Part shown: positions 1 through 64,000 of the stretch, in pieces | Numbering within the stretch: position 1 is the stretch's first letter | Layout of the letters: each line of letters begins with the position of its first letter | DNA from: an uncultured Ignavibacteriales bacterium | Lineage (GTDB): Bacteria; Zixibacteria; MSB-5A5; GN15; FEB-12 | Length of the DNA stretch: 64,000 bases | Direction: 5' to 3' | NCBI GenBank assembly: GCA_964464605.1 | Contig: CAYXJN010000005.1 | Location: 186,001-250,000, forward strand | Notes under the pieces: model-generated | The model's input: only the letters and a program-made list of their open reading frames with translations | Database searches by the model: none | What the model was told of the DNA's origin: nothing | Position numbers and translations under genes: made by a program

Positions 1-1
1 T

Positions 2-2485
2 GCTTCAGAAAGTTTTGCGTATACCGCCCGTGTTTATGATCCCTCGTTAGGAAAGCAGAATCTTTTCTTACTCGGTTTCGGTGAGCTGACATTCAACAGC
101 TTCTCTATCAAGGGAAGCCGTTCCGCCTTTGAACAAGGCAATACACTGTACTCAAATGAAATCGGTGGTACTACGTACGCGAACTATCGGGCTTCGATGT
201 TCGCCAACGGTAATGTTACGCCGAAGCTTTTCTTGAATGGTTCGGCGGTTGTTGATTCCCGAATCGATGATGAATACCGCACCGCGGATCCATCATTGTT
301 CCGTTTGCGGATGTCGTTAAACAGCACCGAACCGATTTGGGATGGCTGGCGCTTTACGGCGTATGGCACATATGATCCGAATCGTCAATGGGAGCTTGGC
401 AATCTCGACAGCCGTTTGTTAACCCAGCCGCAGAAACCGCTGCAGACAGAATTGTATGCGCGCTTGCAGTCGGAAAAGAATGGGTATGTCGAGGCTGGTT
501 CGCTTCACCCATCGTTCAGACAATCACAGTTTACGCTAAAAAACCGCGCCGTCTTTGGCGCTTTTGCTGATCTCAATACTGAACTGGTTGGTGTTGAGGC
601 AGTCGCCGGTAAACTGGAAGGGAAGCGGTTCCGCGAAGGTTCCGCGATCGGTATTCCCGCCGATGGTACCGCCGGACAGTATATGCTTTCCATTGTTCCG
701 GTTGTGCGCGGTAGTGAATCGGTCAAAATCGAAACCCGTGACCGGTTCAGTACCTCGACAGTTTTAGAAACGAAAATTCTTAAGCGGGATGTCGATTACT
801 CAATCGATTACGAACGGGGACGGATTATTCTGAATGAACCGGTACCCTCTTCTACACTCAGCGATGATCCCAACTTTATCGTGATTACCTACGGTTTTGA
901 GCGTGAGCAGAATGATGACATCCTCGGCGCTCGCGGTCGGGTAATGCCGACTGAGACAAGCCAGTTCGGCGCGACGCTGTTGCATCGCAATGTCGATGAC
1001 GGCGCAGCTTCACCGATTCTCGATCCGGATAATATTTTTGCGGCTGACGGTTCGTTCCGGACAGTCAACGGCCGTTTGAGCGGTTCCGGTGAAATAGCAG
1101 GATCTGAAATAGAAGCGACTGACAATACTCCCTCCGCCGTACGCGCTGATCTGACGGGCAAACCGACTGATGAGCTTACGCTGCGTGGAAATTTCTCACG
1201 CCTCGAAGATGATTTTCGTGCTTTCAATAACGGCGATTTGAATCCGATCAAGAATCAGCAGCGTCTCGATTTAGACGGCGATTATACGCTCGGCGCACGG
1301 CAGAATCTCAATGCCGGATTCAGTAATTATCGCGGACTTGAAGAAAACGGCGCGAACAATAGTTATCCGGGTCTGCGAAATGAAAATGTCTACCGCGCCG
1401 GATATCGCAATCGGTTCAATACCGGATTCAATTTGGGTGCGCGGCTCGAAGAACGCAAAGTATTCGACCGTTCCGATAACGACACCGAAGATAACGAGCA
1501 GTTCCGCGCGATTCTTGATTTAGATGGCTCCCGTGAACGGCTTGGATTCCTCGGCCGCTTCGGATATCAGTTCCATTACGAGTTTATCAATTTCTCTGAC
1601 CTTCTCAATGACGAGACGGATGAAAAATACGACAGCCGCACCAATCAAGCCGGTTTAAGCCTTGCTTCGACGCCGTGGAAGAGTACGACTGTTTCACTCG
1701 TACACAAATTATTACTGCGGGAAAACCGCGAACAAACTGCGTTTGATACCTACGACAATAGAGAAGATGAAACGTTCGGTTCAATTTTATTCAGACCGAA
1801 CAGTTTATTCTCCAGCGTTCTGACAGCACAGTACAAGCAGTGGACCGTTCCCGGTTCGAAAGTAGGTTTGTGGGAAGGGAATCCGTACCGCATTGAGCGA
1901 GTCGGAACATTGGCTGCCGAGTATTATCCCGAACGCTACGTCAAGCTTTGGGCTAAATTCGGTCATTATCAGCTTGAACAGTTGGCCATCGATAATAAAG
2001 GTGAATACACCAAGGATTATATTCAGGGGCAGGCGACCTGGTTTGCCACGCACCATCTTTCCGTAACTGCTGAAACTGAACTCTTTATCGTGCAGAATCG
2101 TCCGATGACCGCCAACGATGGTCGCACATGGGATCTGGGCGGCCGTCTGAATTGGAACCGTGACCGCTTTACGGAATTTACCGTCGGTGGTATTCGTCGC
2201 CTGGAAAAACTGAACGGTCAGGAAGGGGTGACCTATATCGTACTCGCCAGCGCGGCGGTGCGAATCTGGCGCGGATGGTTCGCCAGCGGCTCGATCAAAG
2301 AATTACTGCTTGATACCCCGATCAATGACGAGAAAAATTTCGAACGTCTTGAACTCGGCTATGAAAATCCGAAATGGTTCCGTGTTTCTGTCGGTTATGA
2401 ACGAATCGAAAGTGATCCGGAACCGCGCCCCGAAGATTATTACCGCGCACACGGACCGTTCATCAAACTGGTAGGGAAGATCTAA
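2..2485 (+). CDS. Outer-membrane beta-barrel-like protein (5' end outside window), probable partner of the downstream DUF11/OmpA protein
   Basis: Frame is open from base 2 (ASESFAYTARVYDP...), upstream of the track's Met at 197. Alternating aromatic/hydrophobic strands; GSESVKIETRDR...LKRDVDYSIDYERGRI motif; TAATG stop/start overlap with the next gene. Confidence 0.65.
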   Translation, partial: ASESFAYTARVYDPSLGKQNLFLLGFGELTFNSFSIKGSRSAFEQGNTLYSNEIGGTTYANYRASMFANGNVTPKLFLNGSAVVDSRIDDEYRTADPSLFRLRMSLNSTEPIWDGWRFTAYGTYDPNRQWELGNLDSRLLTQPQKPLQTELYARLQSEKNGYVEAGSLHPSFRQSQFTLKNRAVFGAFADLNTELVGVEAVAGKLEGKRFREGSAIGIPADGTAGQYMLSIVPVVRGSESVKIETRDRFSTSTVLETKILKRDVDYSIDYERGRIILNEPVPSSTLSDDPNFIVITYGFEREQNDDILGARGRVMPTETSQFGATLLHRNVDDGAASPILDPDNIFAADGSFRTVNGRLSGSGEIAGSEIEATDNTPSAVRADLTGKPTDELTLRGNFSRLEDDFRAFNNGDLNPIKNQQRLDLDGDYTLGARQNLNAGFSNYRGLEENGANNSYPGLRNENVYRAGYRNRFNTGFNLGARLEERKVFDRSDNDTEDNEQFRAILDLDGSRERLGFLGRFGYQFHYEFINFSDLLNDETDEKYDSRTNQAGLSLASTPWKSTTVSLVHKLLLRENREQTAFDTYDNREDETFGSILFRPNSLFSSVLTAQYKQWTVPGSKVGLWEGNPYRIERVGTLAAEYYPERYVKLWAKFGHYQLEQLAIDNKGEYTKDYIQGQATWFATHHLSVTAETELFIVQNRPMTANDGRTWDLGGRLNWNRDRFTEFTVGGIRRLEKLNGQEGVTYIVLASAAVRIWRGWFASGSIKELLLDTPINDEKNFERLELGYENPKWFRVSVGYERIESDPEPRPEDYYRAHGPFIKLVGKI

Positions 2486-5400
2486 TGAAACAGCAATCGA
2501 TCTTCTCCCGCATTCCCGCGATGTTCAGCGCTTTCGCACTGCTGTTTGCGGTGGCGTATCTGTTCATGCCGGTTACCTCTGTTGCCGGTGATGAAGTTCG
2601 CTTGTCTGATTACGCACAGGGCGGCGGTGGTCATGATGGTGGTCATACCTATCAGCCGATTATTCTGACTAAATCAGCTGATGTCGATACTATCTGCGCC
2701 GGTGATACGATTACCTACAAAATTCGCCTCCGTAATGCCTGCAATCAGACTATTTGCGATATCAAAGTTGTCGATGATCTCCCGCGCGGCGTTTCCTATA
2801 TCCCGGGAAGCGCGACCAACGGCGGGCAGTACAATTCCTACTCACGCACCCTTCGCTGGAAAATAGATAAAATCAAACCGGGTAAATATGTCGACCTGTA
2901 TTTCAAGGTTGTTTCTTCCCGCGACTACCAGTGCCCATCGATTATTATCAATAAAGCCTGTATCGATGACAGTCGTCACTGTGTGTGCGACTATGCCAAG
3001 GTAATCGTTATTCCGTGCGAAATTCCGGAAGCGCACATTGAATTAGACAAATCAGTTTCTACTGACAGCGCGACTGTCGGAGATACATTAGTATACACTA
3101 TTAATGTCGCCAACACCGGTGACGCCGTCGCTGATTCGGTAGTCGTGGTCGACATGATTCCTGCCTTCACGCAGTATCTTATCGGTTCCGCTACCGGAAA
3201 TGCTTCCTACAACGAAACACTCCGACAGCTTTCCTGGTTGATAACCGATCTTGCGCCGGGCGCGGAAACGAATGTTTCCTTCGCGGTTGTTGTAGATTCG
3301 ACTGCCACGATCGGAAGCGGCGTGGTGAACGTCGCGCACCTGGTCGTTCCGGATACCGGAACCTCCGACACGACTATTACGGTCGTCGTTCCGAAGAAAG
3401 ATCTCTCGATCGTTATGAGTGTAGACTCGACGGTCGCTTCTCCGGGTTCACCGCTTATCTATACGATGACTGTTACCAATAATTCCTCATCGACGCTTTC
3501 GATTACCAACCTGTTGGTAGTTGCGCCGATTCCGCTTTCGACCGGTTACATTGTCGGCAGCGCATCCGATGCCGGTATCTTCAACGTCGATTCCAACCGC
3601 GTTGAGTGGATAATCCCGTCCCTTGATTCCGGCCAGAGTATCGATCTCAGTTTCGGTGTCATCATCGACAGCGCAACGGCGATTGGTACGGAAATTATCG
3701 GCAACTCACACATTCTTACGCCGATTTTAGTCATCAGTAACGATGTTGTTACACTCGTGCAGGCGCCGGTGATTGATGAATCTTCCATCCGTATTCAAAA
3801 ATCAGTCGATAGAACAACAGCCCGCAGTCGTGACACACTGACCTATACGATAACGGTGTTCAATATCGATTCAGTAGCGGTTGATAACATCATCGTCGCT
3901 GATACGATATCGGAAGCAGTGGAGTATCTTGAAGGTTCAGCAACGCCGACCACTCCGTACAATCCTGCTGCTCGTACGCTGACCTGGAACTTGGCAACAT
4001 TGCCCGGTTATGACACCGCTATGTTCTCATTCCGCGTCGTTGTCGACAGCGGTTTACCGTCCGGTACGCAGCTTTCCAACGCGGCCTATGTTCTGTCGCC
4101 CGATACGATCCCGACTGACACAATTATTACGACTATCGTTCCGAAGGCGATTCTGAACATCGACAAATCAGTCGATCCGGTTCAGGCAACCGTCGATGAC
4201 ACCTTGACCTACACGATTACCGTTACCAACAGCGGCGATACCGCTGCCTTTGGTGTAACGATTGTCGATACTCTTCCGAATGCGACAACACTGGTTGATG
4301 GTTCAATCACTAACGGCGGCGTATACAACGAACTGACACAGGAAATTACCTGGCAGATTGCCCAGCTGAATGTCGGCAGTATTTTCGAGCTAACTTTCGC
4401 TGCCGCTATTGACAGCGGCACGCCGAGCGGCACCCAAATTCAAAATATCGCCTACCTTGTTTCGCCGGATACATCCACGACCGACACGACTATTACAACC
4501 GTTATTCCAAAGGCGAAGCTGAGTATCGATAAATCAGTCGACCCGACTCAGGCGATTGCTGGAGATACTCTTTCATACACTGTTACTGTTCGCAACACCG
4601 GTGATACCGCCGCGTTCGGCATATTGATTGTTGATACACTTCCGAATGCTACCACATTGGTGGAAGGCTCGATTACCAATGGCGGTGTGTATGATGCTCC
4701 GGCTCGCTTGATCAGTTGGAGTATTCCGACTCTCGGAGTTGGTGATTCATTACAGCTACTCTTCGACGCAACCGTCGACAGTCTGACTCCGGTCGGCACG
4801 TTGATTAGTAACGTTGCATACTTGGTAACGCCGGATACCAGCCATACTGATACTGTTATTACTGAAATTGTGCCGGATACGAGCAAGCACGCTATCCTTT
4901 CGATTGATAAAGCCGTCGATCCGACCCAGGCAACCGAAGGAGATACGCTTAACTACACGGTTACTATTCGTAACACTGGCGACACTGCCGCGTTCGGTCT
5001 GTTGATTATCGATACCCTTCCCAATGCTACCACACTCATAGACGGTTCAATTACCAACGGTGGTGTGTATGATGCCCCGACCCGTTTAATCAGCTGGAAT
5101 ATCCCAACGCTTGGCGCCGGTGATTCATTGCAATTACTGTTCGCCGCCACTGTCGACAGCCTGACACCGGTCGGAACGTTGATTGCCAATGTTGCCTATC
5201 TGTTGACTCCGGATACGAGCCATACCGATACCGTTATTACTGAAATTGTTCCGGATACGAGCAAGCACGCTATCCTTGCGATTGATAAATCAGTCGATCC
5301 GACCCAGGCCTCTACCGGTGACACACTCAGCTACACGATTTCTGTCAGTAATACCGGCGATACGGCGGCGTTCGGCGTGGTCGTGGTCGATACGGTTCCG

Positions 5401-8400
5401 CAGTCAACGCAGTTGATTACGGAAAGCATCACAGCCGGTGGTATTTTCAATCCGCTCTCACAGGAAATTAGCTGGACCATCCCGGTGGTTGGCATCGGCG
5501 CGACTGCCCCGCTGTCATTCGACGTGATTGTCGATCCGCTGATAGGAGACACCGGTCACATTTTCAACATCGCCTACATCGTCGTGCCGGATACGATTCC
5601 GACCGACACGACCATTACCACGATTGTTCCCGATACTGTCGGTCTGAATTTAGTGATTACGATGGCAGTGGATTCATCGCTCGCTTCTCCGAATTCGATT
5701 CTGACTTACACGGTAACGATTACGAATAACTCGGCTAATCAGCTGGTGGCAAAAAATATCTCTACAGTCATTCCGATTCCGGAATTGACAGCCTTCGTGC
5801 CGGGAAGTATCACCGGTGGCGGTCTGTTTGATGTCGAACTCAATCGGATAACCTGGCTTATTGACTCGCTAACGGTTGCGCTTGCTTCGGCAAGCTCCGC
5901 GCAGCTTACTTTCCAGGCGAATATCGCGCCGACTGCTATCGACGGTGACTCGATTATCGCCAACGCGACCATTCAATCACCGCAGCAGCGCACCAGTAAC
6001 AATGCTATCACGGTTGTTGGCATGAAAACCGTTTCGCCAGATGATTTCGCGATTGTCAAATCAGTTGACCGAACCCTTGCTTCCCCCGGTGACACATTGC
6101 ATTACCTGATAACGGTTGCCAATGTTTCTGACTCGACTATCGAAGATGTCGTGGTCGTTGACCAGATTCCTGCCGGAGCCGCGTATGTCGTCGGTTCTGC
6201 TACCAACGGAGGTACCTTCAGCGCCGGTAACAACTCGATTACCTGGGCTATCGGCACCTTGTTGCCGGGTGCAGTCGATACAGTCGCCTTCGCTGCCCGT
6301 ATTAATACCAATACGCTTACCGGGACAGTGGTCAGCAATCAGGCCTTTATCACAGAGCCGGTGTTAGTGCCGAGTAACATTACCAACACGACCGTCGCTG
6401 TTGGTGGTGAGTTTGTTATCTCGAAGGCAGCCGATCGCGCCGAAGTTACACCGGGCGATACCGTTACGTATACGATTTCATATCTCAACCAGGGTCCAGT
6501 GGTTCGCACCAATGTTGTCATAACCGATACATTGGCCGCATCGTTACAATATGTCTCTTCGACCAATGGCGGTGTCTATAACACGTTGCTTCGCTCGATT
6601 ACCTGGGCTATCGGCAACTTAGGTGCTGACGCCGCCGGTTCAGTACAGTTCCGCGCGATTGTCGGTAACGTGGCCAACGGAACACAGATCAGCAACGTTG
6701 CCTTAATCAACGGCACCAACCTGCCGCTGGATACAACTGCTCCGAGCATTATCACCGTTCGCTTCCCTGAATTGGAACTCACCAAGAGCGCCAATCCGGA
6801 AGTGGCTGCTCCGGGTGATACCGTTCTCTATCAGATCATTGCTCGCAACACCGGTTTGGGTGTGTTGAACTCCGCCTTTATCGATGACAATTTGCCGGAT
6901 GGATTCACCTATGTCGCAAATTCAGCCCGTCGTGATACGACCGCTGTTCCGGTTACCGGAACCGATCCGATTCGACTCACGATCGGCAACCTTGCACCGT
7001 CAGATACAGCAATTGTTACCTATCAAGTTGCTATTAGCACCTCAATAACAAGCGGCGCGGATTACACTAACTCAGCTATTCTGCGCGGTCTCAATATCTC
7101 CGGTGATACGGTAACTGTCGGTCCCGCTACCGCAAATGTCGCGGTCGGTGTGCCGAATCTGCGCGTCACCAAAACGACCAATACCAATTCAGCCCGCGTC
7201 GGTTCACTGGTACTCTACACCGTGACGGTTGAAAACAACTCCGACTTCCCGGCTGAAAATGTAACCGTGTTCGATCGTCTGCCGAATGGATTACTCTATG
7301 TCGAGGGCAGCAGTGTGCTGAACGGGGATAAGATTGCAGACCCGACTACAGGTAACCCGATTCAGTGGGTGCTCGGTACGCTTGAAGGAAATGAACAGTT
7401 TATATTGAACTATACGGTCGTTATCGGCCCCTCTGCCGGAACCGGCCGCACCAAGAACGTTGCCTGGGTTGAAACCGAAATCGGTAATACTCCGGAAAGA
7501 ACGAATGAGTCCGGCGTTGAAATTTTTGTTACCAGTGATCAGTTCCACGGATCAATTCGCGGTCGAGTGGTTGTCGATTGCGATGGTGACGGTGTTGCCG
7601 ATGTCGACACAGTCCCGGTCGGTGCGCGTATTTACCTCGATGACGGTCAGGTTTCGCAGGTCAATAAGGCCGGTATGTTCTACTTCAGCACCGTTCGTGC
7701 CGTTGACCATGTCGTTGCGCTCGATGAACGCAGCATGGTTGGGTTCCATACAGCGGAAGGTGAACAAGCTTCGGTCTTTGTCAAAGTTCACGAAATGGGT
7801 GAATCATATATTCTGTTCCGTGTCTGTCTGGATGGCCCGAATGTGTCACTCAAGAAGAAGGCAGCTGTCGTTCCGCAGGCAGAAATCCAAAAGACTGCCC
7901 GTATCAACCATGAACGGATTACCGATTCAGCCGGCGTGGTTATCGACTATGATCTGGCACTCGTTACAACCGGCGGCGCTGTCCCGACTCGCTTGCGTGT
8001 TGTCGATACTCTGCCGAAAGATACGCGCGCTATTCTGCGTGATTCCGCAGATGGCGTCAAATTAGAAAACGGCGTGCTGACATATGAAACATCGGTTGCC
8101 AATGACGCGGTTTCGAAATCAGTCTACTACTCACTTGAAGATTTAGCGCCCGGTTCACGCCGTACGCTGACAAATAATGCGCATGTCGAAGCGGATACCG
8201 ATCCTTCGGCAGCCGAATTCGCTCCTGACTTTGCATCACCTGCCGTGACGGTCTCGGTTGGGCCGTTCGGTATGACGCCGCCGCGTGATATTCAAATCAA
8301 CGTTGTCGGCGCTCAGTTTGAAACATCGAAGGCAAATCTGAAACCGGAAGCGGAAGCGGTGCTTCGCGCCATTGCCGATTCGATTCTGAAATATTCGGAT

Positions 8401-9105
8401 GCGCATGTTGTTATCGAAGGACACGCCGATATCCGCCCGATTCATACCAAAGAATTCCCGTCCAACTGGGAGCTTTCCACCGCCCGCGCAAAATCGGTCC
8501 GTGACTGGTTTGCCCGCAATGCCGATGTCGATACCGCGCGTATGAGCTACGAAGGTTTCGCGGCGACTCGCCCGGTGGATGCGCGCAGAAATCTGACTGC
8601 TTACGCTAAAAACCGCCGCGTCGAAGTATTCCTGAAAGCGAATATCGGTTCCCGGATCGATTTAACCGCCGTGAAAGATACTGTCTGGCGCTCCTCGGTT
8701 CCGCTCAGCTTGCAGCCGTCCGAATGGAGTGAAACGGAAATTCCGACTTCGGCACGTCCGGAAGGAATCTCCCGTTCGGTTTGGATGATTCAGATTACGA
8801 TCACGAATAATGGTCCCGGTATCGCAGAAGGATTACAATTGCTTGATACTCTCCCGACCGGTGTAACCCTTATGCCCGGCAGCGTGACCTTAGATGGAAT
8901 GGTGATTTCAGATGTACAGGTAATTGGCAAGCTCTTGTCTCTCTCTGTCGGTTCACTTGAAGAGGGAGAATCGACGGAATTGCGCTATGAAATCACGGCT
9001 ACTGCGGTTGAATCGATTGCCGGTGGCGGCTCCGCAACTATCCAACTGCGTGACAAGAGCCAGACTATCAAAACCTCGGTTTCCAACCCGGTACGGATCA
9101 AATAA
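2485..9105 (+). CDS. Giant secreted DUF11 (Ig-like) repeat protein with SdrD-B-like segment and OmpA/MotB-like peptidoglycan-binding domain
   Basis: Signal peptide; about 13-15 repeats of LxIxKSVD...GDTLTYTIxVxNxG...DTLP; DCDGDG segment; FETSKANL...IEGHADIRPI...SNWELSTARA...NRRVEV (about 8290-8640). Confidence 0.88.
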   Translation: MKQQSIFSRIPAMFSAFALLFAVAYLFMPVTSVAGDEVRLSDYAQGGGGHDGGHTYQPIILTKSADVDTICAGDTITYKIRLRNACNQTICDIKVVDDLPRGVSYIPGSATNGGQYNSYSRTLRWKIDKIKPGKYVDLYFKVVSSRDYQCPSIIINKACIDDSRHCVCDYAKVIVIPCEIPEAHIELDKSVSTDSATVGDTLVYTINVANTGDAVADSVVVVDMIPAFTQYLIGSATGNASYNETLRQLSWLITDLAPGAETNVSFAVVVDSTATIGSGVVNVAHLVVPDTGTSDTTITVVVPKKDLSIVMSVDSTVASPGSPLIYTMTVTNNSSSTLSITNLLVVAPIPLSTGYIVGSASDAGIFNVDSNRVEWIIPSLDSGQSIDLSFGVIIDSATAIGTEIIGNSHILTPILVISNDVVTLVQAPVIDESSIRIQKSVDRTTARSRDTLTYTITVFNIDSVAVDNIIVADTISEAVEYLEGSATPTTPYNPAARTLTWNLATLPGYDTAMFSFRVVVDSGLPSGTQLSNAAYVLSPDTIPTDTIITTIVPKAILNIDKSVDPVQATVDDTLTYTITVTNSGDTAAFGVTIVDTLPNATTLVDGSITNGGVYNELTQEITWQIAQLNVGSIFELTFAAAIDSGTPSGTQIQNIAYLVSPDTSTTDTTITTVIPKAKLSIDKSVDPTQAIAGDTLSYTVTVRNTGDTAAFGILIVDTLPNATTLVEGSITNGGVYDAPARLISWSIPTLGVGDSLQLLFDATVDSLTPVGTLISNVAYLVTPDTSHTDTVITEIVPDTSKHAILSIDKAVDPTQATEGDTLNYTVTIRNTGDTAAFGLLIIDTLPNATTLIDGSITNGGVYDAPTRLISWNIPTLGAGDSLQLLFAATVDSLTPVGTLIANVAYLLTPDTSHTDTVITEIVPDTSKHAILAIDKSVDPTQASTGDTLSYTISVSNTGDTAAFGVVVVDTVPQSTQLITESITAGGIFNPLSQEISWTIPVVGIGATAPLSFDVIVDPLIGDTGHIFNIAYIVVPDTIPTDTTITTIVPDTVGLNLVITMAVDSSLASPNSILTYTVTITNNSANQLVAKNISTVIPIPELTAFVPGSITGGGLFDVELNRITWLIDSLTVALASASSAQLTFQANIAPTAIDGDSIIANATIQSPQQRTSNNAITVVGMKTVSPDDFAIVKSVDRTLASPGDTLHYLITVANVSDSTIEDVVVVDQIPAGAAYVVGSATNGGTFSAGNNSITWAIGTLLPGAVDTVAFAARINTNTLTGTVVSNQAFITEPVLVPSNITNTTVAVGGEFVISKAADRAEVTPGDTVTYTISYLNQGPVVRTNVVITDTLAASLQYVSSTNGGVYNTLLRSITWAIGNLGADAAGSVQFRAIVGNVANGTQISNVALINGTNLPLDTTAPSIITVRFPELELTKSANPEVAAPGDTVLYQIIARNTGLGVLNSAFIDDNLPDGFTYVANSARRDTTAVPVTGTDPIRLTIGNLAPSDTAIVTYQVAISTSITSGADYTNSAILRGLNISGDTVTVGPATANVAVGVPNLRVTKTTNTNSARVGSLVLYTVTVENNSDFPAENVTVFDRLPNGLLYVEGSSVLNGDKIADPTTGNPIQWVLGTLEGNEQFILNYTVVIGPSAGTGRTKNVAWVETEIGNTPERTNESGVEIFVTSDQFHGSIRGRVVVDCDGDGVADVDTVPVGARIYLDDGQVSQVNKAGMFYFSTVRAVDHVVALDERSMVGFHTAEGEQASVFVKVHEMGESYILFRVCLDGPNVSLKKKAAVVPQAEIQKTARINHERITDSAGVVIDYDLALVTTGGAVPTRLRVVDTLPKDTRAILRDSADGVKLENGVLTYETSVANDAVSKSVYYSLEDLAPGSRRTLTNNAHVEADTDPSAAEFAPDFASPAVTVSVGPFGMTPPRDIQINVVGAQFETSKANLKPEAEAVLRAIADSILKYSDAHVVIEGHADIRPIHTKEFPSNWELSTARAKSVRDWFARNADVDTARMSYEGFAATRPVDARRNLTAYAKNRRVEVFLKANIGSRIDLTAVKDTVWRSSVPLSLQPSEWSETEIPTSARPEGISRSVWMIQITITNNGPGIAEGLQLLDTLPTGVTLMPGSVTLDGMVISDVQVIGKLLSLSVGSLEEGESTELRYEITATAVESIAGGGSATIQLRDKSQTIKTSVSNPVRIK
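4510..5320 (+). repeat. Near-identical 378-bp tandem duplication of DUF11 repeat units
   Basis: actgaaattgt(g/t)ccggatacgagcaagcacgctatcctt starts at 4861 and 5239 (period 378 nt = 126 aa); flanking sequence is also highly similar. Confidence 0.85.
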
Positions 9106-9115
9106 TTAGCCAACA

Positions 9116-9160
9116 AAAGCCGACTGTTCAAAATCTGAACAGCTTCAGCTTTCTTTTCTT
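9116..9160 (+). terminator. Probable intrinsic terminator after the DUF11/OmpA gene
   Basis: ctgttca-aaatc-tgaacag hairpin followed by a pyrimidine/T-rich tract. Confidence 0.45.
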
Positions 9161-9185
9161 AACTTCCTGCCTGCGTTTCCGATAA
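9159..9185 (+). promoter_or_regulatory. Sigma28 (FliA)-type promoter of the MCP gene
   Basis: TTAA-N15-TCCGATAA vs consensus TAAA-N15-GCCGATAA, 80 nt upstream of a chemoreceptor gene. Confidence 0.6.
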
Positions 9186-9264
9186 CAACACCAAGAGTAT
9201 TAGTGAGTTACTACGTCCGGAAATGACTGCATTTCCGGCAGTGTACCAATAGGGGATTCTGTTT

Positions 9265-11040
9265 GTGGCGTTAAGTATTCGGAAAAAAATCTATCTCACC
9301 TACGGTCTTCCGCTTTTCGTTTTATTGATCGTTGGCATTACCGGGTTTCTGTTAACCAACAACGTCATGAAAGATGCCCACAAAGCTATCGATAGCGCCT
9401 TCAAAGCAGAGCAGGGTGTCATGCATATCCAAAGCAATTACCTGCGCTGTATCTGGGGAATCGAACAGGCCGTCAACGCACAAAGCTGGGCACCGCTCGA
9501 ACGGGCGCGGGAAATGTTCACGATGAGCCTTACGCACTTCGATGTCGGGTATGCGGAAATCGAGGGGACCGGTGTAGTGAGTAAAGACATACTCGTCGAC
9601 TGTCGGACAACATTCGAGTTAATGAAACATGCCGGCCAGCATGTTATTGATTTACGCGCTGACTCGTTTCACACCGGACAGGGAAGCGACAGCGAGTTGC
9701 GCCAGGCCTACGCTGAGTTTACGGTCATCGCCCAAAGACTTGATAAACTCGTGACCCGGATACAGGAGGGAGCAGGGGAGTTCGGCGGGACACAAAAGAA
9801 TGCGGCTGCCAGTATTGATCTGATGTTTGAACTTCATCGACGAACCGATGTTATCATGATTTCGTTGATTCTGTTTGGATTTTTGGTGAGTGGAATCGCT
9901 ATTTTTTGGCTGACACGATCGCTGTTAGGCCCGTTAAAAAACGTTACTGATGTTGCCGAACGAATCGCTAACGGTGAAGTCAAGAACGATATCGCTCTGC
10001 CAACTTCCAGCCCGGATGAACTCGGACAGTTGGCATCTTCGTTTCAGAAAACGATTGAATACATCAAAGAGCTTGCCGCTTCGGCTGATCGGATTGCCCG
10101 AAAGGACCTTCGCGTCGATGTTACTCCCCGCTCGCAAGGGGATATGCTCGGGAAATCATTCGTGCAGATGAAGTACAACTTGCAGGGCATGATTGTCCAG
10201 CTAACCGAAGACTCGACCCGGCTTTCGGAAGCGGCCGCGCATATTTCAGCTTCGTCGAATGAGTTATTGTCCGGCGCAAAGGTGCAATTGAGCGAAACTG
10301 ATCGGGTATCGTCAGCGGTTGAAGAGATGACCTTGAACATCCGCGAAGCCGTAACTGCTTCTATGCAGATGGCAGAACTTTCCCGTTCAGCTTCCGAGCG
10401 GGCGCAAATCGGCTCGCAAACTGTTACGGAAGCGATTCAGGAAATGAACCGTATCTCGAGCGTGGTAGAAAACTCCGCGAAAACAATGGAATCCCTTTCC
10501 AAATCCTCCGATGAAATCGGGCAGATTGTCAGCGTTATCGATGATATCGCTGATCAAACGAACTTGCTTGCCTTAAACGCTGCTATTGAAGCGGCTCGTG
10601 CCGGGGAGTTAGGGCGTGGATTTGCCATTGTTGCGGATGAAATCCGTAAACTCGCCGAACGTACATCCAAAGCAACCGGTGAAATCCGCGCTATGATTAA
10701 ACCGGTGCAGTCATCGACGGATGAAATCGTGCAATCGATGCAGTCCGGTCTCAACGAATTTAACGCCGGCCGTCAGCTAGTCATGAAAGTCGGGGAGAGC
10801 TTGAATGAAATTCTTGTTACCAGTAACCGCGTGCTTGAAATGACCTCGCATATGACTCACACGACCAAAGAACAATCCGACGCCGCTTTTTCAATCAGCC
10901 GGGCGGTAACACATATCTCCAAAGTCAGTGGACGTGCCGCCACCGAAGCGGAGCAATCCGCCGATGCCGCCAAGGGACTCACTGAACAGGCCGAACGCCT
11001 TACCCGTTTCGTTAATCAGTTCACCGTCGCCAGCAAATAG
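9265..11040 (+). CDS. Methyl-accepting chemotaxis protein (2 TM, periplasmic sensor, HAMP, signalling domain)
   Basis: [40 protein letters not shown] signature; DELGQLA HAMP; two hydrophobic segments; GTG start. Confidence 0.95.
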
Positions 11041-11180
11041 TTATCGTATCGTTTCCAATTCTCATTTCTCCCGAATTTGGCTTTTGTTTCATGATTTCGG
11101 GTGAGATTGCTCAAATAGCGTAATCGCATAGAACGCCACATTTCATTTCCATCCAACGCCTTATCTGAATCGCATCGCAT

Positions 11181-11197
11181 TCGGCATGCCGGTTGCA
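11181..11197 (+). promoter_or_regulatory. Sigma54 (-24/-12) promoter
   Basis: TCGGCATGCCGGTTGCA = GG-N10-GC with TTGCA; imperfect inverted repeat TGAGATTGC/GTAATCGCA at 11102-11128 upstream (possible UAS). Confidence 0.7.
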
Positions 11198-11411
11198 TAA
11201 TACATCGCATGGGTTAGCGTGAAATCTCCTTTCACACAGATACCCCGACTATTCCCCTCTATATGGGGAGCGCGAGAGCATCCCGCCTCCCCGTATTTGA
11301 AAAACCGGAAGGAGCGTGAAACGATGTAGATGAGTGATAGGCACTGATAGAGTGACTAACGAGCGGGTGAATAGGAAACAAAAAAGGAGCAAAAAGTAGT
11401 TGAGGTTACAG

Positions 11412-12155
11412 ATGAAAAAGCTAATACTTTCTTCAGCGGCAGTTCTCATGGGAACATGTATGATAATAGCGATGGGTTGCGATCAAAGCGATGAACGTGG
11501 TTCGGCTAACACGGTCGAGTCATCTGCTGTTGATAAGTCCAACCAGACGAATGATTTTGTATATAGTGAAGGCGTTACCCAAATCTGGACTGTCCTTAGC
11601 GAATCCGGAACAGAGCGAGTGTATCAGGTAGCGGGGTTTGAAGCCATCAAATCTGAACTGCATGACTGGGAGATAGATGGGTATGTGTTCTCGCCGAACC
11701 GGTCGTTCGTGACTGGTGCCTATGTCAAGCCAGATACTAACAATGCGAACGACTCTTTCTATGTCGAACTGGTCACGCTGGTGATGAACAGCACCGAAGA
11801 TTTTGAGAATGAAGGCATTTTCATTGAATACTTCAGGTGCGAGGAATTCGGCTCCGGATTACGGGTATCCGAACTCAGCTTTGTTTCTCAGACAGACGAA
11901 GGCTGGGAAGGAATTGATGACGGTCTATGGGTTCGCTCTTCTATGCACCCAATTTATTCCAGATCAAGAACTCCAATGGTTACTTCTTTTTGGAGTTGTT
12001 GGAGTGGAAAGACATTAGGCGGTTGCTTGGGTGGAGCAGTCAGATGTGCTCTATCCGGTCCCGGTTGGGCAGGGTGCACGGGAGGAATCTGCGCGGGAGC
12101 GGCAGTAGGTTTCGCGGCTTACTGCGGTGGACAGTCTCTCGGTTGGTGGTCATAG
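11412..12155 (+). CDS. Lipoprotein with C-terminal Cys/Gly-rich bacteriocin-like domain (halocin-C8-precursor-like architecture)
   Basis: GAGG RBS then ATG 11412; lipobox IAMG-C; acidic central region; C-terminal 56 aa SFWSCWSGKTLGGCLGGAVRCALSGPGWAGCTGGICAGAAVGFAAYCGGQSLGWWS. Confidence 0.6.
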   Translation: MKKLILSSAAVLMGTCMIIAMGCDQSDERGSANTVESSAVDKSNQTNDFVYSEGVTQIWTVLSESGTERVYQVAGFEAIKSELHDWEIDGYVFSPNRSFVTGAYVKPDTNNANDSFYVELVTLVMNSTEDFENEGIFIEYFRCEEFGSGLRVSELSFVSQTDEGWEGIDDGLWVRSSMHPIYSRSRTPMVTSFWSCWSGKTLGGCLGGAVRCALSGPGWAGCTGGICAGAAVGFAAYCGGQSLGWWS

Positions 12156-12180
12156 TTATTTAGTTAATGGAAGGAGAATC

Positions 12181-12393
12181 ATGAGTGTACAAAAAAATGC
12201 AGGATTGAAACGAAATCCAGTTATCGACAGTGTCTTTTTTGGTCTTATGATAACGGTAATTTTCGCTTTCACCGACTACATTGATTCAGGATCAATGACA
12301 GAGGTTATTCTCAAGGCGTTATTGATTGGTCTTTGTACAGGTCTTGTATTCGGGTTAATCGAGCGCATGATTCTCAAACGGTTGAACAAGTAG
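12181..12393 (+). CDS. Small 2-TM membrane protein, candidate immunity protein
   Basis: AAGGAG RBS; 70 aa with two hydrophobic helices and basic ends; directly follows the bacteriocin-like gene. Confidence 0.6.
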   Translation: MSVQKNAGLKRNPVIDSVFFGLMITVIFAFTDYIDSGSMTEVILKALLIGLCTGLVFGLIERMILKRLNK

Positions 12394-12397
12394 GCTT

Positions 12398-12440
12398 AAA
12401 CGGTCGGGGCTGTACTGCCTCGGCCGTTTCTTTTTTTATT
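12398..12440 (+). terminator. Rho-independent terminator
   Basis: aaacggtcggggc-tgtact-gcctcggccgttt stem followed by ctttttttatt. Confidence 0.85.
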
Positions 12441-12496
12441 AATCTTCATCGCATTCCATCCTATAAAGCACAAAATCACTCACCTTGCCACTTTTT

Positions 12497-12509
12497 TAAG
12501 TCGTTGATT
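12497..12509 (-). promoter_or_regulatory. IHF-like binding site
   Basis: Reverse strand AATCAACGACTTA matches WATCAANNNNTTR. Confidence 0.45.
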
Positions 12510-12538
12510 TATTGATGAATATAGTCATTTTCGCTTTG

Positions 12539-12561
12539 GCGGTGTCAATCCGTGACACCGC
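12539..12561. promoter_or_regulatory. Perfect palindromic operator candidate
   Basis: GCGGTGTCA-atccg-TGACACCGC (9-bp arms, 5-bp spacer). Confidence 0.55.
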
Positions 12562-12600
12562 TCAACTTCTTGCAGAACAATAGCTTTCGCATTTTCCCCC

Positions 12601-12629
12601 TTGACAAAAATAGTTGATTTGAGCAGAAT
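12601..12629 (+). promoter_or_regulatory. Sigma70-type promoter
   Basis: TTGACA-N17-CAGAAT upstream of the 12730 ORF. Confidence 0.55.
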
Positions 12630-12729
12630 GCCAAAAGAGGTTAATGGAATAGCAATTATGCAAGGCAAACTATCCACCCCAAAAACAAACATATCAGGGC
12701 GCAGTTTTGCCGCAGTTCGTAGAGGTGTT

Positions 12730-13098
12730 ATGAAATGCTCAATCAGTCCAGCCGTATGGGGGTTTTACAGATCGGGGCTGCTGATTTTCTTGCTTGCCGT
12801 CTTTGCTGCATTCATCGCGCAGCCGCTTTCCGCCCGCGAGTACGACATGCGCAAGCCGCTCGCTCATGTGCAACCTTCTGCCAGTAGTCCATCAGGTGAT
12901 GAAGATCCATTTCCGGTAGGGAAACACATTACTCGTGAAAAACAAGGTGTTACTCCGCAGCAACCAGCCACTATTCGTGTTTCAGCTCTGATAGGCTTGC
13001 GTGGTTATATAAACTTCCTTTGCCAAGAAGTTACCTCACTCTTTGTAACCGACAGGATGAATAATGAGACCGATTCTGGAAGCATTGTTGCAGACTGA
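12730..13098 (+). CDS. Small secreted/membrane protein upstream of the TPR-sigma54 activator
   Basis: GAGG RBS before ATG 12730; signal peptide ending AQPLSA; low-complexity mature part with SGDEDPF; overlaps the start of the regulator. Confidence 0.5.
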   Translation: MKCSISPAVWGFYRSGLLIFLLAVFAAFIAQPLSAREYDMRKPLAHVQPSASSPSGDEDPFPVGKHITREKQGVTPQQPATIRVSALIGLRGYINFLCQEVTSLFVTDRMNNETDSGSIVAD

Positions 13099-13228
13099 CG
13101 ATTTTCTTAAGCAGGAGAAGTATTCAAAAGCAATTACTGCTTTGACGGCTATTTCTGTCGATTCACTGTTTGGCGTAGAAAAAGGCATATATCACCGTCA
13201 AATGGGCGAGGCGTTGCTGTTTTTTTAG
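13064..13228 (+). pseudogene. 5' fragment of the TPR-sigma54 activator, cut off by a frameshift in a T7 run
   Basis: AGGA RBS; MRPILEALLQTDDFLKQEKYSKAI...EALLFF-stop. One extra T in 13220-13226 joins it in frame to LGTDPENHLDIAIELFRK... of the 13267 ORF. Confidence 0.7.
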
Positions 13229-13266
13229 GCACGGACCCGGAGAATCATCTTGATATCGCGATAGAG

Positions 13267-15183
13267 TTGTTTCGTAAAACAGACAATCATACTGAATATG
13301 CACATGCAAAATATCTTAAGGGTTGGCAATTACAACGTTTAGGCAATCTTGTTGATGCGAAGGATGTACTAACCGAAGCATATGCCGCATTTTTGCGTGC
13401 AGAAGATCTCAATGGTTGTGCGCTTTCTCTGCATCTGCAGGCGATTGTTTGCCACCACTTAGGTCAAGGTGACGTTGCCATTGAATATCAGTTGAACTCG
13501 ATTAACGTATATGGAAAAGCCGGGGATGAAATCAAGGCAAACCGCGGTTCAATGAGCCTTGCGCTTATTTTTTTCCGGTTAGGCAGGTTCAAAGAGGCAA
13601 GAAAGCAATATAAGATTGTAGAACAAAGCCTGTCTACACTTTCCAAACAAAACAAGATTAGTTACTACCTCGGTCATTCAGTTTTATCGATTTATTCGGG
13701 TGATACCGAACAGGCGGAAAAAGACTTCGCGTTTGTTAAGAAGAATATCGGAGATTTAAAACGAGAAGAAGCGATCTACTACGAATATCTCGGGTGGGCG
13801 AAGCTGCTTGAAAAAGATTACAAAGCTGCCGAAACCGCGCTTAACACCGGTCTGAAACTCTCACTCACTATGGGGGATTCGACAACGCTTATTTCGCAGA
13901 CGAAACGATTATTAGCTGATGTCTATGTTGCCACTAATCGGCATAAACTTGCCGAGCAAACCGCGCTTGAATCCTTGCAGGTGGCGGAAAAAATCGGTGA
14001 GCGGTTGGAAATCGCCGCATCATGGCGCGTGCTGGCGCAAACGGCAACCGTGTTAGGCAACAAACAGGAAGCGGTGGAGTATTTCCGAAAAGCAATAGAC
14101 CTGTTCAATCAGATAGGCTATCGATTTGAATTGGCATTAACCCGTTTTCTTGCCGCCCGTTCAGGATTGTATACAGAAGCGGAATCATCGGTGCTTTTGC
14201 ATATGGCAGAAGAATATTTTGCATCGGAGGAATTGACCGAGCATACCAAACTTATCGATCAGGCAGCAACCAAACTGATTCCGACTCCGAAAACCGAGTG
14301 TAAAGCAGGTGCGGCATCATCCTATGTTGTCCTTGCCGAAAGCAAGCGGATGAAAAAAGTCATGTCCTTAGTCGATAAAGCCGCGCCGACATCGTTCACG
14401 ATTTTGTTAACCGGTAAATCCGGAACCGGAAAAGACCTGATTGCCCGGTATATGCACGAACAAAGCGGCCGTACCGGTAATTTTGTTTCGTTTAATGCCG
14501 CCTCGGTACAGCCGACGCTTGCCGAATCCGTCCTTTTCGGAACGGTTAAGGGGGTGTTTACGGATGCCACCGACCGCCCCGGACTTTTTGAAGCGGCTGA
14601 CAAGGGGACGTTCTTTCTGAACGAAATCGGAAATGCCTCGCTTGAACTGCAGGCAAAACTGCTTGATGTACTTGAAACGCACAGTTTCTGTCGTGTAGGC
14701 GAGAATATCCCCCGCTCGGTGAATTTTCGGTTAATTGCCGCTACCAATGCTGATCTTGAAGCGATGATTCGTGCGAACACATTCCGCGCCGACTTGTACC
14801 ACCGTCTGCGGCAAGTGCCGGTGCATTTACCATCGCTTGATGAGCGTAAAGAGGATATCCCGGCGCTCATCGCAAGATTCTTTACTGAGCAAAACAGGAC
14901 AATGAGCGATTCTGAATTGATACAATTGTCTGCTGTCCTTTCGGAAAGACCTTGGCAGGGGAATATTCGTGAGTTACGGAGCGAACTCGATATTATCTGG
15001 ATCGCCTGCGCCGGTGATTTTGACCGGTTGCTCAAAGAAGCCGAGCGCCGGGTCAAAATTCAGCAGTATAAGCAAGCCGTCGAAGATGCCGACGGTAACT
15101 GTTCAAAAGCGGCTCGTTTGCTCGAAACCGATGAAAGTACGCTTCGCTATTGGATGAGCAAACAGGAAGTAGACACAAACTAA
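13267..15183 (+). CDS. TPR-repeat sigma54-interaction (AAA+) transcriptional regulator with C-terminal Fis-type HTH (true start probably 13064)
   Basis: TPR helices; Walker A GKSGTGKD; ESVLFG..KGVFTDA; FFLNEIG; RLIAATN; FRADLYHRL; WQGNIREL; GNCSKAARLL HTH. Confidence 0.9.
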   Translation: MFRKTDNHTEYAHAKYLKGWQLQRLGNLVDAKDVLTEAYAAFLRAEDLNGCALSLHLQAIVCHHLGQGDVAIEYQLNSINVYGKAGDEIKANRGSMSLALIFFRLGRFKEARKQYKIVEQSLSTLSKQNKISYYLGHSVLSIYSGDTEQAEKDFAFVKKNIGDLKREEAIYYEYLGWAKLLEKDYKAAETALNTGLKLSLTMGDSTTLISQTKRLLADVYVATNRHKLAEQTALESLQVAEKIGERLEIAASWRVLAQTATVLGNKQEAVEYFRKAIDLFNQIGYRFELALTRFLAARSGLYTEAESSVLLHMAEEYFASEELTEHTKLIDQAATKLIPTPKTECKAGAASSYVVLAESKRMKKVMSLVDKAAPTSFTILLTGKSGTGKDLIARYMHEQSGRTGNFVSFNAASVQPTLAESVLFGTVKGVFTDATDRPGLFEAADKGTFFLNEIGNASLELQAKLLDVLETHSFCRVGENIPRSVNFRLIAATNADLEAMIRANTFRADLYHRLRQVPVHLPSLDERKEDIPALIARFFTEQNRTMSDSELIQLSAVLSERPWQGNIRELRSELDIIWIACAGDFDRLLKEAERRVKIQQYKQAVEDADGNCSKAARLLETDESTLRYWMSKQEVDTN

Positions 15184-15236
15184 AACAAGTTTCTCCTACC
15201 TCAATTGCTTTCGGCGCCTCCGAAAGTTGTTTTGTA

Positions 15237-15271
15237 CTCCCGAATCGCTGAGCGGTTCGGGAGATTTTTTT
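15237..15271 (+). terminator. Rho-independent terminator
   Basis: ctcccgaatcgc-tga-gcggttcgggag stem followed by attttttt. Confidence 0.8.
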
Positions 15272-15352
15272 CTCCTTGCCAACCGTACATAATCCCTGCA
15301 ATTTCGCTCGCAGATTAACCGAAACCTGCGAAATAGTACAGGATGTACGCCG

Positions 15353-16573
15353 ATGCCCCAACTGCTTGAACAATCTGCCTTTGCTGCCATACCGTTTGCA
15401 CCGCTCCATGACCAGATAGTTGCCGTTACCGAAGCCTTTCGCAAAGATCCGCGAAAAGAAAAAATTAACCTGAGCATCGGCGTCTACCGTGATGAACAGG
15501 GGATTCTGCCGGTTTTTGAATCAGTCAAACAAGCCGAAGCGATGATTGCCGAACAGGAACGCTCCAGTGGTACCGGGAAAGCATATTCGCCGATCGAGGG
15601 GCTTCCGGAATTTCGTGAGGCATCATCGAAATTGATTTTTGGTAACGTCTCCCGTGAGCATATTGTTACCGTTCAAACTATCGGCGGTTCGGGCGCGTTG
15701 ACCCTTACTGCCATTTTAGCACGCGAATTCTTAGCACCGGAGAAAGTATACTTTAGTGATCCCTGCTGGGTGAACCATCCCGGTATTTTTAAGCTGCAAA
15801 AAGTGAAAACGGCAAAACTACCCTATTATGATGCCGAACGCTGTAAACTGCTGTTCGATGACTTTTGCAGTTCACTCGAAAGATTATCTTCAGGCAGCAT
15901 CGTGTTGTTACAGGCAAGCTGTCACAATCCAAGCGGTGTAGACTTATCAAAACAGCAATGGCGGACCTTGTCCGATTTGTTTAAGGAAAATCAACTGATA
16001 CCGATTCTTGATTTAGCCTATCAGGGATTGGCGGAATCGCTGGAAGATGATGCATACGCCGCCCGTTTGTTCGCCAATGAAGGTATTCCCGGATTTGTGG
16101 CACATTCATTTTCCAAATCGATGTCCCTTTACGGTGAACGCACCGGTTCATTATCGATTGTCACCGAAAGTGCCGAACAGGCGCAGGCGGTTATGAGCCA
16201 GTTGAAAAATATTATTCGTCCGTTGTATTCAAACGCACCGATTCATGGCGCGAAAATCGCGGCAACTGTACTCAACGATTCCACCCTTTCATCACAGTGG
16301 CAGAATGAAGTTGGACAATTACGCACCCGCATAAATGGTTTGCGCAGATTGTTGGCGGCAGAACTGAAAAAGAACGGTGTAACGGATGATCTTCGCTATA
16401 TCGCCGAAGGGCATGGTATGTTCGCGCTTTTGAAACTCACGCCACAACAAGTGGCGCAGCTTGCTGAAAAGCATGCGTTGTATCTCGTACCGGATGGGCG
16501 TATTTGTATTCCGGCATTGACGATGGAGAACGTCGAGCGGGTGGCTAAAGCGATTGGAAACATTGACCGATAG
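15353..16573 (+). CDS. aspC: Aspartate/aromatic amino acid aminotransferase (AspC/TyrB family)
   Basis: KINLSIGVYRD, QTIGGSGAL, CHNPSG, DLAYQG, SFSKSMSLYGERTG (PLP lysine), DGRI. Confidence 0.9.
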   Translation: MPQLLEQSAFAAIPFAPLHDQIVAVTEAFRKDPRKEKINLSIGVYRDEQGILPVFESVKQAEAMIAEQERSSGTGKAYSPIEGLPEFREASSKLIFGNVSREHIVTVQTIGGSGALTLTAILAREFLAPEKVYFSDPCWVNHPGIFKLQKVKTAKLPYYDAERCKLLFDDFCSSLERLSSGSIVLLQASCHNPSGVDLSKQQWRTLSDLFKENQLIPILDLAYQGLAESLEDDAYAARLFANEGIPGFVAHSFSKSMSLYGERTGSLSIVTESAEQAQAVMSQLKNIIRPLYSNAPIHGAKIAATVLNDSTLSSQWQNEVGQLRTRINGLRRLLAAELKKNGVTDDLRYIAEGHGMFALLKLTPQQVAQLAEKHALYLVPDGRICIPALTMENVERVAKAIGNIDR

Positions 16574-16612
16574 TTGAGCAATATCCTTTGTAATTATAGT
16601 TAGGGAGGCAAT

Positions 16613-17386
16613 ATGAAAGTCATTCTAAAATGCGCTGTTTTACTCTGCTTGATTGTCATGCTAAGTTCATGTTCGAAAGACAAAAAGGAATGGGAAGGCC
16701 TACAAAATCTGCAGGCCGATAAAACTGTTGTAATACAAAGTAATGCCGATCTCGACTTCAAAATTGAAGCATGCAAGACCGTGATTGATTCTTTAAATGG
16801 GTTTCTTGGGAGATATAGATCAGGAGAATATATTAATAGTGCCCATGAAGCACTTAGCGTTTGGCAACAAAAGAGGACAGCATTTAATCGTCAGAAAGAC
16901 TATCAGGGCTTAAAAACAGTGCAAGAGGCATCTGAGCAGGTCTTGAGAACCACTGCTGATTATGATGTCCGAAATCAAGCCTGTGAAAACGCCATTGTTT
17001 CCTTGCAAGCATTTCTAACCAAATATCCTGCAGCTGAAGAAGCTTCACTTGTTCATACATCTTTAGATGCTTGGAAAAGTCGGAAGTCGACTTTAGCAAA
17101 TGAATTGGCGTCGCTTATGAATGAGTTTGATAGTCTTAGTAAAGAAGCTGCAACCAGTGCCGCTTTTAAACAGCATGCGTTATCGAATATCGAAAAGATT
17201 GAATTAGAAAACCGTGAGAAACGTACTGAAGGTTCTGGTATGTTTGTTCGCGATGTGTATGCCGTGCGAATGAGAGGAAAAATTCTTGGAACGAGTATTT
17301 TCAAACTGAAAATCACCGTTGAAGGCACCATATCAATGGATACCAAGAAAGTTACTGTTAACGACAAGCCACTCGTTGAAGAATAA
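16613..17386 (+). CDS. Hypothetical lipoprotein with two internal helical repeats
   Basis: GGAGG RBS; lipobox LSS-C; repeated AC....SL..FL..Y.........L..W..R unit. Confidence 0.7.
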   Translation: MKVILKCAVLLCLIVMLSSCSKDKKEWEGLQNLQADKTVVIQSNADLDFKIEACKTVIDSLNGFLGRYRSGEYINSAHEALSVWQQKRTAFNRQKDYQGLKTVQEASEQVLRTTADYDVRNQACENAIVSLQAFLTKYPAAEEASLVHTSLDAWKSRKSTLANELASLMNEFDSLSKEAATSAAFKQHALSNIEKIELENREKRTEGSGMFVRDVYAVRMRGKILGTSIFKLKITVEGTISMDTKKVTVNDKPLVEE

Positions 17387-17390
17387 TAGC

Positions 17391-17459
17391 GTAGGTGCCC
17401 CACCTTTTAAGGTGGGTTCCTGATGAATCAAATGACCCCACAGCAAGCTGTGGGCGACC
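17391..17459. repeat. REP-like inverted doublet of palindromes
   Basis: GTAGGTGCCCCACC-ttttaa-GGTGGG and CCCACAGC-aa-GCTGTGGG; the second unit resembles the reverse complement of the first; GTAG tetranucleotide at the 5' end. Confidence 0.5.
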
Positions 17460-17494
17460 GAAGTAAACGCGAAGCGATAGCCCCCACATGCAAT

Positions 17495-17582
<88 letters not shown>

Positions 17583-17840
17583 AGGTAACGCCAAAGTACC
17601 CAAAAGTTCATGCCTAAGCAATGCTTAGAAGAACGCACAAACGCCCCAAATTGCCCTCCAAAAAACGCCCCAAAGTCCCCTAACCGTAAAAACTTGCCAA
17701 GTCAGTCCGTATCGGCAATACTACCGGAGAACCGGCGGAACTTTCGACCCTAAAACCGCATTATATGCTTCACGAGTACGGTACTGGCCGTGCCCTGCAG
17801 GTCGACACTACCCGCCTTTAACGAATGAGAAAAACAAAGA

Positions 17841-19100
17841 ATGGATGGCATGACCGTTTCCCTCAAAGAAGTTGATGAATTAGTCCGTGAGCTTTCTGTA
17901 ACTATCCCTGCCGACAAGGTCAATGAGCAGATGGAGCAGAAGTTTGTAGAAGTTCAAAAAGATGCCGAGCTCAAAGGCTACCGCAAAGGGAAAGCCCCGA
18001 TCGACATGATCCGCACTATCTACGGCGAACGAATCAAAGCTGATGTCGCCGAAGAATTAGTCAATATCAGTCTGTCCGAAGCGATGGCGCAGCATAAGCT
18101 CCGTATAGCAACCCGCCCCAATCTGCAGACCGCATCGTTTGAAAACGGTGGATTTCAGTATGTCGCTACGGTTGAACTTTTTCCGGAAATTGGGACGATC
18201 TCGTTGGACGGTTTGACCTATCCGAACATAGAAGTCGAAGCGACCGATCAGGAAGTAAACGAAATGGTCGACACAATTCGCCGTCGCGGCGCCGATATCC
18301 GCACCGTCACCCGTCCGGCTACACAAAGCGATATGATTGTTGCGGATTTGCATAAGACATCTGACCCTGACAATGTTTTGAAAACGGATGCATTCCCCGA
18401 TACGACTATCGACCTCGAAAGCCCGATGACGGTCAAAGAGTTCAAAGAACAGTTAGTCGGTGTCAAAGCGGGGGATGAAAAGAATGTCGATGTTACCTAC
18501 GATAACACCGGGGATTCCGCATTAACCGGACACAAAATCGGCTATCGAATTGTAGTAAAAGAAGTGAAAGAACGAATTTTGCCTAACCTCGACGACGGTT
18601 TCGCCAAGCAGACAGGTTTGGCCGAAACGGCGCTGGAACTGAAGCTCAAAGTGCGGGAAAATATCCTTGCCCATAAAAAGGAAGACCTGAAAAAGAAGCA
18701 GAAAAACGAGCTGGCACGCCAACTGGTTACCAGCAATGCCTTTCCGGTTCCCCCCTCATACTTGAACGGATACCTGAACGCGGTTATAGAAGATATCAAA
18801 CAGCAGCAGGGTACGGTCAACGAAGCGGAACTGCGGGATTCCTATAAGGAAATAGCGCTCAATACCTTGCGCTGGGAAATGCTGTTCCACCATATCGCCG
18901 AACAGGAGAAAATTGAAGTTTTACCCTCTGATACCGAAAAAGTGATACAAGGCTTTGCCGAACGGTATCAGGTAACGCGGGATGAGGCCGCCCAGGCCCT
19001 GGCAAAATCGGGTAAAGTCGACAGTATTAAGGACTCGATACTGGAAGGAAAGGTTTTCGACCTGATTTTCAGCAAAGCTCGGCCGACCTCGGCAGCCTAA
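17841..19100 (+). CDS. tig: Trigger factor
   Basis: GYRKGKAP ribosome-binding motif; FKBP-like middle; position upstream of clpP-clpX. Confidence 0.93.
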   Translation: MDGMTVSLKEVDELVRELSVTIPADKVNEQMEQKFVEVQKDAELKGYRKGKAPIDMIRTIYGERIKADVAEELVNISLSEAMAQHKLRIATRPNLQTASFENGGFQYVATVELFPEIGTISLDGLTYPNIEVEATDQEVNEMVDTIRRRGADIRTVTRPATQSDMIVADLHKTSDPDNVLKTDAFPDTTIDLESPMTVKEFKEQLVGVKAGDEKNVDVTYDNTGDSALTGHKIGYRIVVKEVKERILPNLDDGFAKQTGLAETALELKLKVRENILAHKKEDLKKKQKNELARQLVTSNAFPVPPSYLNGYLNAVIEDIKQQQGTVNEAELRDSYKEIALNTLRWEMLFHHIAEQEKIEVLPSDTEKVIQGFAERYQVTRDEAAQALAKSGKVDSIKDSILEGKVFDLIFSKARPTSAA

Positions 19101-19141
19101 AACAGAGTCTCACAAGGGAAGTGAATTAAGATCAGAGAAGG

Positions 19142-19762
19142 ATGGATATGATCGACAAAATGAACAACTTTTTAGTACCGATGGTCGTGGAGCAGACCGG
19201 ACGCGGTGAACGCGCCTATGATATTTTTTCACGTTTGCTCAAAGATCGCATTGTGTTTATCGGATCGCCGATCGATGACAACATCGCCAACCTGGTGATC
19301 GCGCAGATGTTATTCCTCGAAGCGGAAGATCCGGAAAAAGATATTTTCGTGTATATCAACTCACCGGGAGGCTCTGTTACCGCCGGTCTTGCTATTTATG
19401 ACACGATGCAATTTATCAAACCGGATGTCGCCACTACCTGTATGGGTATTGCCGCTTCGATGGGTGCGTTTCTGCTTGCCGCCGGTACAGCCGGTAAACG
19501 GGCTGCGCTTCCGAATAGCCGGGTGATGATTCACCAGCCGCTCGCCGGAACGCAGGGGCAGGTTTCCGATATGGAAATCATGGTCAAAGAATTCAGCAAA
19601 ACCAAAGTTAAGTTGAATGATCTGCTGGTCAAACACACCGGTCAGTCGCTTAAGAAGATCGAAGAAGACACCGACCGAAATTATTTTATGTCTCCGGAAG
19701 AAGCGAAAGATTACGGTATTATCGACAAGGTATATGAGTTTTCCCGTCAGGAAAAAAAGTAA
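19142..19762 (+). CDS. clpP: ATP-dependent Clp protease proteolytic subunit
   Basis: [33 protein letters not shown]. Confidence 0.98.
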
Positions 19763-19772
19763 GTAATTCGCG

Positions 19773-21047
19773 ATGAATAAAGAATCGAACAATTCGAACA
19801 CGATTCAGCAGCGCTGCTCCTTTTGCGGCAAAGGTGCCGGTCAGGTAAAACGCCTGTTTTCCGGACATCAGGCGTATGTCTGCAATGAGTGTGTCGAACT
19901 TTGTTCGGATCTATTGCACAACTCGCCCGATGTCGACCAGCCGCAGGAGATTCATGATCTCCCGGCGCCGACGGAAATAAAAGCGTTTCTTGATCAGTAT
20001 GTAATCGGACAAGAGACGACCAAAAAAATCGTCGCTGTTGCCGTTTACAATCACTACAAGCGAATCAACTCGCAGATTAAGAATGGTCCAATGGGACAGA
20101 ACAGCGACGATATCGAACTTGAAAAATCGAATATCCTCCTTATCGGCCCAACCGGTACCGGTAAAACATTGATTGCCCGTTCACTGGCCAAGTTTCTGCA
20201 CGTTCCGTTTTGTATTGCTGATGCAACTGTATTAACCGAAGCCGGATACGTCGGTGAGGATGTCGAGAACATTCTGGTTCGTTTGTATCAGGCTTCGAAC
20301 TTCAATCAGCATAAAACTGAGCGCGGGATTATTTATATCGATGAAATCGATAAAATCTCCCGCAAGGATGGTAATCCATCCATCACCCGTGACGTTTCCG
20401 GCGAAGGTGTTCAACAGGGATTGTTGAAGATTCTTGAAGGAACTATCGCCAATATCCCGCCGAAGGGTGGACGTAAACATCCGGAGCAGGCGTTCGTCCA
20501 GATTAACACGAGCAATATCCTGTTTATCTGCGGCGGGGCATTTGACGGCCTTGAAAGAATCGTCGCTCGCCGGGTAGGGAAGAAGACAGTTGGATTCGAT
20601 GCTAACGCGGTCCATGTCGATCATCGCCAGCATGACATTTTAGAAAAAGCGACTCCTTCGGACCTTATCGAATATGGACTTATTCCTGAATTAGTTGGCC
20701 GCTTGCCGGTTACCGCTGCGCTGCATGCGCTGGATGAATCGGCACTCATGAATATTCTCACCGAACCGAAAAATGCGCTGGTGAAGCAGTATATAAAGAT
20801 GCTCCATATGGAAGGTGTTGTGCTTCGTTTTGAACCGGAAGCGCTTCGCGCGACGGTAAAAATCGCCATGGAACGCCGTACCGGTGCCCGCGCATTGCGC
20901 TCGATTTTAGAGAAAGCGATGCTTGAGATTATGTACGAAATCCCCTCTGCAGATAATATCGCTGAAGTTATTATCACGGCTGATACGATTACAAATGGCG
21001 TCCGCCCACGAGTCATCACCCCCGCCGAGAAGAAAAAAGCCGGGTGA
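19773..21047 (+). CDS. clpX: Clp protease ATP-binding subunit ClpX
   Basis: CSFC...CNEC zinc finger; [29 protein letters not shown] loop. Confidence 0.98.
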
Positions 21048-21093
21048 GGTAGACGGTGTTTCTTGTTCAGAATCAACGTAAGTTGCATTACTA

Positions 21094-21972
21094 ATGTCTC
21101 GTGTCTTTATTCAAATTAAACAACACGCTGGAAATTACTACATTCGAACTGATAGTTTCGGCTTTGATTGGTTGAACAGAGTCGAAGAGCAGCTCGCGAA
21201 TATCGATAAAAAAGACTTAAAGTTAGATTTTTCAAATGTTACTTGGTTTGATGCAAATCTTTGTGCACCTCTTGCGGCTATTTTAAGGAGGCATGTTGAA
21301 GGTAAAGTGAAGATAGAGGTGGGGTCCATAAAAGTAAAAGCTATACTTCAAAAAAACGGATTTCTTCAAGACAAGATTTCTGACGATTGGGGCTCTACAA
21401 TTCAATATAAAAGGTTTTTTGCAAATGAGTTTGATAGTTTTCTCGAATATATTAATCTTCAATTTGCGAAGCGTGTATGGCCTAATACCCCGGATAAAGT
21501 GAGAAAAGGGTTTAGAGTGTGTTTAGGCGAGCTTTTTTCCAATGCATCTGATCATGCAAAAATAGGCAAAGATATTTTCACCTGTGGACAGTTTTATCCT
21601 CGAAAGCATATACTGGAATTCACCATAGCCGATAATGGGGTTGGTATTAGATCAAATGTAGTAGAATTTCTTGGACGAGATATTTCCGCACTTGAAGCAG
21701 TAGAATGGGCGATGAGTGGAATGAATACTACGCGAAAAGGAGATATACCGGGAGGGCTTGGTCTTAAGATATTGAAAGAGTTCGTTATCGCTCAAGATGG
21801 AAGGCTTACAATAGTATCAGGTGAAGCCTATTGCGAGGTTAGTCATTCTGGTCAAATCTTAGTAAAGCTATCACGACCATTTCCAGGAACAGCCGTCAGT
21901 ATTAAATTGAAAACGGATGGTAAGAATTGTATCTTGACAGCACCAGTCGAACATGACGATTTTGCATTCTAA
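21094..21972 (+). CDS. STAS-like + GHKL (HATPase_c) ATP-binding protein, anti-sigma-kinase-like
   Basis: N-terminal [11 protein letters not shown]-box [10 protein letters not shown]1 IADNGVGI; G2 GGLGL; G3 FPGT; no HisKA H-box; AT-rich. Confidence 0.8.
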
Positions 21973-21991
21973 TCGAAAGAGAGTTTAGGGT

Positions 21992-22315
21992 ATGCCGGAG
22001 CTTTATAAGATTAAAATACATCAGATTGTATCTTCCAATCATTGTATTTCATCATACGATGGTCAGAAAGTTTATGATAAAATTAACGAACAATTACATT
22101 TGGGGCAAATAATTGAGCTTGATTTTGAATCAATTGAAGATATGACCTCCGCTTTTCTTAACGCAGCTATTGGTCAGCTTTATGGTAAATTTCCGAATGA
22201 GTTTCTGAATAAACATTTACATGTTAAAGAGGGCACAATAGACAGAGATGATTTATTGCTTTTGAAAAGAGTGATTGATAGGGCAAAAGAATTTTTTGCT
22301 GCCAAAAAGCAGTAA
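21992..22315 (+). CDS. STAS-like DUF4325 protein
   Basis: DGQKVY..I....IELDFESIEDMTSAFLNAAIGQLY pattern, 107 aa. Confidence 0.8.
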   Translation: MPELYKIKIHQIVSSNHCISSYDGQKVYDKINEQLHLGQIIELDFESIEDMTSAFLNAAIGQLYGKFPNEFLNKHLHVKEGTIDRDDLLLLKRVIDRAKEFFAAKKQ

Positions 22316-22342
22316 CTATTTTTTACTGCTGAGGGAAACATC

Positions 22343-22888
22343 ATGGTATATGACATTGGGGATTACGTTTTCAAGCCGAATGACAAATTTGTTGTCGATA
22401 CTAATATCTGGATGTATCTCTACTATCAATATTTTGGAGATCAGAATAAAGAAGCTATATACTCTGATGCCATTAGTCGCATTCGAGGCGGTGGTTGTCA
22501 TTTATTTATAACTTTGCATGGCGTAACCGAATATGTGTCAGCTTACATCGGTAAGGATTTAGAAAACAAACCTGACCGTCTAAAAAATTTCACATATAAA
22601 ATGATTCGTAAGGACAGTTATTTTAAGAATAGCGCAGAAGCAGCAACTACAACTGCAAGAATGATCCTCAAATATACTAATTTAATAGCTCAAGAGTGTG
22701 CATTAACTGAATTGTCTCCCTTGCTAGAAGAGTTTAGTGCGGGTGGATTAGACATGAATGACCAATTGCTTCTTCAATTTGCGCGAAAACTTGGATTAAA
22801 AATAGTCACTGAAGACTCTGACTTTCTTTCATCATCGACTTCGATTGATATTCTTACCGCGAATCAAAAAATGTTAGAATTAGCTTAA
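22343..22888 (+). CDS. PIN-domain ribonuclease
   Basis: FVVDTNIW, conserved E, DMND, IVTEDSDF acidic active-site residues. Confidence 0.85.
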   Translation: MVYDIGDYVFKPNDKFVVDTNIWMYLYYQYFGDQNKEAIYSDAISRIRGGGCHLFITLHGVTEYVSAYIGKDLENKPDRLKNFTYKMIRKDSYFKNSAEAATTTARMILKYTNLIAQECALTELSPLLEEFSAGGLDMNDQLLLQFARKLGLKIVTEDSDFLSSSTSIDILTANQKMLELA

Positions 22889-22893
22889 TCTTC

Positions 22894-24069
22894 TCACCCC
22901 TTAATATTCAAAATCGGTCGTAACTTCGTGGTGATAGTCACTAGGTCCGTTTGTTGGGACATGACATCGTCGATGTTTTTGTATGCATCCGGAGCTTCGT
23001 CCAGAAATTTACCGCTTACGGATTCGGAGAAAATCCCTTCCATCTGGCTGCGGAATTTTTCAAGCGGGATACTTTTTTTCGCCTGATGGCGCGACATTCT
23101 TCGCCCCGCTCCATGTGAACAGGAGTTAAATGAATCCTCGTTATCTTTCCCTTGCACAATATAGGATGGATCGGCCATGGAACCGGGGATAATACCGGTA
23201 ATATCGGTTTTTACCCGCGTTGCACCTTTGCGGTGTACCCAGACGTTTTTACCGAAATGTTTTTCTTGCGCAGCATAGTTGTGATGGATATTGATAATCG
23301 GATCGAACTGTACGGATGAAATCTGCGAACGGATAGCATCCTTGATACACTCCATCATCACAAAGCGGTTCTGCCGCGCAAACTCCATCGCAAAATTCAT
23401 GTCGTCGATATATTCTTCACCCTCAGGTGATAATTCATCCAATGCATCCAATTGCGAAGGGAGATTCCAATTTTTCTGCTGGGTGACTCGTCTTGCTGCT
23501 TTCATGTGCCGTTCGGCTAACTCCTTGCCGATGTTCCGTGAACCGGAGTGAAGCATTATCCAGACAGTGTTGTTTTCATCCGCCTGCAATTCGATAAAAT
23601 GATTGCCGCCGCCCAGCGTCCCTAATTGTGGCGCGGTGGCTTTGCCACCTTTTTTGTCATAGTCAGGCAATTGTGCCAAGAGCGCATTGTCGGCGTATTC
23701 ATGAACCAGAGCCAATTGTCCTTTTGGGCGGTGGCTGAATCCCATTGGAATATCCCGAACAATTTGGTCATGGATTTTCTTTAATACCGGTGTGATTTCA
23801 GCGATGTTCAAGTCAGATTTCACCGAGCACATTCCGCAGCCGATATCAACCCCGACGGCCGAGGGGATAAGCGCTCCCTCGCAGGGCAAAACCGAGCCGA
23901 TTGTCGCCCCGATTCCGGAATGGACATCCGGCATAATGGCTACCCATTTATGCAAAAAAGGGAGAGTCATCATGTTCTCGATCTGTTGCATGGCGGAGGT
24001 TTCTACGCTATCCGGCGGCAGCCATAATTTGGCTTTTACTGTGCCCGATTTGTCGCTGATTTCATACAT
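22894..24069 (-). CDS. rtcB: RtcB RNA 3'-phosphate/5'-OH ligase
   Basis: MPDVH, GVDIGCGM, GTLGGGNHFIE, HSGSR, HRKGAT, SHGAGR, DEAPDAYK. Confidence 0.96.
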   Translation of the reverse strand: MYEISDKSGTVKAKLWLPPDSVETSAMQQIENMMTLPFLHKWVAIMPDVHSGIGATIGSVLPCEGALIPSAVGVDIGCGMCSVKSDLNIAEITPVLKKIHDQIVRDIPMGFSHRPKGQLALVHEYADNALLAQLPDYDKKGGKATAPQLGTLGGGNHFIELQADENNTVWIMLHSGSRNIGKELAERHMKAARRVTQQKNWNLPSQLDALDELSPEGEEYIDDMNFAMEFARQNRFVMMECIKDAIRSQISSVQFDPIINIHHNYAAQEKHFGKNVWVHRKGATRVKTDITGIIPGSMADPSYIVQGKDNEDSFNSCSHGAGRRMSRHQAKKSIPLEKFRSQMEGIFSESVSGKFLDEAPDAYKNIDDVMSQQTDLVTITTKLRPILNIKG

Positions 24070-24203
24070 AGCTGTGCTTCAACTTTCTTTTGTTTTACGT
24101 GTAGAATATAGCGATGGACTGTTCCTCCGGCAAATCACCTGTTTTCTGCCATTTGCTTGCTCTGTTTTGGCCTGCTATATTCGGTCAAACCCAGGAGTAA
24201 CGG

Positions 24204-24542
24204 ATGTCAGAAAAGGCACAACAGTTTCAAGCAGAACGAGAACGGCTTAACGCGCTGGTACTGGCGCGAGAAGACCTGAATATTAAGCGGTTTTTTGGTA
24301 TCGATAGCGCAGTCTATCGGGAAGGCGCGTTAAACGCGAAAACCAAAGAATTGCTTGGGTTAGTTGCTTCGGTGGTGCTTCGTTGTGATGATTGCATTGC
24401 CTATCATGTCCTGCAGGCGAAAGAAGCTAAAACGACCGATACAGAATTTGATGAAGTAATGTCTATCGGGTTAGTCGTCGGCGGATCAATTACGATTCCG
24501 CATATCCGGCGGGCCTATGATTTATGGAACGAGCTAAAGTAA
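24204..24542 (+). CDS. Carboxymuconolactone decarboxylase / AhpD-like protein
   Basis: GALNAKTKELLGLVAS..LRCDDCIAYH (CxxC). Confidence 0.85.
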   Translation: MSEKAQQFQAERERLNALVLAREDLNIKRFFGIDSAVYREGALNAKTKELLGLVASVVLRCDDCIAYHVLQAKEAKTTDTEFDEVMSIGLVVGGSITIPHIRRAYDLWNELK

Positions 24543-25420
24543 TGAAAAAGCAGAGTTTTTGTTTTCTCGTCGCATTTTTTTGCTTCGGTTTTTCAGCGAT
24601 TGCGTTTGCCGGACCGGAAGGACAGAAATTGGTGGAAGAATACACGAGTAAGTATCCATCATTCGAACTGAAAGATACCGCGTACACGTTCGAAACTGAA
24701 TTTATCCTGCCCGAAGGTTTCAGCTATCCGAGCGATAATAAACTCTCTGAATTTTCCCGTTGGGTCTCTCATTTTCCTATTTGGCACAAAACCAAGCAGA
24801 TAGGTCGCTGGGATGGCGGCAAGGCGATGGAGTATGATAAAGTTTCCCGCGTGGTGCATTTGCCCTGGAAAGGGCAAGTCTACACCGATGCCGGTTTCAT
24901 GGTACGCATTTTATTCGATTACCTGCTCGCGCGACATAAGGAAATGGAAGCTGCCTATACACCGGTCAGTGGGGATGTCTGCACTTATCCGCAATACTTG
25001 AAATCAAAAATGATGTATAACAATCGCGGTGCTGTAGTTTGGCAGCCTGCGGATGAACGTCCGCATTCTCTGCAGGAATATTACAAATTCATGTACAACA
25101 ACCAGCTTAACAGCAACTATGCCGGTCTTATTCTCAATTCTGATCCGGTAAAACCGGAGGATGTACAGCCCGGGGATATGTTTATTGCCCATGATTCCAC
25201 CGGCCGCAAAGGGGTTGCGTATATCGCCCTTAACATGATCGTAAACGGCAAAGGGGAAAAGCGTTTTGCTTTTGCTACCGGCTGTCAAAATGCCTGCGAT
25301 TTTCATATTGTCCTGTTAAACGATAACCGCAATGCCCCCTGGGTACCGGTCAGTACGCTGCAGGCACTTGCTCCGCCCGGCTCGGTGGTCAGCGGTTTCT
25401 ATCGTTTCAAATTGAAATAG
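24542..25420 (+). CDS. Secreted DUF4846-like protein
   Basis: Signal peptide; PEGF..., DVQPGDMFI, NGKGEKRF, APW pattern; TAATG overlap with the previous gene. Confidence 0.55.
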   Translation: MKKQSFCFLVAFFCFGFSAIAFAGPEGQKLVEEYTSKYPSFELKDTAYTFETEFILPEGFSYPSDNKLSEFSRWVSHFPIWHKTKQIGRWDGGKAMEYDKVSRVVHLPWKGQVYTDAGFMVRILFDYLLARHKEMEAAYTPVSGDVCTYPQYLKSKMMYNNRGAVVWQPADERPHSLQEYYKFMYNNQLNSNYAGLILNSDPVKPEDVQPGDMFIAHDSTGRKGVAYIALNMIVNGKGEKRFAFATGCQNACDFHIVLLNDNRNAPWVPVSTLQALAPPGSVVSGFYRFKLK

Positions 25421-25464
25421 CCCAAAAAGTATTCCTCGTTTCTGTCGATATACAGAGGAGTACT

Positions 25465-26295
25465 ATGCTTCACGGAAAAACTATAGGTCTTATCGGCGCC
25501 GGGAATATGGCGCGTGCTGTCGTCTCAGGGCTTATCGGCGGACAACATCTCGCTCCGGCTCAGCTCATTGCCTCACACCATAAACCGGCCAAAGCAGAAC
25601 AGTTCGGCGCTGATTTCGGCATCCGCACAACGACAGACAATTCCGAAATTATCAGGCGATCGGAAATCATTATTCTCGCCGTAAAGCCGCAGGTTATCAG
25701 CCGGGTGCTTTCTGAAATCGCCGGGAGTATCAATAAAGAAAAATTGATTGTCACTCTCGCGGCCGGTGTGCCGTGCGCGTCGATAGAGCAAGTTTTACTG
25801 AAAGAGACTCGTGTCGTGCGAGCGATGCCGAACATCCCCGCTTTGGTGCGTACCGGAATGACCGCGCTGGCGGCCGGGGAACATGCGACTGAAGCGGACA
25901 TGAAAATAGCAGTCGCAATTTTCGATGCTATCGGCAGGACGGTTACGGTCGATGAAGAACAGCTCGATGCCGTTACGGGTCTTTCCGGAAGCGGTCCGGC
26001 GTATGTGTTCTTAATCATCGATGCTTTAGCCGATGCCGGTGTCAAAGTCGGGCTGTCGCGCGAAACATCGCTATTGCTTGCCGCACAAACCGTGTTAGGA
26101 GCTGCCACATTGTTGCAGCAAACAGGGGAACATCCCGGGCGGCTGAAGGATTTGGTAACTTCGCCGGGTGGTACTGCCATTGCCGGTATTCATACCCTTG
26201 AAGAAGGCGGTCTTCGCACTACGCTTATCAACGCCGTCGAACGGGCAACCGAGCGCGCCCGTGTGCTGGGTGACTTGCATCACCGAAAGCGTTAG
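25465..26295 (+). CDS. proC: Pyrroline-5-carboxylate reductase
   Basis: IGAGNMA, AVKPQ, RAMPN, GLSGSGPAY, VTSPGGT. Confidence 0.97.
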   Translation: MLHGKTIGLIGAGNMARAVVSGLIGGQHLAPAQLIASHHKPAKAEQFGADFGIRTTTDNSEIIRRSEIIILAVKPQVISRVLSEIAGSINKEKLIVTLAAGVPCASIEQVLLKETRVVRAMPNIPALVRTGMTALAAGEHATEADMKIAVAIFDAIGRTVTVDEEQLDAVTGLSGSGPAYVFLIIDALADAGVKVGLSRETSLLLAAQTVLGAATLLQQTGEHPGRLKDLVTSPGGTAIAGIHTLEEGGLRTTLINAVERATERARVLGDLHHRKR

Positions 26296-26349
26296 ACTCC
26301 CGATTTTGCTTCTCCTTGCGTCGCTGCCTAAACTGGGCGATATTACGGT

Positions 26350-27579
26350 GTGCGACAATCCAAACATTCATCGAAACAGTCAGATTCATCGAATATCGAA
26401 GCGTTTGTTTTACGGGAAGTAGAGCAGATTCATCAAACACAGGTGAACTGGCGGCGTCATTTGCACCAGCATCCGGAAATTTCCAACGAAGAAATAAAAA
26501 CGACTGAGTTTTTAACCAAACAAGTCACACAACTCGGTTTACAGATTCTGCCAATCAAAATGGAAACCGGGCTGTTAGCCGAATTGCGCGGGACAAAACC
26601 AGGACCGACGATTGCGATTCGCACTGATATAGATGCGTTACCCATAACTGAACAGACAAATCTGCCGTATGCATCCAAATATACCGGGAAGATGCATGCC
26701 TGCGGGCATGATATGCATATGGCGACTATCCTCGGCACCGCGACGGTATTAAGCAAATTTCGTGAACACCTGAACGGCACAGTCCGGTTTATTTTCCAAC
26801 CGGCCGAAGAAATGCCGCCCGGCGGCGCGCGGCCGATGATCGCAAACGGCGCGTTGAAAAACGTCGAAAAGATTTTCGGGCTGCATGTCGATCCGCATGT
26901 TTCGGTCGGGAAGATCGGGTTGCGGGATGGCGTAGCAATGGCATCTGTTACCGATTTTGATCTGATCATTCATGGTCACGGCGGTCATGCCGCCCGGCCG
27001 CATTTGGCGGCAGATGCGATTGTCGCCGCTGCAGAAGTTGTCGATGCGATTCAAAAAATAGTATCACGGGATATCGACCCGATTTCACCGGTCGCGATTA
27101 CCTTCGGTAAAATCGAAGGGGGCACCGCCCGGAATGTTATCGCCGATCAGGTTAAACTGGTTGGAACGGCGCGCTCGCTGAATTCCGCAACAGCCAAAGC
27201 GCTGCCGAAATTAATAAAAAAATCGGCTGAATCGGTTTGCAAAGCGCGCGGTACAAGACTTGAAATGAATATCATCGCCGCATATCCCGTACTCAGCAAT
27301 ACCCCGGCAGTTAACCGGCTGTATCATAAAAATTTTGAACGGTTATACGGCAAAGGGAAAATTGAAATTACCGAACCGGTGCTGGGCGGTGAAGATTTCG
27401 CCTGCTATTTGGAAAAAGTACCGGGTGCCATGTTCCGGCTTGGGGTGGGAAACCCGAAGATCAACGCTGACCAGCCGTGGCATTCGCCGAAATTCAAGGT
27501 CGATGAAAGCGCCCTAAAAGCAGGCACGGCGCTTTTGGCATTGTCTGCGCTTGATGTATTATCAGGACAATCGACATGA
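26350..27579 (+). CDS. M20D family amidohydrolase
   Basis: HQHPE, RTDIDALP, MHACGHD, FQPAEE, GGHAA, GEDF, WHSPKF. Confidence 0.93.
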   Translation: MRQSKHSSKQSDSSNIEAFVLREVEQIHQTQVNWRRHLHQHPEISNEEIKTTEFLTKQVTQLGLQILPIKMETGLLAELRGTKPGPTIAIRTDIDALPITEQTNLPYASKYTGKMHACGHDMHMATILGTATVLSKFREHLNGTVRFIFQPAEEMPPGGARPMIANGALKNVEKIFGLHVDPHVSVGKIGLRDGVAMASVTDFDLIIHGHGGHAARPHLAADAIVAAAEVVDAIQKIVSRDIDPISPVAITFGKIEGGTARNVIADQVKLVGTARSLNSATAKALPKLIKKSAESVCKARGTRLEMNIIAAYPVLSNTPAVNRLYHKNFERLYGKGKIEITEPVLGGEDFACYLEKVPGAMFRLGVGNPKINADQPWHSPKFKVDESALKAGTALLALSALDVLSGQST

Positions 27580-29018
27580 AGCATATACGCATCGCTTTTT
27601 TATTATCTGCTGTTTTTCTGGTCTCTGTTGTTTCAATGACCAGCGCCGAACCGGCAATGACAACCTGGACTGATTTCGGACGGGTGCGCAGTGTGGCGGT
27701 GTCGAATGAATTTGCCTATTTCGCCACCACCGGCGGTATCACCCGTTATAACAAAGGTAGACAAGAGTGGGAAATGCCTTTAACCGGTACACTCGGTATT
27801 AAACAGGAAGATATCCAGCATATCTGGGTCGATGAATTCGACCAGCATTTGTATGCGGAGACCGGGACCGGACTCTATGAACTGAATCTGCTTTTTGATC
27901 AATGGTACAGCATTCCGGAATTACCGGATATTGATAATCCGGCGCATCGTATTTCGCTGGATGAACTCTTATTCGCTCCGCCCGGTTTTACCTACGGCGG
28001 CAACGGTGTGTTTACCAATGTCCGCGGTGTTACTTTTCCGATTACCGATGCCGTCAAAGACGGTGCGGGTGTTACCTGGGTGGGAACACTCGGGCAGGGA
28101 GCGGCGATAGCCAATGCAACCAATGTCGTAAATTTTATCGAGTATGGACTTTTGCAAGAGCAAGTAAGCAGCATCTGGCCGGATGGGGATAGTATCTGGA
28201 TCGCAGGTCCAATCGCGTTTTCCCATCGCAGCGGCATTTCGATTTTCAACGATATCGAAAACCGTTTTTCCTATATCGAATCGGAAGTGCGGCCGGAATT
28301 TCCGGCGGTTGATGTCAATTGTATCTCAGGCGACGACAAAGCGGTCTATTTCGGGACAACCGATGGATTGTACCGTTTCGAGCGGGAAGGACAGCATATT
28401 TCCCGGCTCGTGAGTGACGGGAACGGCCTGCGCTCGGAAAATGTTCTTTCCCTTGCTGTCACCGATAGCCTCTTGTTTTTAGGTACGCAGGAAGGGTTAG
28501 CATGGGTGCGAATGTTTCCGGACAGTATGCAAGTCAAACTCAGCGCCGATTTTCTGGACAGGATTGTCTACGATATGGAAATTGTCGATTCCACGCTTTG
28601 GCTTGCGACTGAATCGGGTGTTTATCGTGTTTTTTGGGAATCAGGCCGCGTGCAACGATTCACGGATAAAGATAATATGGTCTCATTCGAAGTTTATGAA
28701 ATCGAACGTACCGGCAACGCACTCTGGTTTTCCGCTAAGAAAGGCGCGCTGCGGCTTGATTTGAGCACGGGTGAAAATACGCCGTATTTATTGACTGATG
28801 CCGGCGGAATGGATCGCGTCCTGGCGGTAAATGATGAAGTGGTTGCCATGAACACCTACCGCGGCGTCACCATTCAGTATTACCGGGAAAAATCGGTTCG
28901 CAAGAAAGATATCAACCGCATCGACGGGCTCCCGTCAGAACATATTTTCTCGCTTGAGCTTTTAGGGGACTATCTCTGGATTGGCACGGATAAAGGGCTT
29001 ACCCGCGTTCAGTGGTGA
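27576..29018 (+). CDS. Secreted beta-propeller protein (two-component regulator propeller-like)
   Basis: Signal peptide; repeated W(I/V)GT..GL units, GLPSEHI. Confidence 0.7.
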   Translation: MKHIRIAFLLSAVFLVSVVSMTSAEPAMTTWTDFGRVRSVAVSNEFAYFATTGGITRYNKGRQEWEMPLTGTLGIKQEDIQHIWVDEFDQHLYAETGTGLYELNLLFDQWYSIPELPDIDNPAHRISLDELLFAPPGFTYGGNGVFTNVRGVTFPITDAVKDGAGVTWVGTLGQGAAIANATNVVNFIEYGLLQEQVSSIWPDGDSIWIAGPIAFSHRSGISIFNDIENRFSYIESEVRPEFPAVDVNCISGDDKAVYFGTTDGLYRFEREGQHISRLVSDGNGLRSENVLSLAVTDSLLFLGTQEGLAWVRMFPDSMQVKLSADFLDRIVYDMEIVDSTLWLATESGVYRVFWESGRVQRFTDKDNMVSFEVYEIERTGNALWFSAKKGALRLDLSTGENTPYLLTDAGGMDRVLAVNDEVVAMNTYRGVTIQYYREKSVRKKDINRIDGLPSEHIFSLELLGDYLWIGTDKGLTRVQW

Positions 29019-29095
29019 TTACCTTTCCCGTTGATTGCCGGCCGTTTCCGCAGTACCATCCTATCTAACAACGATTAAGGCAGCATACAAACGGA

Positions 29096-30013
29096 ATGAA
29101 ATTCTCCTTTCTTACGCAGAACATTTGGCTGAAAGTATCGGCAGTTACGCTTGGGCTGCTGCTCTGGCTGCATGTAGCGACCGAGAAGGTTTATAATTAT
29201 GAAATTACCCTGCCGGTTCAATATATCTCCGTGCATACCGGCTTGCAGATGCTGAACAAGCCGGTCGATTCATTGACTATCACCGTCGAAGCAACCGGCA
29301 AACAGCTCTTACGCCGTCAATGGCGCAGCCGTGGACTTCGTATTTCCGCCGGACAATTGCGTACCGGCAACCATATGCTTGAACTGACACCCAACAACGT
29401 GTTGTTGATCGGCGATCCGCAGGGGATTTCTGTACAGGGAATTATTTATCCGGTCAGTATTCCTCTTTCGCTTGATGAACGGGTGACAACTTCGATCCCC
29501 GTTGAAGTATCAGTCAAGCCGGAAGCGGCTCCCGGTTTTATGGTAACAAAAGTTTCAGAGCCGCATCCGCTCCGGGTGATGGTCACCGGACCGAAATCAC
29601 AGGTCGAAAAACAAGGGACAATTAAAACGGTTGAATCATCCTTCACCAGTCTGCGTGACAGCACGAGTGTTACTATGTCATTAAAACGTCCTGAATATGC
29701 AGGTTGGAATATCGCTCCGGATTCTGTCACCGTTGGGTTAACTATTGAGCCGATAGAAAAGAAATTGTTTTCGCGTATTCCTGTTGTAGTCTTCCATCCT
29801 TCGGATGATGTTTCCTCTCGTCCTGAAGCAATCGATATCGAAATTTCCGGACCCGCGCACCTGTTGAGCAAACTTGAAGCGCATCGAATTGTCGCATCGG
29901 TTGATTATCTGCAGAGAAATCTGATTTCGAAAAAAAGTGAAGTAACTATTGATTGTCCAGTTGGCGTTCATGCCACTAAACAGTCGGTAGATTCGGTGCA
30001 GTTCAGCAAATGA
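29096..30013 (+). CDS. CdaR/YbbR-like protein
   Basis: N-terminal NIWLKV...LWLHV TM anchor; YbbR-type beta repeats (V.GP..). Confidence 0.8.
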   Translation: MKFSFLTQNIWLKVSAVTLGLLLWLHVATEKVYNYEITLPVQYISVHTGLQMLNKPVDSLTITVEATGKQLLRRQWRSRGLRISAGQLRTGNHMLELTPNNVLLIGDPQGISVQGIIYPVSIPLSLDERVTTSIPVEVSVKPEAAPGFMVTKVSEPHPLRVMVTGPKSQVEKQGTIKTVESSFTSLRDSTSVTMSLKRPEYAGWNIAPDSVTVGLTIEPIEKKLFSRIPVVVFHPSDDVSSRPEAIDIEISGPAHLLSKLEAHRIVASVDYLQRNLISKKSEVTIDCPVGVHATKQSVDSVQFSK

Positions 30014-31020
30014 TAGTTTTAGGAATAGAAACATCCTGTGATGAAACCTCCGCCGCAATTATTCGCGATGGAAAAGAGGTGTTATCGAACATCGTGCTTT
30101 CGCAGCCGGCGCACACCCGTTTTGGCGGAGTTGTTCCGGAAGTTGCCAGTCGCGCGCATTTGAAAACTGTCGTGCCGATTTATCAGGAAGCGCTCGATGG
30201 CGCGAAGGTTTCTCTTACGGATATCGATCTTATCGCCGCGACATTCGGTCCCGGTCTGGTCGGTCCGCTGTTAGTCGGATTGACGTTTGCAAAAGGACTG
30301 AGCTTTGCATCCGGTATACCGTTTATTGCCGTGAATCATTTAGAAGGGCATTTGGCAGCGAATCTTTTGCAGTATCCGGAAATGTCGGAACATCATTTGT
30401 CGTTAGTCGTATCGGGAGGGCATACGCTGTTGATCGAAGTGGAGCAAATCGGCAAGTACACGCTTATCGGGCAGACTCGTGATGATGCCGCCGGGGAAGC
30501 ATTCGACAAAGTCGCTAAACTGCTTGATCTCGGATATCCGGGAGGGGCAAAGCTGGACGCTATCGCAAAAACCGGCAATGCGCAGGCGATTAAATTTCCA
30601 CGCGCCGTTATTAAAGATGAACCGTTTACGTTTTCATTTTCCGGATTAAAAACTGCAGTCGCTTTGTACATCGAAAAATTGACACCGGACGAACGGCAGC
30701 GCCAACTGCCGGATATTGCGGCTTCCTTTCAGGAGGCGGTAGTGGATGTGCTGGTCGATAGAATGGTAAAAGCGGCTAAAGAAAAACGGTTAAACCATGT
30801 TTCGTTATCCGGCGGTGTGGCAGCAAATAGCCGTCTACGTGCTGTTATGCAGGAAAAGCTCACCCTAACAGGATGCAAACTCTTCGTTCCGCCGATGTCA
30901 CTCTGTACTGATAACGCAGCCATGATCGCCGCTGCCGGATATTTTCGGTATCAGGCGGAGGGAGCATCCGAGTATGCCGTCAACGCCGTTCCATATCTGC
31001 CATTAATCAGCTGGCGGTGA
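30010..31020 (+). CDS. tsaD: tRNA N6-adenosine threonylcarbamoyltransferase TsaD
   Basis: LGIETSCDET, GGVVPEVASRAH, HLEGH, VSGGHT, DDAAGEAFDK, TDNAAMI. Confidence 0.98.
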   Translation: MIVLGIETSCDETSAAIIRDGKEVLSNIVLSQPAHTRFGGVVPEVASRAHLKTVVPIYQEALDGAKVSLTDIDLIAATFGPGLVGPLLVGLTFAKGLSFASGIPFIAVNHLEGHLAANLLQYPEMSEHHLSLVVSGGHTLLIEVEQIGKYTLIGQTRDDAAGEAFDKVAKLLDLGYPGGAKLDAIAKTGNAQAIKFPRAVIKDEPFTFSFSGLKTAVALYIEKLTPDERQRQLPDIAASFQEAVVDVLVDRMVKAAKEKRLNHVSLSGGVAANSRLRAVMQEKLTLTGCKLFVPPMSLCTDNAAMIAAAGYFRYQAEGASEYAVNAVPYLPLISWR

Positions 31021-31024
31021 CTAA

Positions 31025-33622
31025 CTACCGAATCACCATAAACTTACCCATCTGGACATTGCCGTTCGGTTCTTCGACCGTCCAGTAATAGAGTCCTGAT
31101 ACGATAATCTGTCTATTCCGGTTGATTAAACTCCAGTAATCATGTCTACCCGTCGGATCACTTGGGTCGGCATCATGCTTTTTCTCAACTACCAAGTCTC
31201 CATCAAGTGTGTAGACTCTGATTGTGCACTGATACGGGAGATTCGCAAAGTTAAGCTGGCGGACTTTATCATCAGGGAAATCATCTCTGGTACGACCTTC
31301 AAATCCTTTGCTCCGGTAATCAGCATCGATCCGGTATGGGTTCGGATAGACATAGACTTTCAGGTTATCACCAGCTGCTTCTTCCTGCGAACTCGCCGCA
31401 TAGGCTTGCTTGGCATTCAGGGTAATCGATGTTTCAAGGGGACTCAGTCCTGTTTTCGGGGATCCGAAATCGAAGGCGGTCACATTCACCCAATAGGGAA
31501 CAGAAGATAACAGTCCGATTACTTCACATTCATACTCGAAGAATTTGAATTGGCCATCTTCGGTGTAGTCATCAGGAGTCAGCTGATCTGCCGGAACGGT
31601 TCGAGGGTCACGAGTGTTAGGGTAGACTTTTTTGATTGGGGTACTTACTCCCAATTCCGATGCGTTGTAGTCATGCTTGGTGAAATAGTAGATTGAGTCT
31701 GGATACAACGGGTGATTGTACGGATCGAATGAGGTGTAGTCTAAGGGATTAAATGCTGAGTCATCACAGGTGAATCCGTATCGGCAACGGAGAGAATCTA
31801 ATGACAGCGGAATATCTTTTAGGTCATATTGATTGGTGTGTTTGTTCCATGCCCAGATATCATAGTTTTCGGTATCGTATGAGGCATACCGGGAATAACT
31901 GGTCGCTCTATCATCACGGGCGATATAGATACGATACCCTTCAAAGTCGACCATCCGGCTGAAGATATCTTTCTCGGTTTCTGACCGTTCCCCGTTGAAA
32001 GTTATCTTCAGTCCGTTGAGCAACTGCGTGACTTTGAATGTCGGCGCAGGGGGCGGTCCGGCACCTTTCCAGTCGGGAACACCGTCACCGCGATACCAGA
32101 TCGTGTCAGCATAACTGGGAACCCATTCTCCATCAACAAACTCAGAATCAATCACACAGACATGATAGCTTCCGAAATAGCCATCACCGTCCGTGTCGAC
32201 ACCGGGATTATCATAAATCCACTGCGCCCACAAGGTGTTTTTGACCAAATCGCTGAAATCGACATTGCGCATCCACTCGTCCGGATTATTGGGCAAGTTT
32301 GCTCCATTGTTCGGATCAACATGAAAATTCTCTCCTGCAACAAGCGCTACAGGAATAGTTATTGATGCGCCGGGGGAAAGTTGGTATGGGCCGATTGAGA
32401 AGCAGGTAAATAAGCCAGCTCCATCTGCTATATCAGGGGCGTCAAGCGGGGGTGGCGGAAGCCATCCTTCATTATTTGCTCCAACTTGTGCCGTATACAC
32501 AGAAGGAAAATCGATTTCCGGAGTGCGCATCATGTAGTATTTATTGCGGTCGCCTAACGGTGCGCCAGTGCCGCCCGTCCCAAAATTTCGGTAGTCAGCA
32601 CGTTTTCTTGGTCCATAATCAGCCATGCTGATAAACCAATTGAATGAAACTTGTTGGGGGTAGGTAGCTGAGTATGGGTTGGTATTAAGGTAGGTCAAGC
32701 CTAACACGTCTTGAACTGACTTGATGTAATTGCCGCTCTGTGGATCAAACATTACTTGGTCAGTAAAGATGCCGTCGAAAGGATCTCCGTCATTATCGGC
32801 CACCCAGGCAAGATTCATCGAATCAACATAGCTGCATGTAGAGGATAGAAAGGAGTTGTCGACAGTAGAAATATGCCCGCACACTTCGTCAGCACTATTT
32901 TCTCCTTGAGAAAATCGAATCTCGGGCAATGATGAGAGTGCGAAGAACACGTCATTGAGTTCCGCCGTTCCAATATTAGAAACAATGTAATTGAACAGGA
33001 CTAAGTCTTCAGCATACCCGTATGACCAGGCGTAACTTTCCTGTCTGACGTTAAGACCGAGTGGTTTGTGCGGTTGGCGAGTCTGCCAATCGTAACCAAC
33101 CGAGGGGTCAGTGCGGATAGTTACTGTATCTATTATTGTCGCGATCCAGTCTTCTTCTGACACAGCGCCGAGAGAATCTGGTCCTAAGGTGCTTCTGTGG
33201 ATAAGTTCACCGAAAGGAAACTCTTCAGGCCAAAATTCCTGTTTTAACTCTTCTGACCACCAACTTATGACGGTCGAAACCAACGTATCATGCTCGTCTA
33301 TAATTGCGCCGATCCATGGGCCTGTTGCCAGTTCCATCTGTAGCAACTCCCCTTTCGGGTATTCACCGCCAAAATCAATGAAATATTCTAACGTATCATT
33401 CAATTCGCGTCCGGAAAAATTCCACCCAAAGCCCGCGAAGTTATCAAGCGACAAGCCAAACTTGTTAATATGATGAAACGCATAATCAAATCGGTACTGA
33501 TATGAGGAGGGAGATGCGGTTTTTGAAGCAACATATGCTGGGTTTGCTGTTAGAGCGTATGCAGGCAAAAAAACTATTAGCCAGTGAACGATGAGAAATG
33601 TGAGCACCGGCTGTGCATTCAT
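31025..33622 (-). CDS. Large secreted protein with Ca-binding DxDxDG motifs, FnIII-like region and C-terminal T9SS-CTD-like/FlgD-Ig domain
   Basis: Probable start MNAQPVLTFLIVHWLIVFLPAYA (signal); DTDGDG; PPPAP; DFEGYRIY; VTAFDFG; VYVYPNPY...IRVYTLDGDLV...SGLYYW...GKFMVIR. Confidence 0.75.
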   Translation of the reverse strand: MNAQPVLTFLIVHWLIVFLPAYALTANPAYVASKTASPSSYQYRFDYAFHHINKFGLSLDNFAGFGWNFSGRELNDTLEYFIDFGGEYPKGELLQMELATGPWIGAIIDEHDTLVSTVISWWSEELKQEFWPEEFPFGELIHRSTLGPDSLGAVSEEDWIATIIDTVTIRTDPSVGYDWQTRQPHKPLGLNVRQESYAWSYGYAEDLVLFNYIVSNIGTAELNDVFFALSSLPEIRFSQGENSADEVCGHISTVDNSFLSSTCSYVDSMNLAWVADNDGDPFDGIFTDQVMFDPQSGNYIKSVQDVLGLTYLNTNPYSATYPQQVSFNWFISMADYGPRKRADYRNFGTGGTGAPLGDRNKYYMMRTPEIDFPSVYTAQVGANNEGWLPPPPLDAPDIADGAGLFTCFSIGPYQLSPGASITIPVALVAGENFHVDPNNGANLPNNPDEWMRNVDFSDLVKNTLWAQWIYDNPGVDTDGDGYFGSYHVCVIDSEFVDGEWVPSYADTIWYRGDGVPDWKGAGPPPAPTFKVTQLLNGLKITFNGERSETEKDIFSRMVDFEGYRIYIARDDRATSYSRYASYDTENYDIWAWNKHTNQYDLKDIPLSLDSLRCRYGFTCDDSAFNPLDYTSFDPYNHPLYPDSIYYFTKHDYNASELGVSTPIKKVYPNTRDPRTVPADQLTPDDYTEDGQFKFFEYECEVIGLLSSVPYWVNVTAFDFGSPKTGLSPLETSITLNAKQAYAASSQEEAAGDNLKVYVYPNPYRIDADYRSKGFEGRTRDDFPDDKVRQLNFANLPYQCTIRVYTLDGDLVVEKKHDADPSDPTGRHDYWSLINRNRQIIVSGLYYWTVEEPNGNVQMGKFMVIR

Positions 33623-33706
33623 AAAAATAGCAAGGTGCGACCCTCGCGAAATGAAAGCGCGCACCTCGGTTTTGCTCATGCTTAGACTACCTAACAATTA
33701 ACAGGA

Positions 33707-33928
33707 TCAAGAGCACTGACATAAAATAGTGCAGGCATCGAAAAGCCTATCGCAATGACAAAGAGGATCACAAACCAGTGTTCCTCTCTCCATTTGACTC
33801 GGGTTGCAGCAATGAACCCAGCAACAATTGGGGTCTGCATGCGCTTTTTGGGGAGTGGCAAACCCCAAGGCAAAAGCGAAAACTATCGGGAAAAGTGCCA
33901 ATCCGATTTTCAAAGGACGTTTGAACAT
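33707..33928 (-). CDS. Secreted cysteine-rich peptide (10 Cys in a 42-aa mature region)
   Basis: AAGGA RBS before ATG 33928; signal peptide ending KAHA; mature DPNCCWVHCCNPSQMERGTLVCDPLCHCDRLFDACTILCQCS. Confidence 0.75.
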   Translation of the reverse strand: MFKRPLKIGLALFPIVFAFALGFATPQKAHADPNCCWVHCCNPSQMERGTLVCDPLCHCDRLFDACTILCQCS

Positions 33929-34026
33929 ACAAAATCCTTCTTTCTCTTCGTACATCCAATATACGAAGTTGTTTGTTGTTTGGTACTCACGATTAGTCCG
34001 AAAACTTTTGTGACCCTCCTTTCTTA

Positions 34027-34575
34027 CTAAAAGTCCTCCGGATCAATATGTCCGGCGACCATATCGACTATCTGTAACTTGTTGTTTACGAGAATATTAA
34101 ACGGGAATGCCGATACGTTTATTCCGGTGGTGTACACCGCGTTACTATCATGGAGAATCGCAGCAGTTATAGTATAGCGTTGTCGTACATCTATGAGTTC
34201 GAGTGGTTTTGCATTTGAGATGAAAATTGCTTTGGTTTTCTTCGTCGGGTCTGTAAAGACTGGTTGCAGCGCATTCAATTCCTCTATGCATTCATCGCAG
34301 TCCGGCAACATAAAGATCAACCAAGTCGGGCCGGTTACTAAATCTGAAAGTTTCACCGTTTCATTTTCAAGCGTCTTAAAGAATTGATAGTCAGGAAGCG
34401 TGTCACCAATCTTGATTGAATTCATCATGCTGAGAACTTGCGTAGTCAGTTCTTGTCGATTCATAGGAGATTTACCTAGTAAGCGTTTTGCTTCCGTGCC
34501 ACCCCAAAAGGCAATTCCTGATAGCCCCAAAACAATAACAACTCCAATAACAATTCGTACCGCTCGGTTTCCCAT
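34027..34575 (-). CDS. Membrane-anchored TlpA/redoxin-family thiol-disulfide oxidoreductase
   Basis: GGAGG RBS; N-terminal TM; IGDTLPD; PDCDEC (CxxC); cis-Pro motif AFPF. Confidence 0.8.
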   Translation of the reverse strand: MGNRAVRIVIGVVIVLGLSGIAFWGGTEAKRLLGKSPMNRQELTTQVLSMMNSIKIGDTLPDYQFFKTLENETVKLSDLVTGPTWLIFMLPDCDECIEELNALQPVFTDPTKKTKAIFISNAKPLELIDVRQRYTITAAILHDSNAVYTTGINVSAFPFNILVNNKLQIVDMVAGHIDPEDF

Positions 34576-34652
34576 GCGTTCCTCCCAATCATAAATAGAC
34601 ATACATTCAGCAGGTAGTGTGAAAATCCGCCCCACTGCCCGTTGATCACTTT

Positions 34653-34684
34653 ACTATAACGAACAAGGGGGGGGGGATTGTCAA
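34653..34684 (-). promoter_or_regulatory. Sigma70 promoter with poly-C(10) tract in the spacer (phase-variation candidate)
   Basis: Minus strand TTGACA-atCCCCCCCCCCttgttcgt-TATAGT; spacer 20 nt. Confidence 0.65.
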
Positions 34685-34723
34685 ATGGTAGTTTGATTTC
34701 GGGGTTCCACCCTAAACAACAAC

Positions 34724-34754
34724 AAAAAAGCCTCATACTTTCGTATGAGGCTTT
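34724..34754 (-). terminator. Rho-independent terminator of the DUF4388...DUF4295 operon
   Basis: Minus strand aaagcctcatac-gaaa-gtatgaggctttttt. Confidence 0.85.
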
Positions 34755-34775
34755 CAAATTTCTGGTGCAACTTGA

Positions 34776-34949
34776 TTACGGAAGCAGTTCCGACTTGTTG
34801 CTGTCATTCACGCCGACCATAAGGGAGCGGAATTTCCACGCGCCATCTTTGGTTTTATAGGCTTTGACGACTTTAACGAAGTCGCCGCCGGCTCCGGCTG
34901 CGCCGTCTTTCTTTTTCGCTTTGTCCGCAAAGCTCTGTTTCTTTGCCAT
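34776..34949 (-). CDS. Small basic DUF4295-like protein (ribosomal protein bL38-like), below the ORF-track cutoff
   Basis: 57 aa MAKKQSFADKAKKKDGAAGAGGDFVKVVKAYKTKDGAWKFRSLMVGVNDSNKSELLP; AGGAG RBS in the upstream gene end; strong terminator after. Confidence 0.7.
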   Translation of the reverse strand: MAKKQSFADKAKKKDGAAGAGGDFVKVVKAYKTKDGAWKFRSLMVGVNDSNKSELLP

Positions 34950-34953
34950 AGTC

Positions 34954-35166
34954 TTATAACTCCTTGAGTTCTACAATTTCTTCGTTTTGGGCTAACCGCT
35001 CTTTGACGGCCAACAGTGTCCGAGTCGTTTCATACAACAGGTTGAACTCCCGGTTGTTTCTAAAAAACTCGCTGGCCAAGTCAAAATGCCGTAATGCTGT
35101 AATATACTCCTTGTTACGCAAAGCGGCAAGGGCAAGGTAATACTCTTTTTCCGGCCGGTTAAGCAT
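34954..35166 (-). CDS. Hypothetical small helical (TPR-like) protein
   Basis: Operon-coupled ORF; YYLALAAL...AL.HF..A pattern. Confidence 0.6.
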   Translation of the reverse strand: MLNRPEKEYYLALAALRNKEYITALRHFDLASEFFRNNREFNLLYETTRTLLAVKERLAQNEEIVELKEL

Positions 35167-35812
35167 TCGGTACCTGCCGGGGGATCAGTTTTTCGGCATC
35201 TTTAAGCCGTTTGACATACGGTTCAACCTTGTAACCGCCTAAACGAAGGTAATATAGGAGGAATCCGGAAAGGATTAAGGCCTCCCGGTTTTGCTGTAGT
35301 TCGGCTATTTTAAGGGCTTCATCCAGCACCGATAACAGGTGTGGTTTTGAGGCGGACATATACTTAAACAGCTCGTTCATTTTCATCATTGTGGCTTGAA
35401 ACTGGGCGAGGGTATCCTGCGTTTCGGCTGCTTTTTCCGGCGGTCGTTTCAGCACCAATCCGCCGGAGCTTTTCACCAAATGGCTGCTCCAGCGTTCGAT
35501 TTCGGTTTCGAGCTTTTCTGTTTCCGGAGTTACCGATTCCGCAGGCACACTGCCGCGAAGTTCTTCTAAGATCGTAGCGATACGCCGTTTGTCGGCAGGA
35601 CGAAGGGTTTGATCATTCAGCCAATTGCTGTGTTTAGCCAGCCAATCACCCATTTGGGAAATTTGATCGTCGTGATTTGTTTCTTTGGCGATGTCATCAA
35701 GATTGTTGATACCGCCTAAAACAGATAGCCGTTCAGATTTTGCTGCTACTGCCCGTTCAAGAAAAGATTCCAAAAGCTGTTCGAGCGATTGTAATGCTTC
35801 CCGTTCGCCCAC
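35159..35812 (-). CDS. Hypothetical helical protein
   Basis: 217-aa ORF abutting both neighbours. Confidence 0.7.
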   Translation of the reverse strand: MGEREALQSLEQLLESFLERAVAAKSERLSVLGGINNLDDIAKETNHDDQISQMGDWLAKHSNWLNDQTLRPADKRRIATILEELRGSVPAESVTPETEKLETEIERWSSHLVKSSGGLVLKRPPEKAAETQDTLAQFQATMMKMNELFKYMSASKPHLLSVLDEALKIAELQQNREALILSGFLLYYLRLGGYKVEPYVKRLKDAEKLIPRQVPNA

Positions 35813-36670
35813 TTATTGCCCCGTTAGTTTGTCATGAACTTGAATCCGCTCATCCATTCGTGACGGATTTTTTTGCAAGAGATAGGATTCAAACAATCCG
35901 GCCAGACGGTTTACCATCCCTTCCAGATTCGCCGGTTCAGCGCTTGGGCGTTTATCGGAAATCGTGATAATACCGGCTAACTTGAGTTGGGCTAATTTCG
36001 TAAGCGTATCCTGCCGTTCGATTGGGCTGATACGGCAGATATCATCGACTGTGCGGTGCCCGTCGACTAAGGTGAGAATATTCCATTCCTGCGAGTGAAG
36101 TGTTATCTGTCGAATCCGGTGTTCCTGGGACGGTGCCAGTGCAAACACTATTGCTGTGTTGGTGATCGTGTTTTCTACCAGCTGACGTTCATCCACCCGG
36201 CGTAAGCCCTCGAGAATGACATTTTCAACCGAGATACGAACGGTGATTTCTTCTTCGGTCGGGAATTGATCTTCGTAAAATTTGAATGATCCGGTCGACC
36301 AACTTAACAGAGAGTAGAGCAGTTCTTCGACCTGTTTTCTGACGATATCTTCGAGTTTATTCCGGTCGACAAACCCGCGGGAGATTAAAATTTCACCGAG
36401 GCGTTTCGCGTTGTCGGTGCGGGCCTGAATACTTATCGCTTCATCAAGCTGTTCCGGACTGACTAAACCCCGTTCACGAAGTATTTGCCCGATATGGTAG
36501 GTTTGGCGCGGACCGTAGCCGTAGATAATTTCACCGTCGCGAAAATAGACCATGACGATGGTATCATCCTGCTGAATCCCCAGCGTTCCGGTTTTTCGAC
36601 CGGCCGCCAGCAGTTGGAAAATTTCTGCTAATGCGAATCGCTGAAGATTTCCCTGCAGAGCCAAATCCAT
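35813..36670 (-). CDS. DUF4388 (PATAN) protein with MshEN-like c-di-GMP-binding motifs
   Basis: LQGNLQRFALAEIFQLLAAGRKTGTL; HIGQILRERGLV..EQLDEAISIQ and RLGEILISRGFV...L...VRKQ; LLSWSTGSFKF. Confidence 0.85.
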   Translation of the reverse strand: MDLALQGNLQRFALAEIFQLLAAGRKTGTLGIQQDDTIVMVYFRDGEIIYGYGPRQTYHIGQILRERGLVSPEQLDEAISIQARTDNAKRLGEILISRGFVDRNKLEDIVRKQVEELLYSLLSWSTGSFKFYEDQFPTEEEITVRISVENVILEGLRRVDERQLVENTITNTAIVFALAPSQEHRIRQITLHSQEWNILTLVDGHRTVDDICRISPIERQDTLTKLAQLKLAGIITISDKRPSAEPANLEGMVNRLAGLFESYLLQKNPSRMDERIQVHDKLTGQ

Positions 36671-36850
36671 ATCGTTCTATTCCTTTAGTGTCCTGTTGTC
36701 GCCGATATTCCGGATCGGACAGTCAGCCAAACGCATTGTCTTTATGTCAGTTACCGGTTATACTATGCCCAATAAATAACGGGCCCATCCGCTTGAAGTC
36801 AACCAATCTTTGACGATTACGGAGGGAAAAGAGGATTACTCGCACTTGGT

Positions 36851-37498
36851 ATGGAATACCGGATTGAAAAAATGACCGTTGGCGTTCGCGGAGAAGCGAA
36901 CCTTATCATTTCTGACATGGAAGAACCTTTTCCGGTTTCGGATGAAACGGTGTTCGAATACCGGTTAAAAGCGGGAATTGTCCTTACCGTTTCACAGCTT
37001 GATGCCATAAAAAAAGCATCGGAAAAATATCGCTGCGACCGTGAAACCGCACGGTTGTTGTCGCAACGGGATCACAGCACCGGTGAAATCCGCGCCAAGC
37101 TGAAACGAAAAGGATTTACGCAGGAATCGATTCAGATTGCGGTAAAACGGTATCTGGCATCGGGTGTTCTCGATGATGCCCGTATCGGCCGGAAAATAGC
37201 TGAGGATCTGCTGTCGCGTCGTCCGTGCGGACGGGATTTTTTAATCGCCTACCTGCAGAAAAAACTGATTCCACGGGAATTGGCGGTGGAAATCGCCCAG
37301 GATATAACGGTCTCAGAACCGGAGCTGGAACGCGCCCGCCGCGCCCTTGAAACGCGCTGGCGCAGACTGAAGGATTTTGAACTTGAGACTGCCCGTACAA
37401 AAGCCTATACATATCTGGCCCGCCGGGGATTTTCCTATGATTCCGCGCGTGCCGTATTTGCTGAATTGTGGAAAATGGAAACATCCGAAACAAAATGA
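36851..37498 (+). CDS. recX: Regulatory protein RecX
   Basis: LLSQRDHSTGEIRAKL.RKGF, LDDAR, YLARRGFS; upstream of alaS. Confidence 0.9.
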   Translation: MEYRIEKMTVGVRGEANLIISDMEEPFPVSDETVFEYRLKAGIVLTVSQLDAIKKASEKYRCDRETARLLSQRDHSTGEIRAKLKRKGFTQESIQIAVKRYLASGVLDDARIGRKIAEDLLSRRPCGRDFLIAYLQKKLIPRELAVEIAQDITVSEPELERARRALETRWRRLKDFELETARTKAYTYLARRGFSYDSARAVFAELWKMETSETK

Positions 37499-40143
37499 AA
37501 ACAACTGCTGATATTCGACAATCATTTATCGACTTTTTCGCCGCTCGCGGTCACCGGATTGTGCCCTCCTCGCCGGTCATTCCGCACAATGACCCGACGC
37601 TGTTGTTCACCAATGCCGGAATGAACCAGTTCAAAGATATTTTTACCGGCAAAAGCAAAGCGGATTTTCCGCGCGCGGTCAGCTCGCAAAAGTGTATCCG
37701 TGCCGGCGGAAAACATAACGATCTCGATAATGTCGGCTTCACGGCGCGACATCACACCTTTTTTGAAATGCTCGGTAACTTTTCATTCGGCGATTATTTC
37801 AAAGAAGAAGCGATTGTTTATGCCTGGGAGTGGGTGACCAAAGAACTCGGTTTACCGAAAGATAAGCTCTATGCCTCGGTGTATGAAACCGATGATGAAG
37901 CCTTTGAACTTTGGGCGAAAATCGCGCCGGAACTCAAAAACGGACGCATCCTTCGGTTCGGCAAAAAAGATAACTACTGGACGATGGGGGATGTTGGTCC
38001 ATGCGGTCCCTGTTCGGAAATTCATATCGACCGCGGTGAAAAATACGGCACTGGAAAACAAGATGTCGTCAACGGTGAGACCGACCGCTTCATGGAAATC
38101 TGGAATCTGGTCTTCATGCAGTTCGAGCAATTGCCGGATGGGAGCGTGGTGCCATTGCCGAAACCTTCAGTCGATACTGGCGCCGGATTAGAGCGGATAG
38201 CATCTGTCATTCAGCATGTCGACACGAATTTTGGTATCGATATTTTCCAGAAAATTATTGCCGATATCGCCACCCATTCGAAGGTCGATTATAAGAAGAA
38301 TCAACCATCATATCATGTCATAGCCGATCACTTACGCGCTTTGTCATTTGCTATTGCCGATGGCGCCGGAATTTCGAATGAAGGGCAGGGGTATGTACTC
38401 CGCCGTATTTTGCGGCGTGCGGCGCGGCATGGCCGTCTTTTAGGCATGAACGATCCATTTATGTTTTCATTAGTTCCGACTTTGGTGAACACGATGGGTG
38501 CGGCGTATCCGGAATTGCAGGAAAAGCAGCGGCATATTCAGAATGTCATCCGCACAGAAGAGGAAGCATTTGCCCGTACGCTCGAAAATGGTTTAGAATT
38601 GTTTGAGTCGGTGAAAAAACGGGCTGCATCAGCCGGTACCAAAGTTGTTCCGGGTGAGGATGTTTTCAAACTCTACGACACGTACGGTTTCCCGTACGAC
38701 TTGACGGAAATTATCGCTAAAGAAGCAGGTTTCTCGCTTGACCAGCAAGGATTCGAAACAGCGATGAACCGTCAGCGGGAACAGTCGCGTGAATCATCGA
38801 AGTTTTCCTCCGCTAAAGGGAGCGGTATTGCTCAACGCATCAATGACGTTTTGCGAGAAAAACAGCCGAAAGGAAGCGGCACGGAGTTTCTGCGCGGTAC
38901 ATCCAGCGCGAAAAGCAAAGCGACTTTTGCAACTACGTTTGAAATTGATGACAATGCAATCGGTGTCATCATTCCAGAAACGACACCGTTCTATTTGGAA
39001 TCAGGTGGACAGATTAGCGATACCGGAACGATCAGCGGTGATGGATGGACTCTCAACGTCGAACTGCTGATGCGGCATGAATCTGGAATAGTCCATGCCG
39101 GTACAGTGTCAGGAAATGCTTCGGCGCTTGATTCAGCAACCGGTAAAGAAGTCACACTCACCATCGATGCCGACCGCCGTAACGATATTATGCGTAACCA
39201 CACCGCAACACACTTGCTGCATGCTGCCCTTCGAACAGTGTTGGGAACGCATGTAAAACAGGCGGGTTCATATGTCGGCCCGGACAGATTGCGTTTCGAC
39301 TTTTCACATCACGCACCGGTCAGCGCCGATGAAACAAAACGAATTGAAGAAATAGTAAATAGCGAAATCATCAAAGGGACGCCGGTGGTTACCGATGTCA
39401 TGGATGTCGAATCCGCCAAGAAAACCGGCGCGATGGCATTGTTCGGTGAAAAGTATGGTGATAAAGTCCGGGTCGTTTCGATCAATGGTTTTTCCAAAGA
39501 ATTGTGCGGCGGTACACATGTTGAAAATGTCGGGCAAATTGGCCCGTTTGTGGTAACGGTGGAAGCTGGTGTTGCTTCCGGTGTTCGTCGTATTGAAGCA
39601 GTCACTGGCCATGAAGGAATCAGTTATTTACTCGATGCCAAAGCGTTTCGTGGTCGTGTCGCCGAAGCTGTCGGTCGTTCGCAGCAGGATGCGCTTTCCG
39701 GTGTCGAATCGCTCCGTGAATCGAACCAGCAATTGCAAAAAGAATTGAAAAAAGTCCGTCTGGAAATGTTCTCGCACACCACTTCGATCGGTACTGAAGA
39801 AAAAATCGGTTCGATAGTTTTGATGACGCATAGTTTCGGTGATGCCGACAAAGATGCGATGTCCGCTTGGGTGGATTCACTGCGTGAAGGCGCTAATCCG
39901 ATAATCGTGGTAGCGCACGGCAAAGTCGGCGGCAAAGAAACGGTTATGACCGGTGTGAGTGCGACAGCATCGAAGGCAGCCGGAGTGGATGCGGGTAAAT
40001 TGCTCGGGCAAATTCTTCCGCAGTTCGGCGGCAGGGGAGGCGGCAAGCCGACCTACGCACAGGGTGCGGTAGCTGACAACACTGATTCGACACAATTGTT
40101 TGCCGCATTCAAGGATGTGCTGGCAAAGAACGGGAAGGGATAA
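37495..40143 (+). CDS. alaS: Alanine--tRNA ligase
   Basis: DPTLLFTNAGMNQFK, HHTFFEMLGNFSFGDYFK, HTATHLLH, ELCGGTH, GGRGGG; ATGA overlap with recX. Confidence 0.98.
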   Translation: MKTTADIRQSFIDFFAARGHRIVPSSPVIPHNDPTLLFTNAGMNQFKDIFTGKSKADFPRAVSSQKCIRAGGKHNDLDNVGFTARHHTFFEMLGNFSFGDYFKEEAIVYAWEWVTKELGLPKDKLYASVYETDDEAFELWAKIAPELKNGRILRFGKKDNYWTMGDVGPCGPCSEIHIDRGEKYGTGKQDVVNGETDRFMEIWNLVFMQFEQLPDGSVVPLPKPSVDTGAGLERIASVIQHVDTNFGIDIFQKIIADIATHSKVDYKKNQPSYHVIADHLRALSFAIADGAGISNEGQGYVLRRILRRAARHGRLLGMNDPFMFSLVPTLVNTMGAAYPELQEKQRHIQNVIRTEEEAFARTLENGLELFESVKKRAASAGTKVVPGEDVFKLYDTYGFPYDLTEIIAKEAGFSLDQQGFETAMNRQREQSRESSKFSSAKGSGIAQRINDVLREKQPKGSGTEFLRGTSSAKSKATFATTFEIDDNAIGVIIPETTPFYLESGGQISDTGTISGDGWTLNVELLMRHESGIVHAGTVSGNASALDSATGKEVTLTIDADRRNDIMRNHTATHLLHAALRTVLGTHVKQAGSYVGPDRLRFDFSHHAPVSADETKRIEEIVNSEIIKGTPVVTDVMDVESAKKTGAMALFGEKYGDKVRVVSINGFSKELCGGTHVENVGQIGPFVVTVEAGVASGVRRIEAVTGHEGISYLLDAKAFRGRVAEAVGRSQQDALSGVESLRESNQQLQKELKKVRLEMFSHTTSIGTEEKIGSIVLMTHSFGDADKDAMSAWVDSLREGANPIIVVAHGKVGGKETVMTGVSATASKAAGVDAGKLLGQILPQFGGRGGGKPTYAQGAVADNTDSTQLFAAFKDVLAKNGKG

Positions 40144-40144
40144 C

Positions 40145-40912
40145 ATGGGTGCAGAAAACGTTTTTAACCGGTTGCTGAAAGCACGCGATGAGCAAGGCGG
40201 CGCGTTTTTGCTGTTGCTTGATCCGGATAAATTATCGTTGCGGCAAAGTCTTGAACTCACTGAAGCGGCTGCCGAGTGCGGCGTGGATGCGCTCTTAGTC
40301 GGCAGCAGTTTTGTGTTGAGCGGCAACTGGCAGGAATCGGTAAAACAGATTAAAACGAAAACCAATCTCCCCGTCATTATTTTCCCCGGTTCCTTTGCGC
40401 AGATCACGCCGCATGCTGATGCGATTCTGTTTTCTTCGCTTATTTCCGGTCGCAATCCGAATTATTTGATCGATGAGCAGATGAAAGGTGCACCACTGGT
40501 GAAACGATTCGGTCTGGAACCGATTCCGACAGCGTACATGCTTATCGAATCTGGCTCATATACTTCAGTCCAATACATTTCTCACACTGAACCGATACCC
40601 AGTACTAAACATGATATCGCCTGCGCGCATGCATTGGCGGCGCAATACTTAGGTATGAAAACTGTCTATTTGGAAGCCGGTTCCGGTGCCGCCAATCCAG
40701 TGCCGGTCGAAATGGTGCAGGCGGTTTCGAGTTATATCGATATCCCTGTTATTGTCGGCGGCGGATTGCGTACGCCGAATGATGCTGCCGAGCGTATCGC
40801 GGCGGGAGCATCATTCATAGTGATGGGAAATTCCCTTGAATCAGATCCTGATTTTTCCTATTTACGAGAATTAACCAATGCGGCACATCCGGGAGCAACT
40901 GTATCAGCATGA
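40145..40912 (+). CDS. Geranylgeranylglyceryl/heptaprenylglyceryl phosphate synthase (group II GGGPS-like)
   Basis: LLDPDK, LVGSS, IIFPG, SLISGRNPNYLI, YLEAGSGA, VGGG. Confidence 0.9.
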   Translation: MGAENVFNRLLKARDEQGGAFLLLLDPDKLSLRQSLELTEAAAECGVDALLVGSSFVLSGNWQESVKQIKTKTNLPVIIFPGSFAQITPHADAILFSSLISGRNPNYLIDEQMKGAPLVKRFGLEPIPTAYMLIESGSYTSVQYISHTEPIPSTKHDIACAHALAAQYLGMKTVYLEAGSGAANPVPVEMVQAVSSYIDIPVIVGGGLRTPNDAAERIAAGASFIVMGNSLESDPDFSYLRELTNAAHPGATVSA

Positions 40913-41499
40913 TGAACCATGACAAATTGAAGCATATTAAAGATATTTACGAAAGCACCATCATCAACCGACGTGCGACGTTCGAAGCGCTCGGGCAAAA
41001 AACTATTGATTTGGCGGTCATTATCGCCGGGGTGCTTGGATCGCGTCACAAAATTTTAATCGCCGGAAACGGCGGTTCGGCAGCGGATGCTTCCCACTTT
41101 GCTGCGGAGTTTGTCGTCAGATTGTCAAGCGAACGAAACCGCCAGGCGTTACCCGCGATTTCGCTTTCGGCGGACCCCTCGGTCATTACCGCCACCGGCA
41201 ATGATTACGGGTTCGAGCAGATTTTCGCTCGCCAAGTCGAAGCGCTCGGAGTCAAAGGGGATATGCTGATCGTCATTTCCACTTCCGGCAATTCTCCCAA
41301 TTTAGTACGCGCCGTTATAACCGCGCGCGAGCGAGGATTGTTAACGGTCGGCCTGCTTGGTGGTACCGGCGGCAAACTTGGCACACTCGTTGACCGTGCG
41401 TTGATTGTGCCGCATCCGTCTACCCAGCGAATTCAGGAAGAACAGATTCTGTTGATTCACACCCTTGTTGAACTGGTTGAAAGTGATCTGATGAAATGA
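40909..41499 (+). CDS. gmhA: Phosphoheptose isomerase (SIS domain)
   Basis: GNGGSAADASHFAAE, NDYG, FARQV, STSGNS, IQE...H. Confidence 0.92.
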   Translation: MMNHDKLKHIKDIYESTIINRRATFEALGQKTIDLAVIIAGVLGSRHKILIAGNGGSAADASHFAAEFVVRLSSERNRQALPAISLSADPSVITATGNDYGFEQIFARQVEALGVKGDMLIVISTSGNSPNLVRAVITARERGLLTVGLLGGTGGKLGTLVDRALIVPHPSTQRIQEEQILLIHTLVELVESDLMK

Positions 41500-42761
41500 A
41501 CGCCTCGCGTTCTCTGTTATCCTCCGCTGTCGCACTCACCTTCGCACTTTTCTTACTCGGCACAACCTTCTCAATCGCCTTTTCCCAGTCGATGATGGTG
41601 GCATCGTTACTCTTATTTGTCGTTGTTTCCATTCGAGATCGACATAATCCGTTTGCAGGGGAATTGAAATCTGTCTATCTCGTTATCGGTGCGTTTGTAC
41701 TCTGGGAAATCGTTACGGCATTGGCAGGCGCTACACCGCTGCGTTCCCTTAACCTCATGCGTGAGGAATGGCTTTTCCTGATTATCCCGGTCGGTATTTG
41801 GGTATTGCAAAAACCGGAGTATCAGAGTTGGTGTTTCAGGTTATTGTTATTCGGTGTTGTCTTGATAGGAATATATGGCCTGTTTCAGCACTTCACCGGG
41901 ATGGACTTGTATAAAGGGAAACAACTTCCTCCAGCCAAAGATTTCGGATATTTAATCTCCGGCACGTTTGTTCAGCGAATGACCTTTGCGAATTACTATG
42001 CCATAACCGGCGTGCTTCTAGTTGCGCTCGGTTGTTCAAAGAAAATGTCCATGACAAAAATTCCATACTGGGTTTGGATTGCTGTTGGTGTGTTGTCGTT
42101 GACCGTCGCATCATTGACTTTTGTTCGCGGTGCGATTAGCGCGTATATCATCGGTTTAACTGTCCTCGGATTTTTACTCTCGTTCAAACACGGGGTTCGC
42201 ATTGTAGCGTTACTTGCCATATCGCTCGGTGCGTTCGTATTGGTTAAACCGGGATTAATCGGAAAGTTCACTTCTACCATCACGGAAGAACAGGATGGCA
42301 ACCGCGTAATGAGCCGACGATTTATTTGGGGGCATACGTTCGATATGATCGCTGACCGACCACTTTTGGGTTTAGGCGCGGGGAATTTTACGGCGGAGTA
42401 TATTACGCGGCTCCCCGAAACAGCGCCGGAGAAATCAAAGCATTCTCATCCGCACGATGACTTACTTAACGTCGCGGCTGTTTCCGGTTTGCCGGGGGCA
42501 GTGCTGTTTATTGCCATGTGGTTTGTCGTGCTGAGGGCGATCTGGAGAAAGCGGAAGGAAAACCCGTTCGGTATCGCAGCGCTGGCTGCATCAGTCACTT
42601 TTTTAGCGGCCTCGGTGACCGAGGCGACATTCGTGGACGAGGAAGTGCGCCAACTGCTTATGGCAGTCTGGGCATTTGGACTTTTCCCTTATTTTGCGGT
42701 AAAATCACAAGAGAAACCGGACGGGGAAAACAGCTTGACAGGCCCCCCCGTAAACGGTTGA
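41496..42761 (+). CDS. O-antigen ligase (Wzy_C) family membrane protein
   Basis: Multi-TM; TFVRGA; RRFIW; PLLGLGAGNF; HPHDD variant of H.HN. Confidence 0.85.
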   Translation: MNASRSLLSSAVALTFALFLLGTTFSIAFSQSMMVASLLLFVVVSIRDRHNPFAGELKSVYLVIGAFVLWEIVTALAGATPLRSLNLMREEWLFLIIPVGIWVLQKPEYQSWCFRLLLFGVVLIGIYGLFQHFTGMDLYKGKQLPPAKDFGYLISGTFVQRMTFANYYAITGVLLVALGCSKKMSMTKIPYWVWIAVGVLSLTVASLTFVRGAISAYIIGLTVLGFLLSFKHGVRIVALLAISLGAFVLVKPGLIGKFTSTITEEQDGNRVMSRRFIWGHTFDMIADRPLLGLGAGNFTAEYITRLPETAPEKSKHSHPHDDLLNVAAVSGLPGAVLFIAMWFVVLRAIWRKRKENPFGIAALAASVTFLAASVTEATFVDEEVRQLLMAVWAFGLFPYFAVKSQEKPDGENSLTGPPVNG

Positions 42762-42777
42762 TTAGCAGTCTAATTTT

Positions 42778-43059
42778 ATGGCAAAACCGACACCAAAACC
42801 GACCCGCAAAGACAATCCGGAAGTCTCTGTCAATGAAGAGATTCGCTGGCCGTTTGGACGCAAGAATTACCTCATGTTCGGGGTAGCTTTGCTGGTTATT
42901 ATTATCGGCTATGTCTTACTCGCGCAGGGTTCAATCACCATGGCGCCGCTGTTGTTGGTAATCGGGTACTGCGTACTGGTTCCGGTTGCCATTATGATCA
43001 AAGACAACACAGTGTATGCTGACCGACCGGCTGCGAACGACAGTCCGGATACGCCGTAG
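42778..43059 (+). CDS. DUF3098-like small membrane protein
   Basis: PFGRKNY...IGYVLL...ITMAPLLLVIGY pattern. Confidence 0.75.
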   Translation: MAKPTPKPTRKDNPEVSVNEEIRWPFGRKNYLMFGVALLVIIIGYVLLAQGSITMAPLLLVIGYCVLVPVAIMIKDNTVYADRPAANDSPDTP

Positions 43060-43213
43060 CCGTATTTCCCCAAACTAAACTTTCCATCATGAATACATCA
43101 GATACTAACTTAGTACTCATTGTGCAATCTTTCACAAATATCCGGTATGCGGAATCTTCCACCGGTATATCTGCATTTTACTCCGCAGGCCGTTGAATAG
43201 AGGAGAATAGATC

Positions 43214-44812
43214 GTGTCATCACCTGTAAAAAGCAGCTATGGTCTTTCCAATCATGGCATCACAGGAACAAAGGCGGAACATTGGAATTTTACGCCGGCT
43301 ATGTTGTACGAAGAAGCTGTTCGCCGCGGCGAAGCACAGATAGCCGAGCATGGTCCGCTTTGCGTGAAAACCGCTCCCCACACCGGGCGTGCCGCGCAGG
43401 ATAAGTTTGTCGTAGAAGAAGAAACCACCAAACAGAATGTGTGGTGGGGAAAAGTTAATAAGCCGATTTCCGAAGCACAGTTCGATCAGTTGCTTGCAAA
43501 AATGCAGAAATACGTGCAAGGAAAAGAGTTGTTTGTACAGGATATGTTCGCCGGGTACGACCCGCGCTACCGCGTTCCTATTCGTGTTATCACCGAACAG
43601 GCGTGGCACAATTTGTTTGCGCGGAATATGTTTATCCGTGCCAACAATGAAGAATTAGCTAAACATGTTCCGGAATACACGGTCTTTCAGGTGCCGAGTT
43701 TCAAGGCCGATCCGAAAGTGGACGGCACCCGCACCGAAACGTTCATTCTGTTGAATCTCAAAAAGAAACTGGTCATTATCGGCGGTACGCTCTATGGCGG
43801 CGAAATCAAGAAATCGATTTTTACGATTATGAATTATCGTTTACCGATGACCGGCACGATGTCGATGCACTGTTCCGCCAATGTCGGCGATGCCGGTGAT
43901 GTCGCCGTCTTTTTCGGCCTTTCCGGTACCGGCAAAACCACATTGTCTGCCGATCCGAATCGTAAATTGATCGGTGATGATGAACATGGCTGGAGCGATA
44001 AAGGGGTCTTCAATTTCGAAGGCGGCTGCTACGCGAAAGTTATCAACCTGTCGAAAGAATCCGAACCGGAAATCTACGCGACTACCAGAACGTTCGGATC
44101 GATTATCGAAAACGTGGTCTATGATCCGATTTCCCGTAAACTTGATCTGAATGATTCCTCGATTACTGAAAATACCCGTTCAGCTTATCCGATCGATATG
44201 ATTCCGAACGCGCTTCCGGAAAGTATGGCCGGACATCCGAAAAATGTCATCATGCTCACCGCCGATGCTTTCGGCGTATTGCCTCCGATCGCGCGATTGA
44301 CACCGGAACAGGCGATGTACCATTTCATTTCCGGTTACACAGCCAAAGTCGCTGGAACAGAAGCAGGCGTGAAGGAACCGACCGCAACCTTCTCGACTTG
44401 TTTCGGTGCGCCGTTTATGGTGCTGCACCCGAGCAAATACGCCACGCTGTTGGCTGAAAAAGTCAAACAGCAGAATGCAACCTGCTGGTTAGTGAATACC
44501 GGATGGAGCGGTGGGCCGTATGGCATTGGCAAACGCATGTCGATCAAATACACCCGCGCATTATTGAATGCCGCGCTGGATGGTTCGCTCAATAAAGCGA
44601 CCTTCGAAAAAGACCCGGTTTTCGGGGTGGAAGTTCCGACCTCATGTTCGGGCGTCCCTGCCGAAATTTTGAAACCGCGCAACACATGGGATGATAAAGC
44701 GGCCTATGATGCCAAAGCTGCTCATCTGGCGAAGTTGTTCCATGAAAACTTCGAGCAGTTCGCAGACGGCACTCCGGACGCTATCCGCAATGCCGGTCCG
44801 ATTCTCAAATAA
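43214..44812 (+). CDS. pckA: Phosphoenolpyruvate carboxykinase (ATP)
   Basis: YGGEIKK, MHCSAN, GLSGTGKTTLS, IGDDEHGW, NFEGGCYAK. Confidence 0.98.
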   Translation: MSSPVKSSYGLSNHGITGTKAEHWNFTPAMLYEEAVRRGEAQIAEHGPLCVKTAPHTGRAAQDKFVVEEETTKQNVWWGKVNKPISEAQFDQLLAKMQKYVQGKELFVQDMFAGYDPRYRVPIRVITEQAWHNLFARNMFIRANNEELAKHVPEYTVFQVPSFKADPKVDGTRTETFILLNLKKKLVIIGGTLYGGEIKKSIFTIMNYRLPMTGTMSMHCSANVGDAGDVAVFFGLSGTGKTTLSADPNRKLIGDDEHGWSDKGVFNFEGGCYAKVINLSKESEPEIYATTRTFGSIIENVVYDPISRKLDLNDSSITENTRSAYPIDMIPNALPESMAGHPKNVIMLTADAFGVLPPIARLTPEQAMYHFISGYTAKVAGTEAGVKEPTATFSTCFGAPFMVLHPSKYATLLAEKVKQQNATCWLVNTGWSGGPYGIGKRMSIKYTRALLNAALDGSLNKATFEKDPVFGVEVPTSCSGVPAEILKPRNTWDDKAAYDAKAAHLAKLFHENFEQFADGTPDAIRNAGPILK

Positions 44813-44831
44813 GCACACAGACATTTTGCTG

Positions 44832-44870
44832 AAAAAAGGGAAGCGCCAAAAGCGCTTCCTTTTTGTTTTT
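44832..44870 (+). terminator. Rho-independent (bidirectional-type) terminator
   Basis: aaaaaagggaagcgc-caaaa-gcgcttcctttttgtttt. Confidence 0.85.
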
Positions 44871-44934
44871 TAGGCGATCTCAGCACTACATCGCGAATAA
44901 CAATAAATATGTATTGACAAACGATAAATAATGG

Positions 44935-44956
44935 TTATTCATGTAAACATGAATAA
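44935..44956. promoter_or_regulatory. Palindromic operator overlapping the promoter of the DUF2975/HTH pair
   Basis: TTATTCATGT-aa-ACATGAATAA, just downstream of TTGACA at 44914. Confidence 0.6.
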
Positions 44957-44972
44957 TACAAAAGCCCCATTT

Positions 44973-45455
44973 ATGAAAAGAAGCTCCACGGCATTTCTTC
45001 AGGTAGTAATCGTGCTCATCGGTATCGGTGTTCTCACTCTTATGCTTTGGGAACCGCATCTTGAAGGCAGGAATGTGAATGCCACGACCTTTGAGATTTA
45101 CTTCAATGATCCTTTTTTGGCGTATGCATATATCGCTTCAATTTCTTTTTTCGCGGCATTGTATCAAGCATTCAAGGTGTTGGGATACATAGGACGGAAT
45201 GAAATATTTTCACATCGTGCTGTGAAAGCCTTGCGGATGATAAAATACTGCGCGATTGCCCTTGTCGCGTTTATTGTAGGAGCAGAAGCCTATTTCTTTA
45301 TAGTTCAGCGCGGAAAGGATGACATTGCAGGCGGTGTTGCAATGGGTCTTGCTATGATTTTTATCTCTGTCGTAGTCGCCGCTGCCGCGGCCGTGTTTGA
45401 GCGGCTTTTACAAAATGCTGTGGATATAAAGTCCGAAAACGACTTAACGGTATAA
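44973..45455 (+). CDS. DUF2975 (YoaS-like) membrane protein
   Basis: MKRSSTAFL...; 4 TMs; C-terminal AVDIKSENDLTV. Confidence 0.9.
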   Translation: MKRSSTAFLQVVIVLIGIGVLTLMLWEPHLEGRNVNATTFEIYFNDPFLAYAYIASISFFAALYQAFKVLGYIGRNEIFSHRAVKALRMIKYCAIALVAFIVGAEAYFFIVQRGKDDIAGGVAMGLAMIFISVVVAAAAAVFERLLQNAVDIKSENDLTV

Positions 45456-45465
45456 CCAAACCAGC

Positions 45466-45666
45466 ATGGCAATTATCATTACTATCGACGTCATGTTGGC
45501 GAAGCGGAAGATGAGTGTCACCGAGCTCGCTGAGAAAGTCGGCATCACCATGGCTAACATTTCCATCTTGAAAAATGGCAAGGCAAAAGCGATCCGATTG
45601 TCAACATTGGAAGCGATTTGCAAAGCGTTGGAATGCCAGCCCGGAGATATTTTGGAATACACGTAG
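45466..45666 (+). CDS. XRE-family HTH regulator (YozG-like)
   Basis: IDVMLAKRKMSVTELAEKVGITMANISILKNGKAKAIRLSTL...CQPGDIL. Confidence 0.95.
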   Translation: MAIIITIDVMLAKRKMSVTELAEKVGITMANISILKNGKAKAIRLSTLEAICKALECQPGDILEYT

Positions 45667-45681
45667 TCTACCCTTAGACGA

Positions 45682-46578
45682 TCAATAGCTAAGCTGAATG
45701 GCCTTAGGAGACCGCTTACCTCCTTCGACGCCTGTTTCAACATTGATGCGATTACTATATAGAGTATAGCTTAATACTTTTTCTGGAGGAATTACATGTG
45801 TTAACTGTTCAGAAGATCCATCTGGCTTTAAAACCCACAAATTACTCTCTTCAGAATTATCCCCAATATAAAATATCTTCCCCCCACTACTAGATGCATT
45901 TCGTGCTTGTGAAGTAGCAGATGCAAGCCGAAAGAGAGAATCAGACTGAATGTCATAAACCATAACGTATCTTTTGTTATTGCGTGTAAATACCTGTTGG
46001 TAACTCCCTTCATAGCAATCATAAAAAAGTAATGAGAAGTCTCGAGACATAGAATGCTCAAGTGATTGGTCGATAGTTCTAATAAGAACAAGACTATCGC
46101 GCTTAACTAATTGTTTTACTTCAAAATCACCGTAATCGACATTTTGAAATCTCCCAGAGAACATAGAGTCACGCAATGAAAAGAACAGATAGGCGAAATG
46201 ATTAAGCCAGTTTTGAGGGTGGCTATTGGGCAGCGAAAAAATAGTATCGTAGTGAATAGTAGGAGACAGACGAACAATTACAAGATATGTGGTCTGTTCG
46301 TCAACGGTTGTAAAAGCGAAACAATTAGTATCGCATACTTTAATATCTCGAATATACTGTGAATCTATAATTTCGAAACGACTGTCATCATAAGGATTCT
46401 GCCAGCGGGTAAAAAATGTTAAAGGTATAACAGACGATAGATCATTTGTTCTAACGGCTTTGCCATAACTTGGGCTAGCTGGAAGGATTACTGGAACTAA
46501 TTCTTTTGGAGGATCACCTTCTGCAAACTCCGTATTGAAAGTTATTGCAAAGAGGATCAATAATTTGACTATATACAA
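45682..46578 (-). CDS. Hypothetical AT-rich secreted protein with TolB-like propeller fragment
   Basis: Probable TTG start at 46578 giving a hydrophobic N-terminus; C-terminal GGKIFY...NLWVLKPDGSSEQLT. Confidence 0.55.
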   Translation of the reverse strand: MYIVKLLILFAITFNTEFAEGDPPKELVPVILPASPSYGKAVRTNDLSSVIPLTFFTRWQNPYDDSRFEIIDSQYIRDIKVCDTNCFAFTTVDEQTTYLVIVRLSPTIHYDTIFSLPNSHPQNWLNHFAYLFFSLRDSMFSGRFQNVDYGDFEVKQLVKRDSLVLIRTIDQSLEHSMSRDFSLLFYDCYEGSYQQVFTRNNKRYVMVYDIQSDSLFRLASATSQARNASSSGGKIFYIGDNSEESNLWVLKPDGSSEQLTHVIPPEKVLSYTLYSNRINVETGVEGGKRSPKAIQLSY

Positions 46579-46582
46579 TCGC

Positions 46583-48202
46583 TCACCGGACAAATCGAGT
46601 TGGGTCGGTAATTGCGCCGTTGATTGCTGAAACCACAGCGGTTGCAACCGAAGCAAGATAGATATCGCCGTTGGCGGTGGTGCGATCCTGATGCATTACT
46701 CTTCCCGCAGTCGTCAGGCAGCGTTCACCGTTCGGCAGTTGATGCAGCAGTTTTTCCGCCCACAAATCAGTACCAGGAAACAACACAACCGCGCCGGCAT
46801 CGACGAAGATGCGGATTAATCCTTTTTTCAATGCTTCCAAATAAACAGAACGGGTGGCAGGGCAGATATAGGTGCGGCAATCCGCGTTAACTTTTTTGTT
46901 TTTCAACAAATCGGCAGCTAAACGAAGATCTTCGAAGCGTCCGTTGCTGTTGGTACCGACAATAACCTGCGAAATCGAAGTTCCTTCCAATTCCGCGACC
47001 GGTTTAATCGCCAATGCTTTACCGAGCAAAGCGGCTTTCGGTGTCAGATTATCGACATTGACCTGATACCGGTCATCGTAGCTGGCATCTTTGTCGGAAA
47101 CTTGCGGCTGATATTGTCCGGAGCCGCGTCCGGTGAGAAAGCGGCGGATAATCGAATCAAACGGACAGAGTGCCGTGATCCCACCCAAGTGCTGCGCCAA
47201 TTCAGCAATCGTGATTCGTTCGGCAAGCGTCATATGCGAAACGACCGTGCCGGATAATTCGATGACTTTGCCGGTAGCAGCATCGCCGAGAAGACGGATA
47301 ACATCTAATTCGATATCCCGTGCTGTCAGACCGCGGGGACGACGTCCCGATATATCAACGTAAATGGTCTGCGGAACGGTCACGCGCGCTTTGCCGGTTG
47401 CTATCAGCTGCCCCATATGATCAGACTCATGCGGCATTGCTAAACAGCCCATAGCGCCACAAGCGGCAGTTGAAGCATGGATCGCCAAATCAAGCTGGCC
47501 GGGGAGAACATGCCCATGTTCCAATGCTAATTGTTCGATTGCCCCTTCGCCGGCATCGAAAAGCCGTTTGATCCCCTGTTTTTTCGCAAAGTCACGGATA
47601 ACGGAGATTCGCTCCGGTGCATTACCATTCAGCGAGGCAAGCGATCCGGTGCGCATAACAATGCGATTCGGGTTCCAGACATACTCAACTCCCGCTTTAC
47701 GAAACTGCTCGACTGCGAGTCCTGCTTTTTCACCGATAACGACCAGATGCGGCTCGACCGTGATTTCCTGTCCGGGTTCGGTTTTATCGATGCCAGCGGC
47801 TTTGGCTAAAATTTTCTGCGCGATAGTCTGCTGGCCAAAGAGCGAGGGTGTATTCGTCGGAAGTTTGACGCCGGGTAAGTTGAGTTCAAGCTGTTCGAGT
47901 TTAAGAAAATCCGGTTTCTGGCGGATGCCATACCGGCGACGCCAATTGTAGAAAGCGGCTTTCGAGATACCTAATTCGAGGCCGCATTTGTCATCATCTC
48001 CAAACCGCTCCCATAAGGTCAGGATTTCTTTTTCAGAAAATTTCGGCTGAGAGTGTTTGGCGATATGTTTTTTTCGCCGCCAATACGCGACTAAGTAGGC
48101 CGGGACGCCGCCAAGCCGCTCGCCGATTTTTTCATCAGTCTTGTACAGCTTCTGCAGTTGCGCGAGGTCGGATTTGGAAGGGGCGCGACGTTTCGGGCTC
48201 AT
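46583..48202 (-). CDS. Aconitase/LeuC-family large-subunit homologue lacking Fe-S cysteines, with two N-terminal HTH repeats
   Basis: QTIAQKILAKAAG, GHVLPG, MTLAERITI, GTNSNGRFEDL, YLASVATAV.SAI.G.ITDP; N-terminal HTH-like repeats. Confidence 0.85.
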   Translation of the reverse strand: MSPKRRAPSKSDLAQLQKLYKTDEKIGERLGGVPAYLVAYWRRKKHIAKHSQPKFSEKEILTLWERFGDDDKCGLELGISKAAFYNWRRRYGIRQKPDFLKLEQLELNLPGVKLPTNTPSLFGQQTIAQKILAKAAGIDKTEPGQEITVEPHLVVIGEKAGLAVEQFRKAGVEYVWNPNRIVMRTGSLASLNGNAPERISVIRDFAKKQGIKRLFDAGEGAIEQLALEHGHVLPGQLDLAIHASTAACGAMGCLAMPHESDHMGQLIATGKARVTVPQTIYVDISGRRPRGLTARDIELDVIRLLGDAATGKVIELSGTVVSHMTLAERITIAELAQHLGGITALCPFDSIIRRFLTGRGSGQYQPQVSDKDASYDDRYQVNVDNLTPKAALLGKALAIKPVAELEGTSISQVIVGTNSNGRFEDLRLAADLLKNKKVNADCRTYICPATRSVYLEALKKGLIRIFVDAGAVVLFPGTDLWAEKLLHQLPNGERCLTTAGRVMHQDRTTANGDIYLASVATAVVSAINGAITDPTRFVR

Positions 48203-48687
48203 CGCTTGGCAAACCCTTTCTTAAGCGCGTCGTACATCGGTTCAAGCGGGACGGAAATAACTTTGGTCTGTCCGAATACCGGCATGAAATTGGTGTCGCC
48301 GATCCAGCGGGGGACAATATGCATATGCAGATGCCCCGGAATTCCGGCACCGGATGCTTTCCCCAGATTCATGCCGAGATTCAGCGAATGCGGCCTGAGC
48401 GCCTTTTTCATCACTTTGACCGCTTTTTGGGTAAGCGAGAAAAACTCCTGCGCTTCTTTGGGTGTCAGCTTTTCAATATCGCCGACATGCCGCTTAGGCA
48501 CCACCATCGAATGGCCGGAGTTGTACGGGTATTTATTCAAGATTACGACACAGTAGCGTCCGCGATAAACAACCAAGTTTTCCGGCGAGTCTTTCATTTT
48601 CAACCGCTTGCAAAAGACACAGCCGGTTTCTTTTTTGCCTTTGACAAAGCTGATCCGCCAGGGAGCCCATAAGATATTATCTGCCAT
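48199..48687 (-). CDS. HIT-family hydrolase (Ap4A phosphorylase/Fhit-like)
   Basis: LWAPWR, CVFC, NKYPYNSGH, HLHMHIVPRW.GD.NF. Confidence 0.93.
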   Translation of the reverse strand: MADNILWAPWRISFVKGKKETGCVFCKRLKMKDSPENLVVYRGRYCVVILNKYPYNSGHSMVVPKRHVGDIEKLTPKEAQEFFSLTQKAVKVMKKALRPHSLNLGMNLGKASGAGIPGHLHMHIVPRWIGDTNFMPVFGQTKVISVPLEPMYDALKKGFAKR

Positions 48688-48833
48688 AGGGCTGGAAGAT
48701 AGCGGCTTTGGCAGGATTTGCCAATGTGTCCCAAAAAGATAATCAGTTTTTTCTTAATCTATTGCATTTCAATGAGTTAATAGGCGAATTCTGAGTGTGG
48801 GTAACATCGCTCGTATCTCAAAGAAGGATATAC

Positions 48834-49133
48834 TTATCCACATTTTGCTTTTTGCCAGTTTGCTATAATCGCCGCAATTGCGGATGGAATCCACTCGGCA
48901 AAGCGGTTGTCATGGTAGACTAAAAAGCAGCGCGCCTGCTTGTATATCAAAGTAGCTTCCAGTGTACCGCTTTCAGTGCCAGACTTTAGATGCCAATGTA
49001 CGGATCCGGGGATTGTTTTGAGCGTACCGCGGGATGCGATGGTCAGCCCGCATGATTTAACGGTTCCTTCAAATTGGGTGATGAGTTGTTTCTCGGAGCA
49101 GTTTTTCGGAATCGGCAGGTCGAACGTTTTCAT
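48834..49133 (-). CDS. Hypothetical protein
   Basis: 99-aa ORF with ATGA overlap to the upstream gene. Confidence 0.6.
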   Translation of the reverse strand: MKTFDLPIPKNCSEKQLITQFEGTVKSCGLTIASRGTLKTIPGSVHWHLKSGTESGTLEATLIYKQARCFLVYHDNRFAEWIPSAIAAIIANWQKAKCG

Positions 49134-49867
49134 TTCAACTTTTGCAGTGTGATGCTGCTGCTCACCATTTTAGCGTAGGTGAAATGGTGAATAAAATCGC
49201 CAGTGTTGATATAGGTCTTTCCGTCGAACTGTTTTTCGACCGGCAAGTGCAGATGTCCCAACAGCACAATATCGTATCCCGATTCCAGTTTCGTTTTCGC
49301 GTACTGTTCGTAGTCGGGTGCGAAGCGATAGTCCCGCCCCGGATTATGACCGCGCGATGTCTTTGAAATCCGTTTCGCGAAGTTGGTAGCAAACCCGGCG
49401 GGGAGCAGGCTATACAACCAGATACAAAACCGGTTACGGAAAATCGATTTCATAATCCGGTATCCTTTGTCGGCGGGTGCGAGGCCATCCCCATGAATGC
49501 AGTGAATTCGTTTGCCGTTTCGTATTACATCAAACGCATCCCGGTGAATCGGAATGTCTAACTGTTTCGGAAAATAATCTTCCATCCAGAAATCATGATT
49601 GCCGCAGATATAATCGATCGTGATACCGCTTTTTCGTAAATCAGTGAGCATCGAAAGGATTCGGGAATGTTCTTTGGGAATCGGGAAACCATATTCGAAC
49701 CAGAAATCGAACAGGTCACCCAAAATAATCAGCCGGTCCCCATCCTGTTTGATGAGCGCGAACAACCGGGCGATAGCATCGAGTTTGATTTGTTCCTGCG
49801 CCGGGTCTTCACCGCCAAGATGAACATCGGAGAATACGTACAGCGCTTTGGATGACTGCTCGCTCAT
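49130..49867 (-). CDS. lpxH: UDP-2,3-diacylglucosamine diphosphatase (LpxH-like metallophosphoesterase)
   Basis: SDVHLG, LGDLFDFW, GNHDFW, HGD, GHLH. Confidence 0.82.
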   Translation of the reverse strand: MSEQSSKALYVFSDVHLGGEDPAQEQIKLDAIARLFALIKQDGDRLIILGDLFDFWFEYGFPIPKEHSRILSMLTDLRKSGITIDYICGNHDFWMEDYFPKQLDIPIHRDAFDVIRNGKRIHCIHGDGLAPADKGYRIMKSIFRNRFCIWLYSLLPAGFATNFAKRISKTSRGHNPGRDYRFAPDYEQYAKTKLESGYDIVLLGHLHLPVEKQFDGKTYINTGDFIHHFTYAKMVSSSITLQKLK

Positions 49868-49883
49868 AGAGCAAACCGACGTT

Positions 49884-52121
49884 CTACGCGACTTTTTCCA
49901 TTAGGCGCTGCAGCGAAAAGAAATAGCGATCGGCTAACTGAGAAAGCGGGAGATCAATCAACCCCTTAATCGTAAATCGATCTCCGCCGACTGTGCCGAT
50001 TTCAGCACATGGGATGTTCTGTTTGCTAAAATGCGCTTTGACAGTTGCGGTATCGGATGCGGAGCAGCTAATCACGATTCGGGACTGCGCTTCACCGAAT
50101 AAGAGTGCATCCGGGCGGATAGAATCATTCAGCGTAATCGTTGCGCCGACCGGATATTCTTGATTTGCCAGACAGCTTTCAGCGAGTGCAACTGCAAGAC
50201 CGCCTTCGGAGCAATCATGCGCAGATTTAATGACACCGTTTTGAATCGCCGAAAGTAATGAATCCTGCATCTGTTTTTCGAATTTCAAGTCGAGTGTCGG
50301 CACATCGCCGCGGGTTTGATTGAAAATGGTATGCAGGTATTCTGATGCACCGAGATAATCTGTGTTCGTCCCGAGCAGTAAAATAACATCACCTTCATGG
50401 CTGAATGCCTGGGTGGTGATATGGTCGATATCTTCGACCAGGCCGATCATACCGATTGTCGGGGTCGGGAACACGGCACGGGTCGGGTCTTCATTATAGA
50501 ATGAGACATTACCACCAGTTACCGGTGTGCTAAATGTGCGGCAGGATTCTCCCATACCGGCGATTGCTTCGGCGAATTGATAATAGATTTCAGGCTTGTA
50601 CGGATTGCCGAAATTCAGGCAATTGGTAACAGCCAATGGCTGTCCACCGGCGCAGACGATATTGCGCGCTGCTTCTGCGACTGCGCTCTTTGCGCCGACA
50701 CGAGGGTTCAGATAGACAAATCGTCCGTTGCAGTCGGTAGTCATCGCCAATGCTTTACGGGAGTGGCGCAGGCGAAGAATAGCAGCATCGGAACCGGGAC
50801 CAACGGCCGTGTTGGTTTGCACCATCGAATCATACTGTCGGAACACCCATTGTTTATGACAAATGTTCGGTGAGCCGAGCATGCGCAAGAGTACGTCATT
50901 CCAATTTTGATTTTGTGGATACTCTGCCGGATTCAGTTTGTGCAAATCATTCAGATATGCCGGTTGTCTCGTTTCCCGTTTGTATACCGGCGCGCCGCCA
51001 CCGAGCACTAATGAGTCCGGAGGAATCTGCGCGACAATGTCGCCATTTAGTTTGACTGTCATCTTTTTGTCGTTCGTGACTTTGCCGACAACAGCGGAAT
51101 CCAGACCCCATTTATCGAATATCTCTTTGACCCGTTTTTCTTTTCCGGCTTTCACGCAGACTAACATCCGCTCCTGCGATTCAGACAACATGATTTCATA
51201 CGGCGTCATCTTCGCTTCGCGAACCGGAACCGCTTCGATATTTATTTCGATTCCACATTCCCCCTTGGCGGACATTTCCGATGAGGAACAGGTCAATCCG
51301 GCAGCGCCCATATCCTGAATACCGACGATTAAGTCTTCATCGATAATTTCAAGCGTCGCTTCCAAGAGCAGTTTTTCCGTGAACGGATCGCCAATTTGTA
51401 CCGAGGGGCGTTTGGATTCGGATTTTTCGCTGATTTCCTCCGATGCGAACGTCGCGCCGTGGATACCATCCCGGCCCGTTTTAGAACCGACGATCATGAT
51501 CGGATTATTTTCCCCTTTGGCAATTGCTTTCGCCATTTTTTTCGGGTTGACGACGCCGACTGACATCGCATTGACCAGCGGGTTGCCGGTGTAGGCTTCA
51601 TCAAAGTAGACTTCACCGCCGACAGTAGGCACACCAAATGAATTGCCGTAATCTCCGATTCCGCGCACAACACCATCAACCAAGTAACGCACCCGCGCAT
51701 TTTCGGGCGAACCAAAGCGAAGTGAATTCAAACAAGCGATTGGGCGGGCGCCCATGGTAAAAATATCCCGCATAATCCCACCGACACCAGTTGCGGCACC
51801 CTGGTATGGCTCAACTGCCGACGGGTGATTGTGCGATTCGATTTTGAATACGACGGCGGTGTTGTCGCCGATATCGATCGCACCGGCGTTTTCTTCACCA
51901 GCTTTAGCCAGCAGGCGTTCGCCATCGCGGGGAAGAGTTTTAAGCTGCAAGATTGAATTTTTATATGAGCAATGTTCCGACCACATCACCGAAAAAATTC
52001 CGAGTTCGGTAAAATTCGGGTCCCGCCCCAGTATCTTTTTTATCATGTCGAATTCTTCGGGGGAGATGCCATGTTTGGCGACAATTTCCGGTGTGACAGT
52101 CGGTTGTGTATATGCGGACAT
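49884..52121 (-). CDS. purL: Phosphoribosylformylglycinamidine synthase subunit PurL (small type)
   Basis: [45 protein letters not shown]. Confidence 0.98.
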
Positions 52122-52179
52122 TCGGCTCCTTGGTTAGAGGAGGAAGATAAAATTAGGGAAGAGCCGGGTCAAGTGGCGG

Positions 52180-52830
52180 TTAGACAGTGGAGGAAGGGCA
52201 GATATCGTTCAGTTTACAATGCGGGCAATCCGGTTTGCGCGCTTTGCAAATCGCGCGGCCATGATAAATCATCAGATGCGAATAGATAATCCAATCTTTT
52301 TTCGCGACAAGTTCCATAAGATCACGTTCAACTTTGACCGGATCGGTTTCTTTGGTGAACCCAAGCAGTCGGCTGATACGACCGACATGGGTATCGACTA
52401 CCACCCCTTCTTCGATTCCGTATCCGACGCCTAAAATAACCGAGGCGGTTTTGCGGCCGACTCCGGCGAGTTTGGTCAGTTCGGTAATTGTTTTCGGAAT
52501 TTTGCCGTCATGCTCATCGAGCAGCTGCTGAGCAGATTTTTTTATCGACTTCGCTTTGCTGTTGAAGAAACCGGTCTGGCGAATATCCTGTCCCAGTTCA
52601 TTCACATCAGCATCGGCAAATGATTTGATAGATGTATACTTTTTGAATAATGCTGGAGTAGTTAGATTCACCCGTTCATCGGTGCATTGAGCGGAAAGAA
52701 TAGTAGCGACCATCAACTGATGCACCGTCGAAAAATTGAGCGAACACTTGGCGTCCGGGTACATCTTTTTCAAACGCGTTACAACCGTTGCAGCCCGCTT
52801 TTTCTTTTCCTCTTTCGATTCACGCGGCAT
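52180..52830 (-). CDS. nth: Endonuclease III
   Basis: ILSAQCTDERVN, HhH GVGRKTA, VDTHV, C-x6-C-x2-C-x5-C. Confidence 0.97.
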   Translation of the reverse strand: MPRESKEEKKKRAATVVTRLKKMYPDAKCSLNFSTVHQLMVATILSAQCTDERVNLTTPALFKKYTSIKSFADADVNELGQDIRQTGFFNSKAKSIKKSAQQLLDEHDGKIPKTITELTKLAGVGRKTASVILGVGYGIEEGVVVDTHVGRISRLLGFTKETDPVKVERDLMELVAKKDWIIYSHLMIYHGRAICKARKPDCPHCKLNDICPSSTV

Positions 52831-52833
52831 CTG

Positions 52834-53706
52834 TCACGCTCCGCACTGCAAGAGAACTACCCGATCAATATCGTTTAAGTCACGCAAAATAGAAATAGAG
52901 GTATACCGCTCATCGGTGGCCGTCAATGCAGCAACTTTGTCTGCCTGATCATACCCGATCTCAAAAGCGAGTAGACCGCCAGGGGCAAGGTAGTTGGGGG
53001 CATCACGAACGATCTGTTTGATAATGTCCATTCCTTCCGGGCCGGATGTGAGAGAAATTTTGGGATCAGCAAGTACTTCCGGCGGAAGCCCTGAGTACAT
53101 CGGCTCGGCAATGTAAGGGGGATTGGATAAAATCAAATCGAAGCGTTCATCTTTTTTAAGTGCGACAAACAGATCCGATTGTCGAAATTCGATTCGGTTT
53201 TCAACACCTAAGGTTTTGGCGTTTCGCCTGGCGACGGTTAGAGCATCCTCTGAAATATCAAGCGCGGTAGTATTTGCGTCTGGAACTTCGGCGGTCATTG
53301 TAACGGCAATCACGCCAGAACCGGTGCCGATGTCTAAAATCTTTGGAGCCTTCATCTGCTCTTTTTTAATAAAGGTAATCGCGGTTTCGCAGAGCAATTC
53401 GGTTTCGGGAGTCGGAATCATAACAGCCGGAGATACAAAAAACGTTCGATCGTAAAACCACATAGCTTCTAAAATATATTGCAGCGGATAGCGCGTAGCG
53501 CGGCGTTGAACAATCTCTTTACACTTTGCTTCGATTTCAGGCGTGACTAACACTTCTGCATGCAGAAACAATTGCAACCGTTCGCAGTCGAGCAGGTGGC
53601 AAAGAATAATAACCACTTCGACACGCCCACCTTCGATACCGACGTCGATTAAGAGCTGCCCCTGTTCAACAAGGAATTGATTGAGATTAAAACGACGGAC
53701 GGGCAT
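52834..53706 (-). CDS. prmC: Release factor glutamine methyltransferase
   Basis: PLQYI, IP.PETE, DIGTGSG, SNPPY; downstream of prfA. Confidence 0.96.
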   Translation of the reverse strand: MPVRRFNLNQFLVEQGQLLIDVGIEGGRVEVVIILCHLLDCERLQLFLHAEVLVTPEIEAKCKEIVQRRATRYPLQYILEAMWFYDRTFFVSPAVMIPTPETELLCETAITFIKKEQMKAPKILDIGTGSGVIAVTMTAEVPDANTTALDISEDALTVARRNAKTLGVENRIEFRQSDLFVALKKDERFDLILSNPPYIAEPMYSGLPPEVLADPKISLTSGPEGMDIIKQIVRDAPNYLAPGGLLAFEIGYDQADKVAALTATDERYTSISILRDLNDIDRVVLLQCGA

Positions 53707-53723
53707 ACACTAAACTATATCGC

Positions 53724-54806
53724 TCAGGTCGCAAGGGCAGAGGTTTCGAATTTAAGACGTTCTTCCTGATCGTGGCGGCGCAGGGCTTCAATCATTTCGC
53801 CGATTTCCCCTTCCATAAAACTTTCCAGCTGGTAAATCGTCAGACCGATACGGTGATCAGTGATTCGTGACTGCGGATAATTGTACGTGCGGATTTTTGC
53901 AGAACGATCTCCGGTTACTACCATCGATTTACGTTCAGCCGACATTTTTGCCTGCTGTTCAGCAATTTTAATATCGAGCAACCGGGAGCGAAGCACTTTC
54001 AATGCTTTCTGTTTGTTCTTCAACTGTGATTTTTCATCCTGACAGGTAACGACAAGATTAGTCGGTAGGTGCGTGATACGAACGGCTGAGTCGGTCGTAT
54101 TCACCGACTGTCCACCGGGGCCGGAAGAGCGATACACGTCTATTTTGATTTCACTGTCTTTAATCTGGATATCCACTTCTTCCGCTTCCGGCAGCACGAC
54201 CACGGAAATCGCGGAGGTGTGGATTCTTCCCTGTGTTTCGGTATCTGGAACGCGCTGAACACGATGCACCCCGGATTCATATTTCATAGTTCCATAGGCG
54301 TCATCCCCTTCGAGCGAAAAAATAATTTCTTTGAATCCACCCATACCGGAATCACTTGAGGAAAGTATTTCGAGTTTCCAGCCGCGCATGTCGACATACT
54401 TGGAATACATGCGGAAAATATCGCCGACAAAAATCGCCGCTTCATCACCACCCGTTCCGGCGCGGACTTCGACAATAGCGGTTTTGTTATCGTTCGGGTC
54501 TTTCGGCAGTAGTTTGATGCGGAATGCTTCGGTGATATCGGTCACTTCCCCTTCGTATTTCGCCAGTTCCTCTTTGGCCATGGCGATCATGTCCGGATCA
54601 TTTTCGGTGCGGATAATCTCTTTCGCTTCGGAAATGCCGTTCACCACTTCACGATATTTGCGGCCGGTAGCAAGGGTGTCTTCCAGCTGACGGCGTTCCC
54701 GCTGCAGTTGAATCAATTGTTTTTGATTCGCCAGGTTTTCCGGCAGAATCATCTGCTCATCTATCCAGACTAACCGCTGTTCTAATTTGTCGACCATTTC
54801 AAGCAT
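53724..54806 (-). CDS. prfA: Peptide chain release factor 1
   Basis: HRVQRVPDTE (PxT), GGQ, RTYNYPQ. Confidence 0.97.
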   Translation of the reverse strand: MLEMVDKLEQRLVWIDEQMILPENLANQKQLIQLQRERRQLEDTLATGRKYREVVNGISEAKEIIRTENDPDMIAMAKEELAKYEGEVTDITEAFRIKLLPKDPNDNKTAIVEVRAGTGGDEAAIFVGDIFRMYSKYVDMRGWKLEILSSSDSGMGGFKEIIFSLEGDDAYGTMKYESGVHRVQRVPDTETQGRIHTSAISVVVLPEAEEVDIQIKDSEIKIDVYRSSGPGGQSVNTTDSAVRITHLPTNLVVTCQDEKSQLKNKQKALKVLRSRLLDIKIAEQQAKMSAERKSMVVTGDRSAKIRTYNYPQSRITDHRIGLTIYQLESFMEGEIGEMIEALRRHDQEERLKFETSALAT

Positions 54807-54879
54807 ATACGAAAAGTACCATTCTTCCTTTCAACAGAGAAATCAAATTTTGGTGAAGTACGGAGAATAAAAACAGTAG

Positions 54880-55842
54880 CTAAGCGGGAGAGGAAAGCAC
54901 AACCGACTGATTCGAATTTGTTTTGCCCAACGCAGCTTCAAGCGCAACAATAGCAACTTCCAACTGCTCTTTGTTTGGTTCTTTGGTCGTAATGCGCTGT
55001 AACCATAAACCGGGGGCAATTAACAAACGAACAATCGGGTTATCGCTCGTTTTGGCGGAGAATTTCAAAAGTTCATACGATCCTCCGGCCACAAGCGGCA
55101 GAAGGGCAAAATGGACGGCGAAGCGCTCAAGCAAGCTTGGCGCATGGCCAGCGATAAGGGCAAAAATGGTATCGGCTATTGCATAGACCAAAATCGCACT
55201 CAGGGCAACGATCAAAATAAATGAGGTTCCGCAGCGGGGATGAAACCGGGTGCAGCGCGCGGCGTTTTCGGGGGTGAGGGACATAGAGTTTTCAAACGCG
55301 GCAATCGTTTTGTGTTCGGCGCCATGATACTCAAACACACGCTGGATTTCTTTTGAAAGAGAAATCAGCCACATGTAGATAATAATCATGGTCAAGCGAA
55401 CCGTTCCGGAAAGCAGGTTAAACCCGAGCGCTTCTTCTTTTACGCCGAACAGAGAGGCTATCCAGAGCGGAATGAAGAAAAACAGAAATACACCCAAGCC
55501 CAAAGCGAGGGTCATACTAAGAATAATCGAAATCGTGGAAGTCTTTTTAACTTTCGGTACTTCACCGCTCGCCGTTTGCGAATCGGTATCGGCGGTGCTG
55601 ACGGCAACTTCAGCTGAAAAATTGAGCGTACTGATTCCGATAATTAGCATTTCGAAAAATGCGACCGCACCCCGAATGACCGGGTAGGATAGCAGCTTGT
55701 AGCGTCTAGTCAGCGAGACGTACGATTCATTGCGCAGGGTGATACGCCCATCCGGCAGACGAACCGCAGTAGCGATTCGATCACCGGAGCGCATCATCAC
55801 ACCTTCAATGACCGCTTGCCCGCCAACCGCAAAATCAGGCAT
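54880..55842 (-). CDS. DUF1385 family membrane protein
   Basis: GGQAVIEGVMM, YHGAEHK, HPRCGTSF, LQRITTKEP. Confidence 0.93.
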   Translation of the reverse strand: MPDFAVGGQAVIEGVMMRSGDRIATAVRLPDGRITLRNESYVSLTRRYKLLSYPVIRGAVAFFEMLIIGISTLNFSAEVAVSTADTDSQTASGEVPKVKKTSTISIILSMTLALGLGVFLFFFIPLWIASLFGVKEEALGFNLLSGTVRLTMIIIYMWLISLSKEIQRVFEYHGAEHKTIAAFENSMSLTPENAARCTRFHPRCGTSFILIVALSAILVYAIADTIFALIAGHAPSLLERFAVHFALLPLVAGGSYELLKFSAKTSDNPIVRLLIAPGLWLQRITTKEPNKEQLEVAIVALEAALGKTNSNQSVVLSSPA

Positions 55843-55874
55843 TAGTACTCCGCAAAAAAAAGCGGCTGAGCCGC

Positions 55875-56084
55875 TTATTCTTTGGCTTTAAGATTGTATT
55901 TACGACGGAACCGGTCAACGCGTCCGGCCGTATCCATCAGCTTCTGCTTACCGGTAAAAAAGGGATGGCAGTTGCTGCAGATTTCAACGTGAATCGTTTT
56001 CTTGGTGGAACGATTCGGGTAGGTAGCTCCGCATGCGCACTGGATAACCAGTTCGTTGTACTGCGGATGAATTCCAGCTTTCAC
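55875..56084 (-). CDS. rpmE: 50S ribosomal protein L31 (Zn-binding type)
   Basis: [26 protein letters not shown]. Confidence 0.97.
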
Positions 56085-56244
56085 AAAAACACCTCGTATT
56101 ATCAGTTAACACACATTCGGTCTAATTTCGAGCCGCCAATATAGTAAACAATCCCCGGTTCCGCAACCCGCAGAGGACGGTGACTAAATAAAGCGAAGTC
56201 AGTCTCTGGTCGATCCTAATGCACTACCAGACAACAGGATACGG

Positions 56245-56901
56245 CTATTTTAGGCTTAGGACGGTCGACCAGTAGTAGGTTCCGTAGACTAAGGACTCGA
56301 TTGTATAGTGAGGGGAGAGCAAGTCGCGCAGTTCCGATTCGTCGAAATAGTTTTTCACGATAACAAATTCCCGGCCATCATTCAGGCGACGAGTCTTCCG
56401 GTTATTACCGAATTGATCAGTCCCAATCGAGTCATGCGTTACCCCTTCGGCAGGCGGGTTATTATCGATCATCCAGATTTTTCCGCCGGTGGCGACTTGT
56501 TTATTCAACAACGCATACAACTGCTCAAAATTTTGTTTTGGATGGTGCGAGTACCAAAAGCCTAACGCCACGATATCAAACTTTTCAGAAAAAGCAGCAA
56601 GGTTGCTCATGTCGGCGACAATAAACTGCACCGGGCAGCGGTGCTGTTTCTGTTTTGCTTCTTCGATCATTTCCGGCGCGATATCGGTAGCCACGATTGA
56701 TTTCGCGGTACGGGACATAACTTCCGTCCAGTACCCGGTGCCACACGCGATTTCCAGCACGGTTTTGCCAATGACGCGATTTTCTAGCCGCTGTGCCTCA
56801 TCATCGATCTCTTTTCGACGCACAGGGTTGTCACGGTAATAAATCTGTTCGTATTCACCGGCGCGCTCCCGATAATATTTGACGATATCGGCATCAGCCA
56901 T
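56245..56901 (-). CDS. Class I SAM-dependent methyltransferase
   Basis: YY.ERA.EY, VLEIACGTGYWT. Confidence 0.9.
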   Translation of the reverse strand: MADADIVKYYRERAGEYEQIYYRDNPVRRKEIDDEAQRLENRVIGKTVLEIACGTGYWTEVMSRTAKSIVATDIAPEMIEEAKQKQHRCPVQFIVADMSNLAAFSEKFDIVALGFWYSHHPKQNFEQLYALLNKQVATGGKIWMIDNNPPAEGVTHDSIGTDQFGNNRKTRRLNDGREFVIVKNYFDESELRDLLSPHYTIESLVYGTYYWSTVLSLK

Positions 56902-57511
56902 GGTTACTCCGTATCTGTTGCGCTAATTTTTTCCCGAGTTCATCTGCTTCGTGCAATTTCACATCGTCATCCGCTACCTGTCCGAATCCACGTGAGTCGG
57001 GAGGGACATATTGAATAATGCCGAAACTTTCGACTTCAATCCACTTGAAAAAACCGACAACCGTGCGGCGTGAACCCTCAATCCAGGGGTCCCCGCCGAC
57101 AAAGATCATTGCCCCCGGCCGTTTATGCTGCGGCAAGAGTTTGATAAAATCATGGTGTGGGTCTTTGTTTTCGAAGTCGTACGGGCGGAAACAGTTACAG
57201 CGGTCGATAAATGCTTTGGCTTGTGCAGAAACATTGTCGAAGTAAATCGGACTGCCGAACAACAGACAATCGCATTCCACTACCTCTTTATACAGCGGGT
57301 CGAGGTCGTGATAAAAACACCACTCGGGAGTGGGAGCGCGTCCGCATGCTTGGCAGGGGATAAAGGCCGTTTCCGCAAGGCGAATGAAATTGACTGATGC
57401 TTCCATATCAGGCGCGAGTTCTTTCACGATGGTATTCCCCAAACGATCGAGCAGAATATCAGTCGAGGCGTCTTTGGTTGGGGAGCCAGATAAGGAAAGA
57501 ATCTTAACCAT
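56894..57511 (-). CDS. Flavodoxin-like / iron-sulfur flavoprotein family protein
   Basis: SGSP, CQAC, GSPIYF.NVSAQ.K.FIDR. Confidence 0.85.
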   Translation of the reverse strand: MVKILSLSGSPTKDASTDILLDRLGNTIVKELAPDMEASVNFIRLAETAFIPCQACGRAPTPEWCFYHDLDPLYKEVVECDCLLFGSPIYFDNVSAQAKAFIDRCNCFRPYDFENKDPHHDFIKLLPQHKRPGAMIFVGGDPWIEGSRRTVVGFFKWIEVESFGIIQYVPPDSRGFGQVADDDVKLHEADELGKKLAQQIRSNHG

Positions 57512-59399
57512 TCTCTTCTTGTTCCATCTGTTCGATCTCTTCGTACAGATTCAAAATTTCGTTTTCGAGTTTCTGTTTCTGTTTGGCGGTCGCTTCCAAT
57601 TTGGTCCAGTCATCCTTTGGCACGGTATTCAGCAAGTCATACTCGACTTGTTTGAGCTGATCTTCCAGTTTTTCTAAGTTGTTTTTGGCCTGCTGCAGTT
57701 CAGTTTTGCGCTTTTTGTCGAGCTTCGCTTTCTCTTTAGAGGCAATATACTCATTTTTGGTCGATTCAGATTTCGGTTTCGGGGCAACCATTGGCTGGGC
57801 CGGCTGCGAAATTTTGTCTTTGAAATAAGTGTAATTACCTAAGTACAGCTTCGCCTTTCCATCCTGAATGTTCAGAATCTTATCGCATACGCGGTCAAGA
57901 AAATAACGGTCGTGAGATACTATCAGACAGCTTCCTTCAAACTCGCGCAGGGCGTCCTCAAGTGTTTCGCGGGCATCAATATCCAGGTGGTTGGTCGGTT
58001 CGTCGAAGATGATGAAATTGGATGGGTGGTACAAAAGCCGAGCTAACGCCAATTTCGTTTTTTCGCCGCCTGATAATGAAGAAACCAATTTAAACGGATC
58101 TTCGCCGGTAAAACCGAACCGCGCCAAGAATGACCGCATCACTTCGGCATACGCAAGCGGATCGCATTCCCATAAATTATCAATTACCGTCGCCTGTAAA
58201 TTCAAATCACCGAGTTCCTGATCGAAATACGCAACGTCGACTTGCGAGCCTAATTTCAGGTGTCCGCTCATCGGTTCCAGTTCTCCAACCAGTGCGCGAA
58301 GCAGCGTCGATTTACCCGCACCGTTGCGGCCGATAACGCCGATCTTGTCACCGCGATAGAGCTCAAAAGAAACATCGGATAACAATGGAGTACCATCATA
58401 TCCCAGAGAGACACCCTCAAACGTTAACACATGGTTGAATGACCGTCCGGAGGTTTTCATCACCATCGGTGACACAGCAGTCGCATCCGCTCTTGGCTGC
58501 GGCAACCGTTCGAGCCGGTCGAGGTATTTCAGACGGGATTTCGCCTGTTTGGTTTTTTGTCCGGCCATGTTGCGACGGATAAAATCTTCGATTCGGCTTA
58601 TCTCTGCCTGCTGATGGGCGTACCGTTTTGCCATCTGTTCCCGCCGTTCGACCCGTTCCACCATATATCGTTCAAATGTGCCGATATAGTTTTCGATTTT
58701 CCCCCATGCGATTTCCCAAACTGTGTTCACAAGGTTGGACAAAAAGGTTCGGTCGTGCGAGATAACTAAAAATGCTTTGCCGCAGGATTTCAAATAGTCT
58801 TCTAACCACGCGGTCGAATCGATATCAAGGTGGTTAGTCGGTTCATCGAGTAATAAGAGGTTTCCTTTACCCATTAATAAGCGCGCGAGGCTCGCGCGGT
58901 TTTTTTCACCGCCAGAGAAAATTTCGATTTTGTCCTGAAACCGGTCGGGGGTAAATCCCAATCCGCCTAATACCCGCTCGATATTGTATTCGTAGTTGAA
59001 GCCGTCAGCTGATTCGTAGCGGTGATGCATCTCGCCGAGTTTTGCGACTGTCTGTGAATCATGGGGGTGCTGCGTGAGGTATTCTTCCGTTTTGTCGATT
59101 TCAGCGCGAAGTTCGATCAGATCCTGACGGGCTGAAGACACATACTCAAACAAAGTCATCTGTGCATATTCATCTTTTTCCTGCTCGACATATTCGATTG
59201 TGCAGGAGCGGGAACGACTGACCGTGCCGCTGTCCGGTTCGATCAGTCCGGCGATCAGTTCAAACAGCGTTGTTTTGCCGATGCCGTTTTTGCCGACCAC
59301 ACCGATACGAGACTCGGCGGTAATCGTGAAGGAGACTCCGTCGAGAATGACCTGATTACTGAATCGTTTGGAAATTTTGTCAGCCGATACCAGAGACAT
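57504..59399 (-). CDS. ABC-F family ATPase
   Basis: Two NBDs (GKNGIGKT, GRNGAGKS; SGGE; DEPTNHLD twice), no TM, C-terminal coiled coil. Confidence 0.95.
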   Translation of the reverse strand: MSLVSADKISKRFSNQVILDGVSFTITAESRIGVVGKNGIGKTTLFELIAGLIEPDSGTVSRSRSCTIEYVEQEKDEYAQMTLFEYVSSARQDLIELRAEIDKTEEYLTQHPHDSQTVAKLGEMHHRYESADGFNYEYNIERVLGGLGFTPDRFQDKIEIFSGGEKNRASLARLLMGKGNLLLLDEPTNHLDIDSTAWLEDYLKSCGKAFLVISHDRTFLSNLVNTVWEIAWGKIENYIGTFERYMVERVERREQMAKRYAHQQAEISRIEDFIRRNMAGQKTKQAKSRLKYLDRLERLPQPRADATAVSPMVMKTSGRSFNHVLTFEGVSLGYDGTPLLSDVSFELYRGDKIGVIGRNGAGKSTLLRALVGELEPMSGHLKLGSQVDVAYFDQELGDLNLQATVIDNLWECDPLAYAEVMRSFLARFGFTGEDPFKLVSSLSGGEKTKLALARLLYHPSNFIIFDEPTNHLDIDARETLEDALREFEGSCLIVSHDRYFLDRVCDKILNIQDGKAKLYLGNYTYFKDKISQPAQPMVAPKPKSESTKNEYIASKEKAKLDKKRKTELQQAKNNLEKLEDQLKQVEYDLLNTVPKDDWTKLEATAKQKQKLENEILNLYEEIEQMEQEENG

Positions 59400-59402
59400 A
59401 GC

Positions 59403-61472
59403 TTATTCCTCCGGCGGCGCGCTCCGGCTCATGAGCATTTCGACGAATAGCAAAATGACGGCAAGCCATAAAAACCATTGCCAGAGTTCCTGGCCGTAAC
59501 GGGACTCGGCAATCACACCCGCCATTGCGGTAGCGTTGCCGTTGAGCGTCGAATACTTTGCTGCACCCAAAGCGGCAGCCATGCCGGCGATAGTCGCTTC
59601 CTGCAGGTTGCCTTCGGATGGATTGACATTCACTGCAAAACGATCTATTTCCCGCCCACCCGATTGCAGATTGTACACCCCCGGTAGCGTGGTAGGACGG
59701 GGACGAACCAGCATGCTGTTTCCTTCTTCGGAAGGCGGGACGCCGTATTGGTTACCATCCGGAGTTGTCATAATAATTTCATTGGTCGTTGCGGATGGGT
59801 CGGTAAGCGTACGTGCGATGTTGCCGTCCGTATACAATGCAAGATCGTAACTCGATAACTGTGCACTCAGATATTCGACCGTGCGATTGACAAATGGCAC
59901 AAAGAACGCATGGCCGGCTAAATCGGAGTATTTCGGATCGACGAGTCCAGTAAAGGTCATCACCCTGCCGCGTCCGTTCGGATATTCGATAAGCGCAGGG
60001 CGTTTGCCGGAAAACTCGGCAAGCACCGTTGTACCGTTAGCAGCGGTCGTTTTCGGCAGCGTAAAAAATTTGATTTCCGGCAATGGATTCTCGGCGACGT
60101 TGAAAATCGAGAATATCGGATGCTCCGGCGTGATTTTATCGAGCGTGTAGTATCCGGAGCGTGAAAAATCTAAACGGCTTGGTTCATCAATAGTCACGCC
60201 GCTCAGTGTCGACCAGCCGGAATTGAACTGCTGTTTATCCAACGTTGCGCCGAAGGAAATCCAGAGTGATTTCCCCTGCTGTACGAAATACTCAACACGC
60301 TGGCGGATACCTTCCGGAATGTTTGACAATCCGGCCAGAATAAGAATGTCGTACTCGAACAGATTAACAGTTGAGAGTTCTTCGATATTGATTGATTTCA
60401 CTGAGATAAACGGATTGGTCGACGGCGCCGGTGTCAGCGCCATGCCAATAAACGCACCGGAATTATCACCGTTAGCTAAAAGTACATTTATATGATCAGG
60501 CAGAGTAAGACTGAAATAATAACGATTGTCGGCGAGAAGCGGATCATCGGACAATTCAACATAACCAGAATGCAATCCACCGGTCATGAAGGTATGTACA
60601 AAACGGGCTTCCCCTTGTTGTCCGGCCGGAATCGTCACGCTTGTTTGTTGTACGCGCTGACCGTCGATAAACAGAGATGCGATCAATTCATTCCGGTTTT
60701 GTGCGCCGTAATTTTGAATGAAGGTCTGAATATCACAGGGCTGGCCGACCGTAATTTGCTTTCCGCCGAAGTCGATTCCGGTAATGCCGATATTGTCATT
60801 TCCTTCAAGCGGTAAATCGACAAAGTAGACATGCACACCTTCGTCGAAGGTAAACGCCGAATCCGGAAGTGACCCGCGCTGACGATCAGAAATGACATAC
60901 AACTCTTTATTGTAATTGGCAGCCTCGCTCAACAAACTCAACGCACCGGAAACAGCAGCGCGAAGATTGCCGGTAGCCAGCACCGGTTTGATTTCATCAA
61001 GTGCCTCTTTGGCTGCAGCGGCTGAACCGAATGTTATATGCGGTGTCTCAGCTCCTTCACGTGCGAGCGGAATAACCGCCAGTTCATCCCCTTTACCGAA
61101 TGCGGTCAATAAATTGCCGGCTGAGTTCTTGGCTAATTCGAATAAGTTGCCGTCGGAAACGTAACGGGTCATCGATGCCGAGTTATCAATTACCACCACC
61201 GCCGACACGGAGGCATGCGAACTTAGATTTCCACTTTCGGTAGTCGGACGGGCAAAAGCCAGTACAACGGCGAGAATAATCAGCATGCGCAATAGTAACA
61301 AAAGCAGCTGGCGGATTTTCAGGCGGCGAATCTGCCGTTTTTGCATCTCTTTGAGATGCTTCACCGAAGAAAACTCGATGACTTTCACTTTCCGTTTGGA
61401 AAACAGATGAATGATAAGCGGAACGAGCGCGGCGGCAGCAGCGAAGAGTATGGCGGGGTTTAGAAAATTCAC
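59403..61472 (-). CDS. BatA-domain / vWA membrane protein
   Basis: FLNP...PLIIHL, LAFARP, IDNSASM MIDAS, ISD, DN..Y, C-terminal TM LWQW. Confidence 0.88.
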   Translation of the reverse strand: MNFLNPAILFAAAAALVPLIIHLFSKRKVKVIEFSSVKHLKEMQKRQIRRLKIRQLLLLLLRMLIILAVVLAFARPTTESGNLSSHASVSAVVVIDNSASMTRYVSDGNLFELAKNSAGNLLTAFGKGDELAVIPLAREGAETPHITFGSAAAAKEALDEIKPVLATGNLRAAVSGALSLLSEAANYNKELYVISDRQRGSLPDSAFTFDEGVHVYFVDLPLEGNDNIGITGIDFGGKQITVGQPCDIQTFIQNYGAQNRNELIASLFIDGQRVQQTSVTIPAGQQGEARFVHTFMTGGLHSGYVELSDDPLLADNRYYFSLTLPDHINVLLANGDNSGAFIGMALTPAPSTNPFISVKSINIEELSTVNLFEYDILILAGLSNIPEGIRQRVEYFVQQGKSLWISFGATLDKQQFNSGWSTLSGVTIDEPSRLDFSRSGYYTLDKITPEHPIFSIFNVAENPLPEIKFFTLPKTTAANGTTVLAEFSGKRPALIEYPNGRGRVMTFTGLVDPKYSDLAGHAFFVPFVNRTVEYLSAQLSSYDLALYTDGNIARTLTDPSATTNEIIMTTPDGNQYGVPPSEEGNSMLVRPRPTTLPGVYNLQSGGREIDRFAVNVNPSEGNLQEATIAGMAAALGAAKYSTLNGNATAMAGVIAESRYGQELWQWFLWLAVILLFVEMLMSRSAPPEE

Positions 61473-61479
61473 CGTGCTC

Positions 61480-63369
61480 CTATGGCGTGACTACGAATGG
61501 GGAATCAAGAAACTGCCGCGCCTCTTTTTTTGTGTAGGCGGCAGAGTTCATGGCAATAACGGCGGCATACTGCTGTTTGGCGGCATCCCGTTCACCGAGT
61601 TGGTCGAGCAGATTGCCGAGCCACAAATGAATAAGTCCTTCATAAAACGGCCGTGTTTCCAGCTGAGATGCGGTATGTAAATACGAAAATGCATTTTCCG
61701 TGTCACCTAAACCGAGGTATCCGCGTCCGATCCATGCCATCAGATACGGACTGCGCTGCGAGGAAAGCACCTGCTCAAGCTGGGTTATTCCTTTTTTGTA
61801 CAGGGCAATCGGGTCTTTATCTTTGCGACCAGTTTGCTTTAACAAAATGGCAAGCAGGATATTCGCTTCGGCAAACGGATTTCGTGTGTCGGTGGTTGCC
61901 TGTAAGAGTAAATCTACGGCCGTTGTATAGTTGCTGCTGTTGGCGTGCATCAACGCTAAATTAAAAATAGGTACCGCGTTTACGGAATCCAACTGTATGG
62001 CAGTACGGAACGCGGAAGCCGCAGACGCCGTATCACCTCCGGCCATCATCAGATAGCTGCCCAGTGATATCCAGTTCTTCGTCGCACCCGGCTGAATATC
62101 AGTGAGCGTACGCTGCAATGTGACCGCATCCTCATAGTTACCGCTGGAAAATTCAGCCTGTCTCAGTAAATCGACTGCTTTAACAGAATCCTGTTTATTT
62201 GCGGCAAGTTTCAGTGTCGCCTGCGCAAGTTTGGTCATGCGCCGGTAATCGAACATCACTTCCGCGATATCCGCTGCTGCTGAAAGCTCTTGCCGGGTAA
62301 ACGTGGTGGTGTCGATCCACTGGTGCCACTCTTCTTCCAAATCGGCGATTTTTGTACCAAGCACCGTTTCGGTTTTTTCACGCAGGGTGAGATCATCCGC
62401 CAACTGGTAGAGCAGTTCCACTTTTTTCATGCCGTATTTGCGCATAAGAAAATCACAGAATGCGGCAACGCCGCGGTCTGCCGCGTACGGTTCCGCGCGT
62501 AAATAGCTGGCGGTATTCAACAGCGTATCGAGTTTTGGTAATGTGCCAGATGTGCGCAGTTCTTTTGTATCAAACAGCGCCAACGAGTAAAAACTCGCAA
62601 GGCCGTCAACCAGCGGCGCGGGAGCGTATCCCCAACTGCGCAATAACGCAGTGTGGATAATTGGAAACGGATCTGCGGCGTTGAAATCACGCGTGAATAT
62701 CACATGCGCAGTGCTGCGCAAGGGGTTGGTCGATAACCCGAATCGGTTATCCCATATGGCATTGCGCACTTCGCAGGGGGAAAGAAAGAAATGGTATTTG
62801 CCGGGAAGGGTGAATCCGAAAATTTTCTTGGCGCGATCATACGTAGTTTCCACTAATCCTTTGACACCCGGTAAAAAGAAATCCCCGATTGTACCCGGTA
62901 CATAGTAGATATCCAGATTCGCCGACGGCGTAATCGAAAAGGCCGATTCACGCAGTGAGCACTCCGAAGTATCACTGACAACCGGATACAGCGGAATGAT
63001 ATCGAGGCGATAAAACACGCCGGGTTTGACTTCGATATCGGCCATCCGTGCCGGCAATCCATACTCGACATGAAACTGCCGCGCGCGGGTTGAGTTTAAC
63101 GGGCCAAGTGTTGCGATAGTCGTTGAAAATGTGGCCGCAGCCGTGTCGGCTGCAGTCAATTCAATTTCTGTGGAAAATGCGGTAAGAAAGGCGGAAGCGC
63201 GGATACCGGTATAGAAAAGAACTGTATCCCGAAACAACGGTACATCGGCATTGGTCTGTTTGTCTTTTTGGAAAACAACCAATTCGCATGCCGCGCTGTT
63301 AAGCGTTTGTCCCTGTGCCGAAAAGGCCGCCAACAGGATAAAAATGAGGGATAACCAATACCGATTCAT
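61480..63369 (-). CDS. Secreted protein with C-terminal TPR repeats
   Basis: Probable start MNRYWLSLIFILLAAFSAQG (signal); TPR-like helices in the C-terminal half. Confidence 0.75.
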   Translation of the reverse strand: MNRYWLSLIFILLAAFSAQGQTLNSAACELVVFQKDKQTNADVPLFRDTVLFYTGIRASAFLTAFSTEIELTAADTAAATFSTTIATLGPLNSTRARQFHVEYGLPARMADIEVKPGVFYRLDIIPLYPVVSDTSECSLRESAFSITPSANLDIYYVPGTIGDFFLPGVKGLVETTYDRAKKIFGFTLPGKYHFFLSPCEVRNAIWDNRFGLSTNPLRSTAHVIFTRDFNAADPFPIIHTALLRSWGYAPAPLVDGLASFYSLALFDTKELRTSGTLPKLDTLLNTASYLRAEPYAADRGVAAFCDFLMRKYGMKKVELLYQLADDLTLREKTETVLGTKIADLEEEWHQWIDTTTFTRQELSAAADIAEVMFDYRRMTKLAQATLKLAANKQDSVKAVDLLRQAEFSSGNYEDAVTLQRTLTDIQPGATKNWISLGSYLMMAGGDTASAASAFRTAIQLDSVNAVPIFNLALMHANSSNYTTAVDLLLQATTDTRNPFAEANILLAILLKQTGRKDKDPIALYKKGITQLEQVLSSQRSPYLMAWIGRGYLGLGDTENAFSYLHTASQLETRPFYEGLIHLWLGNLLDQLGERDAAKQQYAAVIAMNSAAYTKKEARQFLDSPFVVTP

Positions 63370-63421
63370 GTGCTGTGTATTATACGCCGTGACCGGCGGG
63401 TGGTTGAAAAATCTCTTATAC

Positions 63422-64000
63422 TCAGGCGGATACGAGCTCATTTACTAAGCGGCCGTCACGCAGTACCGGTAAAACCGGCATCGAATCGACCATTGCCGCG
63501 ACTTCGACATCCTTTTCAAAGCCGATTGAGGTCAAAAAGCGGCCATGTTCACCTTGTTCTATAGACTGTTGGATCGCCGTTTTGTTTGTTCGATATAAAA
63601 GCAGAGCCAACGAGCTGGCATCGTTCATCTGCAGTTTCACCTTGTGGGTAGTGGCTAATAGATGAACCAGCATTCCGCCGCAAATCGTGTCCTCGATTGA
63701 AAACCCGCCATCTTTGCCGGCACAGACGATAACGATGTCTTTGTCCTCGGCGGCTGCCCGTTCGGCGACAGTCGAAATATTGGTGAGGGCAGTAGCAATA
63801 ATCAGCCCGCCGCTGCTGGCTTGGGAAAAAATCGGTGTTCCGTTGGTGGTGGTCATTACCACCAGTTTACCGCCGACAGATTCTTCGGTGTACTCAAGCG
63901 GGGAATTGCCGATCTGAAAGTTTTCGATTTTGACACCATCCCGTTCGCCGGCCAACACCGCCATATCGCTGCCGATTTTTTGCCACATTTCGACCGCTTC
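63422..64000 (-). CDS. comB: 2-phosphosulfolactate phosphatase family protein (5' end outside window)
   Basis: LAGERDG..I..F.IGNSPLE, MTTTNGT, VCAG, SIED..CGG. Confidence 0.88.
   Translation of the reverse strand, partial: EAVEMWQKIGSDMAVLAGERDGVKIENFQIGNSPLEYTEESVGGKLVVMTTTNGTPIFSQASSGGLIIATALTNISTVAERAAAEDKDIVIVCAGKDGGFSIEDTICGGMLVHLLATTHKVKLQMNDASSLALLLYRTNKTAIQQSIEQGEHGRFLTSIGFEKDVEVAAMVDSMPVLPVLRDGRLVNELVSA

Follow-up and report, generated by a model that had tools for sequence, protein, structure and literature searches.

In the SpoIIAB–SpoIIAA and RsbW–RsbV partner switches, the sigma factor that the switch controls is encoded in the same operon, usually along with a phosphatase. A different use of a kinase and a STAS protein, the VapKSC system, was described by Chambers et al. 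(EMBO J 2026; PMC13373217), with a crystal structure deposited as PDB entry 9Z7O. According to the accessible portion of that paper, the Escherichia VapC is toxic, loses its toxicity upon the D28A substitution and is neutralized by VapS, with which it forms the 2:2 complex seen in 9Z7O; neutralization is lost when VapS carries S48E or lacks residues 94–116. The Escherichia operon gives ≈2-log protection against phage Bas42, for which D28, S48 and VapK F54 are needed, and the same source remarks that VapKSC may shield from phage via a global DNA-damage response, with protection against "at least one" phage. Activation of VapK by single-stranded DNA (ssDNA) was deduced there from prediction and from CapK, for which ssDNA activation has been shown biochemically; phosphorylation of VapS by VapK was likewise a deduction, VapK being insoluble, and so was the RNA target. 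A coupling of the PIN.4 cluster to DUF4325 genes had already been noted by Matelska et al. in 2017 (PMC5499597, accessible portion). Literature searches on vapKSC and on VapS and VapK with antitoxin returned only Chambers et al. and its preprint on this system, and no discussion of short-tailed VapS proteins was found in the accessible portion of PMC13373217.

The locus described here lies in a stretch of DNA of 64,000 nt, hereafter called the window, and comprises three plus-strand genes: vapK-like gene 1 (21094..21972, 292 aa), vapS-like gene 2 (21992..22315, 107 aa) and vapC-like gene 3 (22343..22888, 181 aa). The gaps between them are 19 nt and 27 nt, the latter being the spacer 22316..22342. 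The cassette begins 46 nt 3' of clpX (19773..21047, plus strand), the host gene that closes the tig–clpP–clpX cluster, and ends 5 nt before the stop codon of the convergent rtcB gene (22894..24069, minus strand), which has a host-like GC content and lies outside the cassette. Three closely spaced genes between clpX and rtcB are what a first-pass annotation, made from the DNA letters alone, had reported, and the coordinates agree; the domains it had read are also found by Pfam, with matches to HATPase_c (gene 1, E = 8e-7), the STAS-like DUF4325 (gene 2, E = 4e-19) and PIN (gene 3, E = 2e-6).

When the flanks of the cassette were scanned for direct repeats and att-like sites, none were found that mark its ends, and promoter-like sites occurred at chance level (7 seen, 6.7 expected). 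A terminator at the vapS stop was considered but is not supported: positions 22296–22315 resemble a terminator hairpin, but there were 2 such sites against 2.0 expected, and the fold obtained for the region (z = −1.1) is another hairpin, in which the U run is taken up. PADLOC analysis of 18 flanking proteins gave generic AAA matches only, and the defence-island setting that the first-pass annotation had suggested looking for thus did not appear at this site. Only 36% of VapKSC members have such a context (PMC13373217, accessible portion). Elsewhere in the window are a protein of 2206 aa that contains many DUF11 repeats and, close to its C-terminus, an OmpA domain (2485–9105), a 638-aa TPR–sigma54 activator-like fusion (13267–15183) and, upstream of tig, a tRNA-Leu gene (17496–17580).

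Comparison with the published system leaves us nearly certain, on sequence grounds, that the triad is a homolog of VapKSC. The top PDB match of gene 2 is the Escherichia VapS (9Z7O_A, E = 5e-10; 4.5e-24 with the family profile), and that of gene 3 is the VapC of the same entry (9Z7O_C, E = 3e-6; 9e-15 with the family profile), with D19 aligned to D28. Ser53, in the MTSAF motif of gene 2, aligns with the Escherichia VapS phospho-site S48, which bears out the earlier reading of gene 2 as a lone STAS-like domain with Ser at the phosphorylated position; the column holds S or T in 78/78 relatives of one set and in 78/80 of another. Gene order, domain content and protein sizes are those of VapKSC, the kinase has the STAS–GHKL architecture without an HTH, and it has the kinase Asn (N150) as well as an aromatic (W51) and basic residues (R170/K171) at the predicted ssDNA-binding positions. 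Genes 1, 2 and 3 are 37–40, 35–47 and 24–30% identical, respectively, to the triads of D. gobiensis I-0 (L002) and DeMMO2_3 (L039), gene 1 being 37% identical to the L002 VapK and 40% to that of L039; these two loci were assumed, from the genome names listed there, to be operons of Dataset EV3 of Chambers et al. The first-pass annotation had proposed that a kinase–STAS–PIN module gates an RNase for phage defence. By homology this is the same model as VapKSC (PMC13373217, accessible portion) and to that extent it stands, but the idea of a kinase-gated RNase had already been named and published in 2026 and is not new.

The triad is widely conserved, as the annotation had asked to be checked. Of 337 genome loci, the top 80 include 72 with the order kinase–STAS–PIN; in seven of the remaining eight the contig stops too early, and one is permuted, with vapS–vapC upstream of vapK (L048:467–2463). 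In the top 80 out of 560 STAS loci from metagenomes, a PIN gene directly follows the STAS gene in 64 of the 65 with room for one, and a kinase precedes it in 47 of 49. The hosts span many phyla and include one archaeon, one plasmid and viral contigs. In single-protein scans of viral contigs, gene 1 found 0 loci and gene 2 found one orphan STAS locus. PADLOC-DB 2023 and NCBIfam contain no model of the triad; they yield only a weak match to DrmA, on the GHKL portion, and one to VapC that falls below the cutoff. One full triad lies beside an integrase in Streptococcus phage Javan172 (L003:5001–6793), where the phage record does not label the PIN ORF (6263–6793) as a PIN gene. Two loci have unusually long VapK-containing ORFs, one of 946 aa with a weak AAA_22 match near its N-terminus (E = 7e-4) and a short PIN ORF (L084:45–2885), the other of 709 aa with no Pfam match (L045:5723–7852); they may represent genuine fusions, or genes lying upstream may read through into them.

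Two further systems share parts of this design. CapK–CapS also pairs a STAS–GHKL kinase with a STAS substrate that has a conserved Ser, but CapK carries an HTH at its N-terminus, and the C-terminal wHTH of CapS acts as a transcriptional repressor. The cassette proteins lack both domains: gene 1 opens with STAS and gene 2 is STAS only, at 107 aa compared to 184 aa for CapS. With VapBC and the PIN.4 cluster, the cassette shares the VapC-type PIN fold of gene 3. Unlike in VapBC, the gene upstream of vapC encodes a DUF4325/STAS protein rather than a small DNA-binding VapB, and release would proceed via phosphorylation and not proteolysis.

What distinguishes the window copy is the C-terminus of VapS. 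Its F101 corresponds to Escherichia F94 and its residues F101–Q107 to 94–100, so that the inhibitory region 94–116, 23 residues long in Escherichia, is reduced to 7; this region reaches the active site of VapC and is required for inhibition in the Escherichia member, and most of it is lacking. Six residues follow F101 in the window, compared to at least 16 in 161 of 166 relatives (82/86 and 79/80 in the two sets), and the tail is the shortest of all 167 sequences. Because most of this inhibitory tail is missing, we regard the triad, from its sequence, as a VapKSC variant and not as a standard member. The VapS tail of relatives mostly forms an amphipathic helix with an acidic end, and its gene usually overlaps the start of vapC, by 7–19 nt in 60/77 triads; the window has the 27-nt spacer instead. 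No reading frame of this spacer encodes a family-like tail. The short tail is therefore not the product of one recent mutation, and an origin by a single nonsense or frameshift change was rejected. Nor is it, or the cassette sequence as a whole, an assembly error. Exact copies of window proteins 1, 2 and 3 are present on 12, 15 and 11 contigs, respectively, and eight sequencing runs contain every sampled word and were flagged as possible sources, with no RNA run listed among those carrying the sequence; a 1709-nt contig from run X11, which is outside those eight, spans positions 21841–23549 without differences.

The next-shortest tails belong to L004 (10 aa) and L125 (11 aa), neither of which has a detectable VapC, while three near-identical viral triads (L088–L090) have a VapS tail of 12 residues. 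L004 is from Burkholderia phage vB_E188, in which the kinase–STAS pair (4638–5845) lies beside an integrase and near a BrnTA pair; a PIN gene was not detected there. The L125 gene (2255–2815) is an orphan VapS-like STAS gene in a sugar-kinase-like cluster, with neither a kinase nor a PIN neighbour. A further orphan of this kind, also without kinase or PIN neighbour, is found on a viral contig (L001:5001–5363), following an ORF that was assigned as RNase H-like by reading its sequence.

The PIN acidic residues that had been noted in gene 3 at the outset (D19, E63, D137, D140, D158 and D160) are all present. Seven columns that are invariant in VapC (D19, Y40, E63, K86, D137, D140 and D158) are kept in a protein that is at most 34% identical to any relative, which argues for selection on nuclease function; R89 is kept as well. 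A Foldseek search with the gene 3 model returned a VapC-type PIN fold and other VapC/PIN structures, and 9Z7O was not among the matches listed (library to April 2026). Of 23 highly conserved columns, the window VapC deviates from the family at 5, and none of the 74 other aligned sequences deviates at as many. Among these changes, T62, S66 and G70 replace a family S, N and R on the helix that bears E63; the family residues occur in 72, 73 and 69 of 74 relatives, respectively, and in 60, 57 and 59 of the 62 in a second set.

These features define the main rival to a working switch, namely, that the cassette is an attenuated or decaying VapKSC in which VapC was weakened first and the VapS tail then eroded, leaving no toxin output. 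Such a history would fit the shortest tail of 167, with other short tails occurring mainly where VapC is missing, as well as the loss of strongly conserved residues at VapC positions 62, 66 and 70. It would also fit the tree of VapK (37 of the 89 kinase-bearing loci used), in which the terminal branch of the window protein measures 1.88 against a median of 0.43. This long branch has an unsettled placement, so that no donor can be named; the window VapK departs from the family at 20 of 83 conserved columns, and no relative exceeds 43% identity among the 120 listed. However, the cassette has accumulated no stops or frameshifts over 1.8 kb despite a 55–70% amino-acid divergence from its nearest relatives, and the catalytic acids, K86, R89 and the kinase boxes described below have all been kept. 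The toxic Escherichia VapC is also without the family N and R, having H and S at these positions, which makes S66 and G70 hard to read as inactivating, and the viral triads L088–L090 manage with a 12-residue tail. For these reasons, we consider decay unlikely, while treating it as the explanation to be taken most seriously besides a working switch.

The composition of the DNA points to a foreign origin of the cassette. Its GC content is 0.364, whereas the genome as a whole has 0.488, and only 1 of 5576 genome segments of 1795 nt is equally low; third-position GC is 0.28–0.31 in the cassette genes and 0.51–0.56 in the six flanking genes tested. The AT-richness relative to the flanks that the annotation had pointed out is thus borne out, as is its description of the cassette as inserted: genome G114, of the same family, has the order clpX, an unrelated 183-aa ORF, rtcB, CMD and DUF4846, with no cassette. 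The cassette is single-copy in its own genome, and the kinase profile at E ≤ 1e-15 matched 0/107 genomes of the same family. At the clpX loci of nine relatives, other genes lie downstream or the locus ends early, and no cassette gene was matched. The slot after clpX is variable, and the cassette was horizontally acquired. In four runs with thin coverage, three of which had low word shares, no joint across the cassette, as an empty site would give, was seen. The neighbouring rtcB gene was considered as a partner of the cassette, for repair or otherwise, and rejected: 84 related loci (L007–L090) contained no match to rtcB, and G114 carries rtcB at the same position without the cassette. In the family, rtcB is patchy, occurring in 5/60 genomes at E ≤ 1e-30, and it adjoins the CMD–DUF4846 genes in G114 and G111.

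The same location bears on a second alternative, that VapKSC works in this organism but mainly as a DNA-damage-triggered system for growth arrest or persistence, with phage protection secondary. The cassette sits directly behind the tig–clpP–clpX housekeeping cluster, on the same strand and without defence neighbours, and the remarks on a global DNA-damage response and on "at least one" phage in the accessible portion of PMC13373217 point in the same direction. Against this, the foreign composition, the absence from all 107 genomes of the same family and the occurrence of relatives on a plasmid and on viral contigs are what one would expect of defence genes carried as mobile cargo. The mechanism would be the same, so that the difference is one of emphasis, and we find this alternative improbable.

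The kinase was analyzed with a profile of 61 sequences, in which the window protein is joined by 60 relatives out of the 119 listed. The N-terminal part of this profile matches the STAS anti-sigma antagonist TM1442 (positions 23–87, E = 0.0026), and the C-terminal part matches ATP-binding domains of histidine kinases, indicating a pseudo-STAS domain at residues ≈15–90 followed by a SpoIIAB-like GHKL kinase domain at ≈100–277. The predicted structure (pLDDT 87) opens with strands and the STAS helix. It is closest to SpoIIAB (Z 10.8, rmsd 3.0, 136 residues aligned), followed by RsbW (Z 8.5); a Foldseek search returned generic GHKL ATPases only, and NCBIfam gave only weak histidine-kinase matches (E ≥ 0.03). 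No HisKA phosphoacceptor domain was found in the cassette genes by Pfam at E ≤ 1, in agreement with the first description of gene 1 as having STAS-like and HATPase boxes and no histidine box. The kinase boxes E146, N150, D180-x-G182-x-G184 and G220-G221-x-G223 are present, and E146, N150, H154, D180, G182, G220, G221 and G223 are invariant in 82/82 relatives and kept in the window. At the phospho-Ser position of the pseudo-STAS domain, 76/82 relatives have Ala and the others Gly; the window has Ala. The kinase's own STAS domain is therefore not a substrate. Residues W51, N150 and R170/K171 were mapped by eye to F54, N160 and K180/K181 of the Escherichia VapK with Appendix Table S2, in which the VapK sequence runs 5 residues behind the numbering of the paper at these positions. 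The W51 column holds W in 78/82 relatives and F in 3/82, and W51 and R170/K171 occupy predicted ssDNA-binding positions, as far as the residues themselves go.

The likeness to SpoIIAB and RsbW, in the GHKL Ser kinase fold and the STAS substrate, is also the basis of the partner-switch reading given by the first-pass annotation. The kinase–STAS relationship in that reading is supported by homology; what changes is the role of the STAS protein, which in VapKSC is itself the antitoxin on the PIN dimer, released by the kinase, so that the substrate and not the kinase holds the output protein. The window kinase also differs in having its own pseudo-STAS domain. That the locus instead combines an unrelated PIN gene with a classical sigma-factor switch or a two-component histidine kinase, as the SpoIIAB/RsbW likeness (Z 10.8 and 8.5) and the weak NCBIfam matches might suggest, is very improbable and was rejected, since there is no HisKA domain, the scan of flanking genes revealed neither a sigma factor nor a phosphatase or response regulator, a PIN gene travels with the pair in 72/80 and 64/65 loci, and the VapS–VapC complex of a homolog has been solved (9Z7O).

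We thus favour the reading that the window copy works as a VapKSC-type toxin–antitoxin switch, with a probability of roughly 60%; all three of its ORFs are intact. Its activity we infer from that of the Escherichia member. At rest, the STAS domain of unphosphorylated VapS would sit on the VapC dimer, burying S53 at the contact surface and keeping the RNase off. Upon phage replication or DNA repair, ssDNA would bind in the groove between the pseudo-STAS and GHKL domains of VapK, contacting W51, R170 and K171, and activate the kinase. Activated VapK would then phosphorylate S53 and cause VapS to dissociate, and the freed VapC would cut tRNA or rRNA, resulting in arrest of the cell, i.e., abortive infection. 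A point against a working switch is that residues 1–100 of the window VapS correspond to the Escherichia tail-deletion mutant, which fails to neutralize VapC.

If the switch does work, VapC would be restrained by binding of the STAS domain together with the 7-residue VapS stub; this VapC would have co-diverged beside the active site (T62/S66/G70), with no translational overlap between its gene and vapS. Restraint of a co-diverged VapC by the STAS body and stub is what we infer for the window copy. More tentatively, it might represent a naturally tail-less VapKSC, in which an active PIN toxin is held almost solely by a phosphorylatable STAS domain. Equally tentative is the evolutionary route to it: the blocking helix would have disappeared from VapS, and the S-E-x-x-N-x-x-x-R helix near the VapC active site would have changed.

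The interest of the window copy is that its antitoxin nearly reproduces a loss-of-function mutant while its toxin looks intact, which makes the cassette a natural test of how VapS blocks VapC. Its VapK is a further candidate for demonstrating the steps of ssDNA activation and phosphorylation that could not be shown in the published work. If the tail-less reading is true, the cassette would be the natural counterpart of the Escherichia tail-deletion mutant, which is unable to neutralize its toxin, and would reveal a second mode of VapC inhibition in the family, either allosteric or by occlusion through the STAS body.
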